Part shown: positions 1-64,000 of the stretch, piece after piece
Layout of the letters: each line of letters begins with the position of its first letter
Numbering within the stretch: position 1 is the first letter of the stretch
Assembly (NCBI GenBank): GCA_004022145.1
Contig: RCNU01000001.1
DNA length: 64,000 nucleotides
Origin: Paecilomyces variotii
Taxonomy: Eukaryota
Strand: one strand, 5' to 3'
Position numbers and translations under genes: made by a program
The notes under the pieces: model-generated
Databases searched by the model: none
What the model was told of the DNA's origin: nothing
What the model saw: the letters and a program-made list of their open reading frames with translations, nothing else

Positions 1-3000
1 GGCTGAAAGTCCCAGTAATTCGCGTTTTTGGCGCGACGGAGACAGGTCAGAAGGTCTGCGCTCATATCCATGGCGCGTTTCCATATCTCTATGTCGAATA
101 CGACGGGAGCCTGGAACCGGATGAAGGTTGGTAAAGTTTCTTCTATACTGGATCGATATAGCTAAAGTGCCGCGCAGTAAACTCAGCTATTCGTACCCTT
201 CACGTTTCAATCGACCATGCCTTGGCGGTCAGCTACCAGCGGAATGCCTACGACGGCAAGACGGCGTATGTTGCTCATGTCTCGCTCGTGAAAGGGACGC
301 CCTTCTATGGGTATTACGTGGGATACAGGTTCTATTTCAAAATCTATCTGTTAAACCCATTCCACATAACACGACTTGCGGATCTCTTGCGACAAGGCGC
401 TGTAATGAAACGCCAATTACAACCATATGAAAGCCACCTCCAATACATACCGCAATGGATGTGTGACTACAACTTGTACGGGTGTGCAGATATGAATTGT
501 AGAAAAGTCAAATTCCGAGCGCCAGTTCCTGAGTATCTCGAGCTCAATGACCTTTCGCACCAATGGCATAATCGGTCTATACCAGGGGACCTTATTTCAG
601 ATGACTCGATCCTGCCGAAACAGAGCCATTGTCCCTTGGAAGTCGATATCTGCGTCCAGGATATCGTTAATCGATTGGAGATCAAAGAAAGACCGTTGCA
701 CCACGATTTCATAGAGAGGCTGCAACCATTGGCTTCTGATTTGAAACTGGTCCCCAGCATGGCAGGGCTATGGCAGGATGAAACTCGCAGGCGTAAAAAG
801 AGAATGGGCCTGACAGACCCGGAAAGCACACCGTTCGGTCCGGAAGAGCTGGTTTCTATGTCTGCAGATTCAAGAAACCAAGAAAAAGGTGGCTGGATTC
901 ATGAAGATGATTACCGCCAGAAAGTCCTTGAGATTGCTGCCGAGGAAAAGCGTGACGGTGGCGACGATGGTTTATCATTTGATAACTTCGTCTCGAGGAA
1001 ACCGTTTGAAAGTGAAATCCAGACCGTCTTACAGAGCGTGGAAGAATTGTTTCCTCAGCAGTTCCAGCAGTCCACTTTGCAAAGGACAGGAACTCAGCAT
1101 GCAGGAGAGATACCGACTGCAGAAATCCAGGTGGACGAGGATACTGTCTTGTCATTCAGAGACGGAGACAATTTTTTCTATTCCGATGACGAGTATTCCG
1201 ACCAACCGTACCTTGTTGCTGAGGAAAGTGACCAGGCTTCACCAGATCCCCTCAACTGCAACCCCGAAGTTGGAGGTGAAGCCGCTGAACAACTCTACGA
1301 AGCCAGCTCCGAAGTCAACATTCGAACTCTAAATGATTCTATCTACAATAACTGCGCGGGGGACCCTTTCTTGCCATCTGCAGATCTTCACAAAGCTGAA
1401 GAAACATGCAGAAATGCCCTGATTGAGTCGGATGCTTCGGGCGATGCAACTGATAACACCCGACGGTCTTTGAAGCGTGCCCAAGAGGAATCAGTCGCCC
1501 ATGAACCTGCACGGAAAAGACACCGACGTCTGGGCTATTCTGCGGAAAATCCAGACACCAAAACCCGTGCTCGAAGTGATACACTCGACATTTCTACTGA
1601 GAGCCCGAACTCTGTCAACGGAGGAGTGAGGGAACCCACCTTCAGCGGCAGGACAGGAACGCCAAGTGGTACGCCGTCTTCTCCGTCAAAGCCATCATCC
1701 TCGCAAAAGACTCTACGAGCTCTTGGGGAAGGTCAAAACCAGCGCATTCAATTTCCTGTAGTCAAAGATCCGAACGATCCTGCGACGATACTGCGGTTTA
1801 GCCAGCGAAGTGCTTGCTCAAAGCTTACTCTGGACTCGTCTCAGAAGATTACACAACTCTCGCACGAACAAGAGGAGACCTCAAGTCCGTCAAAACAATA
1901 CCAGCCCCCTTCATCGCAATCCCACTCCTTCTCTAGTCTATCCACGTCAACATGGATCGACCCTCATATCGTTGCTGTATGCTCGACGATGCATCATGCC
2001 TTCAACATTCCATCAAGCCGACGTATTCTTTGTTACTATACTTCAGGCCCTACCCCTAGTGAGGTTTGTTCCACCATGAACGATGATGGGCATCCGTCTG
2101 TCGTATACCAGAAAGCATACTATAGTGACGAAAGCGATGTTCCTGAGCGCCAACGTGAATATGCCGGTCGCGAATTCCGCTTGGAAAGTGATACCCTGCA
2201 GTATTTGCCTGAGTTCGATCCTACTGGAAGATCAGCAGCCATGTTTGGAGAGCGAGCTCCCGTTACCGTCGATCGCATGTTGCAAGAACAGCAAGATCAG
2301 AGGCTTCGGGAAGCTTCATCTTGCAGGGTCTGGGAATTTGCACCTGTGCCGCCTACCCGGGCTGAAGTTGTCGAATGGTTCGAGGAAACCATGAAGAAGA
2401 ACGAAAACATGGACCTTCCTCCCCCCGAAACGAAACTAAATGTATTGTCTCAGATCGAGGGAGCCACCCAACAAAACGCACATGGTTTCAAGTACTCTCA
2501 AAAGCAGGAGTCGACGAGTGTAGAACACCAAGTGCACTACATGAGCGTAATGAGTCTCGAAGTTCATGTGAATACCCGTGGTTCATTAGCTCCAAATCCG
2601 GAAGAAGACGAGATCTCGTGTGTTTTCTGGTGTCTCAAGTCTGACGATCAAGACCTCGATGTCAACACGCAGTTGGAGAATGTGCACGTCGGAATTCTCG
2701 CTCAAGGGGAGGATGAAAGATTAGCTCAGAAGCTGTCTAAAGCTCTGACAATCGAAGTCGCACAGGAGAATACAGAATTGGATTTAATCACTAGATTGGT
2801 TGATATTGTGAGGCTTCATGACCCAGATATCATTACTGGTTACGAAGTGCACAATAGCTCTTGGGGCTATTTGATCCAGCGTGCTCGATGCAAGTATGAC
2901 TATGATCTATGTGACGAGTTATCGCGCGTGAAGTCACAGGCGCACGGAAGATTCGGCAAAGAAAACGACCTCTGGGGCTTCAACACCTCTTCCAGCATTA

Positions 3001-5060
3001 GAATAACAGGTCGACACATGATCAATATCGGACGGGCCATGAGAAGTGAGCTGAACTTGCTTCAGTATACTATCGAGAACGTTACATTCCACCTGCTGCA
3101 CAGGAGAATCCCGCACTATCCATTTAAGGATTTGACTGCTTGGTATAAAAGCGGAAAACCCCGTGATCTTATGAAGATCATCGACTATTTCGTTTCCAGG
3201 GTACAGATAAACATTGAGATTTTAGATGCAAACGAGCTTATCCCGCGGATCAGCGAACAAGCGAGACTTCTAGGTATCGACTTCTTCTCGGTGATTAGTC
3301 GAGGTTCCCAATTCAAGGTTGAATCATTGATGTTTCGAATCGCAAAGCCCGAGAACCTTATGCTGGTATCCCCAAGCAAAAAGCAAGTTGGCCAACAGAA
3401 CGCGCTTGAGTGTATACCTCTTGTTATGGAGCCTCAGAGCGACTTCTACACCAGTCCTCTTCTGGTCTTAGACTTTCAGTCCTTGTATCCAAGTGTCGTG
3501 ATAGCATACAATTATTGCTATTCGACTTTCCTGGGAAGGGCGGTCAACTGGAGAGGTCGGAATAAAATGGGATTCACGGACTACAAGAGGCAACCGCGTA
3601 TTCTGGAGCTCCTCAAGGACGACATTAATATTGCGCCAAATGGAATGATATACGCGAAGCCTGAAATACGCAAGTCGCTCCTGGCTAAAATGCTCACTGA
3701 GATTCTGGAGACTCGAGTGATGGTTAAGAGTGGAATGAAAGTTGACAAAGAGGACAAGACATTGCAACGCCTGCTGAATAACAGACAGCTCGCTTTGAAA
3801 TTGATTGCCAACGTGACCTATGGTTATACATCAGCGTCATTTTCGGGGAGAATGCCATGTTCTGAAATCGCAGACAGCATCGTACAAACTGGGCGGGAGA
3901 CGCTTGAAAAAGCAATCGCGCTGATACACTCTGTCGAACGGTGGGGTGCTGAGGTTGTCTATGGTGACACAGACAGTTTGTTTGTCTACCTTAAAGGACG
4001 TTCGCGCGAGCAAGCATTTGACATCGGAGAAGAGATCGCCAAAACCGTGACCGAAATGAACCCTCGGCCAATCAAGCTCAAGTTCGAGAAAGTCTACCAT
4101 CCGTGTGTTCTCCTGGCAAAGAAGCGCTATGTCGGGTTCAAATATGAACGCAGAGACCAGGTCGAGCCGGAATTCGATGCCAAAGGCATAGAGACAGTAC
4201 GGCGGGACGGTACTCCAGCAGAGCAAAAAATCGAGGAAAAGGCTCTCAAAATCTTGTTTAAAACAGCAGACTTGAGCCAGGTAAAGAGATACTTTCAAAA
4301 TCAGTGCGCAAAGATCATGCAGGGTCGTGTTTCCATCCAAGACTTTTGCTTCGCCAGAGAGGTCCGTCTCGGGACATACAGCGAAAAAGGCTTACCTCCT
4401 CCAGGAGCTCTGATCAGTGTCAAACGCATGCTCCAAGATCCACGTCTGGAACCCCAGTACGGAGAACGCGTGCCGTACGTGGTCATCACTGGAGCCCCAG
4501 GATCTAGACTCATCGACCGTTGCGTAGCACCAGAAGTGCTCCTTCACGATGCGCAACTGGAGCTAGACGCTGAATATTATATCACTAAAAACATCATTCC
4601 ACCATTGGAACGAATCTTCAATCTCGTCGGTGCAAATGTCCGGCAATGGTATGACGAGATGCCCAAATTCCAACGCATGCGCCGTGTCGAAGGCACGGCC
4701 GCCAAGGACTCAAAAAAGACACTCGAATCCTACATGAGATCTTCAGCTTGTGTTTTATGCAGAGAGAAACTCGACAACACAGACCTCCCTGTATGCAGCG
4801 CCTGTCTAGCTCAGCCCCATATTTCCCTTCTGCGATTGAGATCACGTCTTCAGCGCGCCGAGAAGCGTACTATCGACCTACACAGAATCTGTCGCTCGTG
4901 CATGGGTGTTCCTTTCGGAGACGATGTCACATGCGATAGCAAAGACTGTCCAGTTTTCTATTCGAGGGTCAGGCATGTGGCGAATTGGAATAATAAGACC
5001 GCGGTATTAGAGCCGGTAGCGAAACTCCTTGAAGAGAGAGGTAACGAATTAGATTGGTAG
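1..5060 (+). CDS. REV3: DNA polymerase zeta catalytic subunit (family B), 5'-partial; intron 127-177
   Basis: Family-B motifs LDFQSLYPS, KLIANVTYGY and YGDTDS; C-terminal CysA/CysB (CVLC..CSAC, CRSC..CDSKDC); coding sequence KVPVIRVFGATETGQKVCAHIHGAFPY runs off the left edge; intron GTTGGT..CGCAG. Confidence 0.97.
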
Positions 5061-5716
5061 GGCATGGAAGGGACGAATATTATTATGAGTTACGTTCTGT
5101 CCGGTATTGATGAAGCCTTTGACGAACATGCATCATTAGACGGTTTGGATGGGATGGCAGGCGTCAAGGAAAGAGGCATTTTCCCTGGGAGAAAACGGAG
5201 CTCCTGTCTAATCATAGTATGCGTTGTTAAAGGTCGAGGGGGTTTGGGCTACAATCGACGAACTTATCTGCAATACCTAGAGCAAATATCCGCATTGTTA
5301 GTCGCTATTGATTGAGATTCTCTAGATATCACCGGAATTGTTGTTAATATGCAAAGTACGATACTTTACTGTAACCATGTGCTCTTACTCTTTCAAAACT
5401 GCGTTATACCTATTGTACAAAGTTAATTCAGCTCTGGAAGATTCAAGTCTACATAGAATGGACATATGAAAATTGATGGCTAATTCTCAAGTCGCTGCGA
5501 CCAACGCCGGCCCTTCAATAAGATTCTACTTTGCATCCATGTTTATTCAAGCGTGATGTTGTAATCACATCTAATACCTGCCCCATTAGAATTGCTGCAA
5601 TTGACTTCTATGGACGAGTTAACTAATCCCTTGTCTGCAAGGGGACAGGAAGAAAGCCCTAGGTCACAAAGAGAGAAAAACTAATAAAAGATAGTGTCAA
5701 GCGTTTGAAATCCGCC

Positions 5717-8700
5717 TCAGTTATCCACCGACCCATTTAGAAGCTGGTTGAGAATATCCAATGGGCTCGGTTTCACATCACCATCTTGTTCAACAATGTC
5801 GAAGACTTCCTCCACATTGTCTTCTTCCATAGTGCTATTGGCCGATTCGTGCACCGACAGCTGTCCAATTGAGTTCTCGTTCACGTCATGGTACGCGGGA
5901 TGACTTTCGTCAAGTGATTTCTTCTCAGGTTTATCGTCGAGATCGAGCAAGTCGAAGTCGGCTTCAAGGCACACAGGCGCAGTAGACGCAGAAGAAATGA
6001 ACCTCGCGTGGGACGACTCCGACAGGCCGAAGTCAAGCAGGTCGTCCAGTGAGTCGATACTACTGCTATTCTCTGTCATATCTTGACGCGCGGAGTGAAC
6101 GTCGTGTGTAATGTTGTTCGAGAACGGATCATGCTGGAATAATTCCAAGAGCTGACCTGAAGGCTGAATACCCTGCACAGTTTCAACATCGGTCCGTATG
6201 CTGTCATCAATTAGAATTCCAGTAGCGCGACCACGATATTTCTGGGATACAGGCCCTTTCCCATGGATGTCGTGCTCGCGGTTGATAGTTTGCTCATAAT
6301 CACCCATTGCAATCTTACCCAAGATGGTTGAAAGTACCCATGGGAAGCTGATAAAGGGAAGCTTATTCAGTTCTGGAACTTCTCGGTGAAATTGCAATCC
6401 ATCGTGCACATCCTTCTCACGATATTTATTCAACGCAGTGACCATATCATCGTGTGTAACTTTATACATTGCTACTGCTAAGGGGCTTAGCAGCTCGAAT
6501 GTCCGTCCGCCAACCTTTTCGTAGCATGCGTTTCGGAAACGTTCTCGGAGAGAAGAAGACAATGCACCTAGCTCTTCGTGGAATTTGTAGTCTTTACTCA
6601 TGTTCGCATGACTGAGAACAAAAGTGGACCACACCTCGAATTCAGTTTTGATTTCGTGTTGCGCCATAATTCTGCGCATGGATGCATCGTATTCATCTTT
6701 AAGGTCTTTGGCGAACTGTTTGAGATCGTCGCTAGGCTCAATATCACAGTCAAGGATCCGTTGGTCAAAGGACATTTCCAGATGAGGAACGAAATTGACC
6801 CGATCAACATTGTCGTAGAGTTGACCGAGGATCTTCCTGGAGGTATAGATCTTCTCCTTCGGCTGATGCTTCTTCTCCATAAAGTGAGGCCACATTTTCG
6901 GTGTCAGATTACGAGTCATCCTAGCGGGCGCTCCAGTTTTGTTGTAATCTACGGCATCTGAGTGCAACTGCGCGAGACGTATGCACTTCTCTTCGTTCAC
7001 ACCTCCCTCAAGGCGATCTGCAAAGGCAAGATGAGCTTGTGCGATACGTGGCAGATGATCGTTCTTCATGTATGTGACGAAGAACGAAGTGATATCATTA
7101 ACGGTGACATCACGATCCAAATCATCAGCTTTGGTGGCTGTATAATCCATAGGTGCACGAAACCAATCCTCTGGAAGTAGATCTGGATCCCAGATCACGA
7201 GATAGTCGTCACCATCTAAATCACCGCCAGAGCACATACTTGATATATCGCGGTCTCCAGTCTGCGGCATGACAATGACGTCCCTGTGCTCTCTCAATTG
7301 GGGCACGTTGACAGCTTTGACAACACGAATATCGCCGGGGTGAAGTGAGGGATTGCGGGCAAGGATACATGGTCCCTCTATGACTTGATAGCTCCCACCT
7401 TGGTCTGGACGCGATACCTGTACAAATATTTCAGGAAGTGCAGCTAGCTTCTCTTCGTATGAAGCATCTTTGTCTGGCATATCCTTCTCAAAGTGGCCTT
7501 TCAGAATACCGAGATCATCCATGCATCCAAACAAGCAGGCTCCCTTATCGATCGCAATTTTCGCTTTTTCTTTGAGATATTTGATCTGCCAGGCACGCCA
7601 CAACTCAAGAAGTGACATGACGAAAGGTTCCTTAGCCTGCTGGAAACCGTCTTCAACCATCTTACCGACGACCAAACTCATCTGATTCGGATCGACATAT
7701 TTCTGTAGTAGGCGAATGGCGTGGGACTCGCTAGTCATAGCTTCATCAAGGCTTCCAAGCATGGCACGCATCTTTTCAAGAAAGACTTGATCTTGTATTC
7801 CAAGTGTTGATAGAACGATAATCAATTGACGGTTCAAAGTAGCCATACAGAACTGAGACCAGCGAATGATCTCCAAGCCGTTATGGATGGCAGCGAATTT
7901 GTATTGGCTCTTGCGAATGTGGATTTCCTGTCTCTGCGCTTCTGGGGAGACGGTCAAGATACCCTTACAGCCTCCGAGGCGGAATTGGAATACCGAAGGA
8001 GGGTCCCCAGAAGGGGTCTTTATTTTCAACTCGGTCTTTGCCATCTCAGCAAGGAATTTGGATATCCGGCCGACTCCGTCAGAGAAAGTATATCCATTCC
8101 GGACGATGTCTTCAATCTCGCATACTTGAACGGAACAACCCGTCACAGCCCGAGTTGTGGAGAAGCATTGTCCCAGCCTGGCAGCGTGCTTGGCGATATT
8201 TCTGATGTTGCCGAAACTACCCATCCAAGCACGGATATTCGAGGCTGTTAAGTTGGGCAAAGGAGCGAAGAAGTAAGCACCATGTTCACGAAACTGTGAA
8301 TTGCCAAATGCAAGGAATTCGTAGTGCCGATCACCTATAGTGATGCCGTTCGCCATCGTTCTCTTGATCCTGGTAAACACCTCGTCCATCGTGTTATTCT
8401 CCGTAGAGTTGATCCTTCCTTGCAGTTTCTCATCCGTGAATCGGACCCGGAGGAATCGATCGGCATGTTCAATATAGTGACGTATAACACGATTTGTGAT
8501 ATCGACAGAGGGAGTGTTGTAGTAGACCGTGCTAGGGGTCACCTTGGCAGAGCGCATGTAACAGCAGTAGGAAGGGAGCCTAGTTTTCGTAACACCTTTC
8601 ACAAACTTTATATTGAATATTTCCATCGGGTCATGATACACTATTTTCTCTGTCGACACATGCTCCAGTAGTCGTCTCGCCTTAGCCTCGTCCATAGCTG

Positions 8701-10281
8701 CAAGTTTGTCGATGAACTCCTTCTTGGCTCTGAATTCGCTGATGTAGCCGTGAGAAAGGCAGACTTCCAACTGGTATCTCACCGAAAAAGGAAGAGGGAC
8801 ATAGTCATCTTCGACCAAGTATTCTAACGAAGATGACTGCTTTGATTGACGGTTATCAGGCGGATCGATCCATTTCCATATGCGGACGATTGCTGCTGTC
8901 TCGGGACGCTGAAGAGAAAAGTTACTGTCGGACTCGATAATAACATTGAAATCTCTTAGCATATCGCAGAGCATTGTGAACTGGCCCTTGTCATCGACAT
9001 CTCTGGGATACGTGATCCGGAACGTGGTCCATTTACCTAAACAGTACAAATAAGCCATGGCAGTCAGCATCCACCCGGATCCGTACTTACCGATATCGAT
9101 CAATGGCTTTGCTTTGCGCAGACAGACTGGAAGAGGCGCCAATTCTTCTGGGGTACGGACAATGTCTGTCTGGCGGTACCATGTATCGGCATCCCTCCAA
9201 CTGTTATCAGCGTCCACAAATGATGATCCAATGTTTCTAATCTTGCGGTGGTAGACAGGCGGAGTGTCAAGGGTGAAGGCATGGGATATGGGATCTGAAG
9301 GGGAATCTTGGATCTGAGAGATGCGAGTCAACTGCGAAAAAGGGATTTTGAGACGATAGTCATGAAGGCGCCCGTTCGAAAGGTCCTTCTGACGTGCGTT
9401 GAATATCGGTAGCTGGAAGCTGACAGTTATAGCACGTCTCCTGACATCCACAATGAGACTGGCATGCTCCTGAGAACCAGCTCCAACGGTCCGCATGGGT
9501 AACATCTTATCATTATCCCACAATACACCGATGTCCATCGTATGAATTGGCAGATTCTGGAAAACGAACAATATTAGTCAAATAATATCAAGTAGGACGG
9601 AGGAGCAGAACCTACGATCTCGGCCGGATAGGAGACATCAGGTCTCACTGGGCTTGGATTCTCACTGTTCTTGCGTTCTGTGTCCAGATGGACATATATG
9701 GTTGCCAGCCGTCCGCCAGAAAGCGTGATAGTATACGTGCCTTTTCTCCAGAAGTCTGAGTGCGGAGGTGGTCTGTTCCATGTCAGTTTTCCTTGATAGT
9801 GAAGATGAAATGAGGTGAAGACAAACTTGAAACGGATCTTTCCGCGGTGTTCTCGTCGACCGCGAGCATCCTCAAAGAGGTCAATTGAAAAGATATGGCC
9901 TTCATTTTTGAAGGCCTGCCAGAGGACAAACGTATTGGCCTCAGGTGGGACGTTTGAGAGGCTCACAGCGAGGGTTTCCCACGACTTCCAAGGAGCACGG
10001 ATCAATGCTAGGGGCATCATTTGGGGCTGTGGTGACGGAACAGCCACCGGTATATGAGCAGCAGCCTGAGATGCACCGCGTTGTGGAGGCATCTGCGTGC
10101 CTGGGTTCAGACGTGGCGGTGGCAGGAGGGAGTTACCACCCCTGCCACCGGTGCCTTGAACCCGGCCAACCCCCATACTGGGTCCTGGTGCTAGATTTAT
10201 GTGAGTCAGTGGTGATGGGAAGATGAAAGGCGAGGCTGTTGGCTGTGGACGAGGTCTTGAGTCTTTCCTGCGAGGAGGCAT
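5717..10281 (-). CDS. sad-1: Cellular RNA-dependent RNA polymerase, SAD-1/RrpB-type; about 3 introns near the 5' end
   Basis: Catalytic GGDLDGDDY; conserved FGNSQFREHGAYF, ARLGQCFS, FSDGVG, FQFRLGGCKG, RNPSLHPGD; ORFs 9574-10335 and 5717-9571 joined by GT-AG introns; probable ATG at 10281 (MPPRRK). The SAD-1 (rather than QDE-1) clade is inferred from the N-terminal RRM-like region, not from a tree. Confidence 0.93.
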
Positions 10282-11099
10282 GCTGAGAGGAGTAGTCTGA
10301 AAGGGCAGGATGATATTGATAGAGTAGAAGATCAAGTTTGGACCCGTGAATGAGAGGAGTGGGAGTGAAGTAAGGCAGGATGAGTGAGGTTAAAATCTGG
10401 AAGAAGACAAGAAACAGAACACAAGGTGGAGGAGACAGGTGTTGCCACGTGAGGTCTTCCTTTTGTTGATAGCATCAAATTGGAGCAGATGACATCCTGA
10501 TGCTGATAAACGTTGTGCAGATTCGATTCTTCGATGAAGATGGGAGATCGACTCTGCCTAGAGCCTACAAAGGAGCAAGTCTGTCTGATGTCCTCACCTG
10601 CTTGAGTGAGAGGAGGAGAAGGTGTCCTAGAAAGGACCTCCTGCCTCTTCAGTTCTTGTCTGTCTAGCGCCTTCCGCACGCGCTCCTCGCGCATGCGCCT
10701 GTTGCGATGGTCTCCACGACCACGACTTCCTCGCTGGCGAGGGCGTCTCTGTTCTTGAGTGCCACTCGCGGTGCTCTAGTAATATAGCACATGGATGATC
10801 AGTAAAAGTGAGATGCTATAGCAGTGCTCCTTCTTGGAAGACGAATCTTGTTAGGAGATGAGCAGCAGCGCCGCGAAGACGGACAAACAGAAAGACTTAA
10901 TCAAATAGAAGAGACTGCGTCATGTTCCATGCTATGTAAAGCTTTCAAGGCCTCCGTTTGCATTGCATGTCCCCTGTTACACGAGAAGGGCATTGGCGAT
11001 GCATAACAGCTGCAGCCCTACTGCAGCTATCCAGATAGACGTGACAAGTCGGGTATAACAAATAGACACCACAACGTAAGAAGCCTGCACATGGATAAG

Positions 11100-11560
11100 A
11101 CTTACTTGGTCGGCATCCATGTCTGCTGTTTATCAGACTTGGGATAGTATATTGTCAGGACCATCAGGTCTAGAAAAAAGCAAAGAATATTAGCAGGGGT
11201 GCTGAGCTCTGTCTCTCATGTAAAGCAGCAACCCTCTGTGTATATACCGACAAGCAAGCGATCGATATAAATCAACTGGTTTTTGCACAGTTCTCAGTTA
11301 TAATTGAACACATAGAGTAGTCTCGGGATACCCCAACAAATCTGTAATCACAAGGTTGTAGGAGCCAGCGTATATGCATGAAGGGAGTTTTTCAGTGCGG
11401 AAGAATACACACGTGATGCTGAACAGTCTTTGTTTAAGGTACTTTGGACAGATGGCGCAGTCGGTAAAACATGGCAATATCGTGATCTAGTTATCGATTT
11501 CTTTCTGAATTTCTTTGACAATGGTAGACGTCCCTCTCCGTTATATGCTGTGAGATAATA
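11100..11560 (-). pseudogene. Possible protein-kinase relic
   Basis: Minus-strand reading YNLVITDLLG...RYIHR, then an intron-like 3' end (GCTAAT..TTTTTTCTAG), then D-L and a frameshifted PDNIL; in-frame stops present. Confidence 0.25.
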
Positions 11561-12341
11561 ATGCTAAGACCAGGCACATACTAAGAAACAGAAACACCGA
11601 ACCATCCAGGGTAGCTCTTGCTGTACACTCCTTTATCTTGTCCTTGATATTGCTGACTAGAAGAGAATAGTTATTGCAGGACTCGACGGATACCGTACCC
11701 AGAGAGCGAAACAGATATGGGAATATATGCACAATTAGAACACAAATCCTTCCATCGGTAAAAGCCAGACGCTCTAGTAGCTTCCTCGCGGGCAGGAGAT
11801 CTTCGAGTAAAACCAACATATCGCAATGCATGGAGGGAGATATGGACACAGTATGCGCTATAATTCACATACAGAACGACTGGAGATTCATAGTGACCAA
11901 ATTAGATTCGACTGAAAAGTTGGAAGAAGCCAAGCTGCACATCGGTGTCGATCTCAGGGGTTGCGGGAGAAGCTCTAAGGACTCGCTGCAATATCTCCGC
12001 ATCGAAAATCTATGAATAGCGAAAAGGGAAAAGATCAAATGGTAAAAGACTGAGCGTCTCGAGACCAAGTGGAATCAATATTCACAATATCTTCTGGGAA
12101 TAAATGCCAAAAAGGCGAGTCCTTTCATCAAGGGAAATAATACAAATATGCGGGACTCGAAGTTTAGTATGAGAACATAGAAAAGAAAAAGTAAAAAGAC
12201 AAAAGGGAAAGAAGAGAATGAAATCAAAAAGCATAACCGAGTAACGCCGTCATCTGCAGAATATTTGCAATGTAAAACATTCCTTCCATCATCTCATCTC
12301 ATAAGCCGTTAAATAAGAGTATCCACTCTCGATCGTCACTG

Positions 12342-13801
12342 TTATGCTGCTGCCCCTTGCTGGATGAGCAACTGTCGTATATCATCGTCGTGAGCCATGC
12401 TAAGTGGTGTCTTTCCTGTATCCGACACAGCATTAACATCAGCGCCGTAGGAGAGCAGAAGCTTGACAACATCACTGTGGCCATTGTTAACAGCCCAGTG
12501 CAGCGCTGTCCATTTGTACCAAGTTCTCAGTGAGGGGTTTGCTCCCTGCTCTAGCATCTGCTTCACATCACCGCTATGTCCGCCTGCGGCGGCTTTATAG
12601 AGCGGAAATTCGCCCCTAGAATCGAGCACATTCAGCTTGCTGGCCGAGGAGATTGACAGGGTCTCATCTGGAGTGTAAACCCTACCGGTTAATACTATAT
12701 TCGAGATTTTCCCCTCGAGCTGATGGATCTTGTCTTCAAGAGTCTTTTTGTCGGCGCTGAACCGGTGCTGAAGCCGGGTGATCTCGGAGGTGGTCTCATC
12801 GTGATTTCTCTCCAGATCCACCCTGAGATGGTTGACCGTTGTCTGGGCATTCTCAAGTGCCTCTACCATTGACTGCTTTTCCGAGGAAAATTCTTCCTGC
12901 TGTCGCTGAAGGTCTTCTTGAAGGGTGCTGATGGTGATTTGAGCTTGTTTCAGTTCATCGTCAATAGCTTGTCTCGCTGCCCCTGTTGTCTCTATTTCTT
13001 GGGCGTGTGACGTCAAGGCAGTTCGAAGCTTGGACCTCAACTCGATGAGTTCGTTCTCCTTACTCGTGATAATGGCGATCAGATCTTGGAGAGACATCTT
13101 GGCGAGCTGGTCGTTGCCGATGCGAGCTGAAATGGTCGTTGTGGCGATAAGCTCCCGAGCGATTGCAACATAGTTGCTTTCTTCTCCGCTCGACTCGTGA
13201 CTCTGACGCACGTTTGATGCTTCCAATGGCGATGCATAACCGTAAGCTTCTTTGAGGTCGTTCTCGGTGCGCTCCCCTTCTTCGCTTGCTTGATTGCGGT
13301 CCCACTGTGTGGTCACGATCATGACATTGTCCTGGCCCGGCCTTTGGAGTTTTGTAAACAAAGCTTGGTTTCTGGAGGCCTGTTCCTTGACATTTGTGTC
13401 TGTGATGTCGTGAAAATAGACGATGCCATCCACAGCACCCTTCGAGCCGGTGTAGTCCTTGAGGATGGTAGTCTTGACAGCATCTAGGAACTCTTTATCC
13501 GTCACCGAGAGAGAGGGGCAGTCCACAAGCCAGATATTTCTGTTTGCAAGGACCCCCTTGAAGATAGAAGCCTTGGCTCCATTCTGTGTATTTTGGTCAC
13601 GAACGAGGTCGGTACCGGTAACTTCTTTGATGAAAAGGTCTCGCTCTGGTCCTTCGAATCCCAAAAGGGCAAGGATGACAGGGGCCGATGAAGGAGATTT
13701 ATCGGGCGTTGTCCTATAATCATTGGGACGTGTTAGATCTTGATATGATAGAAATATTCGTTTTGTACGGACAGTAAGCACACTTACAGTATATTCCCCA
13801 T
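12342..13801 (-). CDS. Degenerate P-loop GTPase-like domain + coiled coil + ankyrin repeats; predicted N-terminus MGNILT; intron 13714-13787
   Basis: ILALLGFEGPERD (G1 position), IWLVDCPSL (G3), GIVYFHDITD and IVTTQWD (G4) follow the order seen in fungal AIG1/MMR_HSR1-like GTPases; heptad-rich middle; ankyrin repeats GEFPLYKAA, WTALHWAV, GKTPLSMA; intron GTAAGT..CTAAC..TAG joins ATG GGG AAT ATA CT|G ACA in frame. Confidence 0.85.
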
Positions 13802-16251
13802 TTTCGAAGACGTCAATGAGCGTACAGACTTTGAGAAACTTGATACTCGCATCATCTTGACGGTTGGAGTTGAGAGAAGATAAAGTAGCAGAAGGGTTAT
13901 GAGAGGAGGAAGTGATGCTGAATGTTGTTTCAGACTTAACAGCACACATAGACGACAACAGCACCAACAACAGACAGCGTCACTGCCCAGCTGTTTCTCA
14001 ACGCAGGGCGGGATGGATGTAGCCTTCGTGGATTGTGATTTTTGATTAGCAGCACTGAACAGAATTGGCACCTAGTTGGATGGTTTTATAAGGCTCTCTG
14101 ACTCCACATCCCGGCCTTGCTATCGCAACATACAGAGGAGGCGTCTCCGGACTAAGAGAATGGAGTGCCCTAAAACACACTGACACGCATGAATATTGTT
14201 GTTAGTATACATAAAAACTGTGAGATGGCAAAACACATCACCCATGCAGGAACACGTGGATAAGGATCACCGCCATCAAATAGCTTGAAACAACCTGCTG
14301 ATTGGCTGTCATAGCCAGCCTGGTCTTTTTTTTCTTGGGCACTAAATGCTCTAAACTGATATCATGCTGGCTATGGAGACTCTTGGAGGCGATAACAGTA
14401 GACGCTGATTTAGCATAGTAGCGCCCCATCACCCAGCCCCTCTGCTCATACAATGCGCGTCTCATCCCCCTCACTAAAAAGTGAGGGTATTACGCTGTTG
14501 CCTTATCTCTGTCTTGGTGACCTTTCCTCCCGCAGGATAAAGCATACTGCTAAGTATTTACCTAGCGCTGGCAGCTGCAATTTCCATGTTTAGCTTCAAC
14601 TTCCCTCGCACTATGTATGCCACTTGACTGACGGGGTTTGCCGATTCTGAAGCTGGTGCCATAGCGAAGGTCCACATCACTCGGACAAAAATGGGCCGCG
14701 CCTCGCAATATTCCAAACCATGAAGCAATTGATAGTGACAGTCGCGCAATGACGAACCGCAGAGAAGATCCTACTTGCGCCCGGCAGGATTAGTGGACTG
14801 ACGATGAAGAGCTACAGAGTACACTTATCAGGCGGGAATTCTAGTTCTTTCCTATCAGTTCTCCTAAAAGCACGGAGCACTGGCTTCATTTGGTAAAAGA
14901 GGCTTGTCGCGCTTATAAGAAAGTGTTTTGCTATACTCCGTAGTACTCCGTATGTATCTGAGAGGAGTGTATCCACAAACCGTCGGGGTTTAAGTGGCCG
15001 ATATGGGATCAAATAACAGTTAACGGGGAGGTTGGGAGGAGCGAGTTCTCTTGACCTGGAGGGGTAGTTAGCGGTCAAGGACGCGGATCACCGCAGCTAA
15101 CCGTTAGTCTGACCTGAGGCGCCAACCGCAGAGAGCTATCTAGACCACCAAGCTAAGCTAAACAAACGTCCAATGTTGCAAAATTTACAAGCCAGAAATC
15201 CATTGATTTTTATCTCGGCAAAAATTCTCAGCTCCTATATGTACCCCGAGCATCCCAAGGACCGTGTTTCATTTATATGAGGCTCGATCATAGCTCATCT
15301 TGCTTGATTGATGCCGTGTTAAGATTCTACAGACGACCTGTTAGCAGTCTATTCACAGCTAAGGTCCTCAAACGAAGAGGCTGCGGCGGAATTGCGCACA
15401 AGGTAGGTTTGGAGCTATTGTATGTATACGTTCAACACTTGCAGAACGGGAGTCATGGTTCTCAAGTCGGTCCCCGAGATCATATTTCGTGTTTGTTTGG
15501 GAAACACACTGTCCTCTTACACAAGCTTATTGGCCTCGTTGTTACGATTGGCGTTCTTAAACTCAATTGACCTCACCGCTTGATGGCGCACAGTCAACTG
15601 CGTGAACGACTGCCATCGCCACTAGGGACCGTTCACATCGAACGCGGAGAGATGGCCTGCAATGCAAGCCATTCATTTTGCAGGCAATAACTATTTTATT
15701 TCTCCGTTATATTATCAGAATGCGCTGTAGCCTCTCCCCGGTTCTACGAGGCCATCAAAGTCTCTCGTGAAAAGTTTTGAATTGCAAAATATATGATAGT
15801 AGCTGCGGAGGAGAACTATGCCATTTGTATTCCTAGATTTTCCTCTAGCGAAGAGGGAAGACGGCTCAGTTGAGTGACTATTATAAGACTAGGCCACTAG
15901 CTAAAGAGGATAGCTCTCCGAAAGAGCTTTAGCGGATATAGAGCTCATGCGAGGAAAAAAGTTAGCTGCCGTAGTTAATAGCTTTCTTTTTTGGCAAGTC
16001 TGCAGTAAACACGGAGAAGCCAATGCACTATTCTTGACGACCGCGACACTAGATAACTACAGCCGAATGTTAGGATAATCAGGTCTACGGAGTAGATTGA
16101 GAGATAGCAGGAGTGCTGATCTCTGTTTAAGTGGAACCTCTGGAATCAGTCACATTTCCTTAGTCGGGTCTATTGTCGTCCTTGTGACCCCCCAATGTGC
16201 GGCATCGAGCTCCTTCGACTCCTAAGCGCACTTATGGGACCGCAACGATAT

Positions 16252-18590
16252 TTATAGTATTCCGTTTGTCACAAATATAGGAAGTACCTCGTAAACTTCG
16301 GGACTAGTTCTCTCAAGTTGGACGAGCCGATAAGAAAATGCATTTATCAGCTCGCTCTTTTTGAACGTGCAGTAGTTTCCAGGAACAAACTCCATCATAC
16401 TAACAAGGCCATTCTTAACCATCTGCTCAATCCAGGTATGTGATAACTTGCTAACATATGATTCTGACTCGTCATGGGCGTAGTCTGCGAGGACGACGTG
16501 GTTATCTGAGACCATAGAACCCTTCTCATCCACGTAGGAAAATCTTCGTAGCATTGGTGATTTTGCCGGCGGCAACCCTCATATAAACGGTTGTACTCCC
16601 GTCGACTAACGGTGCATACCTTGGCAGGTTCGTGTGGACGATCTTCCAGGATCTCCACAAGTACAGTACATACTACATGGAGGGGAAGCCTGGGGTCTTC
16701 CAGTGTAGACCTCTTTCCTCGAGATGCGAACAACGGCTTCCATGAATTCTGCCATATTCTGTCGATTAGCTTCCTAATTCCTTATAACAGACAGAACCTG
16801 TCTGCCAGGGGCACCACGACGTCTTCTTGGCGGTCAAGCCAGTGCTTGATCGGCCATTTCCACATTGACCACATCTGTGATCAGACCCTGCTTGGCCAGA
16901 TGTTCTAGCAATCGAGCAACCCGTTGTATCTGGGCTGCCTACCAGGTTTCACGAGGTCGTAGATTCCGATCTACCAGTTCGGAACCTTGTAACGAATACG
17001 GTTTATCTGCAGTTGGTGGTACCTGGTATTCCCAACTCCTTCACCTCTGGGTGCATTACCCAGTAGTGGATCTCCTAAGGCTAGCTTCGTATAAGTATAA
17101 TCTGGAGTTAATGCACATATTATCTGTAAGTCTTATCGACAAAATCCCTAGTGCGTCTGGTAGACCCAAGGAGTATACACGCCATGCCCCTGATCACAGA
17201 CACACCTAGCTCATAGTTATCGTACAAACAGGAAGCCGACTGGCTACGATGTCTTTGCATTCTAGGTCTTTAGAGTGCTTCTCAAGGTCGTCAATGATCA
17301 ATTTCATCAACCTATACGCACAGGGATACGGCGAAGTATCGAAGTGTTCTTTGCTGGAACTCTGTACCGCTCGACCAAAAAAGAAATCGTCACTCAGTCA
17401 CCCTGGATCTGACATTATACAAGAAATCAAGAAAGGTATATATGTACTCCGCGTACTGATGTAGAGATGACTCCACTTCGTCCCGTTGCTGCTGGATGGG
17501 GCATCAGTAGATAACGGGGATTCAAGGGGACAGGGGACAGAGCTCCGATACGTACATCGCTGAGGATGGAGTGATTGGCCCGGGGCGTGGTGGCGGCGAC
17601 TTTGACACGATTCTGGTCTTCAATCCAGAGACTCTTCAGATACCAGTACATGTACCACGTATTGAAGATTGCGCCTTAATGCGCGAGGAGCCTGCGTCAC
17701 TCACTTGTTCTCGCCTCAGGTGTGGTTCCTATCGATAAGGACGATGATTATGTAGGATAATCTTGATCGTGTCCGCGTCAAACTGGTCTAGAAACGCGGA
17801 CTTACTAGTCCGACACGCTGCGAGTTGGAACGCTAGCTCCGCAGTCTGCTGCTTGAGGGGAGGATTCTCAAGTTTAAATTGCGTTCCCCCCGACATAACC
17901 AGGAGAGGTCCCAAGCGTTGAAGCTCGGGGTTCTCCCGGACCATGGTCTGTTCCATGGCATTTCCCCATGCCATCCATGGCATCCTGATTTGCTCCTGTA
18001 TCCGGTTAGCGACTAATCTGAAAAGTCTCGTCCGATGCCGACTTACAATCACGGTCCGGTCCCTGAACTCTGCCAGAATGCTCGTCTGAAGCAACGATGG
18101 GGTGATCGGGCGGGCTGAGGAGCGGGATCGATGCACATTATCGGACCGTCCGAAGCAGTCAAACGAAGAGAGAAGTCGAGCAAGACGATCGAAGAGCGAG
18201 CTGAGGATGGGAGCAAGTTCATGCTGACCGAATCGGTTCCCATAGAAGTATAGTTGAAATATTAAACAGAGAGGCCGAGAAAGAACAAGGACAGGAATGC
18301 AATAGAGTCTTTTATATTTTCGGGCTTCTTTAAACGCTCTCCAGTGATTCCGGAGACTTTGGTTCAAAGTCTCGATCTGTTCGAGACCGCTTCATCTCTT
18401 AGTTCCAAGTTAGATACCATCATCACGAAACAGGCCCTCGTCGACATGTATTCTGAAAACTCATCAAAGAAAGTTTCTTACTCACTGACAGTCTTTTGAC
18501 TTAACTTCCTCTTCGTCCATCACATCTGCCCAACTAGATGGGACGAGCACCTTGGGTACCAGTGGTGTATCTTCAACTTGACAGCGGCTA
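16252..18590 (-). pseudogene. Decayed intron-containing gene(s) of unknown family
   Basis: Protein-like frames (VPSSWADVMDEEE...; ELVDRNLRPRETW*AAQIQRVARLLEHLAKQG...) are broken by TGA/TAG/TAA stops; canonical 51-nt intron GTAAGT..GCTAAC..CAG near 17997-18047; TATAAATA near 18740. Confidence 0.5.
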
Positions 18591-19112
18591 TAAATTTATT
18601 CTCCTTGAAGGAATACAAGATGATGTATATATGTCTTGAAGGTGTAGAGAGGGTTCAAAGTTATATAGGAGCTTCCTATGCAAGCGCTATATGTAATATG
18701 GAGACCGGATTGAAACCAAGAAAGAAAAGAAGCGGGTATTTATACCCCTCCCTGGAACCCCTCAGTTATTTCATAGCCATGAGGTAGCAATGAATTGATT
18801 TACTCAGATGGCAAGTTTCCTCTATCTGATGAATGAATGTCTTGAACAAGGGGTTGTGAATGTGGATAGTTCGTTACTCAAGATGAAGGGGGCCGGGAAT
18901 ATCTGCTACTATGGGAATACCTAATGCGTGGGGAATAGCGGCAGCTTACAGAGAGAGTTTGAGTAGGAGATAACATTTCTGTATTTTTGCTTCATGTTTT
19001 CTGCTTAGTGTATGCATCAGGATCCTGGAGTCTCTCAGCATATTTCACAGGGATCTGTTTCTTTATCCAAAAAGATCTAGGAGGACTTCATGCAGCAATC
19101 TGAAAGACCAAT

Positions 19113-22100
19113 TCAATGCGTTAGCCTAGCCGCCATGCTCGTGAATATATCTTCGTCTGAGAACCCCAGGCTAGCGTTTTCAAGTTGCTGTTCTTCGACC
19201 TGCGTACAGATTTGACTCTCTAATTGCGTGGATACTTCTTCATCTGGGGATCCTTTGGAGGTGGTGCTCTGTGAGGATTTCGCGGGGCTATTTCGATCGC
19301 ATTCTCCGAGAGGCTTTCTATGTCGTTCTTTTCGTGTGGTGCCTGAATGAGAGCCAGAGGAATGGAACTTTCGGCTTTGTCTGTCATCGTAGCCATCATC
19401 AAAGGACGCATGAGACAAAGCCCGTGACCCGCGGGAGCCTTTTGATCGTTTGGGGGTTGGTGCATAGTTGCTAGAAGCTGTGGACTCAAAGGAGGCCCCC
19501 AGCTGAGTATTTTCCTGGAACGATGTATCGTTTACGCTGTCTTGAGCTAGGTTCAGCGATTCTCGGAAATTGGATGCCTTCAAAGCAGGCTTTGACCGTT
19601 CCTCTCTACTAGTTGGCTTTGTTGTGTCTTTTCGGTCATTCTTGAAGCCCATCACACCCATAAGGCGACTGATATGTTCCTGGGCTTCGGAGAATTCGCG
19701 GGCTTTTGCAGCACGCTCATTTCGGAGGGCCTCAATCTATGACTGAGTCAGTATACATACATAAGGTTTCAAGGCTCAGTCGGGAAACCTACTTTTTGTT
19801 GTAGTTTATTGATCTTTCTGCTGCTTTCTTTGCGCTCAGAAGATACTTTGGTCTCAGCCGCTTGCAAGGCTATTCGAAGGAGATTAATTTCTTCCGTAAG
19901 CCGGGATGTTTCCTGTAGTGCCTGGTTGAGTAGTCAGTATAGGACAATGAGTAAATAAATGACAGGACTTACCTGTGCAGTTACTCTAGATAGTTCTGAC
20001 TGGTATTGCTGTTCGAGCATTGCGACCTTAGACTCGTGGGATTCCTCTTCTTCCCGCATAGCGATGCGCAATCTATTAGATTCGGAAACCTCGATTTCCA
20101 GCTGTAGTATCATATACGTTAGAATAATGTAGTAGACAGCATATGACTTACTACTTACCTTATGCTGTAAGTCATCCCTCTCAGAACGTAGTCTGTCTCT
20201 GTCAGATACCAGTGCCTTAATCTCAGAATCCATTCGGTTGTTATCGCTTGTTTTATTCTCCACGGACTGTTGGAGCTCATCGACTTCCTGTCTAAGCGAT
20301 GCAATCATCTCAGAACCGGACGAGTTCTTTTCGGAAAGAGTTTCGATAGTCTCCCGGAGCCTTTCATTCTCCGCTGACCTATGGTTGAGCTCATTATGCA
20401 ACTCCTCGACTCTATCTTCCTTTTCAGTGAGGGTTGCTATGAGGTCTAGTTCTCTAGACCTAGCCTTTTCTCGCTCAGAGACAGCAGTTTCCTGCGAGTC
20501 TCGCTTTTCATCTTCGAGTTCTTTCTGCGCAGCAGCAAGCTGAGTTGCCAAATACTGTGAGCGAGCGGTTGCACTGTCGGCCTCTTCTTTCAGCCGTGTC
20601 ATTTCCTGCTGGAGCGCAAGAGCTGCATGAGATGATTGTTCAACGCGGATCCCTAATTCTCTGTTGTGCCTTTTCAGCGCTTCGACTTCCGACGTTAACT
20701 GGTCGCGCTGGTCTGTCACGTCTCTCAACGGAGCTTCAACATTATGGCAGCGATATTCTAAGTCGCGACATATCTCTCCAACTTTTTGTATAATGCTTTC
20801 ATGAGAGCTGTAAGCATTCTCCATGAGACTTTCTCCCATTTTAGCTCTCCAGTCCTTGCTTGCGCCGACTTCGAAACGGACTGCAGATGTTGTATTGGGA
20901 GGCATGCTGATCGGAATGGAGCGGTTGGAGCTCGAGAACGAACAATGGCACTTTTCGGATATGCTTTCCTTGACCATAGAGAAACAGGAAGCTAGCATTG
21001 GAAAAGTGGAGGGCGATGTAGAGCTAGAGTTGTCTGAGAGAGTTGACGTGCAGGAGAGAAACACGAGGTCAACGAAAAGTGAGTTCTGTATAGAAACAAA
21101 CGCAGGCCGGCATATATCGACTCCTTCGCAGCATGCTTGGCATGACATGGGGAAGCTTTTCATGCGACTGCTCAGTAGTTCAGTTCCAATATCAGAAGAT
21201 ATAAACCGGGATGTTGAATGGGCAAGAAGGCCCAGGTTCGATTGTCGCATGGCGGACAATATGCGTAACATGATCTGTATTGAGAGAAGAGCATCACTGC
21301 TCATAAATTCGTCCTCTTTGATAAGAGAAAAAGCGTATTGGAGTATATCAGATACAGCAGCATCATCCAGATAAGTCTAGCGGTGTCAGTATCCCGTTTC
21401 CTATTGGGTGTGATGAAACTCACCATGGCTTGTGAAACGAAAGTCCGGAAAGCGTTATCAGGTAGTTCCTGTAAGGCGCGTCTGCCCTCATGAGACAGTA
21501 GTATCTCTTTGCAGGCTGCCCGGTGATCTTCCGATAGCTGACCATTGGATAGCAATGACACGAGAAATGCAAGGCCCTAAACATGTCAGCGTGCTTCCAA
21601 CCAATGGTAATGTAGTGCGTTTACCATGACTTGCAGCTTCCTGTCAATGCCCTCTCTTCCAAGTTTCTCGCGCAGTTTAGTGATCCTAGCAGAGTTCTTC
21701 TCGATCCATGCTCGCCTCTGGTCTGAATCGACTGCGTCGCATATTTCCATTGCCAGGCGAACGCTTTGTATCGCCTCATTAGAAGACATGCTGAAATTGG
21801 CAGAGCATGCCAGAATAACCCTCAGAACAACGAGATCTAGGGTTTTGGAAGACCTTTTAGGTCCGAAGAACTGTCGGATATTCTGAAGCCAATTGGGAAA
21901 GCCGTCATTTCCTTGACTGGTATAGTTCTTCGAGATTCGGGCGGCAGCTATGCGAGCAAACGTTGCAAGGCATAGTAGATTTCCCATATGGTCGTCTAAG
22001 TTTCGCAAGATTTTCGTACACTCTGTCTGGAAGTTGACCATAGTCTCCTCAGAAAATGCCGCGAGTAGGCTTGAGCTTCCATGCATGCTACCGATAACCT

Positions 22101-22760
22101 GATACAAAGGGTAAATTGTCTCTGCGGATGGTCTATCCACCATTTTCTGAACCAGTCTCTCGACGAAAGTCGATACACGTGCAGGAAGCACAATCCCGCT
22201 TGGTAGCGGGTGGGACAGCATTGAAATGCATGTTTGGAAGGACTACCGTGGTCAGCAACTAGGTCGCTATCTCAACCACAACATGCGCCAAGGCTGTTGG
22301 CTATTAATTTTTGGGGAGCACCATTGCTAGACTCACTTGGGAATCTCTATCGTCGATTGCCTTTTGTAGGAACTGGTCCAATAAGGCCGGTTGTTTTTGT
22401 ACCAAGATCTCACAAAACTCTTGGACTTGTGCTAGTCATTGTCAGACGTCAGGCACAGGGCGTAAGCGTATCGCGGAATTGCTCACCAAACGCGCATATC
22501 AGCGGCAGTGATGCAGATGAACAAGGAATAGCTTCCAAGAGTTTCTGGGCCAGGAGAGCCACCTGGCAGGGTTTGCAACTCGCCCATACTTGCAACACAT
22601 TCAGCGGGCAATCTGACACGAGCTCTTGAAGGTCCTACTCATGGATCAGTAGTTGTCTTTTTCATGCATCGCGACACAAACAAACCTGCAGTACCGGGAT
22701 ATACGGCGCTGTGACAACATATTCAATTTCACGAATAAGATGGGGCAGTCTGTCCGCCAT
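19113..22760 (-). CDS. Multi-exon fungal hypothetical protein: helical N-terminal region, long C-terminal coiled coil, S/T-rich tail
   Basis: Collinear minus-strand ORFs 21586-22221, 21301-21561, 19934-21304 and 19113-19661 separated by GT-AG introns; first exon MADRLPHLIREIEYVVTAPYIPVLQ starts at 22760. Confidence 0.8.
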
Positions 22761-23458
22761 AATTTCACTACCTCGATATATTTTGATCCCCAGCAGCACG
22801 CGTTTCGAGATCTATTATCTCGATGAAGTCGTAAATGCGGGATCCTGAAGTCTTCAGGCTGGACCCTCCGCCGGTTGCCCCATCAACGGAACCGATACGG
22901 AAAGCGATCAAGCTACCACTCTACATTGTACACTATACAACTAGATATGGGATTGTTTTGTCTGGGAACAGTATATGGCTAACCTACCCCATGTATAATT
23001 TAGCAATTATTGTCCACAGAGGCCCATGAGTGGGTATCAACAACCGGCTACACTATAAATACTCATTGCGGAGCTTCGGCGTTGCACCGAGGATTTGCCG
23101 GTCGGTTTAGTCTTTCCCCGCGTTCAACCCCCACGTCCGGGGAGATTCTGGAGCTGAGATCGAATCAAAATGGAAGACTCGCAGTTGTTGAGGCAGATGG
23201 AATTGATCTCTACCGGCTGTCTCGGCTCATCATGCGATCTTGGCTGAAATTCAGGCTGAAAACTGTCACGCAATGGCGGTCATTCAGGAACAAAAGGTCA
23301 GCGGACAGGCGCCTACCTGGGACGCACATAAGCTGCCTTGGTGTACATTTCATTTCTCTCCTCCTTTCTATTTTCTGTTCCAATGGCTTTGAAAAGCAAT
23401 TCTCCCTCTTCTGGAGTATTGTATGACTTTTCATGAGTCTCGAGTTTACTGTGCAGCA

Positions 23459-25414
23459 ATGCAGTCGTCTCTTTTCCGGGGCTGTCCCGCAAAGCTTCCC
23501 CGCAATCTTCGCCCTCTACTACGTCCCCAGACCGCTCATCGCTCTCCCCTAGGGCGCAGATGGAACAGTAGAAGCGCAGGCGTGAATGCTACACCGGAAT
23601 CAAGCTCTATTCGAGCTGCCTCGCAAGCTACGTTCTGGACAACAGGACGTGTCCTTCTGGTTTCTGCACTGGCCAGTGGTGCCGCTTACGCCTATGCGAG
23701 CTCCGGTGCTGGATCTGTAACTGCGGACAGTACTCGAGAACCTCAATATGGGTCATTACAGGACATGGAAAAGGTACGCGTTCTACACTATGATCTTCTC
23801 AGTACCCCTGGGTGCCCGTATTTTGCCAATGCTCATTTTTGCAGGCCATTGCGGAGCTGCGCACCAAGCTAGGTGACAACGCGGTCAGTACAGATGAGGA
23901 CGATTTGCAAGATCACGGATATTCAGAGTGGTCTACTGTCAACGCGGACCGATTACCGGTGGCCATTGCTTATCCCAAGTCGACGGAAGACGTATCAGAG
24001 ATTGCCGGAGTTTGTTCCAAGTACCGTATGCCCATGGTACCTTACTCTGGAGGCTCAAGTCTCGAAGCCAACTTTTCAGCTCCTTATGGAGGCATGACGA
24101 TCGACTTCGCTTTTATGGATCGGATCCTCGCGCTGCACGAAGAGGATATGGATGTAGTCGTCCAGCCTGCCATACAGTGGATGGAACTTAACGAACAACT
24201 CAAACACACCGGCCTCTTCTTCCCCGTTGACCCTGGCCCTTCGGCCAAGATAGGTGGCATGGTTGGGACAAATTGCAGCGGCACGAACGCGGTCCGATAT
24301 GGCACGATGAAAGACTGGGTTATTAATTTGACCGTCGTGCTCGCGGACGGTCGCGTGATCAAGACACGGAGACGTCCACGCAAAACATCTGCTGGCTACA
24401 ACCTGACGGGGTTGTTTGTCGGATCGGAGGGCACACTTGGGATCGTTACAGAGATCACCCTGAAGCTGGCTGCCACTCCAGAGAAAACGCGAGTCGGTGT
24501 CGTCTCATTCCCATCCATACGAGATGCTGCATCCACTGCGATGCAAGTGATCCGGAAAGGGGTCATAGTACAGTCGATGGAGATACTCGACGACGTTCAA
24601 ATGGATGTCATCAATCGTGCAGGTGGAACGAGTCGAACGTGGAAGAAGTTACCAACGCTCTTCTTCAAATTCTCCGGAACTTCTGCAGGGGTAGATGACA
24701 GCATTAATCTAGTGAAGACGATAGCGAAGCAGAACAAGGCCCAGTCCTTCGACTTTGCCAAGGATGATCGAGAAGCTCATGACCTATGGTCAGCCCGTAA
24801 GCAGTCGCTGTGGAGTATGTTGGCTTTGCGAAAAGAAGGCTCCGAGGTCTGGTCCACAGATGTCGCAGTACCGATTTCTCGACTACCTGACATTATCGGT
24901 ATGTGTCTTTCCGCGTTCTGAGACCATCTTCTAATCCGTACGTGCAGAAGTATCGAAGAAGGAAATGGATGACCTGGGTATCTTCGCCAGCATTCTCGGT
25001 CACATCGGTGACGGTAACTTTCATGAGAGCATTATGTACAACCGACACGATCCTGTGGAGAAGGAACGCGTGGAAAAATGTGTACATGATATGGTCGACC
25101 GCGCTCTTGAAATGGAAGGTTCTTGCACGGTAAGTCCATGGCTGCATCAGGAACGCGTAACCGATAACTATGGATCATCCTAACTGTGATACCAGGGAGA
25201 GCACGGTATTGGTCTGGGAAAGAAAGAATCACTGCTCAAGGAACTCGGCGTGGATACGATCGATATAATGCGCAGCATTAAGCGGTCTCTGGATCCCCAG
25301 TGGATCATGAATCCTGGCAAGATCTTTGATTCAACACGCGAAGTGAAACCGTTAGACACTTCCGAAGTCGAGTCTGCCAGACTGACTGGAGCTAAGCGAG
25401 GCGATAAGTCATAA
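23459..25414 (+). CDS. DLD1: Mitochondrial D-lactate dehydrogenase (cytochrome), FAD-linked oxidase; 3 introns
   Basis: Arg-rich presequence; motifs PYSGGSSLE, FPVDPGPSAKIGGM, GSEGTLG, GHIGDGNFH, GEHGIGLGK, MNPGKIF; stop TAA ends at 25414. Confidence 0.93.
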
Positions 25415-25668
25415 GGTATCGACTAGGAATTACGGGTTTTGCATTTTCAATGATAGAATATATATATTTTGCATGAATATTCCATGTTACTGAGGATGTG
25501 TACGCTGTAAACTCCATCTCTGGTGGTTGAAATTGTTTTATTGATGACTAAGCACGGTCCCGCCGTCATTGGCTGCCCCTCTTCCCCGCCAAAAATGGAG
25601 GAGCGATATCGCAGTTACCATTGCCACAGCATCGCATTTTCACATATCAAGTTTGAGCAAGTGAAGAG

Positions 25669-26004
25669 GTAAGTGTATGCTTTCTCTGGTCTATTTCAGT
25701 GTTGAATCCTATATCTTTATTCGCATATTCTCATTTGCACCATTCGTATGAACATATTACATGCAATGGTTCTCCGTCGCGAGCTTGAAGTTTTTGAGTC
25801 ATTCAGACACCTGGCCGAGAAATCGCAAGCTCAATTCTCGGCCTGATACAAAGATTAAATGAGCTCTTGTTACGCCTGTCCTGTAAATGCATATGGCATG
25901 GCGTTGGTTTAATTGGGCTCATTATATGTTATGCAGTCATTCGGCAGTTTTTGCTTCATTCAAGGCATACTTACAAGCTGACGCTCAAAGTTCTTAACTC
26001 ACAG
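25669..26004 (+). other. Predicted structured 5'-UTR intron of HOM2 (336 nt)
   Basis: GAAGAG|GTAAGT donor, GCTGAC (25977) and CTTAAC branch candidates, CAG acceptor 14 nt before the ATG; several internal inverted repeats. Confidence 0.65.
25795..25801. promoter_or_regulatory. CpcA/Gcn4 cross-pathway control element TGAGTCA
   Basis: Exact consensus about 220 nt upstream of the ATG of an amino-acid biosynthesis gene; a variant TGACTAA lies at 25545-25551. Confidence 0.55.
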
Positions 26005-26018
26005 GCCATATTGGAATA

Positions 26019-27228
26019 ATGTCGTCGCCAGTTGCAAAGAAGAAGTGCGGTATGTTATTGATCAACTCTGAAAGACTTCTTTTGACTGGTTCTAACATTT
26101 ATTAGGTGTCTTGGGTGCCACAGGCTCTGTGGGTCAACGGTTCATCCTGTTGCTCGCCGACCACCCCTTCCTTGTGCTCCATGCTGTTGGTGCATCCAGC
26201 CGGTCTGCTGGAAAGGCATACAAGGATGCAGTGAAGTGGAAGCAGTCTATGCCCATGTCTAAGCAGCTGGGCGAACTCGTCGTTCGGGAATGTACTGCGG
26301 ACAACTTCAAGGACTGCGACATCGTCTTTTCTGGGCTTGACAGCGACGTTGCAGGCGAAGTTGGTATGTTCAAACCAATGCCAATTCCCCTGATGTGAAG
26401 CTCCCTTACTGATGTCTTGCAGAGATGGAGTTCATTAAGGCCGATATCCCCGTCTTCTCCAATGCTAAGAACCACAGAAAGAACCCAATCGTTCCTCTAG
26501 TGGTGCCCACGGTCAACCTGCAGCATCTGGACCTGATCCATCACCAGAGGAAGCAGCTCGGCATGAAGAAGGGATTCCTTGTCTGCAACTCGAACTGCGC
26601 CGTTATTGGTATCGTCATTCCGTTTGCCGCTCTCCAGGCCAAGTTCGGTCCTGTCGAGTACGTGGAAGTCTTCACGGAGCAGGCAGTATCTGGCGCTGGT
26701 TATCCTGGTGTTCCCAGCATGGACATTATGGATAATGTCATTCCCTTCATTAGCGGCGAAGAGGACAAGCTCGAGAACGAGGCTCAGAAGATTCTGGGCT
26801 CTATGAATGCTGATGCCACTGCTTTTGAAGAGCAGTCTGACCTCAAGGTCGGTGCCACCTGCACCCGTGTTGGTGTTACGGACGGCCACATGGCATACGT
26901 TTCTCTGCGCTTCAAGAACCACCCGGCGCCTACGGCGGAACAGGTTAAGCAGGCACTGAGAGAATACAAGTCCGAGGCCCAGAAGCTAGGATGTCATTCC
27001 GCACCAGAGCAAGCTATCGTGGTTTTCGACGAGCCCGATCGACCACAACCAAGACTTGACCGCAACCTGTCGAATGGATACGCCGTCAGCGTTGGACGCG
27101 TCCGTGAAGCACCTGCCGGTGGTTACTTCGATCTCCGTTTCGCCTGTCTTTCCCACAACACAGTCATTGGCGCCGCAGGCTCATCCATCCTCAACGCTGA
27201 GGCTGCTGTCATCAAGGGACTTATCTAA
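26019..27228 (+). CDS. HOM2: Aspartate-semialdehyde dehydrogenase; introns 26050-26105 and 26364-26422
   Basis: [16 protein letters not shown](P)-binding motif, catalytic [23 protein letters not shown]. Confidence 0.97.
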
Positions 27229-27531
27229 ATTAGACCAAAAAAGTAAAGATCTAGTACATACATAGCGCTTTCAATTCAGAAATAATTCTCCAAAAACATA
27301 GGTTTGTCGTGTTTGCATTCATAGTCGATTACATAACACCATAGAGGGCTCAACCCGCCAAGGCGGTCAGGTCAATTAGAATCAGATTAGGACTAGTACT
27401 AGGGCTCGAACCCACAGGCCGTCCGCTAAGCGAATTTTGCGAGTGGATATCTCAACTTCTCGACTTGACGGGATTCTTCCTTCGCGACACCCTCGACAAC
27501 TTTAACGGTTTGAGTCGACAGAGCAGTCAAA

Positions 27532-28750
27532 ATGGGCCGTGGACCGTAAGTGAATCCATTGAATTACATTCACATCGCAGATTGTCTCTCAGCAGATCCT
27601 CTCTCGACAGAGGCTCTGTTCTTTCGTCGCTGCGACCATCGTGATCATGGATTGGAACATCGAAACTGATGAGTTTTGCTATACAGAAAGAAGCACCAGA
27701 AGCGCCTTAGTGCGCCCTCGCACTGGCTCCTGGACAAAATGTCCGGAACCTATGCTCCCAAGGCCTCTCCTGGTCCTCACAAGCTCCGGGACTGCCTGCC
27801 TCTGATCGTCTTCATCCGTAACCGGTACGACATGCCAATTTACATACAGCGAATTCGGTCGAGGGATCGGGGAACTGACAAGATATCTTCTTCTGTAGCC
27901 TGAAGTACGCTCTTAACGGCCGCGAGGTTACCGCCATCCTGATGCAGCGTCTCGTCAAGGTCGACGGCAAGGTCCGCACTGACTCGACCTACCCTGCCGG
28001 TTTCATGGACGTCATCACCATCGAGAAGACCGGCGAGCACTTCCGTCTCGTCTACGACACCAAGGGCCGTTTCACCGTCCACCGTATCCAGGCTGAGGAG
28101 GCTGAGTACAAGCTGGGCCGCGTCAAGCGCGTTCAGCTCGGCAAGGGCGGGATCCCATTCTTGGTTACGCACGATGCGAGAACGTGAGTTTATGCTCTCC
28201 ACAAGTTCCGCGTCATTCAGTCGTTGGACCAAGCTTTGGTTGATCGGCGGAGGACGAGGAATTCCTTTCCTACTGGAGACAGTAAGATCGCATTGTGCGT
28301 GGACATTTTTGTGCTGACAGTTGCTTTCTACAGCATCCGCTACCCCGACCCCTCCATCCGTGTCAACGACACCGTGAAGATCGACCTTGCCACCGGCAAG
28401 ATCACCGACTTCGTTCGCTTCGACACTGGTGTTGTCGTTATGGTCACTGGTGGTCGTAACATGGGTCGTGTTGGTGTCATCACCCACCGTGAGCGTCACG
28501 ATGGTGGTTTCAACATCGTCCACATCAAGGATGCCATTGACAACACCTTCGCCACTCGTGAGTCCAACGTCTTCGTCATTGGACGCGAGAAGCCCTGGAT
28601 CTCTCTGCCCAAGGGCAAGGGTGTCAAGGTATGTTTTTTATGCCCACCACAGAGTATTGGAGTCTTGGGCAAGAGGCTAACATTATCCCACAGCTCTCCA
28701 TCGCTGAGGAGCGTGACCGCCGCCGTGCTTACGCTATTGCTGGCCAGTAA
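27532..28750 (+). CDS. RPS4: 40S ribosomal protein S4 (eS4); introns 27546-27686, 27825-27898, 28184-28333, 28629-28693
   Basis: Spliced translation [22 protein letters not shown]...HDARTIRYPDP...GGRNMGRVG...[18 protein letters not shown]. Confidence 0.98.
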
Positions 28751-29279
28751 ATTGGTCCGGTAGGTTCCAAACAAGCGTAACACTCAAACCAAAAAGTAAA
28801 AATATTTTTTATGAGAGACGGCGTCTTGTCTTGACTTGCAGCTGTGTGAGGACAACAGCCTAGGATTCGCGAGGGAAAATGGCGCGTAGCATAGGGATTC
28901 GCTCTATCTTCTATTCGAGTAGAAATCCAGACATAGCAAGCAAACAGCCCGGGATGGGATATTTGTCTCCATAGTTCATGATATGATACCTTTTCTGATT
29001 CTTCATGATGTTGAAACCCCGTCAGCACATATCTCGTAATATCCTACTCCTTAGCCCACCCCAGATTCTGTCTCCCAGTATCAGCAACCATAGAAGAACC
29101 ACCCACCAAGTAATAGATAGTTGTCATTTCCTACACAGCAATCCGTATTCTCAATCATACTGTCCAATTAGTCAGTTAGTCCTACCGCGCTACCATAACA
29201 AAACAAAACCACAATCCCATGCGAATCCACGTATGAACCACATCATACCACATACGGACAAAACAAACAACACTCGCAT

Positions 29280-29720
29280 ATTTCCTACATGAACAAACCC
29301 TCCCCAATCCTCTTACATCAGACCATTTGTACATACATACATACATTACATACATATGCTCATGCACATGTATGTATATGTAGACGAAAAACATCTATGT
29401 ATATCATCCATATTAAATCCCTCAACAAGCAACAAACAACACTCAGTATACTATCCCTGATATACGAGCAAGCAAGCATATAGCCAGATTCTAGACTCTC
29501 AATTCCTACGCATATGTAACTAACTAACGCCTTACCCTGAGTAAGCAGAAGCCTCACTAACTAACTATGTACATAAAACACGTAAGTTAAAAATCAGATA
29601 CCTAACTAACAGCACATACACGTGGCTACGACTCCATTCTTTTTTCCCCCACCATTTCTACCCAGCCTCAGCCACACATGATGCAAGTTAATATTATTAG
29701 TAGTTTAGTTGGTTTAATAA
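29280..29720. repeat. Low-complexity, strand-biased A/C-rich tract with (TACA)n and TAACTAAC iterations
   Basis: ACATACATACATAC near 29331; TAACTAAC near 29517, 29557 and 29603; few G on the + strand. Confidence 0.6.
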
Positions 29721-30728
29721 TATTGCCCAATGCACGATTAGTGAAGATCAGATTTAACTGTGGCGGGTTTTCCCACTCTACTTAAAATAAGTGACAGCGC
29801 CGTTGGGTGACCAGATCAGGGGGTGGGTTTCCGAATCGGGCGGCATGCATAAGTGATTTCTCGCTAGTACCGAGTCTACGGGTATAGTGGGAACGTCGCC
29901 TGACAGGCTGAGGAGGTCCGAAAGGGGGAAGATGGAAGTCAAGAGAGACTGTGGTCGATTTCGGAGATGGTAGGCCTTACCTAGGTAGAGAAGGGTCTTT
30001 TGGAAGGGGGTAAGGCGTATCCACTTTGTGTGGAGGGTCGTCGTTGGTTCCTGCCAATGTGGGATATAAGAAGCTAGTTTGAAGCAATATATTGGGCTAT
30101 ATACATGACTTGCGGGAAAGTGGAAGACAAGATAGTATGCTGCGGGTTTCATCACCTATGTTGGGTAAGCCTCATGTAACGGCTATACGCAGCACATGGA
30201 CGGTGACGTCGATCTGCATCGGAAAAAAAGAACAGACAATTGCATGGTAAGTTGATAAGCAAAGTGATTCGTTGGTGCTCATTCCTATCGGTTTATGTTG
30301 AAGGGGTATTATAAAACGTCTCCTTGCAGGAAAGTAGAAGGACAAAAGACTCGTCGAACAGGTAAATCAGGCCAAAAGACAATGCTGGACCTCCAACGCC
30401 ACAACAGCGCACATTTGCATTCTGGGTGCGGCAGAAGGACCGCACTCGTAAGAGAAAACCCCCCCTAACGCCAATCTTCAAGAATAATCAATGCAAACAT
30501 CCTTCCCCGGCATACCAGCATCGGAATAGTTCAGCACTCGTGCATTACGGCGTTAGCTAGACCATGAAAGCGAACTGCAAAAAAGAAGGTCAGAGGAAGG
30601 AATCAAGCATCATGGAAACTGTCCAGGATGCCAAGACATCATGACGAGAGATCCTGGCGCTTTCTCTGTTTCAAGGGCTGTTCAGCCCATATTGAGTGGA
30701 TATAAATACTGTGGCTCACTCAGGCCAG

Positions 30729-32485
30729 TTAGCTTATCTCTTGCAGTCCTTGAGATAGCTCATCCAAGGCACTTTCACCACGCCGCCTGGACTCTCTGAC
30801 ATGAGGTAGTAGAAAAGGAATTCCAGGAGCTTCCTGCACCCGCCGCCTGTAAGCAGCAAAGTTATCAGAAGCATCCAGCAGATACGAAAGGCTAGGCGAA
30901 AGTGACTGTTCAAATAAGACAATGTCAAGGGCAAGATTGACATCGGAACTTTGTAACCCAGCTATCTTGTAGTCCCGCAGACCCTTAATGAGGGCGGTAG
31001 CAGAGTTGTAATTTCGCAAGGTGTCGAGGACCTGATTAACAAATGTCAGAAATAGGACACCATGATATCGAGGACCAGAGAGTAGTCTTCAATGTAAGTT
31101 ACTCGATATTGCTGTCGAAAAATGGCGCCAAAAAAGAAAGTAAATTTACGGAAAAGGTGAGTGAGTATTGAGATCCAAAGAACCAGTGGCTTACCTGTAT
31201 ACAGTCTTGAATGTAGCTTGACAGATCCGGTAATGCAAGGCAGCATTCCCACACAGCAGTGGCGAGCGCATGCCACCTTGCAACGAGATGTTTGAGAGTA
31301 GGCCCTTCATTGATGATATCACCCCGAGAAAGACGCGCGAAGTCTAGCTCATCCGAAGTTGTCAATGTCCGTGCCAAGTCAGCAGGAGAGATAGAGCCAA
31401 ACACATCTTCCACAAAAGGAACGGATACGTCAAAATTCTGCATCCAGTTCATCTTCGAAGTGTGAATATAGGTTCGCTGGAAGCGCACTGCCAAGACTGA
31501 AAGCATCTTCAAGATTGACGTGAGACTTGGAGGATGGTCTTTGAAGATCCTTTGGATGGGCCCGGCAATGAACTCAAAGGCAGGGCCGTCCACGAACGAT
31601 ATATTCGACTGATCTGCTTCGTGAAAGTTGAGCAGGCACTGGACCAACGCTCTGTGTGCAAAGGGACTTCGTGTACGAAGATGCTGAAAACCATCAGCAA
31701 AACTGCAACTTTCTGCTGCAAGACTTTATATTACTGACCTTCTCGACGTCCTTATACTTCTCAATCTCTTCTGGATAGGCATGGAGATGATTTGAGAGAT
31801 GGATGAAAAAAGCTGTATGTTGAAGAAGGAACCACTCCACAGAAGGAGCACTGTAGCCTAGAGAATACCGTACCCACTCTTCGAACGAGATAGTCTTGAA
31901 GAGTAAGTGACTCTCAGCATCAATATCCGTAGCGATTGAAGATGCGTTGGCTTCATGTATTGCTTGCACAGGGAACCAGCCCCAGGGAGCCAGGGCAGGT
32001 TTGCTTGCTTTGAATCGACGCAGGATTTCTTCGACCTTCTGGATGTGCGAAAGGTTGACGATGAATGGGATGTCTTCTGGTTCGAGAAGTGCTATCAGGA
32101 AGTCGTCAATGGTGTTTGAGTTACGGTTTTGCAAGACACTCCTAGGGAAATTGGGATCATGGAAAAGGCCATATCTGATGACACGGCCAATATCTTGGAC
32201 ATCGAATGTCCAAAGGACGGTCGTCGCTTCATCCTCCCACCATCTGTAAGGTACGAATAATCCGGGTCGTTCTGCAGCAGGCTGAAAGAGAGAGGGGAAA
32301 TTCATTTGCTGTTCAGACATCATCCCACTTCTACCTTTGTCGAGAGTATCACCGGAAACTCCGTTTGAGAAGAGTACTCTCTGTGCAAGAGAATAACTGT
32401 CATGCACATGGAGAGAGGAGGGAGTCAGACCAGACTCAGACGATGGTTCGAACGGACCATTTGCGTAGCCAGCAGGGGTAGTCAT
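30729..32485 (-). CDS. Divergent RasGEF (CDC25-like) catalytic-domain protein, multi-exon (first intron 31684-31738)
   Basis: PADLARTLTTSDELDFARL, LRNYNSATALIKGL and DNFAAYRRR..PGIPFL resemble RasGEF conserved regions; three collinear ORFs with GT-AG junctions. Confidence 0.7.
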
Positions 32486-34370
32486 TGCAGCAAATCGACA
32501 ACCAGATCGTCCACAAATCGCCTATAGCCAGAAACGATAACGTGGGGTCATACGGAATGCTCTCTCGGCATTGAATAATGTTACCTGTCTTCCACCATAC
32601 AGTAGTAGAGTATGACTGCAGCCCTAGAGATCCACGAAGAAGCAATTTGGGACAGGGCAGTCGGAGCCTGGGAGTTGTGGAAGCAGGGCATACAGATCCA
32701 AGATTCTGGACGGGGACTAACCGCTGAGCAGGAATAAGCATGCAAGCCTATAGCTTCAGTCTCCGGCGTTGCCACGCCCTGGACGGCTTCCGAGGGGCTA
32801 TGGCCCCTCGTAGCTTTTAACCTACTAGCGTTTGTACGGGCACGGAGTACAACGGAGGCCACAGCCAGAGTGGCACATATGGTAGTAGTAAGAGCGATCG
32901 TCCAGTCCCGAACCTCTGGGTCTTCGCTCCCAGGAGCCAGGTTAACCGTACTCGGGGGCCGTGATAGTGAGCTGACTAGTTGCTGCCGGGCTGTCAATCT
33001 TTACCCGCTGGGCCGGTGGTAGCCTTTTGGCTTCAAGGACCGTTCGGGTATCCACCACTAGTTATCGGGGAGTTGAATCGTCAGCGGCGACTGATCGGTG
33101 CAGGGAGTTGTCCACTCCTTCCAAGGCTACTCTATGGCGTGGTCCTGAGTCAATTCGTTGCCTCCAAAGCTCCAATAGTTGCACCCTTTACGGTGAAATC
33201 ACATACTCCGTAGAGAATGCAGAGAAGCGGTCAACGCCTTGTTCATGGGGTTCGTCCAAGGGTTGCCCTGCGGTCGCACCATTTCTTGGTGCGGAGAACA
33301 TTGTCTCCAGTCGCTTGGGTCGCTTCGTGCTCGTTAGACCGGTATATATTACGGGGGTTTTGGTCATGACCATAAGGCCGTGAACGTGGCCTGGAGCCCT
33401 GTAGATGGATATCCGTAAGCCGGAACGACAGCTGAATATTCAGATCCCACGCCGCCTCGCCTCCACACAGCTACTCGGGATTAGATAAAATTGGGTGCCC
33501 GACGAAGCGTGGAAGATCCGTCACAATCCATTCCGTGACCGGCTATCCCTCCCACAGTGCCAAAAGGGGAGTCACCTCCCAGCAAACCGTATTGGACTCG
33601 TCAGCTACCTACCTTGACGGTCAATATCCGAGAGGGTCCGGATCCCTGTATGTCCGTCCGGCCTTTTGCCCTTCAATGTGCTTCTTTAGATCTGCCAGCG
33701 CGAGTACGAGTACTCCAACCCATGCCTCTGCATAGAGTACCTGTACCCGCTATGGATCCCGGTGGCAAGTGAGTCTCGGGTATCACCTTGTGCATATTAT
33801 TACATTAATCATTATTGTGGACGTCTGGACTAGATCAGATCGATAGACACTGGACATCAATTTTCACTGGTGGCTGCGCCACGGGAGACCCGGGGCAGCC
33901 GAACCAGAGAAACAGCTAGGGGAGACCGTCGGGGTAAACCGCAGACCTACTGAAACACCGCTCTTCTGACGTTAGATCGCCGTTCTAAAGGCCAGGAGTG
34001 GATCTCATCTCGCATGGCATCTGGGTACTGTGGTAAGTGCTAGGAAACAGATAAAATCGCCGGGCCATTGATGAGCGAGTACCTGGGTCTCTGAATGTTC
34101 GAAACGCCTAGTCCCACCGGTCTCATGGTGTCATGGTTCGTTATCAGCTGGGCAAAAATAAGGACCGGGCCACCCGAGAAAATACCGTCAGTAGAAATTG
34201 ATGGGCCTGCCTTGCAGATCTCCTTGCACGTCTGTCGTTGACTTGTTGTGATGGTGATGGTGAAGGAGAAGGGGATGCTGGATGGGAAGAAGTGCAGGCT
34301 CTGCTCTCTCTGACGCCTGAGGAAGTTCCCGGCTGCGGCACATGATTCCCATCTGGACTGGCCAACTCCC

Positions 34371-34496
34371 TGCTACGCCAGATCTGGTGTAGAGGCACAT
34401 GATGTAGGTCATATGACCTTATGTATATAGCGACATCTTTAGCATTAGAGGAATCTAGACTTCTTAATATTACTCTTTCCCCCTATTTGCACAGTA
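34371..34496 (+). repeat. 5' LTR of the outer element
   Basis: Aligns without gaps to 49553-49678 with 14 differences, all C/T or G/A. Confidence 0.95.
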
Positions 34497-37400
34497 AAGT
34501 AATAGTATATCCTAATAATAAATCTGGCTAGGATTTTACACTGTTAAGAGAAATCTTAATAGAGAATAATACTGCAGCTAATAATATAAAACTCTATATT
34601 ATCTTATTTTTAATCTTAGTTAATCTTATATTTAATTTAGTTGCTGTTATTATTTATATATAATCCCAATTTTATATATAATACTTAGATAATATATCTT
34701 TTTTTATAAGAATTAAAGAATAAGATTATATATACCTACCGCAGGTATTACTAATATAATATTTAATATAATATTAGATCTATATAGCAATCAATAAGAA
34801 CTAATATAAGAAGAAAGCGCGGATATAGATAAGTTAAGAAAAAATAAAAAGGCATTTATATAATATACTATAAAGCAGTTTAAATTTTATATAGTATTAA
34901 TTAATAGGCTATTTGCATATTATAATAAACTGACAGATAATCTCTATAAATTAGTTAATGACTATCTAATATAAACTAATCTAATATAAGTAAGTAGTAT
35001 CTTAATTATAATATTATTAAAGAGGGTAGAGGACCTTTATATAAAGATATAGAAATACTAAATATAGCAAGATATAGGTTATAATACTCTAATAGCATCC
35101 CTATTTAAATAGGCGCAGGCGTTTTATATAGGACTAGATTACTGTATTTAATCTATAGAGTAAGTATTATTACTACTAATAATAGGGCAACTAAGTTATT
35201 AACAATATTTCTTAGAGCGTTTTTTAGAGCAAGAATATTATTTAAAAAATTATATCAAAGAGTTAGAGAAGCAGTTAAATATAGTGATTAGAAAATTAGA
35301 ATTAAGGCAATTAATGCGAGGATAATTAGCCAGAAGCTTTAGATTGGGCTAATATTAATTAAGCTTTAAATTGGGCCAACGCTAACTAAGCTTTAGATTA
35401 GGCTAATGCTAACTATATAACTGCTTATTATATAAATAATATATATAAAGCAGCAGATTACAGAGACCAATATATAAAAAGGAGAAGCCTTATAATACTA
35501 AATCTTAGTATAAAAATAAATAATATTAACAGCGGTTAAAATCAGAAGATATTATAATTTTTAACCTAATAGATAAGAATATTTAATTTTTTATTAAGAG
35601 AATTAGGATTATAGCTTCTTATAAAGGAGCACGCGCAGTATTAAATATCTTACCCTTTTACCTAAAGGGCAGAGTATTAGTATAATATATAAACCTACCT
35701 GAAGAGATATACAATAAATTGGCTTATTCTTTAGATAAATAGTGTTAATTGCTAGAAGAGGAGTTCTATTATAACCTAATTAAGGCTTATTAATAGGTAT
35801 AAAACTTAACCTTCTTATTTACTATAGCAGATAAATTTCTGCTAAATAATTATCTTATATAGAAGATTATATTATTAAAAAAAGTAGGTATAATAGATAA
35901 TAAGGCTATTAAGAGCAAGTTATAGAAAGGGTTAAATCTAAAGCTAGCAATACTAATTTATATTAAGCTAGGTAAGCCTATAGAGCAATTTTGCCATTAA
36001 ATATAATATATTAAGATAAGCGCGCGTTAAGAATAGGAGAAATCTTAATATATATATAATAGGCTATTATTAATACTGCTTATATAAGAGTATATAGATA
36101 GGCTTTTTTAGCGCTATTAAAAGGTGCAAACATTAATATAGATATAAGAGCTAGTTATAGCTACTGGCAGGGCAATATTACTAGCAGTATTTAAAGATAG
36201 GGGTAAAAATACTTAATTATTATATTTGCTGCGATAACCCTGCAAAAAATAATTATTATTATATTTATATTATTATTATAAAGCTTAGCATTAGGATAAT
36301 AATTATTCTATATAAAAAGATACTCACGTTTATATAGCTATAGCATTAGATAGTAATATAGATATTAAGGATCTAGAAACCTTAGAGACTCTTAAAGCTA
36401 CTTTTATTAATAAGGAAAATTAAAAAGGATTAGGGATAAAGAGGCATTATAATCTATAGAAGAATAGCCTTTAGCCCCTATATAGGCCTAGGAGCAGTAT
36501 AAATATCTATAAGCCGACTTTATCTATAATAGGGAGAAATTAACTATATGCTTAAATATAGGGTTAAATACTTTATATATTTTATAAGCCTATTATAACA
36601 AATATTTTTTAAATATTACCTTAGTAGCATACGCGAAGGTTTTAAAAAGAATTAGCAACTAGGGGGTAAATTCTATTTATTAACTTAATATTATAATTAT
36701 ATTGCTTGCTAATAATAGTAAAATAACTTTATTTACTAAATGCTATTATATTATTCCTATCTTAGCCTATAGTATAATAATAAATACTAGTATCCTTATT
36801 AAAAATAAAATAATCCTTAACCTATTTAGACAGCAAGCTATTATTAGCGGATATTAAATACTAGTAAGGTCCTTATAAAACAGACCTTATAAATAACTAT
36901 TATAGAGGAAGCAAGCGATCTATATAATAAAGACGGTTATAGTTTAGCCTGTTTAAAGATATATAATTAATATCTGCTAGCGTCCTATACTAGAGATATA
37001 TTTATACTAGATAATACCTGTTCTATAGAGAAATAATAATTTAAGTATATAGGGTAGTTTATTGGCGGCCTTAATCTGCTATAATAGGATAAGATTACTA
37101 TATATAAATATAGGAGATTATCCTATATAAATAAGGACTAGTTAATTCCTTAGTTATATATTCTTACCTTAGGTACTTATCCTAATAACAGGTATAATAC
37201 AATTAATAGGCAATATTAATTATCCTATGCTAATAGCGGTAGATACTAGGGTAACTAATATAAATAATACTAATACTATAGTAGAATAAGCAGATATATT
37301 ATTAGCATAGGATAAAGAATATAAATTACAGGTACACAGTATTTTAAATAAATATACTAATCTTTTTTATAAAGGCCTTGGTATATTTAATAATAGGGTT

Positions 37401-38342
37401 AATATGCTAGTATATTTCTGTAATAAAAATAACATTAAAGGGTTAAAATAAGTGTTATTTTGCCTCTCCTTAAGAGACTATAAAGCTATAGACTTTATTC
37501 TTAATCTATTAGTTACTGAAGGGTAGGTAGAATATATCCCTTTAATATAGAAGGCGCCAGCTGCATTATTAGTGTTTATTATATAAAATAAGAATAAGCT
37601 ATAGATAGTTATTGACCTGCGGCATATTAATAAAAAACTTATTTTAAATATATACCTATTACTAAAACAAGATAATATTCTTACTAAATATAAGGGCGCC
37701 ACTATATTTTTATTACTTAATATTATTAAGGGATTCTTTTAGTAGTCGGTGCAATTATCTAATTATTAAAAAATAATATTTATTACCCCTTATAGGGGCC
37801 TTAAGCAATTAATAGTAGTATTAATAGGCCTATTAATAACTCTAGGCTTTTTCTAATATTATATAGAAAGATTATTATCACAATATCTATGGGATTTTAT
37901 CTTAGTATATATTAATAATATTATTATATATAGCCGGTTAAAGAAATAGCATCTATAATATCTTAATAAGGTATTTATTATATTAAAGGGATTGGGTATT
38001 TCCCTGTCTATAGCAAAATATTACTTTGCATATCTTTTAATATTAATATTAGGATATTATATATCTTATCTCAGTATAACTATTTAGGAAGAAAAGGTAT
38101 AGGCTATATATTAGATAGTATTCCCTATAACGCTGCAGTAACTTAAGATAGGGCTAGCCTTTATAAGTTATTATTAAAAGTTTATTTTGTATTTTTTAGT
38201 AATTATAAGGCTATTTAATATATTTAAAATAAGAGGTCTTATAGGATCTCTAAAAAGTAGGTAAGTATACTAGTAATTTGCAGCTAAGGTAGCAATTAAG
38301 GGAATACTAGATATAATAAAGGAAGCTAGACGCGCGTGGCAG

Positions 38343-38774
38343 TGTCATGCCCCTAGCTCCCCGCTAGGGCATGAGCTCGCAGAACTGCAGCGAAGCCCCG
38401 AATCTGAATGTGATACTGAGGTAATTAGTTAAACCCCGCTTTTCCTGCTTTTAAGATTTATATAAGATAAAGCTGGGAAGTGCTTGAGATTTAGAATATA
38501 AATAGGCTCTAGATTACTGTCTTACTAAAAGCCAGTAATTTATTTTAATATAATATATACTCTACTATTTCTTTACTTATATAGACTCTTTATTATTAGA
38601 ACCCTCTGGTATAAACCCTTCTCCTTATTAGTTAGACCCTTTATTATAATAATTAATCCTTTATCTTGCTGGTAAATCTATTTCTAAGCTAGATATATAA
38701 AGCTGCTATCCCTTTTATTATAATTATTGGCAGAGTAATTTATTAATAATCTTTAAGAACCTTTATTTTTTATA
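38343..38774 (+). repeat. 5' LTR of the nested element
   Basis: Direct repeat of 45431-45862 differing by transitions. Confidence 0.95.
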
Positions 38775-41700
38775 GTTTAAATTACTTGCCCTAGCAATAT
38801 AAATAGCTGTACTAATATATTCTATAACTTGGGGGATAAGGGTCTTAGCTCTTAGCCTATAGTATATACTTTAAAAAGTTTAGAGATTATTAAACTTAGC
38901 ACGCAGCAACTAATTGCTAAAGCTAGCTTATAAACTTTAGGAGATATTCTAATAGGCCTAGGGATAGAATAAGCTTAAATAGAAGATAAATTATTAATAA
39001 AAAGAGACCTCCTATAACTTCTTGCTACTAGTTATATTAATAAGCGGCTAAGGCTTAAGTTATTAGAACTATAGAGGTATAAAGCTATTATATTTAATGC
39101 CTATTATTAGTAGTACTAGTATATAGATAAATATTTGGCTTATAATATTTTATTATTTAAAAATAAAGCTAAGAAGGTTATTTATACTGTAGTATTACTA
39201 AATAGGGAATTAGCTTAGTCTTAGATCTATTAGTAAGAGAATCTTAACTTCTAGATATTAACCTAGGAAGGATTTAAAGATTAATTGCTAGATTTGCTTA
39301 ATAATCTATATTACTAAGGATAGAATATAATAAACTACTTTTATACCTTAATCTAATATCTTAATTAAATCGCCTAAGCCTTCTTATACTATTTTGAGTA
39401 GGCTTAAGTAAAGTTAAATTAGGGTAAAGGGTTTAATTATAATAGAATTATCTAGTCTTATATCTTCTATATGAAATTATAACCTAAGGTTTAAATAAAG
39501 TTGCTGAATTATTAAGACCTCCTAATAAACCTTAATTAATTAGTGTTTTTAGCTACTAATTAAGAGATAAATTAGAAAAAGAATAAGACTATAAATTAAT
39601 CTATTCTGCTAAATATAAATAAATTAATATAGAATGCGCTAAAGGACTCCCTCTTAGGGTAAAAGAGAAAGGAGACTAGTAACTAGCGCGCAGAGTTAAT
39701 TAAATCTTAAAAAAAAAAGAAGTTTAAATTATTAATAGAATAAGATTAGCTTAAAAAAGAAAGCTGCTATTTTAATTATAATAAAATAGGCTATATATAA
39801 AAATCTAAATTATACCTAAAAAAGAAAGACCCCTTTAAGAAAGAAAAACCTAAGATTATTATAGCCCTTTATAATAAAGGGTTTAAGCTAAAGAAAGAAT
39901 TTTTATATGCCCTAATATAACTATACTTTCCTAATAATATATTTAAAAATAAGGCCTTTATTAATTCTAGATTAGCCCGCTATTATATTAGCCTAGATAT
40001 AGCTATATATTATAAAATTCTTTTAAACTTCTAGTAATATATAAACTTTAAATTTATTAATAAGTATAAAATTTAGAAGTATAGATTATTTAAAGCAGAG
40101 ATTTATATTATTAACTCTAAAGGAATAATAGAGAAGGTAAAAATATACTTTTATATTATCCTAATACCTAGATTAAGTATTATCCTTAAGAAACTATAGC
40201 TATATATTATAAATCTTATTATAGATTAGGAGTTAATAACTTAGAGATATTATATTTTATATTAGCTATAGATAAAGATTAAAAGTGCTTAATAATTTTT
40301 TAAGATAATAAAAAGAAAGATAATCTATATACTCTATAAGGACTGAATTAACCCTATTATTTCTAAAGATTTACCTCTAGAATATAAGAAGTATACTGAG
40401 GTCTTTTTAGAAAAAGATATAAGTATATTACCTGCTAAGATAGGTGAATATAAGATTAAATTTTTAAATAGCAAGGCGCTTTTATAGGGTAAATTTTATA
40501 ATCTCTCTATTAAAGAATTAGATATTCTGTATAAATATCTTAAAGATATATAATAGAAGGGTTAGATATAATTATTAACTAGTCCCATAGGGGCGCTTAT
40601 TCTATTTATTCTAAAGGCAGATAATATATTAAGGCTTTATATTAATTATAAAGCTTTAAACAGCATTACTATAAAAAATAGATATTCTTTACTTAGGGTA
40701 GATAAAATGCTTAACTAATTAGTTAGCTCTAAGATCTTTATTAAGCTTAATCTTAAGGATATTTATTATTAAATTTAAATCCGCTGAGGAGATAAATAAA
40801 AGATAGCCTTTTAAACCTGTTATAGATATTTTAAATATTTAATAATGCTATTTAGCCTATGTAATATATCTACTACTTTTTAAGCCTATATTAATTAGGT
40901 ATTATAGGGGTTGTTAGATATCTATTATATTATATATTTAGATAATATCTTAATCTTCTCTAACTCTATTAAGAAGTATAAGAAATATATAGTATAGGTC
41001 TTAGAGAGGCTATAAAAACATAAATTATATATAAAATTATCTAAATATAAATTCTATAAGAAGAGAGTTAAATTCCTTAATTTTTTTATAGGAAAAGATA
41101 GAGTAGAAATAAATCCTAATAGAATAGAAACTATTAGAGACTAGCTAGAGCTTAAATCTTTTAAAGAAGTCTAAATCTTCTTAGGATTCGCCGGTTTTTT
41201 TAGAAGATTTATTTATAACTATTTTATAAAGATAGCTTCCTTAATTAGTCTGCTAAAAGGAAGCATTTAAAAAAAAAAATTAGGATATTTATCTAGATTA
41301 GAGAAGCTGTAAAGGTATTTAATAAGCTAAAATTAGCTTTTATAACTTCGCTAGTGCTAAGATACTTTAATCTAAAAAAGCCAATAATATTAGTAATTAA
41401 TGCCTTAGGATTTGCCCTTACTATTATACTCCTTTAGGGAGATAGTAATAAGATAGCTCTAGGCGCTAAGTTAAAGATAGGTCTAAGAATTAGAACTTAG
41501 ACAGACTAATAAATTATATCTAAGAACTAGCATCTTATAATATATTATACCCAGAAGTTTATTAAAATAGAAGTATATTATAAGGTTTATAATTAAGAAC
41601 TCTTAGCTATTGTTAATATTTTTAAATATTAGTATTACTACCTAGAAGGTAGTAAATACCTTATATAGGTATAGAATAATTATATAAACTTATACTATTT

Positions 41701-44700
41701 CTTTACTGTAAAAATATTAAATAATAAATAAATTTAGTAGGCAGAACTATTAGCAGCATATAACTTTTAAATTAAATATAAGTTAAGATAGCTTAATATT
41801 ACAGATACTCTGTTTAGAAGGACAGATTTTAAACTATTTAAATCTAAATCCTAGATAAGATTATTTCTAACCCTTTAGAAAAAGCTCCAGTATAAAGTTC
41901 AGGATAAGTATATATAAGAAAGCAGTCTAGAGTATAAACCTATTAAAATAAGCAATATAGATAGTCTAGAATATTTAATATAAAGAATATTAGTTATTAA
42001 GATAATTAGAGAAGAGTTTATTTAAGATACTATAACTTCTAGCCTGCTCTTTATATTAAAACAGCTTTAAGCAAGAGATACCTTTATCTTAAAAAAAACT
42101 AGGGAACTAAAAGCGCATATTCTTAGAGATAGCTTAGAGACAGTATAGAGAATAAATAATAAAGGACTATTATAAAAAAATAGTGCTATATTTATATTAA
42201 ATATATCTGCTATAAAGCAAGAGCTCCTTTAAATATATTATAATAATCTTTATATAAGGCACTAAGGTATTAAGAAGACTAAAAAACTGCTTTAAAAAAG
42301 ATTTAACTGGCCTAAGATAGCACGGGATATATAGGAGTATATATCTATATATAATATCTGCTAGAAGAACTAAATTTTATAATATAGGCTATATAGAGAG
42401 CTAAAATCTCTGCTAATCCTAGCACAATTATAGTAGAGTATTTTAATAGATTTTATAATAGGACTACTACTATTAAAAAAATAGGAAGTTACCTATAATT
42501 TAATATTAGTAATTATAAACTGCTATTTAAAGATAATATTCTATATCCTTACCTATAAAACATTAAAGATAGATAAGATAGCTAACCTTATTATAGATTA
42601 TATTTATAACTATTTTAGACCTCTATAATTAATTATATTAGATAGAGGGGCGCTGTTTATTAATAAATACTAGATAGAACTTTACTGCCATATTTAAATT
42701 ACTAGACTTTTAAGCACTATATTCTATCTCCAGACTAATAGCCAGACTAAAAGGTAGAATTAGATGCTAAAGTATTATCTCCAGATCTACTTAAACTATA
42801 AGTAAGATAATTAGGTATTCTTATTAATTATAGTGGAGTTTATATATAATAATTTAATCTATACCTCTATAGGTATAACTTCCTTTTATATTATCTATAG
42901 ATTTAATCCTAGGAGTTAAAATAAATATAACTTTAGAAAGTAAATAGATATACTAGCAGTTAATAATTAATTAAAGAAATTTATTAAAATATATACTTAA
43001 TTAGAAAAATCTCTTTAAAAGGCTATTATTATATAATAGAAGTATTATAATAAAAAATATAAGCCTAGATTCTATATAGTAGAAGACTAAGTCTGCCTTT
43101 TAATAAAGAACTTAAAGATAGATTAACTAATTAAAAAACTAGATATAAAATATTTAGGACCTTATAAAGTTATAAAGAGAATTAAAACTTAAGTCTATTA
43201 GCTTAAGCTCTTAAAAAGCCTAGACAAAATATATCTAATTTTCTATATCTCCCTATTAGAGCCTTATTATTAGAGACTAGGGGCTAAATTTAAGTATCTA
43301 GACCTAATCTTAGTAGATAATAAACTAGAATAGGAGATTAAAGCTATTCTAGATAAATAGATAATATAGGGAAAGAAATAATATTTAATTAAATAAAAGG
43401 GCTATCTAGATTATAAAAATTTATAGCAGCCTAAGAAGGATCTTAAACATATCTAAGATATATTAGCTAAATTTAAGGCAATAATATAAGCTATTAATAA
43501 GACCTTTTTAAGAAGGGCTCTAAAAAGCTTTAAAAAAAGGAGTTAATAAAATTAATAAGATTTTTCTTTTTTCCTACTAGATTTATAGGTTTTATTTAAT
43601 TATTTTATTATCGAATTTATATTACTCTTTCTTTATTTACCTATCTATAGAGGTTTAAGAGTTTTAATAAGGATATAAGAAGCTAGTCTATCTAGAAATA
43701 AATTTATTTTAACTGGGCTACCCCTAATAGGAACTAAAAATACAGGCCTAAGATTAATCCCCCCTATTTATCTACTTTATTGTTATAGAACCCTATTAGC
43801 ACAGATTTATCCTCTTCTTTATTAAAAAAAGGAGGAATATTATAAGCAATATATATAATTTCTTATATATATTATAGATCTAATACTATTAAATAAAGTA
43901 ATCTAAATAACTCTTGCTGGAGCTGTATTATAGACTATTTATATAAAGATAGAGTTAATAAGACAGTAAATATAAGCTTATCTATATCTGCCTTAATAGA
44001 TATTTTGCGCAGATATACCTTTATAGAAGATTTATACTTATTATAGGCCTTCTTAAAAGACCTATAATTATCTAAGAGATAGGCCTTTTAGCTAAGGCTC
44101 TGTAGATAAGTAAGCTTATCCTTATAAACTAATAAAATTAGAATATAGGGCTTATACTTGCGACTGCAATAGTTATATTTAATATTAGCATTAATATAGA
44201 TATACTAAAATATTAGATTCTTAATCAGCCCCTTTAAATAGCAAAGGCATATCTTTTAAGATATTAGAGGAAACTTCTTACCTAGCTAGGAGGTAGTAGG
44301 GCTATTTTTTATTATTATATTAGTAATAATAATAATAGTAGTCTTAATTAATATTTTAATAGCAGCTGGTTTAGTCTGGGTCCCTATACTAACAACCTCC
44401 TTACGCCTTATACTTTATCTCTAGGGCCTTTTTATAGTATAAGCAGGAGTTATTCTTAGCTTAGCTATAGTAGCTAACTTAATAATAGGATAAGTCCTTT
44501 TCTTTTTTAGCAGGCTTTTTAGCGCTGCTATTAAGTTAAATAAACTTATCTATATAATAGCTAGAATTATAAAAAAAAGCTAATTTAATAGAGGTATAAA
44601 CCTTCTATATCTTAATTCTAATATAATATTTATCTTAGCTAATAAATCCTCTATAGGACCTAGGGTAAATAGAGATACTAACCTATTAATAGCTATAAAA

Positions 44701-45430
44701 GGGGTAATACTTATTTAAGGAGATAGTCTCTCTAATATTATAATAATAATTAGAGTCCCTAATATCTTAATAATAGTTAGGGGATTATTTTCTAATATTA
44801 TAATAATAACTAGATTTAGCTATATTATAATAACAGCAGCTATATTCTCTGTTTTAAAGGCAGGAGGAGGGAATAGCTCCCTAAAGGAGGAGATAATATC
44901 CTTAGGCTATTAATATTATAAAAATCAGTATATAATATATGAAATCTTATATTAAAATACTTATTTAAGGAGTTTTCTTATATTATTTAGATATAAAATG
45001 AATTTAGGGCAGTATTATCTAAATTAAATTAGCTTATATTAATATAATTAGTTAAGATAACTTACTCCTAGAGCAGGAAGCTCTAAAAATTAATAAAAAA
45101 ATAACTGATTTTTTAAGCTTAATAAACTACTATATTATTAGCACTATTATAACCTTAAAAATATATTTAGATCTTTATTTAAATATATTTAGGACTAGGA
45201 GCTATATATAATAGAAGGTAGAAAAATAATTACTAAAGGTTAGAATTTTAATCTTATAGTATTATATAAATAACACTCTTAGTTTATATAATTTCTTAAC
45301 CCTTTACTGTAAAGGCGGTAAGAAGCTCTTTTATTTATTATACTATAAACCTCTATAAAGCTATACTCTATATTTAATATAATAACTTTATAATAGCTTA
45401 AGGATAAGCCTTTAAAAAGGAGGGGGATAT

Positions 45431-45862
45431 TATTATGCCTTTAGCTCCCTACTAAGGTATAAGCTTATAGAACTATAGTAAAGCCCTAAATCTAAATATA
45501 ATATTAAGGTAATTAATTAAACCCCGCTCTCCCTGCTTTTAGGATTTATATAAGATAAAGCTGGGAAGTATTTAAGATTTAAAATATAAATAGGCTCTAG
45601 ATTACTGTCTTACTAGAAGCCAGCAATTTATTCTAATATAATATATACTCTACTATTTCTTTATTTATATAGACTCTTTACTACTAGAACCCTCTAGTAT
45701 AGACCTTTCTCCTTGCTAATTAGACCCTTTATTATAATAGTTAACCCTTTATCTCGCCGGTAGACCTATCTCTGAGCTAGATATATAAAGCTGCTACCCC
45801 TCTTGCTATAATCGCTGGCGAAGTAATTCGCTAGTAACTTCTAGGAACCCCTATTCCTTACA
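45431..45862 (+). repeat. 3' LTR of the nested element
   Basis: Follows the PPT; ends TTACA followed by the TSD GGCAG. Confidence 0.95.
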
Positions 45863-48800
45863 GGCAGCTTCTAAAGGATTATATTATATTAGCTCTTATA
45901 TTAATATACCCAGATTTTATTAAACTATTCCTGCTCTATATTAATAGAAATAAGGAATAAAGCTATAATACTATAGTATACTAGATAGGAGATAATAGTA
46001 TTAAATATCTGGTCTTATTCTTATTAAAAGAGCTTACTAAAGCTAAATAAAATTATTAATCTATAGAGTTAGAATGCAATATGCTAGTTTAGATATTATC
46101 TAAGCTATCCTAATATTTTAATTTAAGACTATTTATAATAGTAACAGATTATGCTATATTAGTAGATGCTCTCTAAGGATAAAACCTAATATAATAAAAT
46201 TATAGACTTAATAATTAGGTGTTTTACTTAGCTAGATTTCTTCCCTATATAACTATTAAATATTATAAAGGGTATGTTTACTCTAATATTAATAGGCTGT
46301 CTTATATTTTTAGCTATAAGGATCCTATATAAGATAAATAATAGATATTATACTAGGTTCTTATAGATGCAGTAAATATATTTATAAGAATAGTTATATC
46401 TATTATAATATTACTAGGGCTAGATAATAACCTTATAGAATATATTAAGAAGAATACTATTAAAGATATTATATTCTATATTATTATATAGAAGATTAAT
46501 AAGCAATTAGTAGTATTAAATAATGCCTTATATTATTTATTTTCTATAAAGGATAGTATATTATATAATATATAAAAGGAACTATATCGCCTATATATTT
46601 CCTATGCATTATATAAGGAAGTGTTTAAAATTATATATAATAGCTTAGGCTATCTAGGCCTTAAATAGAGTTATTCTCTATTAAAGAATAATTTCTTCCT
46701 TTTTAAAGAACGCACAGAGCTAGCGGATTATATCTTATTATACCTAGCATATTAGGTAGTAAAGCGCTATATATATAAGGAATATAGTCTATACTAACCT
46801 ATTCCTATATTATTAGCGCTATTTAAAATTTAGACTATAGATTTTATTATAGGACTACCTAAAAGTTAAAGATATAATACTATCTTAACTATAATAGATA
46901 AATTCTCGCAGTATATATAATTTATCCCAGGTTATAAGTTATAGAGTATAATAGAATAAGTGCAGGCGTTATTTATTATAATTATTAAGGATTAGAATTT
47001 ACCTAAAGCTATTATTTCTAACTAAGATATATAGTTTATAAGCGCCTTTTAGTAAGAGATATTTAGGACATATTATATAAAGCTTAAAATAACTGCAGCA
47101 TATTATCCCAGCGCTAATAATTAGTTAAAAAGAACTAATACTATAATAGAGACAATATTATACTATCTTTTAGTTAAGTAATATAAGGCGGCTTAGGCTA
47201 TAATACTACCCGATATTAAATAGGCTAATAATGTATTGCTTAATAAGTCTATTAGAATATTACTATTTAAGATCCTATATAATATTTATCTTTATATTCT
47301 ACTAGGTCTAATTAATATTAATAATAACTTTATTACTATATAAGAATAGATTTATATTACTATATTAGATGCTATAGATCTTATATAAATAAGAATAGCC
47401 TTAATATTTAATACTACCTATAAGCCGCTATTATTATATGATAATATTTATATTTACCTAACTAGATATCTTAGAAAGATAGGGTATATAATATTATAAT
47501 TGTTAAAGTTGTCGCTAGTAATAAAGGGTCTATTTAAGATTAAATACTATATTAGATAATTAGCTTATAAGTTAGATCTTTTAAAAGATTAAGATATTTA
47601 TTCTATAATATTAGTTATCTATTTAGAGCAAGCCTATACTAATGCCTATTAAAGGATAATATAGTTACTAGCTCTAATTATAATATAAGGTTATAAAAAA
47701 TATAAAATTTATTATATTCTTTATTAAATAGAAGACTAGTATTTAGTAAAATAGAAAGATAGTAATAAGATATAGGAATTTATTATTAATCTTAAGAAGG
47801 ATATTCTAGAATTATTATAGAGATTTCAGCAGGCAGTATAAAATAAATATTAGATAAATTATATCTAAAAATAAGGTAAAACTGCTTTAAGAACTAATAG
47901 ATCTGCCTATTTAAGCTATTACTTAAGTAAGATAGCTATTATACTTATACTTTACTAATTTCTGCAATAACTCTATCTTTTAAGGTATAGCTCTAAGTAT
48001 TATTAATCTTATATAATTAATACTAATTATTTTATCTTAAATATTAATATCTTTAGCCTATGCCTTACTTTTTTAACTTATATATTATATTATAATTATA
48101 CTTTTTTATATATTATAATTTTATTTTTTTAATTTATACCTTAACTTATACTCTATCTCTTTAACATATTGTATTCTATAATTAATTATTAATATTACCA
48201 GTATTAATTGCTATAATATATTTATCTAATAACCTAATATACTAAGTATAGCGAAAGGCATTATTATTCCTAATATATAGTAAAATAAAGATAGATCTAG
48301 AGAGAAACTGCATCTAAAGCCAGGATATATAGATATAGCAATATTTAATATATAGAGCCTAGTTAATATAGTTTAGGACCTAGATATATATAACTATTTA
48401 TTGCAGTATATAAAGTTATATAATGCCTAGGTCTATATAATTATTAAAACAGTCTTTATAATAAAAAGGGCAGTAAAATAGCTAGCAGATTTTAATGCTT
48501 AAGAATATATCTGCTATTCTTATATATTAATAAGTCTTATAATATAGCTTTAATATAATAATAAGATATATTATCTTAAGTATAGTTACTATTATATATT
48601 CTGCGGCTCTTTTTTATATTATTATAGCCTATAAATAATAAATAAGGGTACTTATATAACTTAAGAAATGTTAACCTTTTAATTTAATAAATATAAGGTC
48701 CCCTATAAAGCGCGGCAAGAGATACTAACTTTAATATATAAACTGCTATTTATTTTAAAGATAAGTAATAAGTATATATACTAGCCGGGCGACCCTATAT

Positions 48801-49552
48801 AATATTAAATAGAATAAGATAATAAATGATATAATCACTATAGTGTTAGACCTAGGATTAATTAAGATATATTAGCTAATTATAAAATGCCAGCCAGAGA
48901 GTATATTACGCTACCGCTATAATATTAGGTATAGAATAATAATATAGAGATAGATAATAATAGGGGTAGTAATAATACAACTACTATAATTAGTAATTAT
49001 ATATCTAAGGATAGCGCAATAACTATAAATATAATAATATAATAGTAAATATCTATAGATATAAGAATAAAATAGAGTATAGTAAGTATAAGAACTTTAA
49101 AAAAGCTTCTTATAAAACCCGCAGCAATTATTAAGAAGACTATATTATTAAGGGGTAGTTAAGTATAATATTACTTTATATTACTTAATTAAAGTATTAA
49201 TATAAGAAATAATAACTTTCTTATATTAGATATAATATAAGATATAGAGATCTATTACCAGCGGCGTATTAATAACTTAAAAGGTTAGGTATATTAATTA
49301 TTAGTAATAGTAGATAATATAGCCTGCCGTATATTAATATTGATTTTTTTAGAAATATTTAACTTAATAGACGCGATAAATACAGCTTTAGATAATAAGA
49401 TTATATAGGTTTTAAAGGAGATTTACTAAGCACTTATTAAAGAGGAATAGTTCTTGTATTAATATTCTAATATTTATATTAGTATTTTCTTATATTAAGA
49501 TTTATTATATTATTACTAAGCCCTGGGATAAGTCTTCTCTGGGGAGGGACCC

Positions 49553-49678
49553 TGCTATACCAGATCTGGTATAGAGGCATATAATATAGGTTATATGACC
49601 TTATATATATAGCGACATCTTTAGCATTAGAGGAACCTAGACTTCTTGATATCACTCTTCCCCCCTACTTGCACAGCA
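49553..49678 (+). repeat. 3' LTR of the outer element
   Basis: Follows the PPT; TGCT...AGCA termini; followed by the TSD CTCCC. Confidence 0.95.
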
Positions 49679-52047
49679 CTCCCGTCCTGCCAAACCTCCC
49701 ATCTCTTCTCCCAACGACATTAACAGAGAAAAAAAGAATGAGGTCTGCTATCCAGAAAGCTTGACACGGCCTGGGCTTGGGCTTGACGAATCTCTGTCGT
49801 CATGGTACGTTCTATCTTGTTTCTGCCTTTCCTGTCTGAGCTGGAGTCACTTGGTGAGCCCCTGCGAGGGCGGATTGACGTCTCATACGGAGTACGGGGT
49901 AACAGAACAATAAGTAATACGGAGTTGACTGCCTTTCATGACGACGGTGACCTCATTTCCTAGGGCTACTTTACTACAATATTATTATTCTTCTATCTCC
50001 ATCCCTAAGAACACAGAACTGCGGGGATCAACCTTCGACGGATCGGACCTCGGCAACCTTAAAACATTATTGACTTTATAATTCCCATCTGGCATCATTA
50101 CTGTCATTATTGATCTATCAATTATCTTAAAAAGCGGGTCACTCGTCCGAGGAATCTTTCAGCCTTAGCAAAGAGTGCTCTGATATCGTCCCCGGGCGAA
50201 TGGACGATCGCCTGGGGGACGATAATAATGATCATGACCACCATCACCATCTAAGCTCAAGGGCCAAAGATGGACAATACAGGAACAGGTTTAGCGGGTG
50301 CCGGTTAATCTAGTATTTCCACCTATATTTCTAAGCGCCATTACTGGCTTCTGCTCAGCGCACATCTTGTGATTTGCAAGTTGCCAAACGAATGGGTGGT
50401 CTCCTTTTCACTGCCCCAGAACAAGCTTCCTCACGTTCCACTCTGAGTTCCAAGGTTCTTCACGGATGGACCCGAGGGCGCAGATGCAAAAGGCGAACGT
50501 CCTCACTGAACAGTTTACTTGCTGATTCCTTTTGCAGAAAGACACGGGTCTCGCCCTCTACTGTTGTCTTTGTACTTAGTGTGGGATATTGGTACGTCCC
50601 TTATACGAATACAGGTGAAAAAGGAGCAGAGGTAAACCAAAGACCATTCGAGCGTTAAACCCGGCCGACATGATCTTGCTTGCCATTCCAAAGATCATAC
50701 TGTCCCCTCCGTGTTTGCCAAGCGCTAGGCCATATTCGCCGGCTGGAATCGGCAGGGCTAATAAGCCTCACTTCGTGTCGAGCCTCATCCCACGGACAGA
50801 GCATCTGGTGCTTCTGTGGTATAGAAGATGAAGTGCTCTAGTTTCTTTAGCATCAATCGACAACATTATCGTCACATCGGCTCTTCCACGCAGAATATGG
50901 CAGGCGATGGAGGTTCTATGAATGCAAGGCTCCGGCTGCCATCGACTAAGATTTAGCATCTTCACCACTGCGGATTAGCTTACGACGTAACAACTTTTAG
51001 TACACCTTTGCCATTGGGATCGCTACCACTTTCCAGAGTCATATAAGCAATCAGACTAAGGCGTGTTCGATCATATGCCAACTGCTACCACGTGAGAGAT
51101 AGAAAGCCAGCCTTATCTGAAACAAGATTATACTTGCGCCATAGTTAATATATGATTCAACCTTTCTAACCGAGCCAGTGGTTATTTTGGAGAGAGTGTG
51201 TTCGCCATGGTTCCTCCGCAGGGCACGAACGGGCACAGACTGAGCTACAGACTACAGTAGACCTCAACGAATAGAAGAAATACTAACGAAGCGCCTAGAA
51301 AATTGTAGTCTCCGTCTCAGGCCCGAATCTCAGGATCTAAGGACACTGGCCGGAGTTTAGGCCTCTCCTCGGAATGTGCTCTGTCCATTCCTACTATCGG
51401 TGCCTACACCTTCTCTTGCGCACGGTCACGAAGCGGCCCTGCGACGATATCAAAACTCACATTTAATCCCAGCTAGCAAGCCGTCTTGTCTGATAGCTTC
51501 AAGTTCCCAAATCTTATCCTGCATTGCATTGTAACCATCATTACCATTGCTGCGGTCTGTTTCGTACACTACTGATTGAATCTCCTGCCCGGGAAATACA
51601 CGCTAGTGCTGTGTGATTTGACTTCGATCGCGAGGGGATAATGGCAGATAAGCTGTGAAACTGCCGAGTCATGCACGGGACTCGTTGAGATCCTTTCAAA
51701 TCTTGCAAATCCTGCGCGCACGGGCGGCGATGTCGTTTTTATAGAAGCACCCAGTCATCATCCATTATCTGATGCGAGATGTAAAGGGAGACCGCTTGGT
51801 AGTGAGCAGAAAAGAAAGGCTGAATATCAAATTAATTGGCATCAGGGGCAACCAAAGCAATAATATCTTCCAGGCTTCACCTTACAAGATATTGGAGTGC
51901 AGACTATTCTAGAATACCCTACACAGGCCATTCCAAACTAGTTTCCCTTAGATGACGACCGGATTCATATGGACTGTTAGTCCATCAAGTAGCATGCGCC
52001 CTAGTCCGTCTTCTCGCCGGTCTCCCTTTCCGTCCTGGATAGCTAAT

Positions 52048-52586
52048 TCAGGCCTTTTTCTCAGCGCCTTTTGGCCCCTTTGCATATCCAAAGAATCCTA
52101 AGAAATACGCTATCCTATTCACAAATAGGAAGGCAGATGCTCCGATATTTCCCCATGTAAGAGCATTCCAGGTTGAAACATCCACAAAAGCTTCCCAGCC
52201 CATTGCGAGATACGTAGCATAGATATGCCCAAGATCTGCAATTGCCAGTGCGATCAGGTAGTTCCGCAATACTTTGGGCTCAGATGTGCCATAAATAACA
52301 GCAATTCCCAGTAGAAGCAGAAGACCGTATAGGTTTCCCAACTGGTACGCGAGCGCGACGCTGCTGGGGTGAATGGACGTGGGAGCCGCGATATGCGGTG
52401 TTTGGCCAGCGATGAAACCTTGCAGGTCTATTATTGGGGCCAGGTAGCCCGCGACACTGATTATCGATGAGATGAGTCCACACTAGAAGACAGTATGCAT
52501 GGTTGTTATTATTAAGGCGCTTACAGTGAAATCGGCTCAATGACTGCGAAGAGGGCATGCGGCCATGTTGGGAATATGGTAGACAT
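52048..52586 (-). CDS. Small multi-pass membrane protein of a conserved fungal uncharacterised family; one intron (~52462-52524)
   Basis: Exon 1 MSTIFPTWPHALFAVIEPISL, GTAAGC donor, then a hydrophobic frame containing LAIADLGHIY and WNALTWGNIG. Confidence 0.8.
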
Positions 52587-53168
52587 TGCGAGGACTGGGT
52601 TGTGATTTGGGATTTGGACGAGTTTCGTTGCAGATTCATATGATCCTTAATGAGGGAGCTAGCGTGATTTTGACAAGAACAGGAACAGTATCAAGGTCTT
52701 GGGGTTGATGTTGCGGGTAGTTAAGACTGGAGTGAGGTGGTTACTTAAGAGCTTTAACGCGTTTCACATTGCTCTCCGAGTTGCACTCAGTCCATCCAGC
52801 TTAGAGCACCAGCTGTCCCACCAGATTGAACGCCCAGATAAATACAGACTCCTCATGCTGCTCAGATTCAGCTTACGGGATTCTTGTTCAGCAGGGGACA
52901 GCTCTTGGACGCTTCTGGCTCGTAAACGTGTAGAGACCCCGCGTCAAAACTGCACAATGCGCCGTCCGGCGGGCCGTAATTGGATTTTAAGTCCTTCGAA
53001 TCTTTCAACTCGACTCGAGATTGATAATCCGGGCTCCTCCACTTCCGTTGAAGGATGGCACAGCGGGACTGATCTTTTGCCAATCTCACTGGTGTCTGTC
53101 AATCCCGGCTATCGATAGTCGACCAGATGCTGGGGGCCTTTAGATGATGGATTCTTGATCTCTCAAAT

Positions 53169-55211
53169 ATGGACTCCGGCGGCACGCCCGTTCCTCCTCT
53201 CGATGATGCCCTGCCCCAGATCCGTGATTTACCCCAGCTATCCAGTCTTCGTATCGCTCCCCTTCGACAGCCAGTCTCTTCTCGTACGCTAAGCGTACCC
53301 TCTCCGCTTGAACCCAGCGCCGGTGGAATTCGCGAACCCAATATATCCAAGGCCAATTCCAGTGGGAATCCACCGGCCAAACTTCCGACCCTGGAGGAGT
53401 TTTTGAACGCTGCCCGCACTAATACACTCGTTGATACTTCTTTTGATTCAATTTCTAGCCTGGAGCCTCCCCCAAAGACTATCTTGCCTGCTTTCATCAA
53501 CCTTCGCACTGTGGAAAGACTTCCGTATCCTCCTGCCTTCGATGAAGATGGTTCTCGTAAACGTCCTCGTCTCGATGTCCAAGGGGAGATGTTTGTCGAC
53601 CACCTTCAACTGCCGATTCCTCATGCCCAAAACGAGAAGAAACCACCTCCGTTTGGTCCGTTCGCTATCCTAAATGGACTGAACGAGCCTCCGCCAAATG
53701 CCGCCCTCTTTCCTCCGATCGAACCTGGATCCATATCGCAGATTCTGACGAAGCCCACGAATCACGGTCTCCAATCTGACACAGCCAATACTCATCCGCA
53801 GATCGACAGTCAAAAACATCAAGAGGGAAGGAGAGAGGGCAGACTGGAAGAGATTCTCGATTCTAGGGTGAGCATCGACGAGGGAGTAAGATACAGGAAT
53901 ACGAACCCGACATCCGAGAAGCGCGCAGAAGATGGAGAAAATAGAAACCAAGAAAACAAAGAAACCAGCACCGAGAATTCCGAGAAACCTGCCGATGATA
54001 GTGATGAGCCCATGTCGCCCAAGACCAGAGGTCGTTCGCGGAAAAAGCTGCGCAAATGGACAGAACAAGAAACGAATGACCTGCTAAGAGGTGTGGTCAA
54101 ATGTGGCATTGGCAACTGGACTACCATATTGGCGCAGCCTGAGTTGAAGTTCAACAAAAGGTCTGCGGCCAATTTGAAAGACAGGTACAGACATTCGAAA
54201 ATCAGCATGCTTGAGCATTTCGACTAAAGTTTTGTATAGGTTTCGTGTCTGTTGTCCCTGGGCGTACGGGTTGGTCTATATTATCCATTTCTGTGATACC
54301 AGCAGCTAACCTTTCGCAGCGCTGCCGATCCAAATGAAGCAACTAAGCAGCTTCAAACCACTCTCGCGAACGCCCTCCTCAAGGCCGAGTCCCAGGGCAA
54401 GGATGGTACTGCTGGGAAGATTCTCCTTCCAGATCCACGACCATCCAAGGCCGGGGCTGATTCAACTACGTCTGCTGGAGGCCCATCAGTCAACATAACA
54501 ACGTCTCCTAGCGGTCCTTCGACTCCCGAGGTAGATGCAGCAGGCTTCAAGTTTCGTACCAAATACCCGCCGACCTTCAAAGCGACCCCTACTCTTTCCA
54601 ACAAATCTAAATCAACGCTTGTGTCTCTTGGAATCCCTGAGCCTTACTTCACGATTAAGTCGAAGAGGCGGTCGCGCAGACCCTTTACTCCTGCAGAGGA
54701 TGAGGCCTTGCTAAAGGGATATGCTGTGCATGGCTTCCAGTGGACTCTGATCCAGCAAGATAAACATTTGAATCTGAGCCACCGGAAGGCCACCGATTTG
54801 CGTGACCGTTTCAGAACCAAATTTCCCAATGCTTATCGTGAGGGCGGTTCCGTCAGTGGAAAGACCTTCAACACCCAAGCAAGAGCCGCTCCATCTACTA
54901 ATCTCGGTGAACCGGGGAAGGATTTCCAGCCCGTGCCTAGACAACCTCCAGTGCCCAATTCCGCAAACTCCAATCTCACTGACAGAAATCGCAAACCGAG
55001 TGCTATTGACAACGGCAACATGCTGGGGCCTATAGATCCAGCCTTGCTACCGCCAGCTCCACCTCTAGGCCTACCTGAGGCTCAAACAAATGTCCCCCAT
55101 CCAAATGCTTTCCCGTTCCCGCTGGACGAGAACACATCGGGCGCCTCAAACAGCGAGACTCCCTGGGAGGACAACACGCTGCCACCCTTGGTCTGGGATG
55201 AGCTCCCGTGA
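53169..55211 (+). CDS. Two-Myb/SANT (telobox-type) DNA-binding protein, TRF/Teb1/Tay1-like; two introns near 54186-54320
   Basis: RKWTEQETNDLLRGVVKCGIGNWTTIL..NLKDR|FR and RPFTPAEDEALLKGYAVHGFQWTLI..DLRDRFR. Confidence 0.88.
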
Positions 55212-56002
55212 AGTTCAACTTTCCCAGGCGAGGCGCTCCTTCGCTTCTGGCCTCTGTTCTTCCTCTTCTTCCCATTCACCTTTGAAAAACACCCACTCCT
55301 CCAGGGACCTTACCTTTTTCTTTTTTTTCTTTTTGCTTTCGTTTTTTTCGGGCTCTTCGTGTGCCAGAAAACTAACGTTATCTGTTTGGTTGACCTATAC
55401 CCCGCAGCACACGTCGGCACTGATTTCTATAGAAAAACTTCACTTCTCACCACCCCATTTTCTTGGCTATTCTTCTTTCAATCTTTACTATCCCGGCGTT
55501 TTCATGCTGGGTATAGGGAATCTTAGAATTACATTCTTTTTACATTTCTCTGCAAGACAAGGACACACAGTAGACCACATTCCACATGACTACGGAACAT
55601 AGGAAGGGGCTTCAGATAGATCTTGGAAGCGACTTTTGTCTAAAATTATCACGTGAAATCCCTACACCAGGTGGAATCAAGAAAAAAACAAAATACAATA
55701 AACGGAGTATGAGTAACATGAACAGCTAGGCTAACGACAAGCAATCATTAATGCCAACTCGCTCAGGAAAAAACAAAAGCCAAAAGCCAAAAGCCGCATG
55801 ATGTGGAATCTGAAAGCTGCAAAAGATTACAGAAAAGGCAAGCAGAGCAAAAAAGCGAGCATAGGGTCTCAACTCATTAATGTAGCCGACGCCTTTTGGA
55901 GTTCATGCAACAATCGAAAGTTTGAAGACTTGATTCATCAACTGGGTAAGGAATGGACAAGGTCATTAGTCGGAGATGCCGGTGCAGGGTTGACGTAACT
56001 CA

Positions 56003-56678
56003 TCACCATGCGTTGCGGTCCCAGTTCGGGTCTATCATATCTGTCAGCCATCATCCCTCTTTGTAGAGACGCGGAAGCCAAAATCATAGAAACCAAGTAG
56101 AACACACGTACCCTGCACGAAACTAGCCAGTACTTTGCTCCCTGTCTGTAGCAAAGGGTGTCCAACAACAATCTGCAAGAAGCGCTGCAGTCCCTCGCGT
56201 CTGTGTTCGATCACATCGTCGCTGAACCGGTTGGTGAACACCTTGCCAGGCAGAGGAGGAATGGTCACCCGCGCGCTTTCCCGCTCGAGGATGTCCCGGA
56301 AGTGCTCGAAGTCAGAGTAGCGGCGGCGGACGACAGAGTGCTTGAGCTTGAAGGCGGGAATGTTGGTGCGGCAGACGATCTCGTAGGAGGTGTACATGTT
56401 GCGGGAAGTGCCATGAGTCTGGGGGTTGCGGACCTGTTCATGATTGATGATTTAGCTTGGTCTATAGAGTACATAGAGTGATATACAACGGATCCCCCCC
56501 CATTGGACATAGAATGGCAGAAAAACGTGGGAAAGAGACAGAAAACGAGGAATCCGGGATATACGAATCGAAGCAATGGGAGAGAAGTGGGAGTACGCAC
56601 CTCGATCTCGAGGAAGTTCTCCGGTGGGGCATAGATCTCCTCGAAGGTTTGCTGACGAGGTTCTGGAATGGCCTGCAT
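56003..56678 (-). CDS. SNX3: Sorting nexin-3 (PX domain); introns 56434-56600 and 56032-56111
   Basis: [30 protein letters not shown]...[19 protein letters not shown]...[11 protein letters not shown]. Confidence 0.96.
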
Positions 56679-58119
56679 GGTGACTTTATGTGTCTGTCTC
56701 TTCTCTACAATTGCGGTTTCCTTGCCGGTGTGTAGTTTGCGATCCCGGATACTTCGCAGGTAGGTAATGTAGCTGACGATGCGATGAAGCGGGGCAGCTT
56801 TGGTTCCTGGGGCACGCGAGGTTGTTTTTGGTGGTATGGATCGCGCGTTTCGAGGGCCACAGTACGCCACAGCTCGTGTATTATTATGTTAGGCGACTGA
56901 AGTGGAATTGCAGCTGGAGTAGATAGATTGGAGAGGAGCAATCTAGGTGGTCATCTGAGCAAGTTCCATGATCTTCAATCGACTTGACGCTCTGCGATTC
57001 CGCCGTGGGGTCTTCGGAGGTCCGCCGGCGGATTGTTGTTCCGGAGATTGCTCTCTTATCGCGATCCTGCGGGTATGAAGTTGCTGTGTGAGACTCTATA
57101 ATCCTCTGGATTGCTGCGAGGGACGTGATTATAGGAATGATTTAGTTTATAATACGGAATCGGTTTTCTCATGGTTTTTGGTATGTACATACATACATGT
57201 GCAAGAGAGAATGTCAGAAAGAGAGCGGCTAGGGACTCACAATTCCATGTCATCGACCTTTGAATGCGGATAGTGGAATATCAAATCAAGACTAGATACA
57301 TACATACAATGATCTTTTTAAATGAGATGTCTAGCGCTTATGCTTAAGGAAACTGGAGTAATAGTCTTGGCGGGTGATGGAAAACTGGGGAAACGCAGCA
57401 GCTGGAAGCCACTTGATATATGTCTCCTCCGACTAGCCAGAGAAAAACGTCGTTACTACCACTCTCCAGGAAACTACGATATAAATGCCAAGTAATAGTA
57501 GATTGGGATCTCATTTGAGCCCGTACTAAGCACGATAGTCCTGTGTGATAGAAATGTTGTCGCGCCCTGGCAGCAATAATATATAAATTTCGACCGAGGT
57601 TCCACGGGCTTAGCTCGCTCTCAGGAGCGGTGTAAGATGATCGACGTTTTACTGACCATGTCCCTTGTGGTTGCTGTTTTGGGCTCTGAGGAGTAGATAT
57701 TATTCTCCTCCATCACTAGAGTATCACCACCATGAAAACTATAGGACCAGTAATTTAGAAAACACATTTGTTATAATTAATTCTGCCAGTGGCTGAGTTG
57801 AGTAATCAGTCCGTAAACATCCGCTGTGCCGGGGATAGGAGATAAAGCCGGAACCGCAACGAGATGACATAAGGCGCCTCGGAGTTAGTTAACTGAGTTG
57901 GTTAAGTTAACTGAACTACTCTTAACTAACTTAACTATCGATAAGCAAGTATTATTATGGTAACTGGAGAGCTTTCAACCGCCATCTCTGCCAGCCAATT
58001 GAAGCTCCACCACGCCTCGACCATCCTCTTCCCTATCTGCCGGTCGGACGCAACCCCGGAGACTAGGCCAGACAACTGTCGCAGGCGTTCCCCGTATCAG
58101 GCTTCCCACTTAAAACATT

Positions 58120-60483
58120 ATGAGTTCCCCCGCCCCAGGCTCCGGACAGCGATCGACATGGGATGATAACCCGGATGGATACCCGGGTAGCAGCGAGCCA
58201 GACCGAGACGAGGATGAGGACATGGACTATGAGCCTGAATCAGAGCGCTCGGAAGACATAGAATATTTTGACGACGCAGAGAGCCACGAAGGCGACGAAG
58301 CTATTAGACAGGGCCTATTCGGTACGCAGATCCCGGAAGACGGATTCTGAACTGTACAATGTATCAAGCTGACAACCGATGAACATATATCTAGATGATG
58401 ACGACGGTGGCGGCTTGAGTAATATCCAGATCGAGTTCACCATGGATGATTCTGAGCATGAAGGAGAGGGCCAGGAGGGCACACAGCGGGGGACCAGAGG
58501 TAGGCGATATCCCGCAGGTAGAGTCTAGCACGTCGAACGCTGACGCTGATGATTGATAGTCACGTCGGCGCAGATTCTGCAGGTGCTGGGTGCGAATGGT
58601 CTCCGACGAATTTTACAGAGCCACGGCCTTCTCGGACCTGGAATTGATGATGAAGATGACGACGACGACGAGTATGGAGTGCAAATGCATTACGGTTTTG
58701 GTTTTGGGCGTCGGAGAAGGCGCAGGCAAGGCCCTCCGGAGGAGGTGTATCCGAAGGTCCCTAGCGAGGTGGGCAGAGAGCTCATGATGTCTGGCCATTA
58801 TGGAAACAATCCGGATTACGTTGATGACCTGAAGAAACGCAAGAAGAGGTTAGCAACAAAGCTGATGTGGAGGGAGCTCGGCATTGAGCCTGGTCGTGCC
58901 CAGAGGCGAACAACTCAGTCGATATTCCAGGTCGGTTGTCTCACCTCCCATGCGAAAGGCTCGACGCTTACATCGAGTGTAGGACATGATCCCGGGAACC
59001 GTCACAGACAAGATCATACACTTCGATTCGCGGTCTTATTCAGGACAGTTTTCTGACGATGGCAACTTCTTCTTTTGCTGCTCGCAAGACTTTAAGGTTC
59101 GGATGTACGATACGTCCAACATCTTCGACTGGAAGTACTATAAGACGGTGGATTACCCATTTGGACAGTGGACGATTACGGATGCGAGCTTGAGCCCGGA
59201 CAACAAGTACTTGGCATACAGTTCGATCCGCCATCTCGTCTGTCTAGCACCTACAGATCCTGGTGACCAGTCCGACCCTATCCTGCTGGATTTCTCCAAT
59301 CCTCGACGAAGAGCTGGTGGCTTCTACGGGGACTCACATTTCGGTGTATGTATTCTTTTCCAGTCTAACTGATGATTTGCTCACGCTTGCATAGATATGG
59401 TCTATCCGATTCTCAGGTGATGGACGTGAGATAGTGGCCGGTACTTCCGGCGGATCTGTCATTGTTTACGACATTGAGAGGAGAGAACCGACACTCAGGC
59501 TGAACAATCACCAAAATGATGTCAACGCTGTGTGTTTTGGTGACTCTTCGTCTCCGCATATTCTCTACTCTGGTTCGGATGACACCACGCTGCGGGTGTG
59601 GGATCGACGTTCCATGGGCGACGGACGCGAGGCGGGAGTCTTCATGGGCCACACCGAAGGACTGACTTATGTTGATACTAAAGGCGACGGCCGTTACGTC
59701 TTGTCTAACGGCAAGGATCAGATGATGAAACTCTGGGACTTAAGGAAGATGATGACCACGTCTAAATTCGACCAGATTGATCCCGAGGCATACACAACAG
59801 GCTTTGACTATAGGTTCATGGCCTATCCGGAAGACTATTATCAGCCGCATCCGCACGATTGCTCTGTTGTGACGTTCCGCGGGCACCGCGTGCTTAAGAC
59901 TCTCATCCGCTGTCATTTCTCTCCGCCTGGAAGCACGAATTCCCGATATGTATATACTGGTAGTGAGGATGGCAAGATCTACGTGTACAACTTGGATGCA
60001 ACCCTGGCTGGAACAATCGACGTCGGTCGAGCCACGCTCAACTCGCGTCCGCGAGATGCTGATATCTATGCTGCTGCATATGACCTACGGGGCCATAACA
60101 GTGAGATGCTCTGGAAGACTTGTGTGAGAGACGCAAGTTGGCATCCCACCGCCCCTATGATTGCTGGTATGTTTTCGCTTCCGTTCCATGACCCTCACCG
60201 TCTGTATATCCCTCTGACTCAACAAACAGCAACATCGTGGAACGGTTGGGGCATGTCGACCGGTACTTGTACCATGCATTCCTGGAACGACGGTGCCGCG
60301 GAAGACGAAGGCGACCCTCCACCCGGGAAGAGCTACGACAGCAGACTCAACAGTATTCCGTCTTTCAATCGCTACTCCGAAAATAGCCGCAATCCTGGTG
60401 TGAGAAGTCGTCCAGTCCATCGAGAGCCGAGATATGATCCGCACTATGATCCCATGGACGACCTCGATGCAGCATGGGGCTGA
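58120..60483 (+). CDS. WD40-repeat protein, DCAF11/WDR23/LEC14B-like; several introns
   Basis: YSGQFSDDG, WTITDASLSPD, SGSDDTTLRVWDRR, GHTEGLTYVD, KLWDLRKM, GHRVLKTLIRCHFSP; acidic N-terminus. Confidence 0.9.
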
Positions 60484-60994
60484 ATTTCTGTATATGAATT
60501 GTACCGTATATTCGAGGGAGGGGTATGTGGCTTTGGGAATTGGATTCTGAATGAGATACCTAGCATATAGCGAAATTCATGGAAATGTCCAAGTAATACC
60601 TGACGGCTATGGCTGGAATAGCTTGCGAAAGGAAATCGCTCAAATTAGGAGACCGATTATATCAAGGTATACAAGTCGGATGGATGCATCACGCGACGTT
60701 TTTCATCCTTCTCAGCAAACGACAAAATAAAACATAAGGTATCTATACAAGTCAAGGTGTACTCCAAGTCGTCCAGAGCGACCGTCTGATAACGGCTACC
60801 TCGAGATCGCCAGCCCAGTCCTGGTGCCGCAGTTTGGCTAACGTCAGGTTCCCCAGGCGCAAAATATGTTCCTCGCTCCCACTCTAGAGCGCAACCGCGG
60901 TCGAAACGCTCCTGAAGCCCCATAGTCCAATTGTTCTCCCAGTAGGCGCCCCCGATTATCCCTCTTTTCCGTCGTGTTCATCGTTCGAATTTAA

Positions 60995-61453
60995 TCATGC
61001 AGCTCCGACGAGGATGTTGTTGATAGGGATGTGTACTGGCAACCTCCGTCAGTCCCTGTCCCAGAGCCCACGCGACACTGTTTGATTTGAGTCACTTACT
61101 CAACTTGATGAAGTAGCCGATCGCGCCCTATTTCACTGTTAGATTGAGATTCCGCGAATATTATACGATCGAGAACACCAACCATAATGAGGAAGCCCAT
61201 GCCAACGGCCTGACCGGGAATTCTTTCGTTAGTTGGGTGTCTTCTGTTGATGTCTCCTTTAAAGGGACTGTGGTACCTGGCTGATCTTGATGAATTCACG
61301 CTTGTCGGCTAGAGATACATGTTAGAATGGGAACACTATTTCATTGACAACTCAGAGAAAGTCCATACGTTTGGTGCATCTGTGGACAAACTGCATGCCA
61401 TCCCGGACAAAGTCCCTGGGGATATCGGCGAGCTCCTGGAATGTGTCGGACAT
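60995..61453 (-). CDS. SSS1: Sec61 translocon gamma subunit, 70 aa; exons 61453-61369, 61308-61277, 61209-61183, 61127-61100, 61035-60995
   Basis: Spliced translation MSDTFQELADIPRDFVRDGMQFVHRCTKPDKREFIKISQAVGMGFLIMGAIGYFIKLIHIPINNILVGAA*; four GT-AG introns; exon lengths sum to 213 nt. Confidence 0.96.
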
Positions 61454-62589
61454 GGCTGCGGTGTTGTGATTGAAAAGGAATTAAGAGCGTAGAACAGAAA
61501 AGGTAGCTTATCTGAAGGAGAGAGAGAAGAAAGAAAGCAAATGCAGACAGGTCCCGACGCGAGAAACAGAACGAGAAATGAGAGATAGCCTGGAAATCTG
61601 GAGATCTGGCGTTGGACCGTCCGAGCACTCGTAAAGGACGAGCTGGCCAGATGGGGATGGACCATTTGGGTTTAGGGGCAGCCGGCCGGAGTTACGGTGC
61701 CGCCGCTCCGGAGCTGCTCCACAAGCTTGCCTTCGCGACTCCAGCTCTCGTCCTTCATCTGCATCTCCATCAGGTCGCAAAGGCGTTTTCTGGGGAAGAC
61801 CATTGTATCATCTTGTTGCTTCTCAGCCTCTTGTCCCCCGGGTCTTTATCTTCTGCACGTCGTCTGCTATCTGGCTATCTTCTCATCCGCTGCGTCACAG
61901 TGCTGCAGGACAGATCAGGGGATACAGTTCCGAACGGAGTTTCTGCACGCTTGGGAGGTGGAAAAGCGCAGACTGGAAATCGGACTCATTGCTAACATCC
62001 CTGTTGTTTTTTCTTTACTATCCCATCAGAAATCTTGTCAGACTGGTCTCTAGCCGGGTGTGTTTAACTCTGTCGCCCTTACCTGCCTAGGGGCAGGAGA
62101 GCTCGAGCGGTGCCGCATCTTTGTGGAATAAATCTTCTCTCTTCGTCTCATCAAGACTTCCAATACCACCTGTATTTGCCATCAAAGGCAGTCGGGTCGC
62201 ATCTCCATTACAGAAAAGCAATCACATCGCGGATTGGCGAAGTATAGTCTGTTCCTTTTGGGGCCTTCGGTCCGGATTGTACGTATTTTCTGGTCTTTGT
62301 CGTCTTGCTATTGCTTTTTTCTCTCTTCCCTGTCCCAAGTCTTTCTACAATTCGACTTGCATGGGTTTTCAAAGCAATGAATTGTTTTTAGCCCCCCCTG
62401 CTCTGGATATCAACTGAAGCTATGTGATGTCACCGCAATTTCTCTGGTGCTAATGATGGCGTGTGCCGGCAGACATGTACTCTCCTTGAATCATCGAGAA
62501 ACAAAGAAGAAAAAGAAGAAAGTCTCTGTGTATAACACAATCAAGCAATCAATCATTCCCATTGCGAATCACGTCCACCCCTAACCACA

Positions 62590-63891
62590 ATGGCCGCTGA
62601 GGATGATAACTTTGACATTGATATCTATGGTGACGGAGGTAGTTACAATGCCAATGAACAGGGGGACTACAAGCAGGAGGACCAAGAACTGATCTTGGAC
62701 GCCCCCACCAACAACCAGGGCGGTGCCCAAAACGAAGAAGGCGCTAGAGACGCCAAAGACAGTAGCGGAGACAACCAGGCCAACGGTAACGGAAATGCCA
62801 CAAACATGGAAGGAATCAATCAAGACACAGGCAATCCTCCACAGCAGACACCTACCCCACAGCAAGGTCAGAAGCGAAAGGAGAGTTCAGACGAGCGGCC
62901 CATGGATCATGACGCTACCACAGCTCTGTTTATCTCTGATCTCTTCTGGTGGACGACAGACGATGACATTCGAGGATGGGTCAACCAGGCCGGCGCTGAG
63001 GAAGAGCTGAAGGATGTAACTTTCAGCGAACACAAGGTCAACGGGAAGAGCAAAGGGTAAGGACAAACTCATGCAAGGACAGCAAGATTTAGACGCTAAA
63101 CGTGTAACTGTACAGACAAGCCTTCGTCGAATTTCATACTCCTCAGGCCTCTTCAGCTGTCAAGCATCAGATCGAGAATTACGCCGCAAATGGACAGACT
63201 GGAAGAAAACACACTGTTACCTATGCAAACCCTCACACAAACCCATTCCGCACATTGCCAAAGGACGCCCCCATGCGTAAGGACGAGCGCGCGCGGTCAG
63301 GATCCGGGTTCAACTCTCCGAACCAGAACATGAACTTTGGCATGAACAACATGGGTGGAGGGTTCCGTGGCGGTCGTGGAGGGTTCAACCGAGGAGGCAT
63401 GGGTAACAACATGGGCTATGCCAACCGGAACTTCGGCGGCCCCATGGGTGGCTTTCAGGGTCCTATGGGCGGAGGTTTCCAGACCCCTATGGGCGGCATG
63501 CAGAACTATGGTGGATTCAACCGCGGAGGCATGATGGGTGGCATGCGTGGCGGACCTGGGGGGATGCGAGGTCGTGGAGGTGGTGGTATGGCTGGTCCCA
63601 ACATGATGGGCATGCCTAATATGGGACCTATGGCTGGAATGGGTATGAATCCCATGGCTGGCGGTATGAACCCTATGATGGGTGGTATGGGTGGAAACAT
63701 GGGCATGCAAGGTAAGTCAATTGCCGGCGACGATTCCCCAACGTCGACCGATGGCTAACAAGCGCCCGTTATTTCAAGGTGGTTTCCAGACTCCTAATGG
63801 TCCTTTCAATCCAGGTTTCTTCCCTCAGAACCAGGGCGTCGGAGACGGCTCCTGGAACCCGCATGGTGCTAAACGGACCCGACAGGAGTAG
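62590..63891 (+). CDS. RRM + RGG/Met-Gly-Asn low-complexity protein, CFIm68/CPSF6-like (Rbp35-type); introns 63057-63115 and 63712-63778
   Basis: ALFISDLFWWTTDDDI..FSEHKVNGKSKG|QAFVEF resembles the CPSF6/7 RRM; RGG repeats follow. Confidence 0.88.
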
Positions 63892-64000
63892 ATGATTTCC
63901 CGTCTGGGTATTGCTTTTCTTATCAGATCGATCATATCGGTTATTGCCATCTGGGCGTCCAGAAAGATGTCTCCCAGACTTGGTTGCTTTGGCTCCTCTT

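What the first reader, a model, noticed from the sequence alone, without database searches (positions are those of the whole stretch)
25669..26004. HOM2 5'-UTR intron that can sequester its own 5' splice site with a U1-like segment: candidate splicing switch
Seen: the donor region GTAAGTGTATGCTTT (25669-25683) is complementary to AAGGCATACTTAC (25962-25974), which ends 2 nt before the branch-like GCTGAC. This gives 13 bp with a 2-nt bulge; a second 9-bp register (GTATGCTTT/AAGGCATAC) would largely free the donor. The stem encloses three hairpins: ACCATT-c-GTATG/CATGC-AATGGT (25739-25770); TTTTTG-a-GTCA..GGCCGAGAA/TTCTCGGCC-TGAT-a-CAAAGA (25791-25854); and AATGAGCTC..ACGCC/GGCGT..GGGCTCATT (25858-25923). 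GAGCTTG (25781-25787) can also pair with loop bases CAAGCTC (25826-25832). The intron is far longer than the ~55-60-nt coding introns of this gene and contains upstream ATGs and a TGAGTCA site. Established: ATACTTAC matches the U1 snRNA 5' end, and fungal TPP riboswitches act by masking splice sites in 5'-UTR introns. Inference: a ligand- or protein-controlled splicing element for the Thr/Met branch, or an intronic H/ACA snoRNA (ANANNA-type ATACAA/AGATTA between hairpins, ATA after the last).
Basis: partly seen in the sequence, partly recalled or inferred. Interest (0 to 1): 0.8.

Follow-up and report, generated by a model that had tools for sequence, protein, structure and literature searches.

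The report
Real HOM2 leader intron, unsupported RNA switch
The fungal HOM2 gene really has a long intron in its leader, but the proposed self-masking RNA fold looks like chance, and what is conserved inside the intron are DNA control motifs.

Summary
The intron is real. An RNA contig from a pure-culture run joins 25668 to 25991, so the intron is 25669-25990 (322 nt, GT..AG).

All quoted complementary segments sit at the stated coordinates, but they are no better than chance:
- Whole-intron fold: z = -1.05.
- Donor duplex: equalled or beaten by 1043 of 2000 shuffles.
- It is one of ten comparable inverted repeats in 451 nt.

There is no Rfam match. In the one close relative found, L001, the intron interior cannot be aligned. 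Its fold is no better than shuffles and its donor has no equivalent partner near the branch site.

What is conserved:
- the core promoter just upstream of the donor;
- a TGAGTCA (CpcA/Gcn4-type) site about 130 nt into the intron;
- a TATA-like box.

RNA contigs also show the intron unspliced in one food metatranscriptome, an A-tailed RNA ending at 25756, and an A-tailed RNA ending exactly at the intron's 3' end.

Verdict: an ordinary 5'-UTR intron spanning DNA control elements. The riboswitch-like switch and the snoRNA are not supported.

The parts
25545..25551 (+). TGACTAA, part of the block TGACTAAGC(A/G)CGG conserved with L001; an upstream bZIP-type site of the distal promoter
25568..25572 (-). 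CCAAT box (read as ATTGG on the + strand), conserved with L001
25601..25641 (+). Conserved core-promoter block (GAGCGATATCGCAGT ... TTGCCACAGnATCGCATTTTC) directly upstream of the likely transcription start
   Evidence: blastn: 77.6% identity over 76 nt to L001, E 8e-9; alignment
25642..25668 (+). Exon 1 (27 nt if the start is A 25642). The start is inferred only from where X4 cover begins, next to a library adaptor
   Evidence: tables 7 and 8, X4 record 5; no X4 cover over 25498-25641
25669..25990 (+). 5'-UTR intron, 322 nt, GT..AG
   Evidence: joint 25666>25989 (cut +2) in X7 contig 14, depth 988.7 (table 5)
25669..25683 (+). Donor segment GTAAGTGTATGCTTT
25739..25770 (+). Predicted hairpin 1, -8.8 kcal/mol. 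The A-tail addition site 25756 lies in its loop
   Evidence: table 7
25756..25756 (+). 3' end of an RNA carrying an untemplated A run (23 A) in X4; a premature end inside the intron
   Evidence: table 7; the following genomic bases are not A-rich
25791..25854 (+). Predicted hairpin 2 with a perfect 9-bp core (25813-21 with 25835-43); -17.8 kcal/mol
   Evidence: I5
25795..25801 (.). TGAGTCA, matching the CpcA/Gcn4 response element TGA(C/G)TCA. It lies +126 from the donor and -224 from the ATG. L001 has the same heptamer at +133 and -204
   Evidence: motif definition from PMC3199737
25858..25923 (+). Predicted hairpin 3, -21.8 kcal/mol
25923..25928 (+). TATA-like TATATG, aligned with TATAG of L001. 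No ATG lies between 25934 and the start codon
25962..25974 (+). Donor-complementary ('U1-like') segment AAGGCATACTTAC. It is absent from the homologous place in L001
25977..25982 (+). Branch-site motif GCTGAC (branch A at 25981, 9 nt before the 3' splice site). Identified by motif only, not mapped
25989..25990 (+). Acceptor AG actually used. It is also the 3' end of an A-tailed contig (25673-25990 plus 25 loose letters, A but for one T) in X6
   Evidence: tables 5, 7 and 8
25991..26018 (+). Exon 2 leader (28 nt). The spliced leader is 55 nt with no ATG
26019..27228 (+). HOM2 / aspartate-semialdehyde dehydrogenase coding region, with introns 26050-26105 and 26364-26422
   Evidence: joints; Pfam Semialdhyde_dh 5e-18 and Semialdhyde_dhC 1.3e-34

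Best explanation
This is an ordinary spliceosomal intron, unusually long for this genome, in the 5' leader of HOM2 (25669-25990).

Shown:
- It is removed using GTAAGT and the first AG after the branch motif GCTGAC.
- This leaves a 55-nt leader free of ATG. The unspliced leader carries 10 upstream ATGs.
- Unspliced, prematurely A-tailed and excised A-tailed forms all exist as RNA.

Inferred:
- The intron's RNA sequence is not a conserved folded element. The donor/'U1-like' helix and the three hairpins are chance-level features of one species.
- What selection keeps is at the DNA level: a distal core promoter ending at about 25642, and, inside the intron, a CpcA/Gcn4-type TGAGTCA site and a TATA-like box at the distances from the ATG where intron-less relatives have their promoter.
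- So the intron most likely exists because transcripts from the distal start read through the older, amino-acid-control-responsive proximal promoter region, and that ATG-rich stretch must be spliced out for translation.
- Retention and premature ends are the non-productive by-products of a long intron in a short-intron fungus.

Whether the proximal promoter also fires on its own is not shown.
For: Intron and its ends:
- Spliced joint in X7 with GT..AG. The three neighbouring short introns are spliced in the same contig.

No special structure:
- Searches give z -1.05, 1043 of 2000 shuffles, the stem 3.1 kcal/mol above the MFE, and 10 comparable inverted repeats in 451 nt.
- No Rfam family at E <= 10 in 25300-26200 (best E 3.9, outside the intron). 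None reaches gathering score in the whole window.

No conservation of the RNA:
- Of 11 fungal loci found, only L001 (= L002 = L003) aligns upstream. blastn matches 25601-25674 and the ATG region but nothing inside the intron.
- The L001 intron folds worse than shuffles: z +0.89, 81 of 100 as good. Its donor's best partner is 90 nt downstream, not at the branch.
- First 30 nt against the 45 nt before the branch: -13.0 in the window, -6.3 in L001.

DNA motifs:
- TGA[CG]TCA lies at -150 to -224 from the ATG in 4 of 7 species examined. Background is 6 per 64 kb in the window.
- HOM2 is under Gcn4 control in yeast (PMC4117449, passages). The CPRE is TGA(C/G)TCA (PMC3199737, passages).

uATGs: 10 in the intron, 0 in the spliced leader.

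RNA forms:
- X4 contigs cover 25642-25756, 25727-25931 and 25902-26048 with no cover over 25498-25641.
- There is an A-tail after 25756 (X4) and after 25990 (X6).
- Promoter-proximal premature termination within first introns is reported for A. fumigatus (PMC12810187, passages).
Against: - Only one close relative could be compared, so lack of conservation rests on n = 1. A lineage-specific element cannot be excluded.
- Individual hairpins, especially the perfect 9-bp GC-rich core (1 of 500 shuffles as good), are somewhat more stable than shuffles.
- The splicing state differs sharply between X7 (spliced) and X4 (unspliced, with the coding introns removed). That is what a regulated switch would give.
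- Contigs cannot measure levels, and X4 looks like a library of few amplified molecules.
- The transcription start at 25642 and any internal start are not shown. In X7 a contig runs on from the upstream gene into exon 1.
- An activator site downstream of a start site is unusual in fungi (recalled, not tested), so its role for the distal promoter is unclear.
Confidence: 0.6

Rival explanations
1. The intron is a regulated splicing switch: the segment 25962-25974 next to the branch site pairs with the donor and hides it from U1. A ligand or protein shifts the helix to the 9-bp register that frees the donor.
For: - The complementarity exists.
- With the helix forced, the fold is only 3.1 kcal/mol above the MFE, and its pairs have about 5-14% probability.
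[quoted passage not shown] If it forms, it should inhibit.
- X4 shows the intron unspliced and X7 shows it spliced.
- Long-range pairing near a 5' splice site controls splicing in the N. crassa TPP riboswitch (PMC3597705, abstract).
Against: - The duplex is no better than shuffles: 1043 of 2000 overall, 343 of 2000 for the last 60 nt.
- The MFE and centroid folds do not use it.
- L001 lacks the segment at the homologous place. Its equivalent duplex is -6.3 kcal/mol and its donor's best partner is elsewhere.
- There is no aptamer-like family in Rfam.
- The reverse complement of a consensus donor is one base from the yeast branch consensus (recalled motif). A degenerate branch-like word beside the real branch site will therefore often look 'U1-like'. 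CTTAC also precedes the branch motif in coding intron 2.
Confidence: 0.1
2. Alternative-promoter model. The 'intron' is also the gene's proximal, CpcA-inducible promoter. Under amino-acid starvation, transcription starts downstream of the TATA-like box (about 25935-25990) and gives an unspliced, ATG-free short leader. The distal start plus splicing gives basal expression.
For: - TGAGTCA and a TATA-like box are the only things kept between the window and L001 inside the intron.
- The heptamer sits at -150 to -224 from the ATG in 4 of 7 species. This includes L006, where no consensus donor lies upstream of it.
- There is no ATG from 25934 to the start codon.
- X4 contig 7 runs unspliced from 25902 into exon 2.
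Against: - No read or contig end marks an internal start.
- X4 contigs also cover 25642-25931, which an internal start cannot explain.
- In X7 the spliced form passes the junction without a break.
- The pyrimidine-rich tract before 25962 fits an intron as well as a promoter.
Confidence: 0.3
3. Stable excised intron. After splicing, the intron persists as a linear, A-tailed RNA like the stable introns of stationary-phase yeast, and may itself act, for example by holding spliceosome components.
For: - X6 contig 9 covers 25673-25990, followed by 25 untemplated letters (A but for one T), exactly at the 3' splice site.
- X6 has no cover of exon 1 or of 25991-26057.
- The other tails listed lie at the mRNA 3' ends (and at 25756 in X4); none is listed inside the coding region.
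- Yeast stable introns are defined by 3' oligo(A) tails and a short branch-to-3'SS distance (bioRxiv 10.1101/426049, passages). Here that distance is 9 nt by motif.
Against: - It is one contig in one run, at depth 7.55 against 135.8 for the mRNA contig. Depths of contigs are not levels.
- The tail could have been added to any free 3' OH during library making.
- A 9-10 nt branch distance is normal for this genome's introns, so it does not single out this intron.
- Linear versus lariat is not shown.
- Tailing by the nuclear surveillance machinery also marks RNAs for decay.
Confidence: 0.12
4. Intronic H/ACA snoRNA formed by hairpins 2 and 3 (25791-25929).
For: - There are two adjacent hairpins with ANANNA-type words between them (ATACAA 25846-51, AGATTA 25852-57) and ATA 3 nt before 25929.
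- H2+H3 has z -2.44, with 11 of 500 shuffles as good.
Against: - No snoRNA family reaches E <= 10 within the intron (the sR3 C/D-box hit, E 3.9, lies at 26124-26146 on the - strand).
- There is no ACA.
- Both H-box candidates overlap the 3' strand of hairpin 2, leaving a 3-nt hinge.
- About 19 nt separate the base of the upper stem from ATA, against 14-16 nt in the family (the family rule is recalled).
- Nothing in this stretch is conserved in L001, although guide sequences normally are.
- RNA contigs cover the intron evenly, without a sub-fragment.
Confidence: 0.03

Closest known systems
5'-UTR introns of filamentous fungi, with intron retention and promoter-proximal premature termination (A. 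fumigatus End-Seq study, PMC12810187)
   Same: A GT..AG intron upstream of the start codon, a uATG-rich unspliced leader, and an A-tailed RNA end inside the first intron close to the promoter.
   Different: Here a conserved CpcA/Gcn4-type site and a TATA-like box lie inside the intron. The gene itself is not mentioned in the passages I read; the paper's supplements were not seen.
Fungal TPP riboswitch controlling splicing by pairing near a 5' splice site (N. crassa, PMC3597705)
   Same: Long-range complementarity between a segment near a 5' splice site and a distant intronic segment, in a fungal biosynthetic gene.
   Different: There is no aptamer, no Rfam match, no conservation of the pairing in the one relative, and no stability beyond shuffles. 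In the TPP case the pairing is conserved across many fungi and was proven by mutation.
Yeast zipper stems, and the RPL7B-type structural splicing enhancer with a mutually exclusive inhibitory fold (PMC12350175, PMC12311795)
   Same: A helix joining the start of a long intron to the region before the branch point.
   Different: The positional rules are not met. [quoted passage not shown] It could only inhibit, and it is not conserved.
Stable excised linear introns of S. cerevisiae (bioRxiv 10.1101/426049)
   Same: An excised-intron-length RNA with an untemplated A tail at the exact 3' splice site, and a short branch-to-3'SS distance.
   Different: Seen in one contig of one metatranscriptome. 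Linearity, accumulation and TORC1 dependence are unknown. The short distance is typical of all introns here.
Gcn4/CpcA response elements (CPRE, TGA(C/G)TCA) of amino-acid biosynthetic genes, including yeast HOM2
   Same: An exact heptamer about 150-225 nt upstream of the ATG in 4 of 7 orthologous loci. HOM2 is a Gcn4 target in yeast (PMC4117449).
   Different: In the window and L001 the site lies downstream of the mapped donor, that is, inside the transcribed intron rather than upstream of the start. Binding was not tested.

Membership tests
Spliceosomal GT-AG intron in a 5' UTR | Exon-exon joint in RNA with GT..AG ends | tested here: met
   X7 contig joins 25668 to 25991; 1 of 4 runs laid shows the joint
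Spliceosomal GT-AG intron in a 5' UTR | Branch-site motif (CTRAC) shortly before the acceptor | tested here: met
   CTGAC at 25978 is the only CTRAC in the intron's last 140 nt; the branch A is 9 nt from the AG. Motif only, the branch is not mapped
Spliceosomal GT-AG intron in a 5' UTR | Lies wholly upstream of the start codon of an identified gene | tested here: met
   ATG at 26019; Pfam Semialdhyde_dh and Semialdhyde_dhC
Riboswitch / structured splicing switch (TPP-riboswitch type) | Match to a described aptamer or structured family | tested here: not met
   No Rfam match at E <= 10 inside the intron; none at gathering score in the window; none in L001 3100-3700 beyond one E = 9 CRISPR-repeat hit
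Riboswitch / structured splicing switch (TPP-riboswitch type) | Fold more stable than shuffled sequence | tested here: not met
   z -1.05, 14 of 100; donor duplex matched by 1043 of 2000 shuffles
Riboswitch / structured splicing switch (TPP-riboswitch type) | Helices conserved or covarying in orthologues | tested here: not met
   One relative only (L001): interior unalignable, consensus folding term -0.99, equivalent duplex -6.3 against -13.0
Riboswitch / structured splicing switch (TPP-riboswitch type) | Ligand- or protein-dependent change of splicing | not testable with these tools
   X4 (unspliced) and X7 (spliced) differ, but the conditions are unknown and contigs give no levels
H/ACA snoRNA | Hairpin, single-stranded ANANNA hinge, hairpin, ACA 3 nt from the 3' end | tested here: not met
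   ATA instead of ACA; the ANANNA candidates 25846-51 and 25852-57 overlap the hairpin 2 stem. The family rule is recalled
H/ACA snoRNA | Conserved in related species / matches a known snoRNA family | tested here: not met
   No similarity to L001 in 25790-25930; no Rfam snoRNA hit within the intron
H/ACA snoRNA | Guide pockets complementary to rRNA | not tested
   No rRNA of this organism was at hand: no genome is held and there is no rRNA in the window
Zipper stem (splicing-enhancing 5'SS-branch helix) | Starts >= 10 nt from the 5'SS, ends >= 20 nt from the branch, linkers 42-85 nt in total | tested here: not met
   The helix starts at intron position 1 or 7 and ends 7-11 nt before the branch, against the rule in PMC12350175
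Stable excised linear intron | Excised-intron RNA with untemplated A tail at the 3' splice site | tested here: met
   X6 contig 25673-25990 plus 25 loose letters (A but for one T); 1 of 4 runs
Stable excised linear intron | Short branch-to-3'SS distance | tested here: inconclusive
   9 nt by motif, but the coding introns have about 10 nt as well, so this is not distinctive
Stable excised linear intron | Linear form accumulating in saturated culture or under TORC1 inhibition | not testable with these tools
   Needs northern blots or RNase R treatment, and defined cultures
CpcA/Gcn4 response element | Exact TGA(C/G)TCA kept at a similar distance from the ATG in orthologues | tested here: met
   Window -224, L001 -204, L006 -187, L011 -150; none in L007, L008, L010. 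That is 4 of 7. Background is 6 in 64,000 nt
CpcA/Gcn4 response element | Bound by CpcA and needed for starvation induction | not testable with these tools
   Needs ChIP and a promoter mutation

The most novel reading that the evidence does not exclude
The HOM2 leader intron is a condition-dependent gate in a filamentous fungus. It is efficiently removed in laboratory culture but largely retained or prematurely terminated during food fermentation. The excised intron persists as an A-tailed linear RNA of the kind so far described only for stationary-phase budding yeast. Control of the Thr/Met branch point would then work through splicing of a uATG-laden leader that also houses the gene's amino-acid-control element.
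Probability: 0.12. Interest if true: 0.6.

Novelty: new member of a known kind. Interest (0 to 1): 0.27.

Why it matters
The evidence does not support that.

What remains is a well-delimited example of three things:
- A long 5'-UTR intron that spans conserved promoter motifs.
- An unspliced leader with 10 uATGs, which would block translation.
- Three RNA fates visible in public data: spliced, retained or prematurely ended, and excised with an A tail.

This is useful for annotation (the correct acceptor and a likely start site). It is also a cheap test case for intron retention and stable introns in moulds.

Tried and rejected
- Whole genome for genome-wide controls and rRNA: none is held.
- Earlier scan notes by place and by sequence: nothing to show.
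- Introner-like or transposon origin, suggested because the two arms look like terminal inverted repeats. There is no second copy of the intron in the 64-kb window (best other match 19 nt, E 0.2) or in the 27 fetched loci. The donor position is shared with L001, which lacks the second arm. Rejected as unsupported; the rest of the genome could not be searched.
- C/D-box snoRNA: only a by-eye look at the read-out, which showed no C-box-like word in the intron, and no Rfam hit within it.
- Zipper-stem (splicing-enhancing) reading of the 9-bp register: it fails the positional rules.
- X2 gave no information on splicing. Its two contigs run unspliced through all introns, as DNA would, and leave 25690-25916 uncovered.
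- Distant fungal loci (L004/L006, L007, L008, L010, L011) share no alignable upstream sequence. Possible leader introns in them could not be judged without RNA.
- Parts without cover in the laid runs are not used as evidence of absence, except where a contig passes a junction unbroken.
It was re-run with fewer shuffles.
Full report
WHAT IS THERE

The window is from a filamentous fungus. The ORF pieces downstream of the finding carry the two domains of aspartate-semialdehyde dehydrogenase: Semialdhyde_dh at 5e-18 and Semialdhyde_dhC at 1.3e-34. The start codon is at 26019. The gene upstream on the same strand is an FAD-linked oxidase of the D-lactate dehydrogenase type, ending at 25414.

IS THE INTRON REAL?

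Yes. I laid four public runs on 25000-27400. X7 is a pure-culture run whose contig is spliced at all three known short introns, so it is RNA. Its contig joins 25666 to 25989 with two ambiguous letters, which gives a GT..AG intron at 25669-25990 (322 nt).
- The coding introns are 26050-26105 and 26364-26422 (56 and 59 nt), so the leader intron is indeed unusually long.
- Only 1 of the 4 runs shows the leader joint. X2 behaves like DNA, with no intron removed anywhere.

IS THE STRUCTURE THERE, AND IS IT MORE THAN CHANCE?

- The whole intron folds at -82.0 kcal/mol against -76.95 +/- 4.82 for dinucleotide shuffles: z -1.05, 14 of 100 as good. Neither the MFE nor the centroid uses the donor/25962-74 helix.
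- The best duplex of the donor segment (25663-25685) with the rest of the intron is -15.2 kcal/mol. Shuffles give -15.5 +/- 2.2, and 1043 of 2000 are as good. Restricted to the last 60 nt, 343 of 2000 are as good.
- Forcing the 13 pairs costs 3.1 kcal/mol. Their ensemble probabilities are 0.05-0.14.
- In 25600-26050 there are ten inverted repeats of 8-14 nt. Another (I4) pairs exon 1 with the 3' splice site.
- The hairpins, when cut at their own ends, give z -2.4 to -2.8. The perfect 9-bp core of hairpin 2 is matched by 1 of 500 shuffles. These windows were chosen after the fact, and the block 25735-25930 gives z -1.63 (35 of 500).
- The reverse complement of a consensus donor differs by one base from the classic yeast branch word (a recalled motif). 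A degenerate branch-like word next to the true branch site will therefore often look 'U1-like'. CTTAC also precedes the branch motif of coding intron 2.

KNOWN RNA FAMILIES

- A permissive Rfam scan of 25300-26200 gave two hits at E 3.9 and 8.9, both outside the intron.
- The whole window gave nothing at gathering score.
- The L001 counterpart gave one E = 9 hit to a CRISPR repeat.

RELATIVES

A scan of metagenome contigs with the exon-3 protein returned 27 loci. Eleven are fungal, at 81-87% identity. L001, L002 and L003 are identical.

Only L001 shares upstream DNA with the window. 25601-25674 aligns at 77.6% over 76 nt (E 8e-9), and the ATG region at 81% over 37 nt. L001 has GTAAGT at the aligned place, 337 nt before its ATG (350 nt in the window). 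The leader intron is therefore probably shared, although I have no RNA for L001 and its acceptor is uncertain (3543 or 3568).

Inside the intron the two sequences cannot be aligned.
- The L001 intron folds worse than its shuffles: z +0.89, 81 of 100 as good.
- Its donor's best partner lies 90 nt downstream, not at the branch.
- The duplex between the first 30 nt and the 45 nt before the putative branch is -6.3 kcal/mol, against -13.0 in the window.
- By my eye, not in the MAFFT alignment, the words before the branch can be lined up so that CATACTTAC would be an insertion relative to L001.

This is a single comparison, so it weakens a conserved element but does not exclude one.

WHAT IS CONSERVED

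1. A block from TGACTAAGC through a CCAAT box, a GC-rich word and a roughly 40-nt stretch ending at about 25641.
   - X4 cover begins exactly at A 25642, next to a library adaptor, with no cover over 25498-25641.
   - I therefore read 25601-25641 as core promoter and 25642-25668 as a 27-nt exon 1. This is an inference.
   - In X7 a contig runs on from the upstream gene, so a start further upstream is not excluded.
2. TGAGTCA at +126 from the donor in the window and +133 in L001.
   - The heptamer TGA[CG]TCA lies -150 to -224 from the ATG in 4 of 7 species examined: window, L001, L006 and L011. It is absent in L007, L008 and L010.
   - The background is 6 per 64 kb. By my arithmetic that is about 0.03 expected per 300 nt.
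   - This is the CpcA/Gcn4 response element (PMC3199737, passages).
   - HOM2 is a Gcn4 target in yeast (PMC4117449, Introduction passage).
3. A TATA-like word about 95-105 nt before the ATG in both. It is followed in the window by 85 nt without ATG.

The 3' part of the intron aligns slightly better than shuffles: 56 of 129 columns identical, and 5 of 100 shuffles are as good.

RNA FORMS

- Spliced form: seen in X7.
- Unspliced form: X4 contigs cover 25642-25756, 25727-25931 and 25902-26048. The last continues through both spliced coding introns to a poly(A) tail at 27338. In that library the leader intron is therefore unspliced on RNA whose coding introns are gone, and no spliced-junction branch breaks the contig.
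- Premature end: an untemplated run of 23 A follows 25756 in X4, in the loop of hairpin 1. The next genomic bases are not A-rich. Promoter-proximal premature termination in first introns has been described in A. fumigatus (PMC12810187, passages).
- Excised intron: X6 contig 9 covers 25673-25990, followed by 25 untemplated letters (A but for one T), exactly at the 3' splice site. X6 has no cover of exon 1 or of 25991-26057. The other tails listed in these two libraries lie at the mRNA 3' ends and at 25756; none is listed inside the coding region. This matches the signature used to define stable excised linear introns in yeast (bioRxiv 10.1101/426049, passages).

Three cautions apply to the excised form. 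It rests on one contig. The tail might have been added in library making. A 9-10 nt branch distance is ordinary in this genome.

Contig depths are not levels, and I draw no quantitative conclusion from them.

CONSEQUENCE OF SPLICING

The spliced leader is 55 nt and has no ATG. The intron holds 10 ATGs with short ORFs, none reaching the main start. Retention should therefore strongly reduce translation (inference).

MECHANISM I COMMIT TO

- It is an ordinary spliceosomal leader intron.
- Its RNA interior is not a conserved folded element.
- It spans DNA control motifs (CPRE and TATA-like) that sit where intron-less relatives have their promoter.
- Transcripts from the conserved distal promoter must lose this uATG-rich stretch to be translated.
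- Retention, premature ends and an A-tailed excised form are by-products of a long intron in a short-intron organism.

Confidence is 0.6.

RIVALS

- An internal CpcA-driven promoter producing an unspliced short leader: 0.3. This is compatible with the main reading.
- A functional stable excised intron: 0.12.
- An H/ACA snoRNA: 0.03.

COMPARISON WITH KNOWN SYSTEMS

- It works like other fungal 5'-UTR introns with retention.
- It resembles the TPP-riboswitch introns only in having a long-range complement near a 5' splice site. It fails the aptamer, stability and conservation tests.
- It fails the positional definition of a zipper stem.
- It shares two of the descriptive marks of yeast stable introns.

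NOVELTY AND SCORE

It is a new member of a known kind. Interest is about 0.27. The proposed switch would have been remarkable but is not supported. The retained and A-tailed intron forms, and the CPRE inside the intron, are modestly interesting and easy to test.

LIMITS

- Only one relative could be compared.
- No genome is held.
- Supplements of the cited papers were not seen.
- No search was made for prior annotation of this particular intron, so I do not claim that it is unpublished.

Noticed in passing
window 25649-25658 and 25983-25992: A 10-nt inverted repeat (90% complementary) pairs the end of exon 1 with the stretch across the 3' splice site. It could bring the two exon ends together, or it could be chance.
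   Followed up: no
window 25601-25641; L001 3180-3224: A strongly conserved roughly 40-nt block just upstream of the likely start. It contains the palindrome GCGATATCGC and a second ATCGC word. This looks like a conserved core-promoter or factor-binding element of HOM2.
   Followed up: partly
window 27296-27298 and 27338: HOM2 mRNA shows two poly(A) addition regions in different runs: 27296/27298 in X6, with the X7 contig also ending at 27298, and 27338 in X4. They lie about 70 and 110 nt after the stop codon.
   Followed up: no
window 25130-25195 and 25477: The upstream FAD-linked oxidase gene (D-lactate dehydrogenase type) has a confirmed 66-nt intron and a poly(A) site about 63 nt after its stop. 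Only about 165 nt separate it from the likely HOM2 start. In X7 one contig bridges both genes.
   Followed up: partly
window 27533-28190: Ribosomal protein S4e gene on the + strand (RS4NT 6.7e-17, Ribosomal_S4e 6.7e-23). There appears to be a long (about 140 nt) intron a few codons after its ATG (GTAAGT at about 27548).
   Followed up: partly
window 26058-26105 (X6): In X6 the mRNA contig starts inside coding intron 1 (26058) and shows no 26049|26106 joint, although intron 2 is spliced. Either the few 5'-most molecules were unspliced or it is an assembly edge effect.
   Followed up: no
L011 about 920-1095; L004/L006 just before the ATG: More distant relatives have donor-like and branch-plus-AG words upstream of their ATG. 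One example is GTACGT at -269 in L011, with TGAGTCA at -150 between it and a possible acceptor. A leader intron enclosing the CPRE may be older than the window's lineage. There is no RNA evidence.
   Followed up: no

Follow-up and report, generated by a model that had tools for sequence, protein, structure and literature searches.

A conserved exon–intron element at the intron 3 donor of the Paecilomyces variotii RPS4 gene as a candidate for splicing control

Known splicing-control structures and the RPS4 gene

To our knowledge, feedback through the own pre-mRNA is known for a handful of ribosomal proteins of yeasts and animals, with few cases in filamentous fungi and none for eS4. In RPL30 and RPS14B, a pre-mRNA structure that blocks splicing is the proposed binding site of the encoded protein. 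In the fungal TPP riboswitch, an alternative pairing hides or frees one of two competing donors, which leads to an unproductive mRNA, and RPS17B is an example of the zipper stems of yeast. The available sections of two papers (PMC5640933, PMC12311795) describe RPL30, RPS14B, RPS9, RPL22B, and RPL7B as autoregulated at the level of splicing via pre-mRNA structures. For RPL7B, the accessible part of the latter source (PMC12311795) reports that binding of the protein to a conserved structure excludes a zipper-stem splicing enhancer, and for the fungal TPP riboswitch of NMT1-type genes, the structured RNA is placed between two 5' splice sites in the accessible part of PMC3597705. No paper on RPS4/eS4 autoregulation or on a conserved RPS4 intron element was found in the literature within reach, outside of which lay subscription journals and bioRxiv supplements; the lone match to "RPS4" in the available text of PMC12311795 proved to be "RPS41B." Likewise, the sections at hand of genome-wide fungal screens that included introns mention no RPS4 element. 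As far as those sections describe them, the screens relied on covariation or clustering, and the RPS4 element offers little of either. An earlier note on this DNA had stated that such regulation was not known to be described for fungal RPS4, and the literature within reach together with Rfam 15, which yield no description, agree with it.

The window analyzed here is a stretch of 64,000 nucleotides of P. variotii DNA. It carries on the + strand a gene for eS4 (RPS4), which was recognized with Pfam by the RS4NT, S4, Ribosomal_S4e, KOW, and 40S_S4_C domains in exons 2-4; all five domains score above their cut-offs in the translated exons. The gene model was fixed by RNA contigs and comprises, all on the + strand, exon 1 (27532-27545), intron 1 (27546-27686), exon 2 (27687-27824), intron 2 (27825-27898), exon 3 (27899-28183), intron 3 (28184-28333), exon 4 (28334-28628), intron 4 (28629-28693), and exon 5, which ends at the TAA at 28748-28750. 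Intron 1, of 141 nt, interrupts codon 5, which we take to be approximately the position of the single intron in yeast RPS4 genes. The 150-nt length given to intron 3 in the earlier note is borne out by the joint 28183>28334 (150 nt skipped, GT..AG) in an RNA contig of run X7, which also marks GTGAGT (28184-28189, + strand) as the first, productive donor. The branch point CTGAC (28314-28318) and the acceptor CAG (28331-28333), both on the + strand and read from the sequence and the X7 joint, are common to this donor and to the second one discussed below.

The RNA contigs differ in the introns that they keep. In X7, all four introns are removed and none is kept; in X6, introns 1, 2, and 4 are removed and intron 3 is kept; in X5, introns 1 and 4 are removed and introns 2 and 3 are kept; and in X1, intron 4 is removed and introns 1, 2, and 3 are kept. 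Runs X6 and X5 come from one study and are labeled as RNA only by guess, and X1 is represented by an 8.2-kb metatranscriptome contig that is unreadable as one transcript and may mix DNA and RNA. The X6 and X5 contigs, from which other introns have been removed, give only a hint of intron 3 retention, and the examination of runs as assembled contigs makes levels and rare forms invisible.

Pairing between the end of exon 3 and a conserved intron core

Relatives of the junction were fetched from metagenome contigs with 98 residues of exon 4. This search matched 567 stretches, of which 330 were confirmed, and the best 80 of the 330 (L001-L080) were kept; six of these loci are cDNA-like, one is without the upstream exon, and the other 73 hold the junction. 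Judging from an exon 3 identity of 82-95%, the relatives are probably Pezizomycotina. Within the best 80 of 330, the intron lies at an identical codon phase in the 73 loci (72 parsed) and is 71-274 nt long. All 66 fully parsed loci of this set have intron 3, whereas 35 of 66 are without intron 2 and 17 of 65 parsed loci without intron 4. The loss of the neighbors but not of intron 3 would fit a selective retention of the element-bearing intron. Intron 1 is also absent from some long genomic contigs, e.g., L011.

The part of intron 3 that is near-invariant in the relatives is a core at 28210-28240 (+ strand), composed of GCGUC (28210-28214), an unpaired UCAG (28217-28220), CGU (28222-28224), GACCAAG (28227-28233), and UGG (28237-28239). 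It was found in all 53 unique introns of the best 80 of 330 loci, with at most three mismatches in 19 positions, and its alignment contains 15 invariant and four nearly invariant columns (T..TCAG.CGTTGG..CAA..TTTGG). Outside the core, the intron sequence does not align among relatives. When 47 unique loci were compared in 1081 pairs, identity amounted to 88.4% in the 23-nt core and to 49.8% at the four-fold sites of the flanking exons. Intron 3 carries a gene-specific RNA element under strong selection, as would be expected of a feedback device of a ribosomal-protein gene.

In the last ~30 nt of exon 3, the synonymous positions are likewise fixed, on codons seldom used in the rest of exons 3-4. 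Among 55 unique coding sequences, the codons at the end of exon 3 were compared with those in the rest of exons 3-4. Leu is encoded by TTG in 53/55 (13% elsewhere), Thr by ACG in 54/55 (11%), Asp by GAT in 52/55 (33%), Pro by CCA in 51/54 (41%), His by CAT in 36/55 (18%), and Gly by GGA in 32/55 (10%), and the Ala codon GCC, used at 48% elsewhere, occurs in 3/55. Short introns (71-90 nt) keep the core and the frozen exon codons as strictly as the others. A covariance model of the exon-core element, R1, which matches 28154-28242, has one match in the 64-kb window and one in each of the 73 junction-holding loci from the best 80 of 330; none of the six cDNA-like loci is matched. The R1 matches in 73/73 loci, the core identity, and the frozen codons all indicate an element that is conserved beyond the neutral expectation. 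The outlier is L078 (1390-1464), whose exon has AAT, GTG, and ACA instead of CCA, GTY, and ACG and whose upper intron strand is degenerate. L078 also has the lowest R1 score, 58 bits, and the element may be decaying in this lineage.

The frozen exon text is complementary to the intron core. The two form the strands of a long irregular stem-loop, referred to here as S, in which the 5' strand is made up of the last 29 nt of exon 3 (28155-28183, + strand) and the 3' strand of the core. The exon segments are CCA (28155-28157), (U)CUUGGUU (28159-28166), ACG (28167-28169), a CAC loop (28170-28172), GAUGC (28173-28177), and GAAC (28180-28183). In the predicted structure, CCA pairs with UGG, (U)CUUGGUU with GACCAAG(N), ACG with CGU, GAUGC with GCAUC, and the exon Arg codon plus AC with intron positions +5..+10, and the invariant UCAG remains unpaired in an internal loop. 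The 5' splice site lies at the tip of S, where donor positions +1..+4 (GURA) make a GNRA-type tetraloop closed by C-1:G+5 and A-2:U+6; these pairs, 30:35 and 29:36 of the alignment, hold in 43-46 of 44-46 distinct rows. RPS4 is therefore a gene with a predicted pre-mRNA structure that incorporates, and would occlude, a splice signal.

Several measurements argue for this pairing. In the 53-sequence alignment, 89.4-89.6% of the cells of the 23 proposed pairs are paired, compared with 24-48% when the partners are slid, and an alignment fitted to R1 gives the same result. Changes on both sides of a pair occur in 15-16 cells, compared with 6.0-6.5 (6.0±1.9) in shuffles, none of which reaches the observed value in 500; the covariation score of 0.108 also exceeds that of the shuffles (0.089±0.003, 0/500). 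The compensatory changes include CCA>CCC with UGG>GGG in L026 and L006, GAU>GAC with A>G in L059 and L011, and AGA>AGG with U>C in six rows. The both-side changes fall in just four of the 23 pairs, in sequences that are related, and are few because most of S is invariant; the invariance of the core and its escape from covariation screens follow from one strand being protein-coding. Moreover, the Arg codon pairs with its own intron positions +7..+10 at -3.57 kcal/mol and at -1.50 kcal/mol across codons, with none of 2000 permutations as low. RNAfold recovers the architecture of S independently in most lineages. If the folded segment starts at exon position -33 and stops with the core, so that the downstream strand is omitted, 10 of 11 lineages have S as their minimum-energy fold, the exception being L025. 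The window segment 28151-28245 folds into S at -29.5 kcal/mol (z -2.39), and the single-sequence z-scores are modest, ranging from -0.8 to -2.95, with +0.44 in L005. It is thus shown that the element is conserved, that its exon codons are frozen, and that its two strands are complementary, with compensatory changes. The covariation analysis across relatives that the earlier note had suggested thus reveals a conserved structured element, but the conserved pairs join the end of exon 3 to the 5' strand of the hairpin that the note had described, and they enclose the first donor.

Other pairings of the core were tried and rejected. A mini-hairpin inside it, ACCAA/UUGGU, is 92% paired yet without covariation; a 12-bp fold inside the core fits only the L025 clade (72% paired); and a pairing of UCAG with the branch point CUGA is not maintained, many relatives having CUAAC. 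In L025, L049, L059, L011, L022, and their relatives, all with short introns, three linked core changes (N>A, G>U, N>G) give rise to a local hairpin of 14 perfect base pairs, UCAAUCAGACGUUG/CAAUGUUUGGUUGG. It is a competitor of the exon-core stem and a solution unlike that of the long hairpins.

The intron hairpin, its predicted competition with S, and the second donor

The ~84-nt hairpin that had been pointed out at 28196-28279 is reproduced with every listed stem by RNAfold of 28190-28285. Its stems are TCTCCA/TGGAGA, AGTTCC/GGAATT, CGTC/GACG, TTC/GAG, GTCG/CGGC, and GACCAA/TTGGTT, and its energy is -33.3 kcal/mol (z -2.52), with 5/200 shuffles as good. Whole intron 3 folds at -47.1 kcal/mol with a z of -1.80 and 9/200 shuffles as good; therefore, energy alone is just moderately beyond chance. 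In this predicted fold, termed conformer A (28196-28279, + strand), the 5' strand (28204-28233) is the core, whose extent (28210-28240) matches the apex and 5' strand of the hairpin, and the 3' strand (28234-28263) resembles the exon 3 strand, with which it is predicted to compete. Since its 5' strand is the core, A cannot coexist with S, and in the predicted folds, the hairpin is a lineage-specific, mutually exclusive alternative to S. As a conserved unit, the hairpin is not borne out: its sequence is common to the nearest relative L002 and partly to L039, the 3' strand is kept only there, and no compensatory change is found in it. The predicted hairpin, which is kept in the whole-intron fold, would shorten the distance from donor to branch point in the manner of a zipper stem, and when it is looped out, 66 nt are left, an ordinary fungal intron length. 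A search of Rfam 15 gave no match inside intron 3 at E up to 10, and two weak matches outside it are far below the gathering score.

The predicted balance between the conformers varies among lineages. For the whole intron of the window, S when forced has -54.5 kcal/mol and A with a free exon -56.6 kcal/mol, and in L002, the two folds are equal in energy. Short introns usually favor S by 2-8 kcal/mol, and in the L005 clade, A is favored by 8-19 kcal/mol, so that S may rarely form there. S and A as conformers, together with their energies, are predictions. Pairing of the core with downstream sequence has a median z of -2.0 in long introns (n=22) compared with 0 in short introns and is beyond chance in the L005 clade, L033, L037, and L008; in the window, this duplex is within chance (z -1.2, 27/200 shuffles). 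When the exon from -34 and the whole intron are folded together, the minimum-energy fold (-63.3 kcal/mol) is dominated by a 13-bp helix between exon positions 28167-28179 and UCGCAUUGUGCGU (28288-28300, + strand), the complement with one G-U pair that lies just after the second donor. This helix is absent from L002 and may be a species-specific zipper bringing exon 3 near the branch point or an inverted duplication.

The second, unproductive donor GTAAGA (28282-28287, + strand), which the earlier note had located 52 nt from the shared acceptor, is confirmed in the sequence, as is the immediate stop in the text retained after exon 3, AC/G TGA. The donors GTGAGT at 28184 and GTAAGA at 28282 share one acceptor, and the use of the latter would lead to a premature stop. 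A small predicted hairpin, UACUG-GAGA-CAGUA (28271-28284), can hold the second donor, burying its G, U, and A. Its loop is of the GNRA type, and it would form at the expense of the outer stem of the 28196-28279 hairpin. In the relatives, donors were scored as loose (GTRAGN or GTATGT) or strict (GTAAGT/GTGAGT). A loose second donor is found 41-55 nt from the acceptor in seven of 22 long introns, including that of the closest relative, L002, and in none of 31 short ones. The seven compare with 1.45 expected, and none of 500 shuffles reaches seven, in a distance window that was picked after the data had been seen. These donors occur in several lineages with different hexamers, and strict hexamers, present in 3/22 long introns, are not significant (24/300). 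The internal donor is missing from 15/22 long and 31/31 short introns. Accessibility predictions for these donors are mixed. In four of the seven (L016, L060, L026, L075), the donor would be more open under S than under A, as expected of a reciprocal switch; in the window, no opening under S is predicted (0.14 vs 0.30). The joint 28281>28334 was seen in none of the contigs of X1, X5, X6, and X7, which are Logan contigs with rare variants dropped, so that its absence is not shown. A stwintron was considered and rejected: removal of 28184-28282 (GT..AG) leaves AC+TAAGA without a donor, and there is no G/GT at the first donor.

Proposed mechanism and comparison with known systems

On balance, we lean toward the reading that the hairpin belongs to a conserved cis-acting splicing-control element across the exon 3/intron 3 junction, with probable eS4 feedback. 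The near-invariant core and the final ~30 nt of exon 3 would form S with the donor at its tip, and S would hinder donor recognition, so that intron 3 would be spliced slowly or retained; translation of the retained RNA would end immediately (ACG UGA/UAA). S would be bound at the UCAG loop and stabilized by a factor acting in trans, for which free eS4 is the most plausible candidate, and the result would be negative feedback. In the lineage of the window and some others, the intron would have acquired a strand farther downstream as an alternative partner of the core, giving conformer A, and because A is nearly isoenergetic with S in the window, a switch between them is conceivable. The second donor would be an optional, lineage-specific extra through which blocked transcripts are spliced unproductively. 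In this scheme, we infer by analogy the repression, the identity of the factor as eS4, and the involvement of NMD. A more far-reaching version, which we put forward only tentatively, is a two-state switch at a coding junction, kept across a large group of filamentous ascomycetes, in which eS4 would lock S, the downstream exon-mimic strand would free the donor, and several lineages would independently have added a decoy donor that makes the transcript an NMD target. In that case, RPS4 would present the first eS4 feedback loop, an attenuator-like device partly written in codon choice.

The gene's own product, eS4, would be the most likely reader of S because of the analogy with RPL30, RPS14B, RPS9, RPL22B, and RPL7B. 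In the ribosome, the available part of PMC12825303 locates eS4 at the 5' apical subdomain of 18S rRNA, in the area of bacterial bS16. The comparison of the element with 18S rRNA by blastn-short gave no likeness (best E 0.46), and R1 on 20 eukaryotic 18S records reached at best 10.5 bits (E 1.5); three-dimensional mimicry could escape either search. With both the BLAST and the R1 results negative, rRNA mimicry, which is common in such systems, is unsupported. The 18S records were contaminants of prokaryote assemblies; more than 53 prokaryote genome records (L081-L133, isolates and MAGs) contain eukaryotic 18S rDNA as assembly contamination. The h22-h23 words GCAUCA, AUUCUUGG, and CCAAGG that 18S shares with the element were rejected as a sign of likeness, being at chance level by BLAST and not collinear. 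In the 18S of L096 and L133 (~860-1000), helices 22-23 hold GCAUCAGUAUUCA, AUUCUUGG, and CCAAGG, in an order different from that of the RPS4 element.

The model of the earlier note, in which free eS4 binds the hairpin at 28196-28279 and shifts splicing from donor 28184 to donor 28282, with 98 nt retained and NMD as the outcome, now appears distinctly unlikely. The hairpin and the second donor are real, second donors recur in several lineages above expectation (7/22 long introns vs 1.45), and in L016, L060, L026, and L075 they are predicted to be more open under S. However, the core is kept in all relatives, whereas the second donor is missing from 15/22 long and 31/31 short introns, and the 3' strand of the hairpin is kept only in the near relatives L002 and L039, without compensatory change. 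In the window itself, the core-to-downstream duplex is within chance and the second donor is not predicted to be open in S, and the enrichment of second donors is weakened by the non-significant count of strict hexamers (3/22) and by the post hoc choice of the distance window. A constitutive structural aid without feedback is unlikely. Here, the structures would serve the good splicing of an awkward intron: the hairpin and the 13-bp helix would loop out length as yeast zippers do, and the exon-core stem would present or protect the donor; the ordinary 66 nt left after looping out 28196-28279, the downstream pairing of the core in long introns of several lineages (median z -2.0), and the efficient full splicing in X7 agree with this explanation. 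Zipper stems are also common in yeast introns and enhance splicing, according to the accessible part of PMC12311795. However, introns of 71-90 nt need no shortening and yet keep the core and the frozen codons, and a pure spacer role leaves the invariant unpaired UCAG unexplained. The 5' splice site is recognized through base-pairing of the donor with U1, and this pairing would be expected to be hindered rather than assisted if G+5/U+6 and the final bases of the exon are hidden in a stem.

The same element may instead respond to another input, which we consider quite unlikely. S could be read by a neighboring ribosomal protein or by an assembly or splicing factor, or the balance of S and A could sense temperature or transcription speed. 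Nothing in the data names eS4, no 18S likeness was found, and S would form first during transcription whereas A needs a later strand, which makes the outcome sensitive to kinetics. On the other hand, within the DNA examined, the element is found only in RPS4 (one match in the 64-kb window, one per locus), and the comparable cases RPL30, RPS14B, RPS9, RPL22B, and RPL7B are regulated by their own product, as stated in the available sections of PMC5640933 and PMC12311795. That the hairpin arose in a long intron by chance, or that it hosts a small RNA (snoRNA or microRNA-like), is extremely improbable. The energy z-scores of the hairpin are modest, as a chance origin would have it, but conservation and the freezing of exon codons rule such an origin out; a small-RNA host is opposed by Rfam, which matches nothing within the intron up to an E of 10, by the absence of C/D or H/ACA boxes on reading the sequence, and by the 71-90-nt introns, which carry the core and leave no room for a small RNA gene.

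The element shows that an intron partner can dictate the codons used at an exon end, which is relevant to recoding, to the heterologous expression of fungal genes, and to measures of selection on synonymous sites. The element would also account for the keeping of intron 3 while neighboring introns get lost, and it serves as a warning that covariation-based screens miss elements with one protein-coding strand. Moreover, it is readily testable as a 95-nt RNA, with synonymous and compensatory mutations and an invariant loop.

Summarizing, the RPS4 element likely joins the class of ribosomal-protein pre-mRNA regulatory structures, with a function that is predicted. It resembles those of yeast RPL30 (L32) and RPS14B, where exonic and intronic sequences of the pre-mRNA fold up around the 5' splice site. 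The available section of PMC5640933 describes L32, and that of PMC12311795 lists such cases. These structures of Saccharomycetes act close to the start codon, at the first exon/intron, whereas the RPS4 element is positioned at an internal coding junction; because it lies inside the coding region, its 5' strand encodes protein and is held constant by the choice of codons. For RPL30 and RPS14B, both binding and rRNA mimicry have been shown, whereas the RPS4 element is known from sequence and mimicry was not found. The fungal TPP riboswitch is a filamentous-fungal precedent for structure-controlled donor choice, but it senses a ligand and has a defined aptamer family in Rfam, whereas the RPS4 element is without an Rfam match, and its second donor is present in only 7/22 long introns and was not seen in use in the contigs. 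RPS9 and RPL22 are alike in that ribosomal-protein feedback operates via intron structures and alternative splice sites, according to the accessible parts of PMC3315480 and PMC5755908, and they differ in that other proteins and other structures are involved. Like yeast zipper stems, described in the available part of PMC12350175, the hairpin and the 13-bp helix would bring the donor closer to the branch point. Zipper stems, however, are without sequence conservation or frozen codons, whereas the RPS4 core is kept even in short introns. In yeast RPL7B, two mutually exclusive intron structures, one conserved and one shortening, set splicing by their balance, which is the arrangement also predicted here; the conserved structure of RPL7B is intron-internal and its zipper an enhancer, as far as the accessible part of PMC12311795 describes them. 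In RPS4, in contrast, the conserved structure takes in the exon and the donor, and the competing hairpin is lineage-specific.
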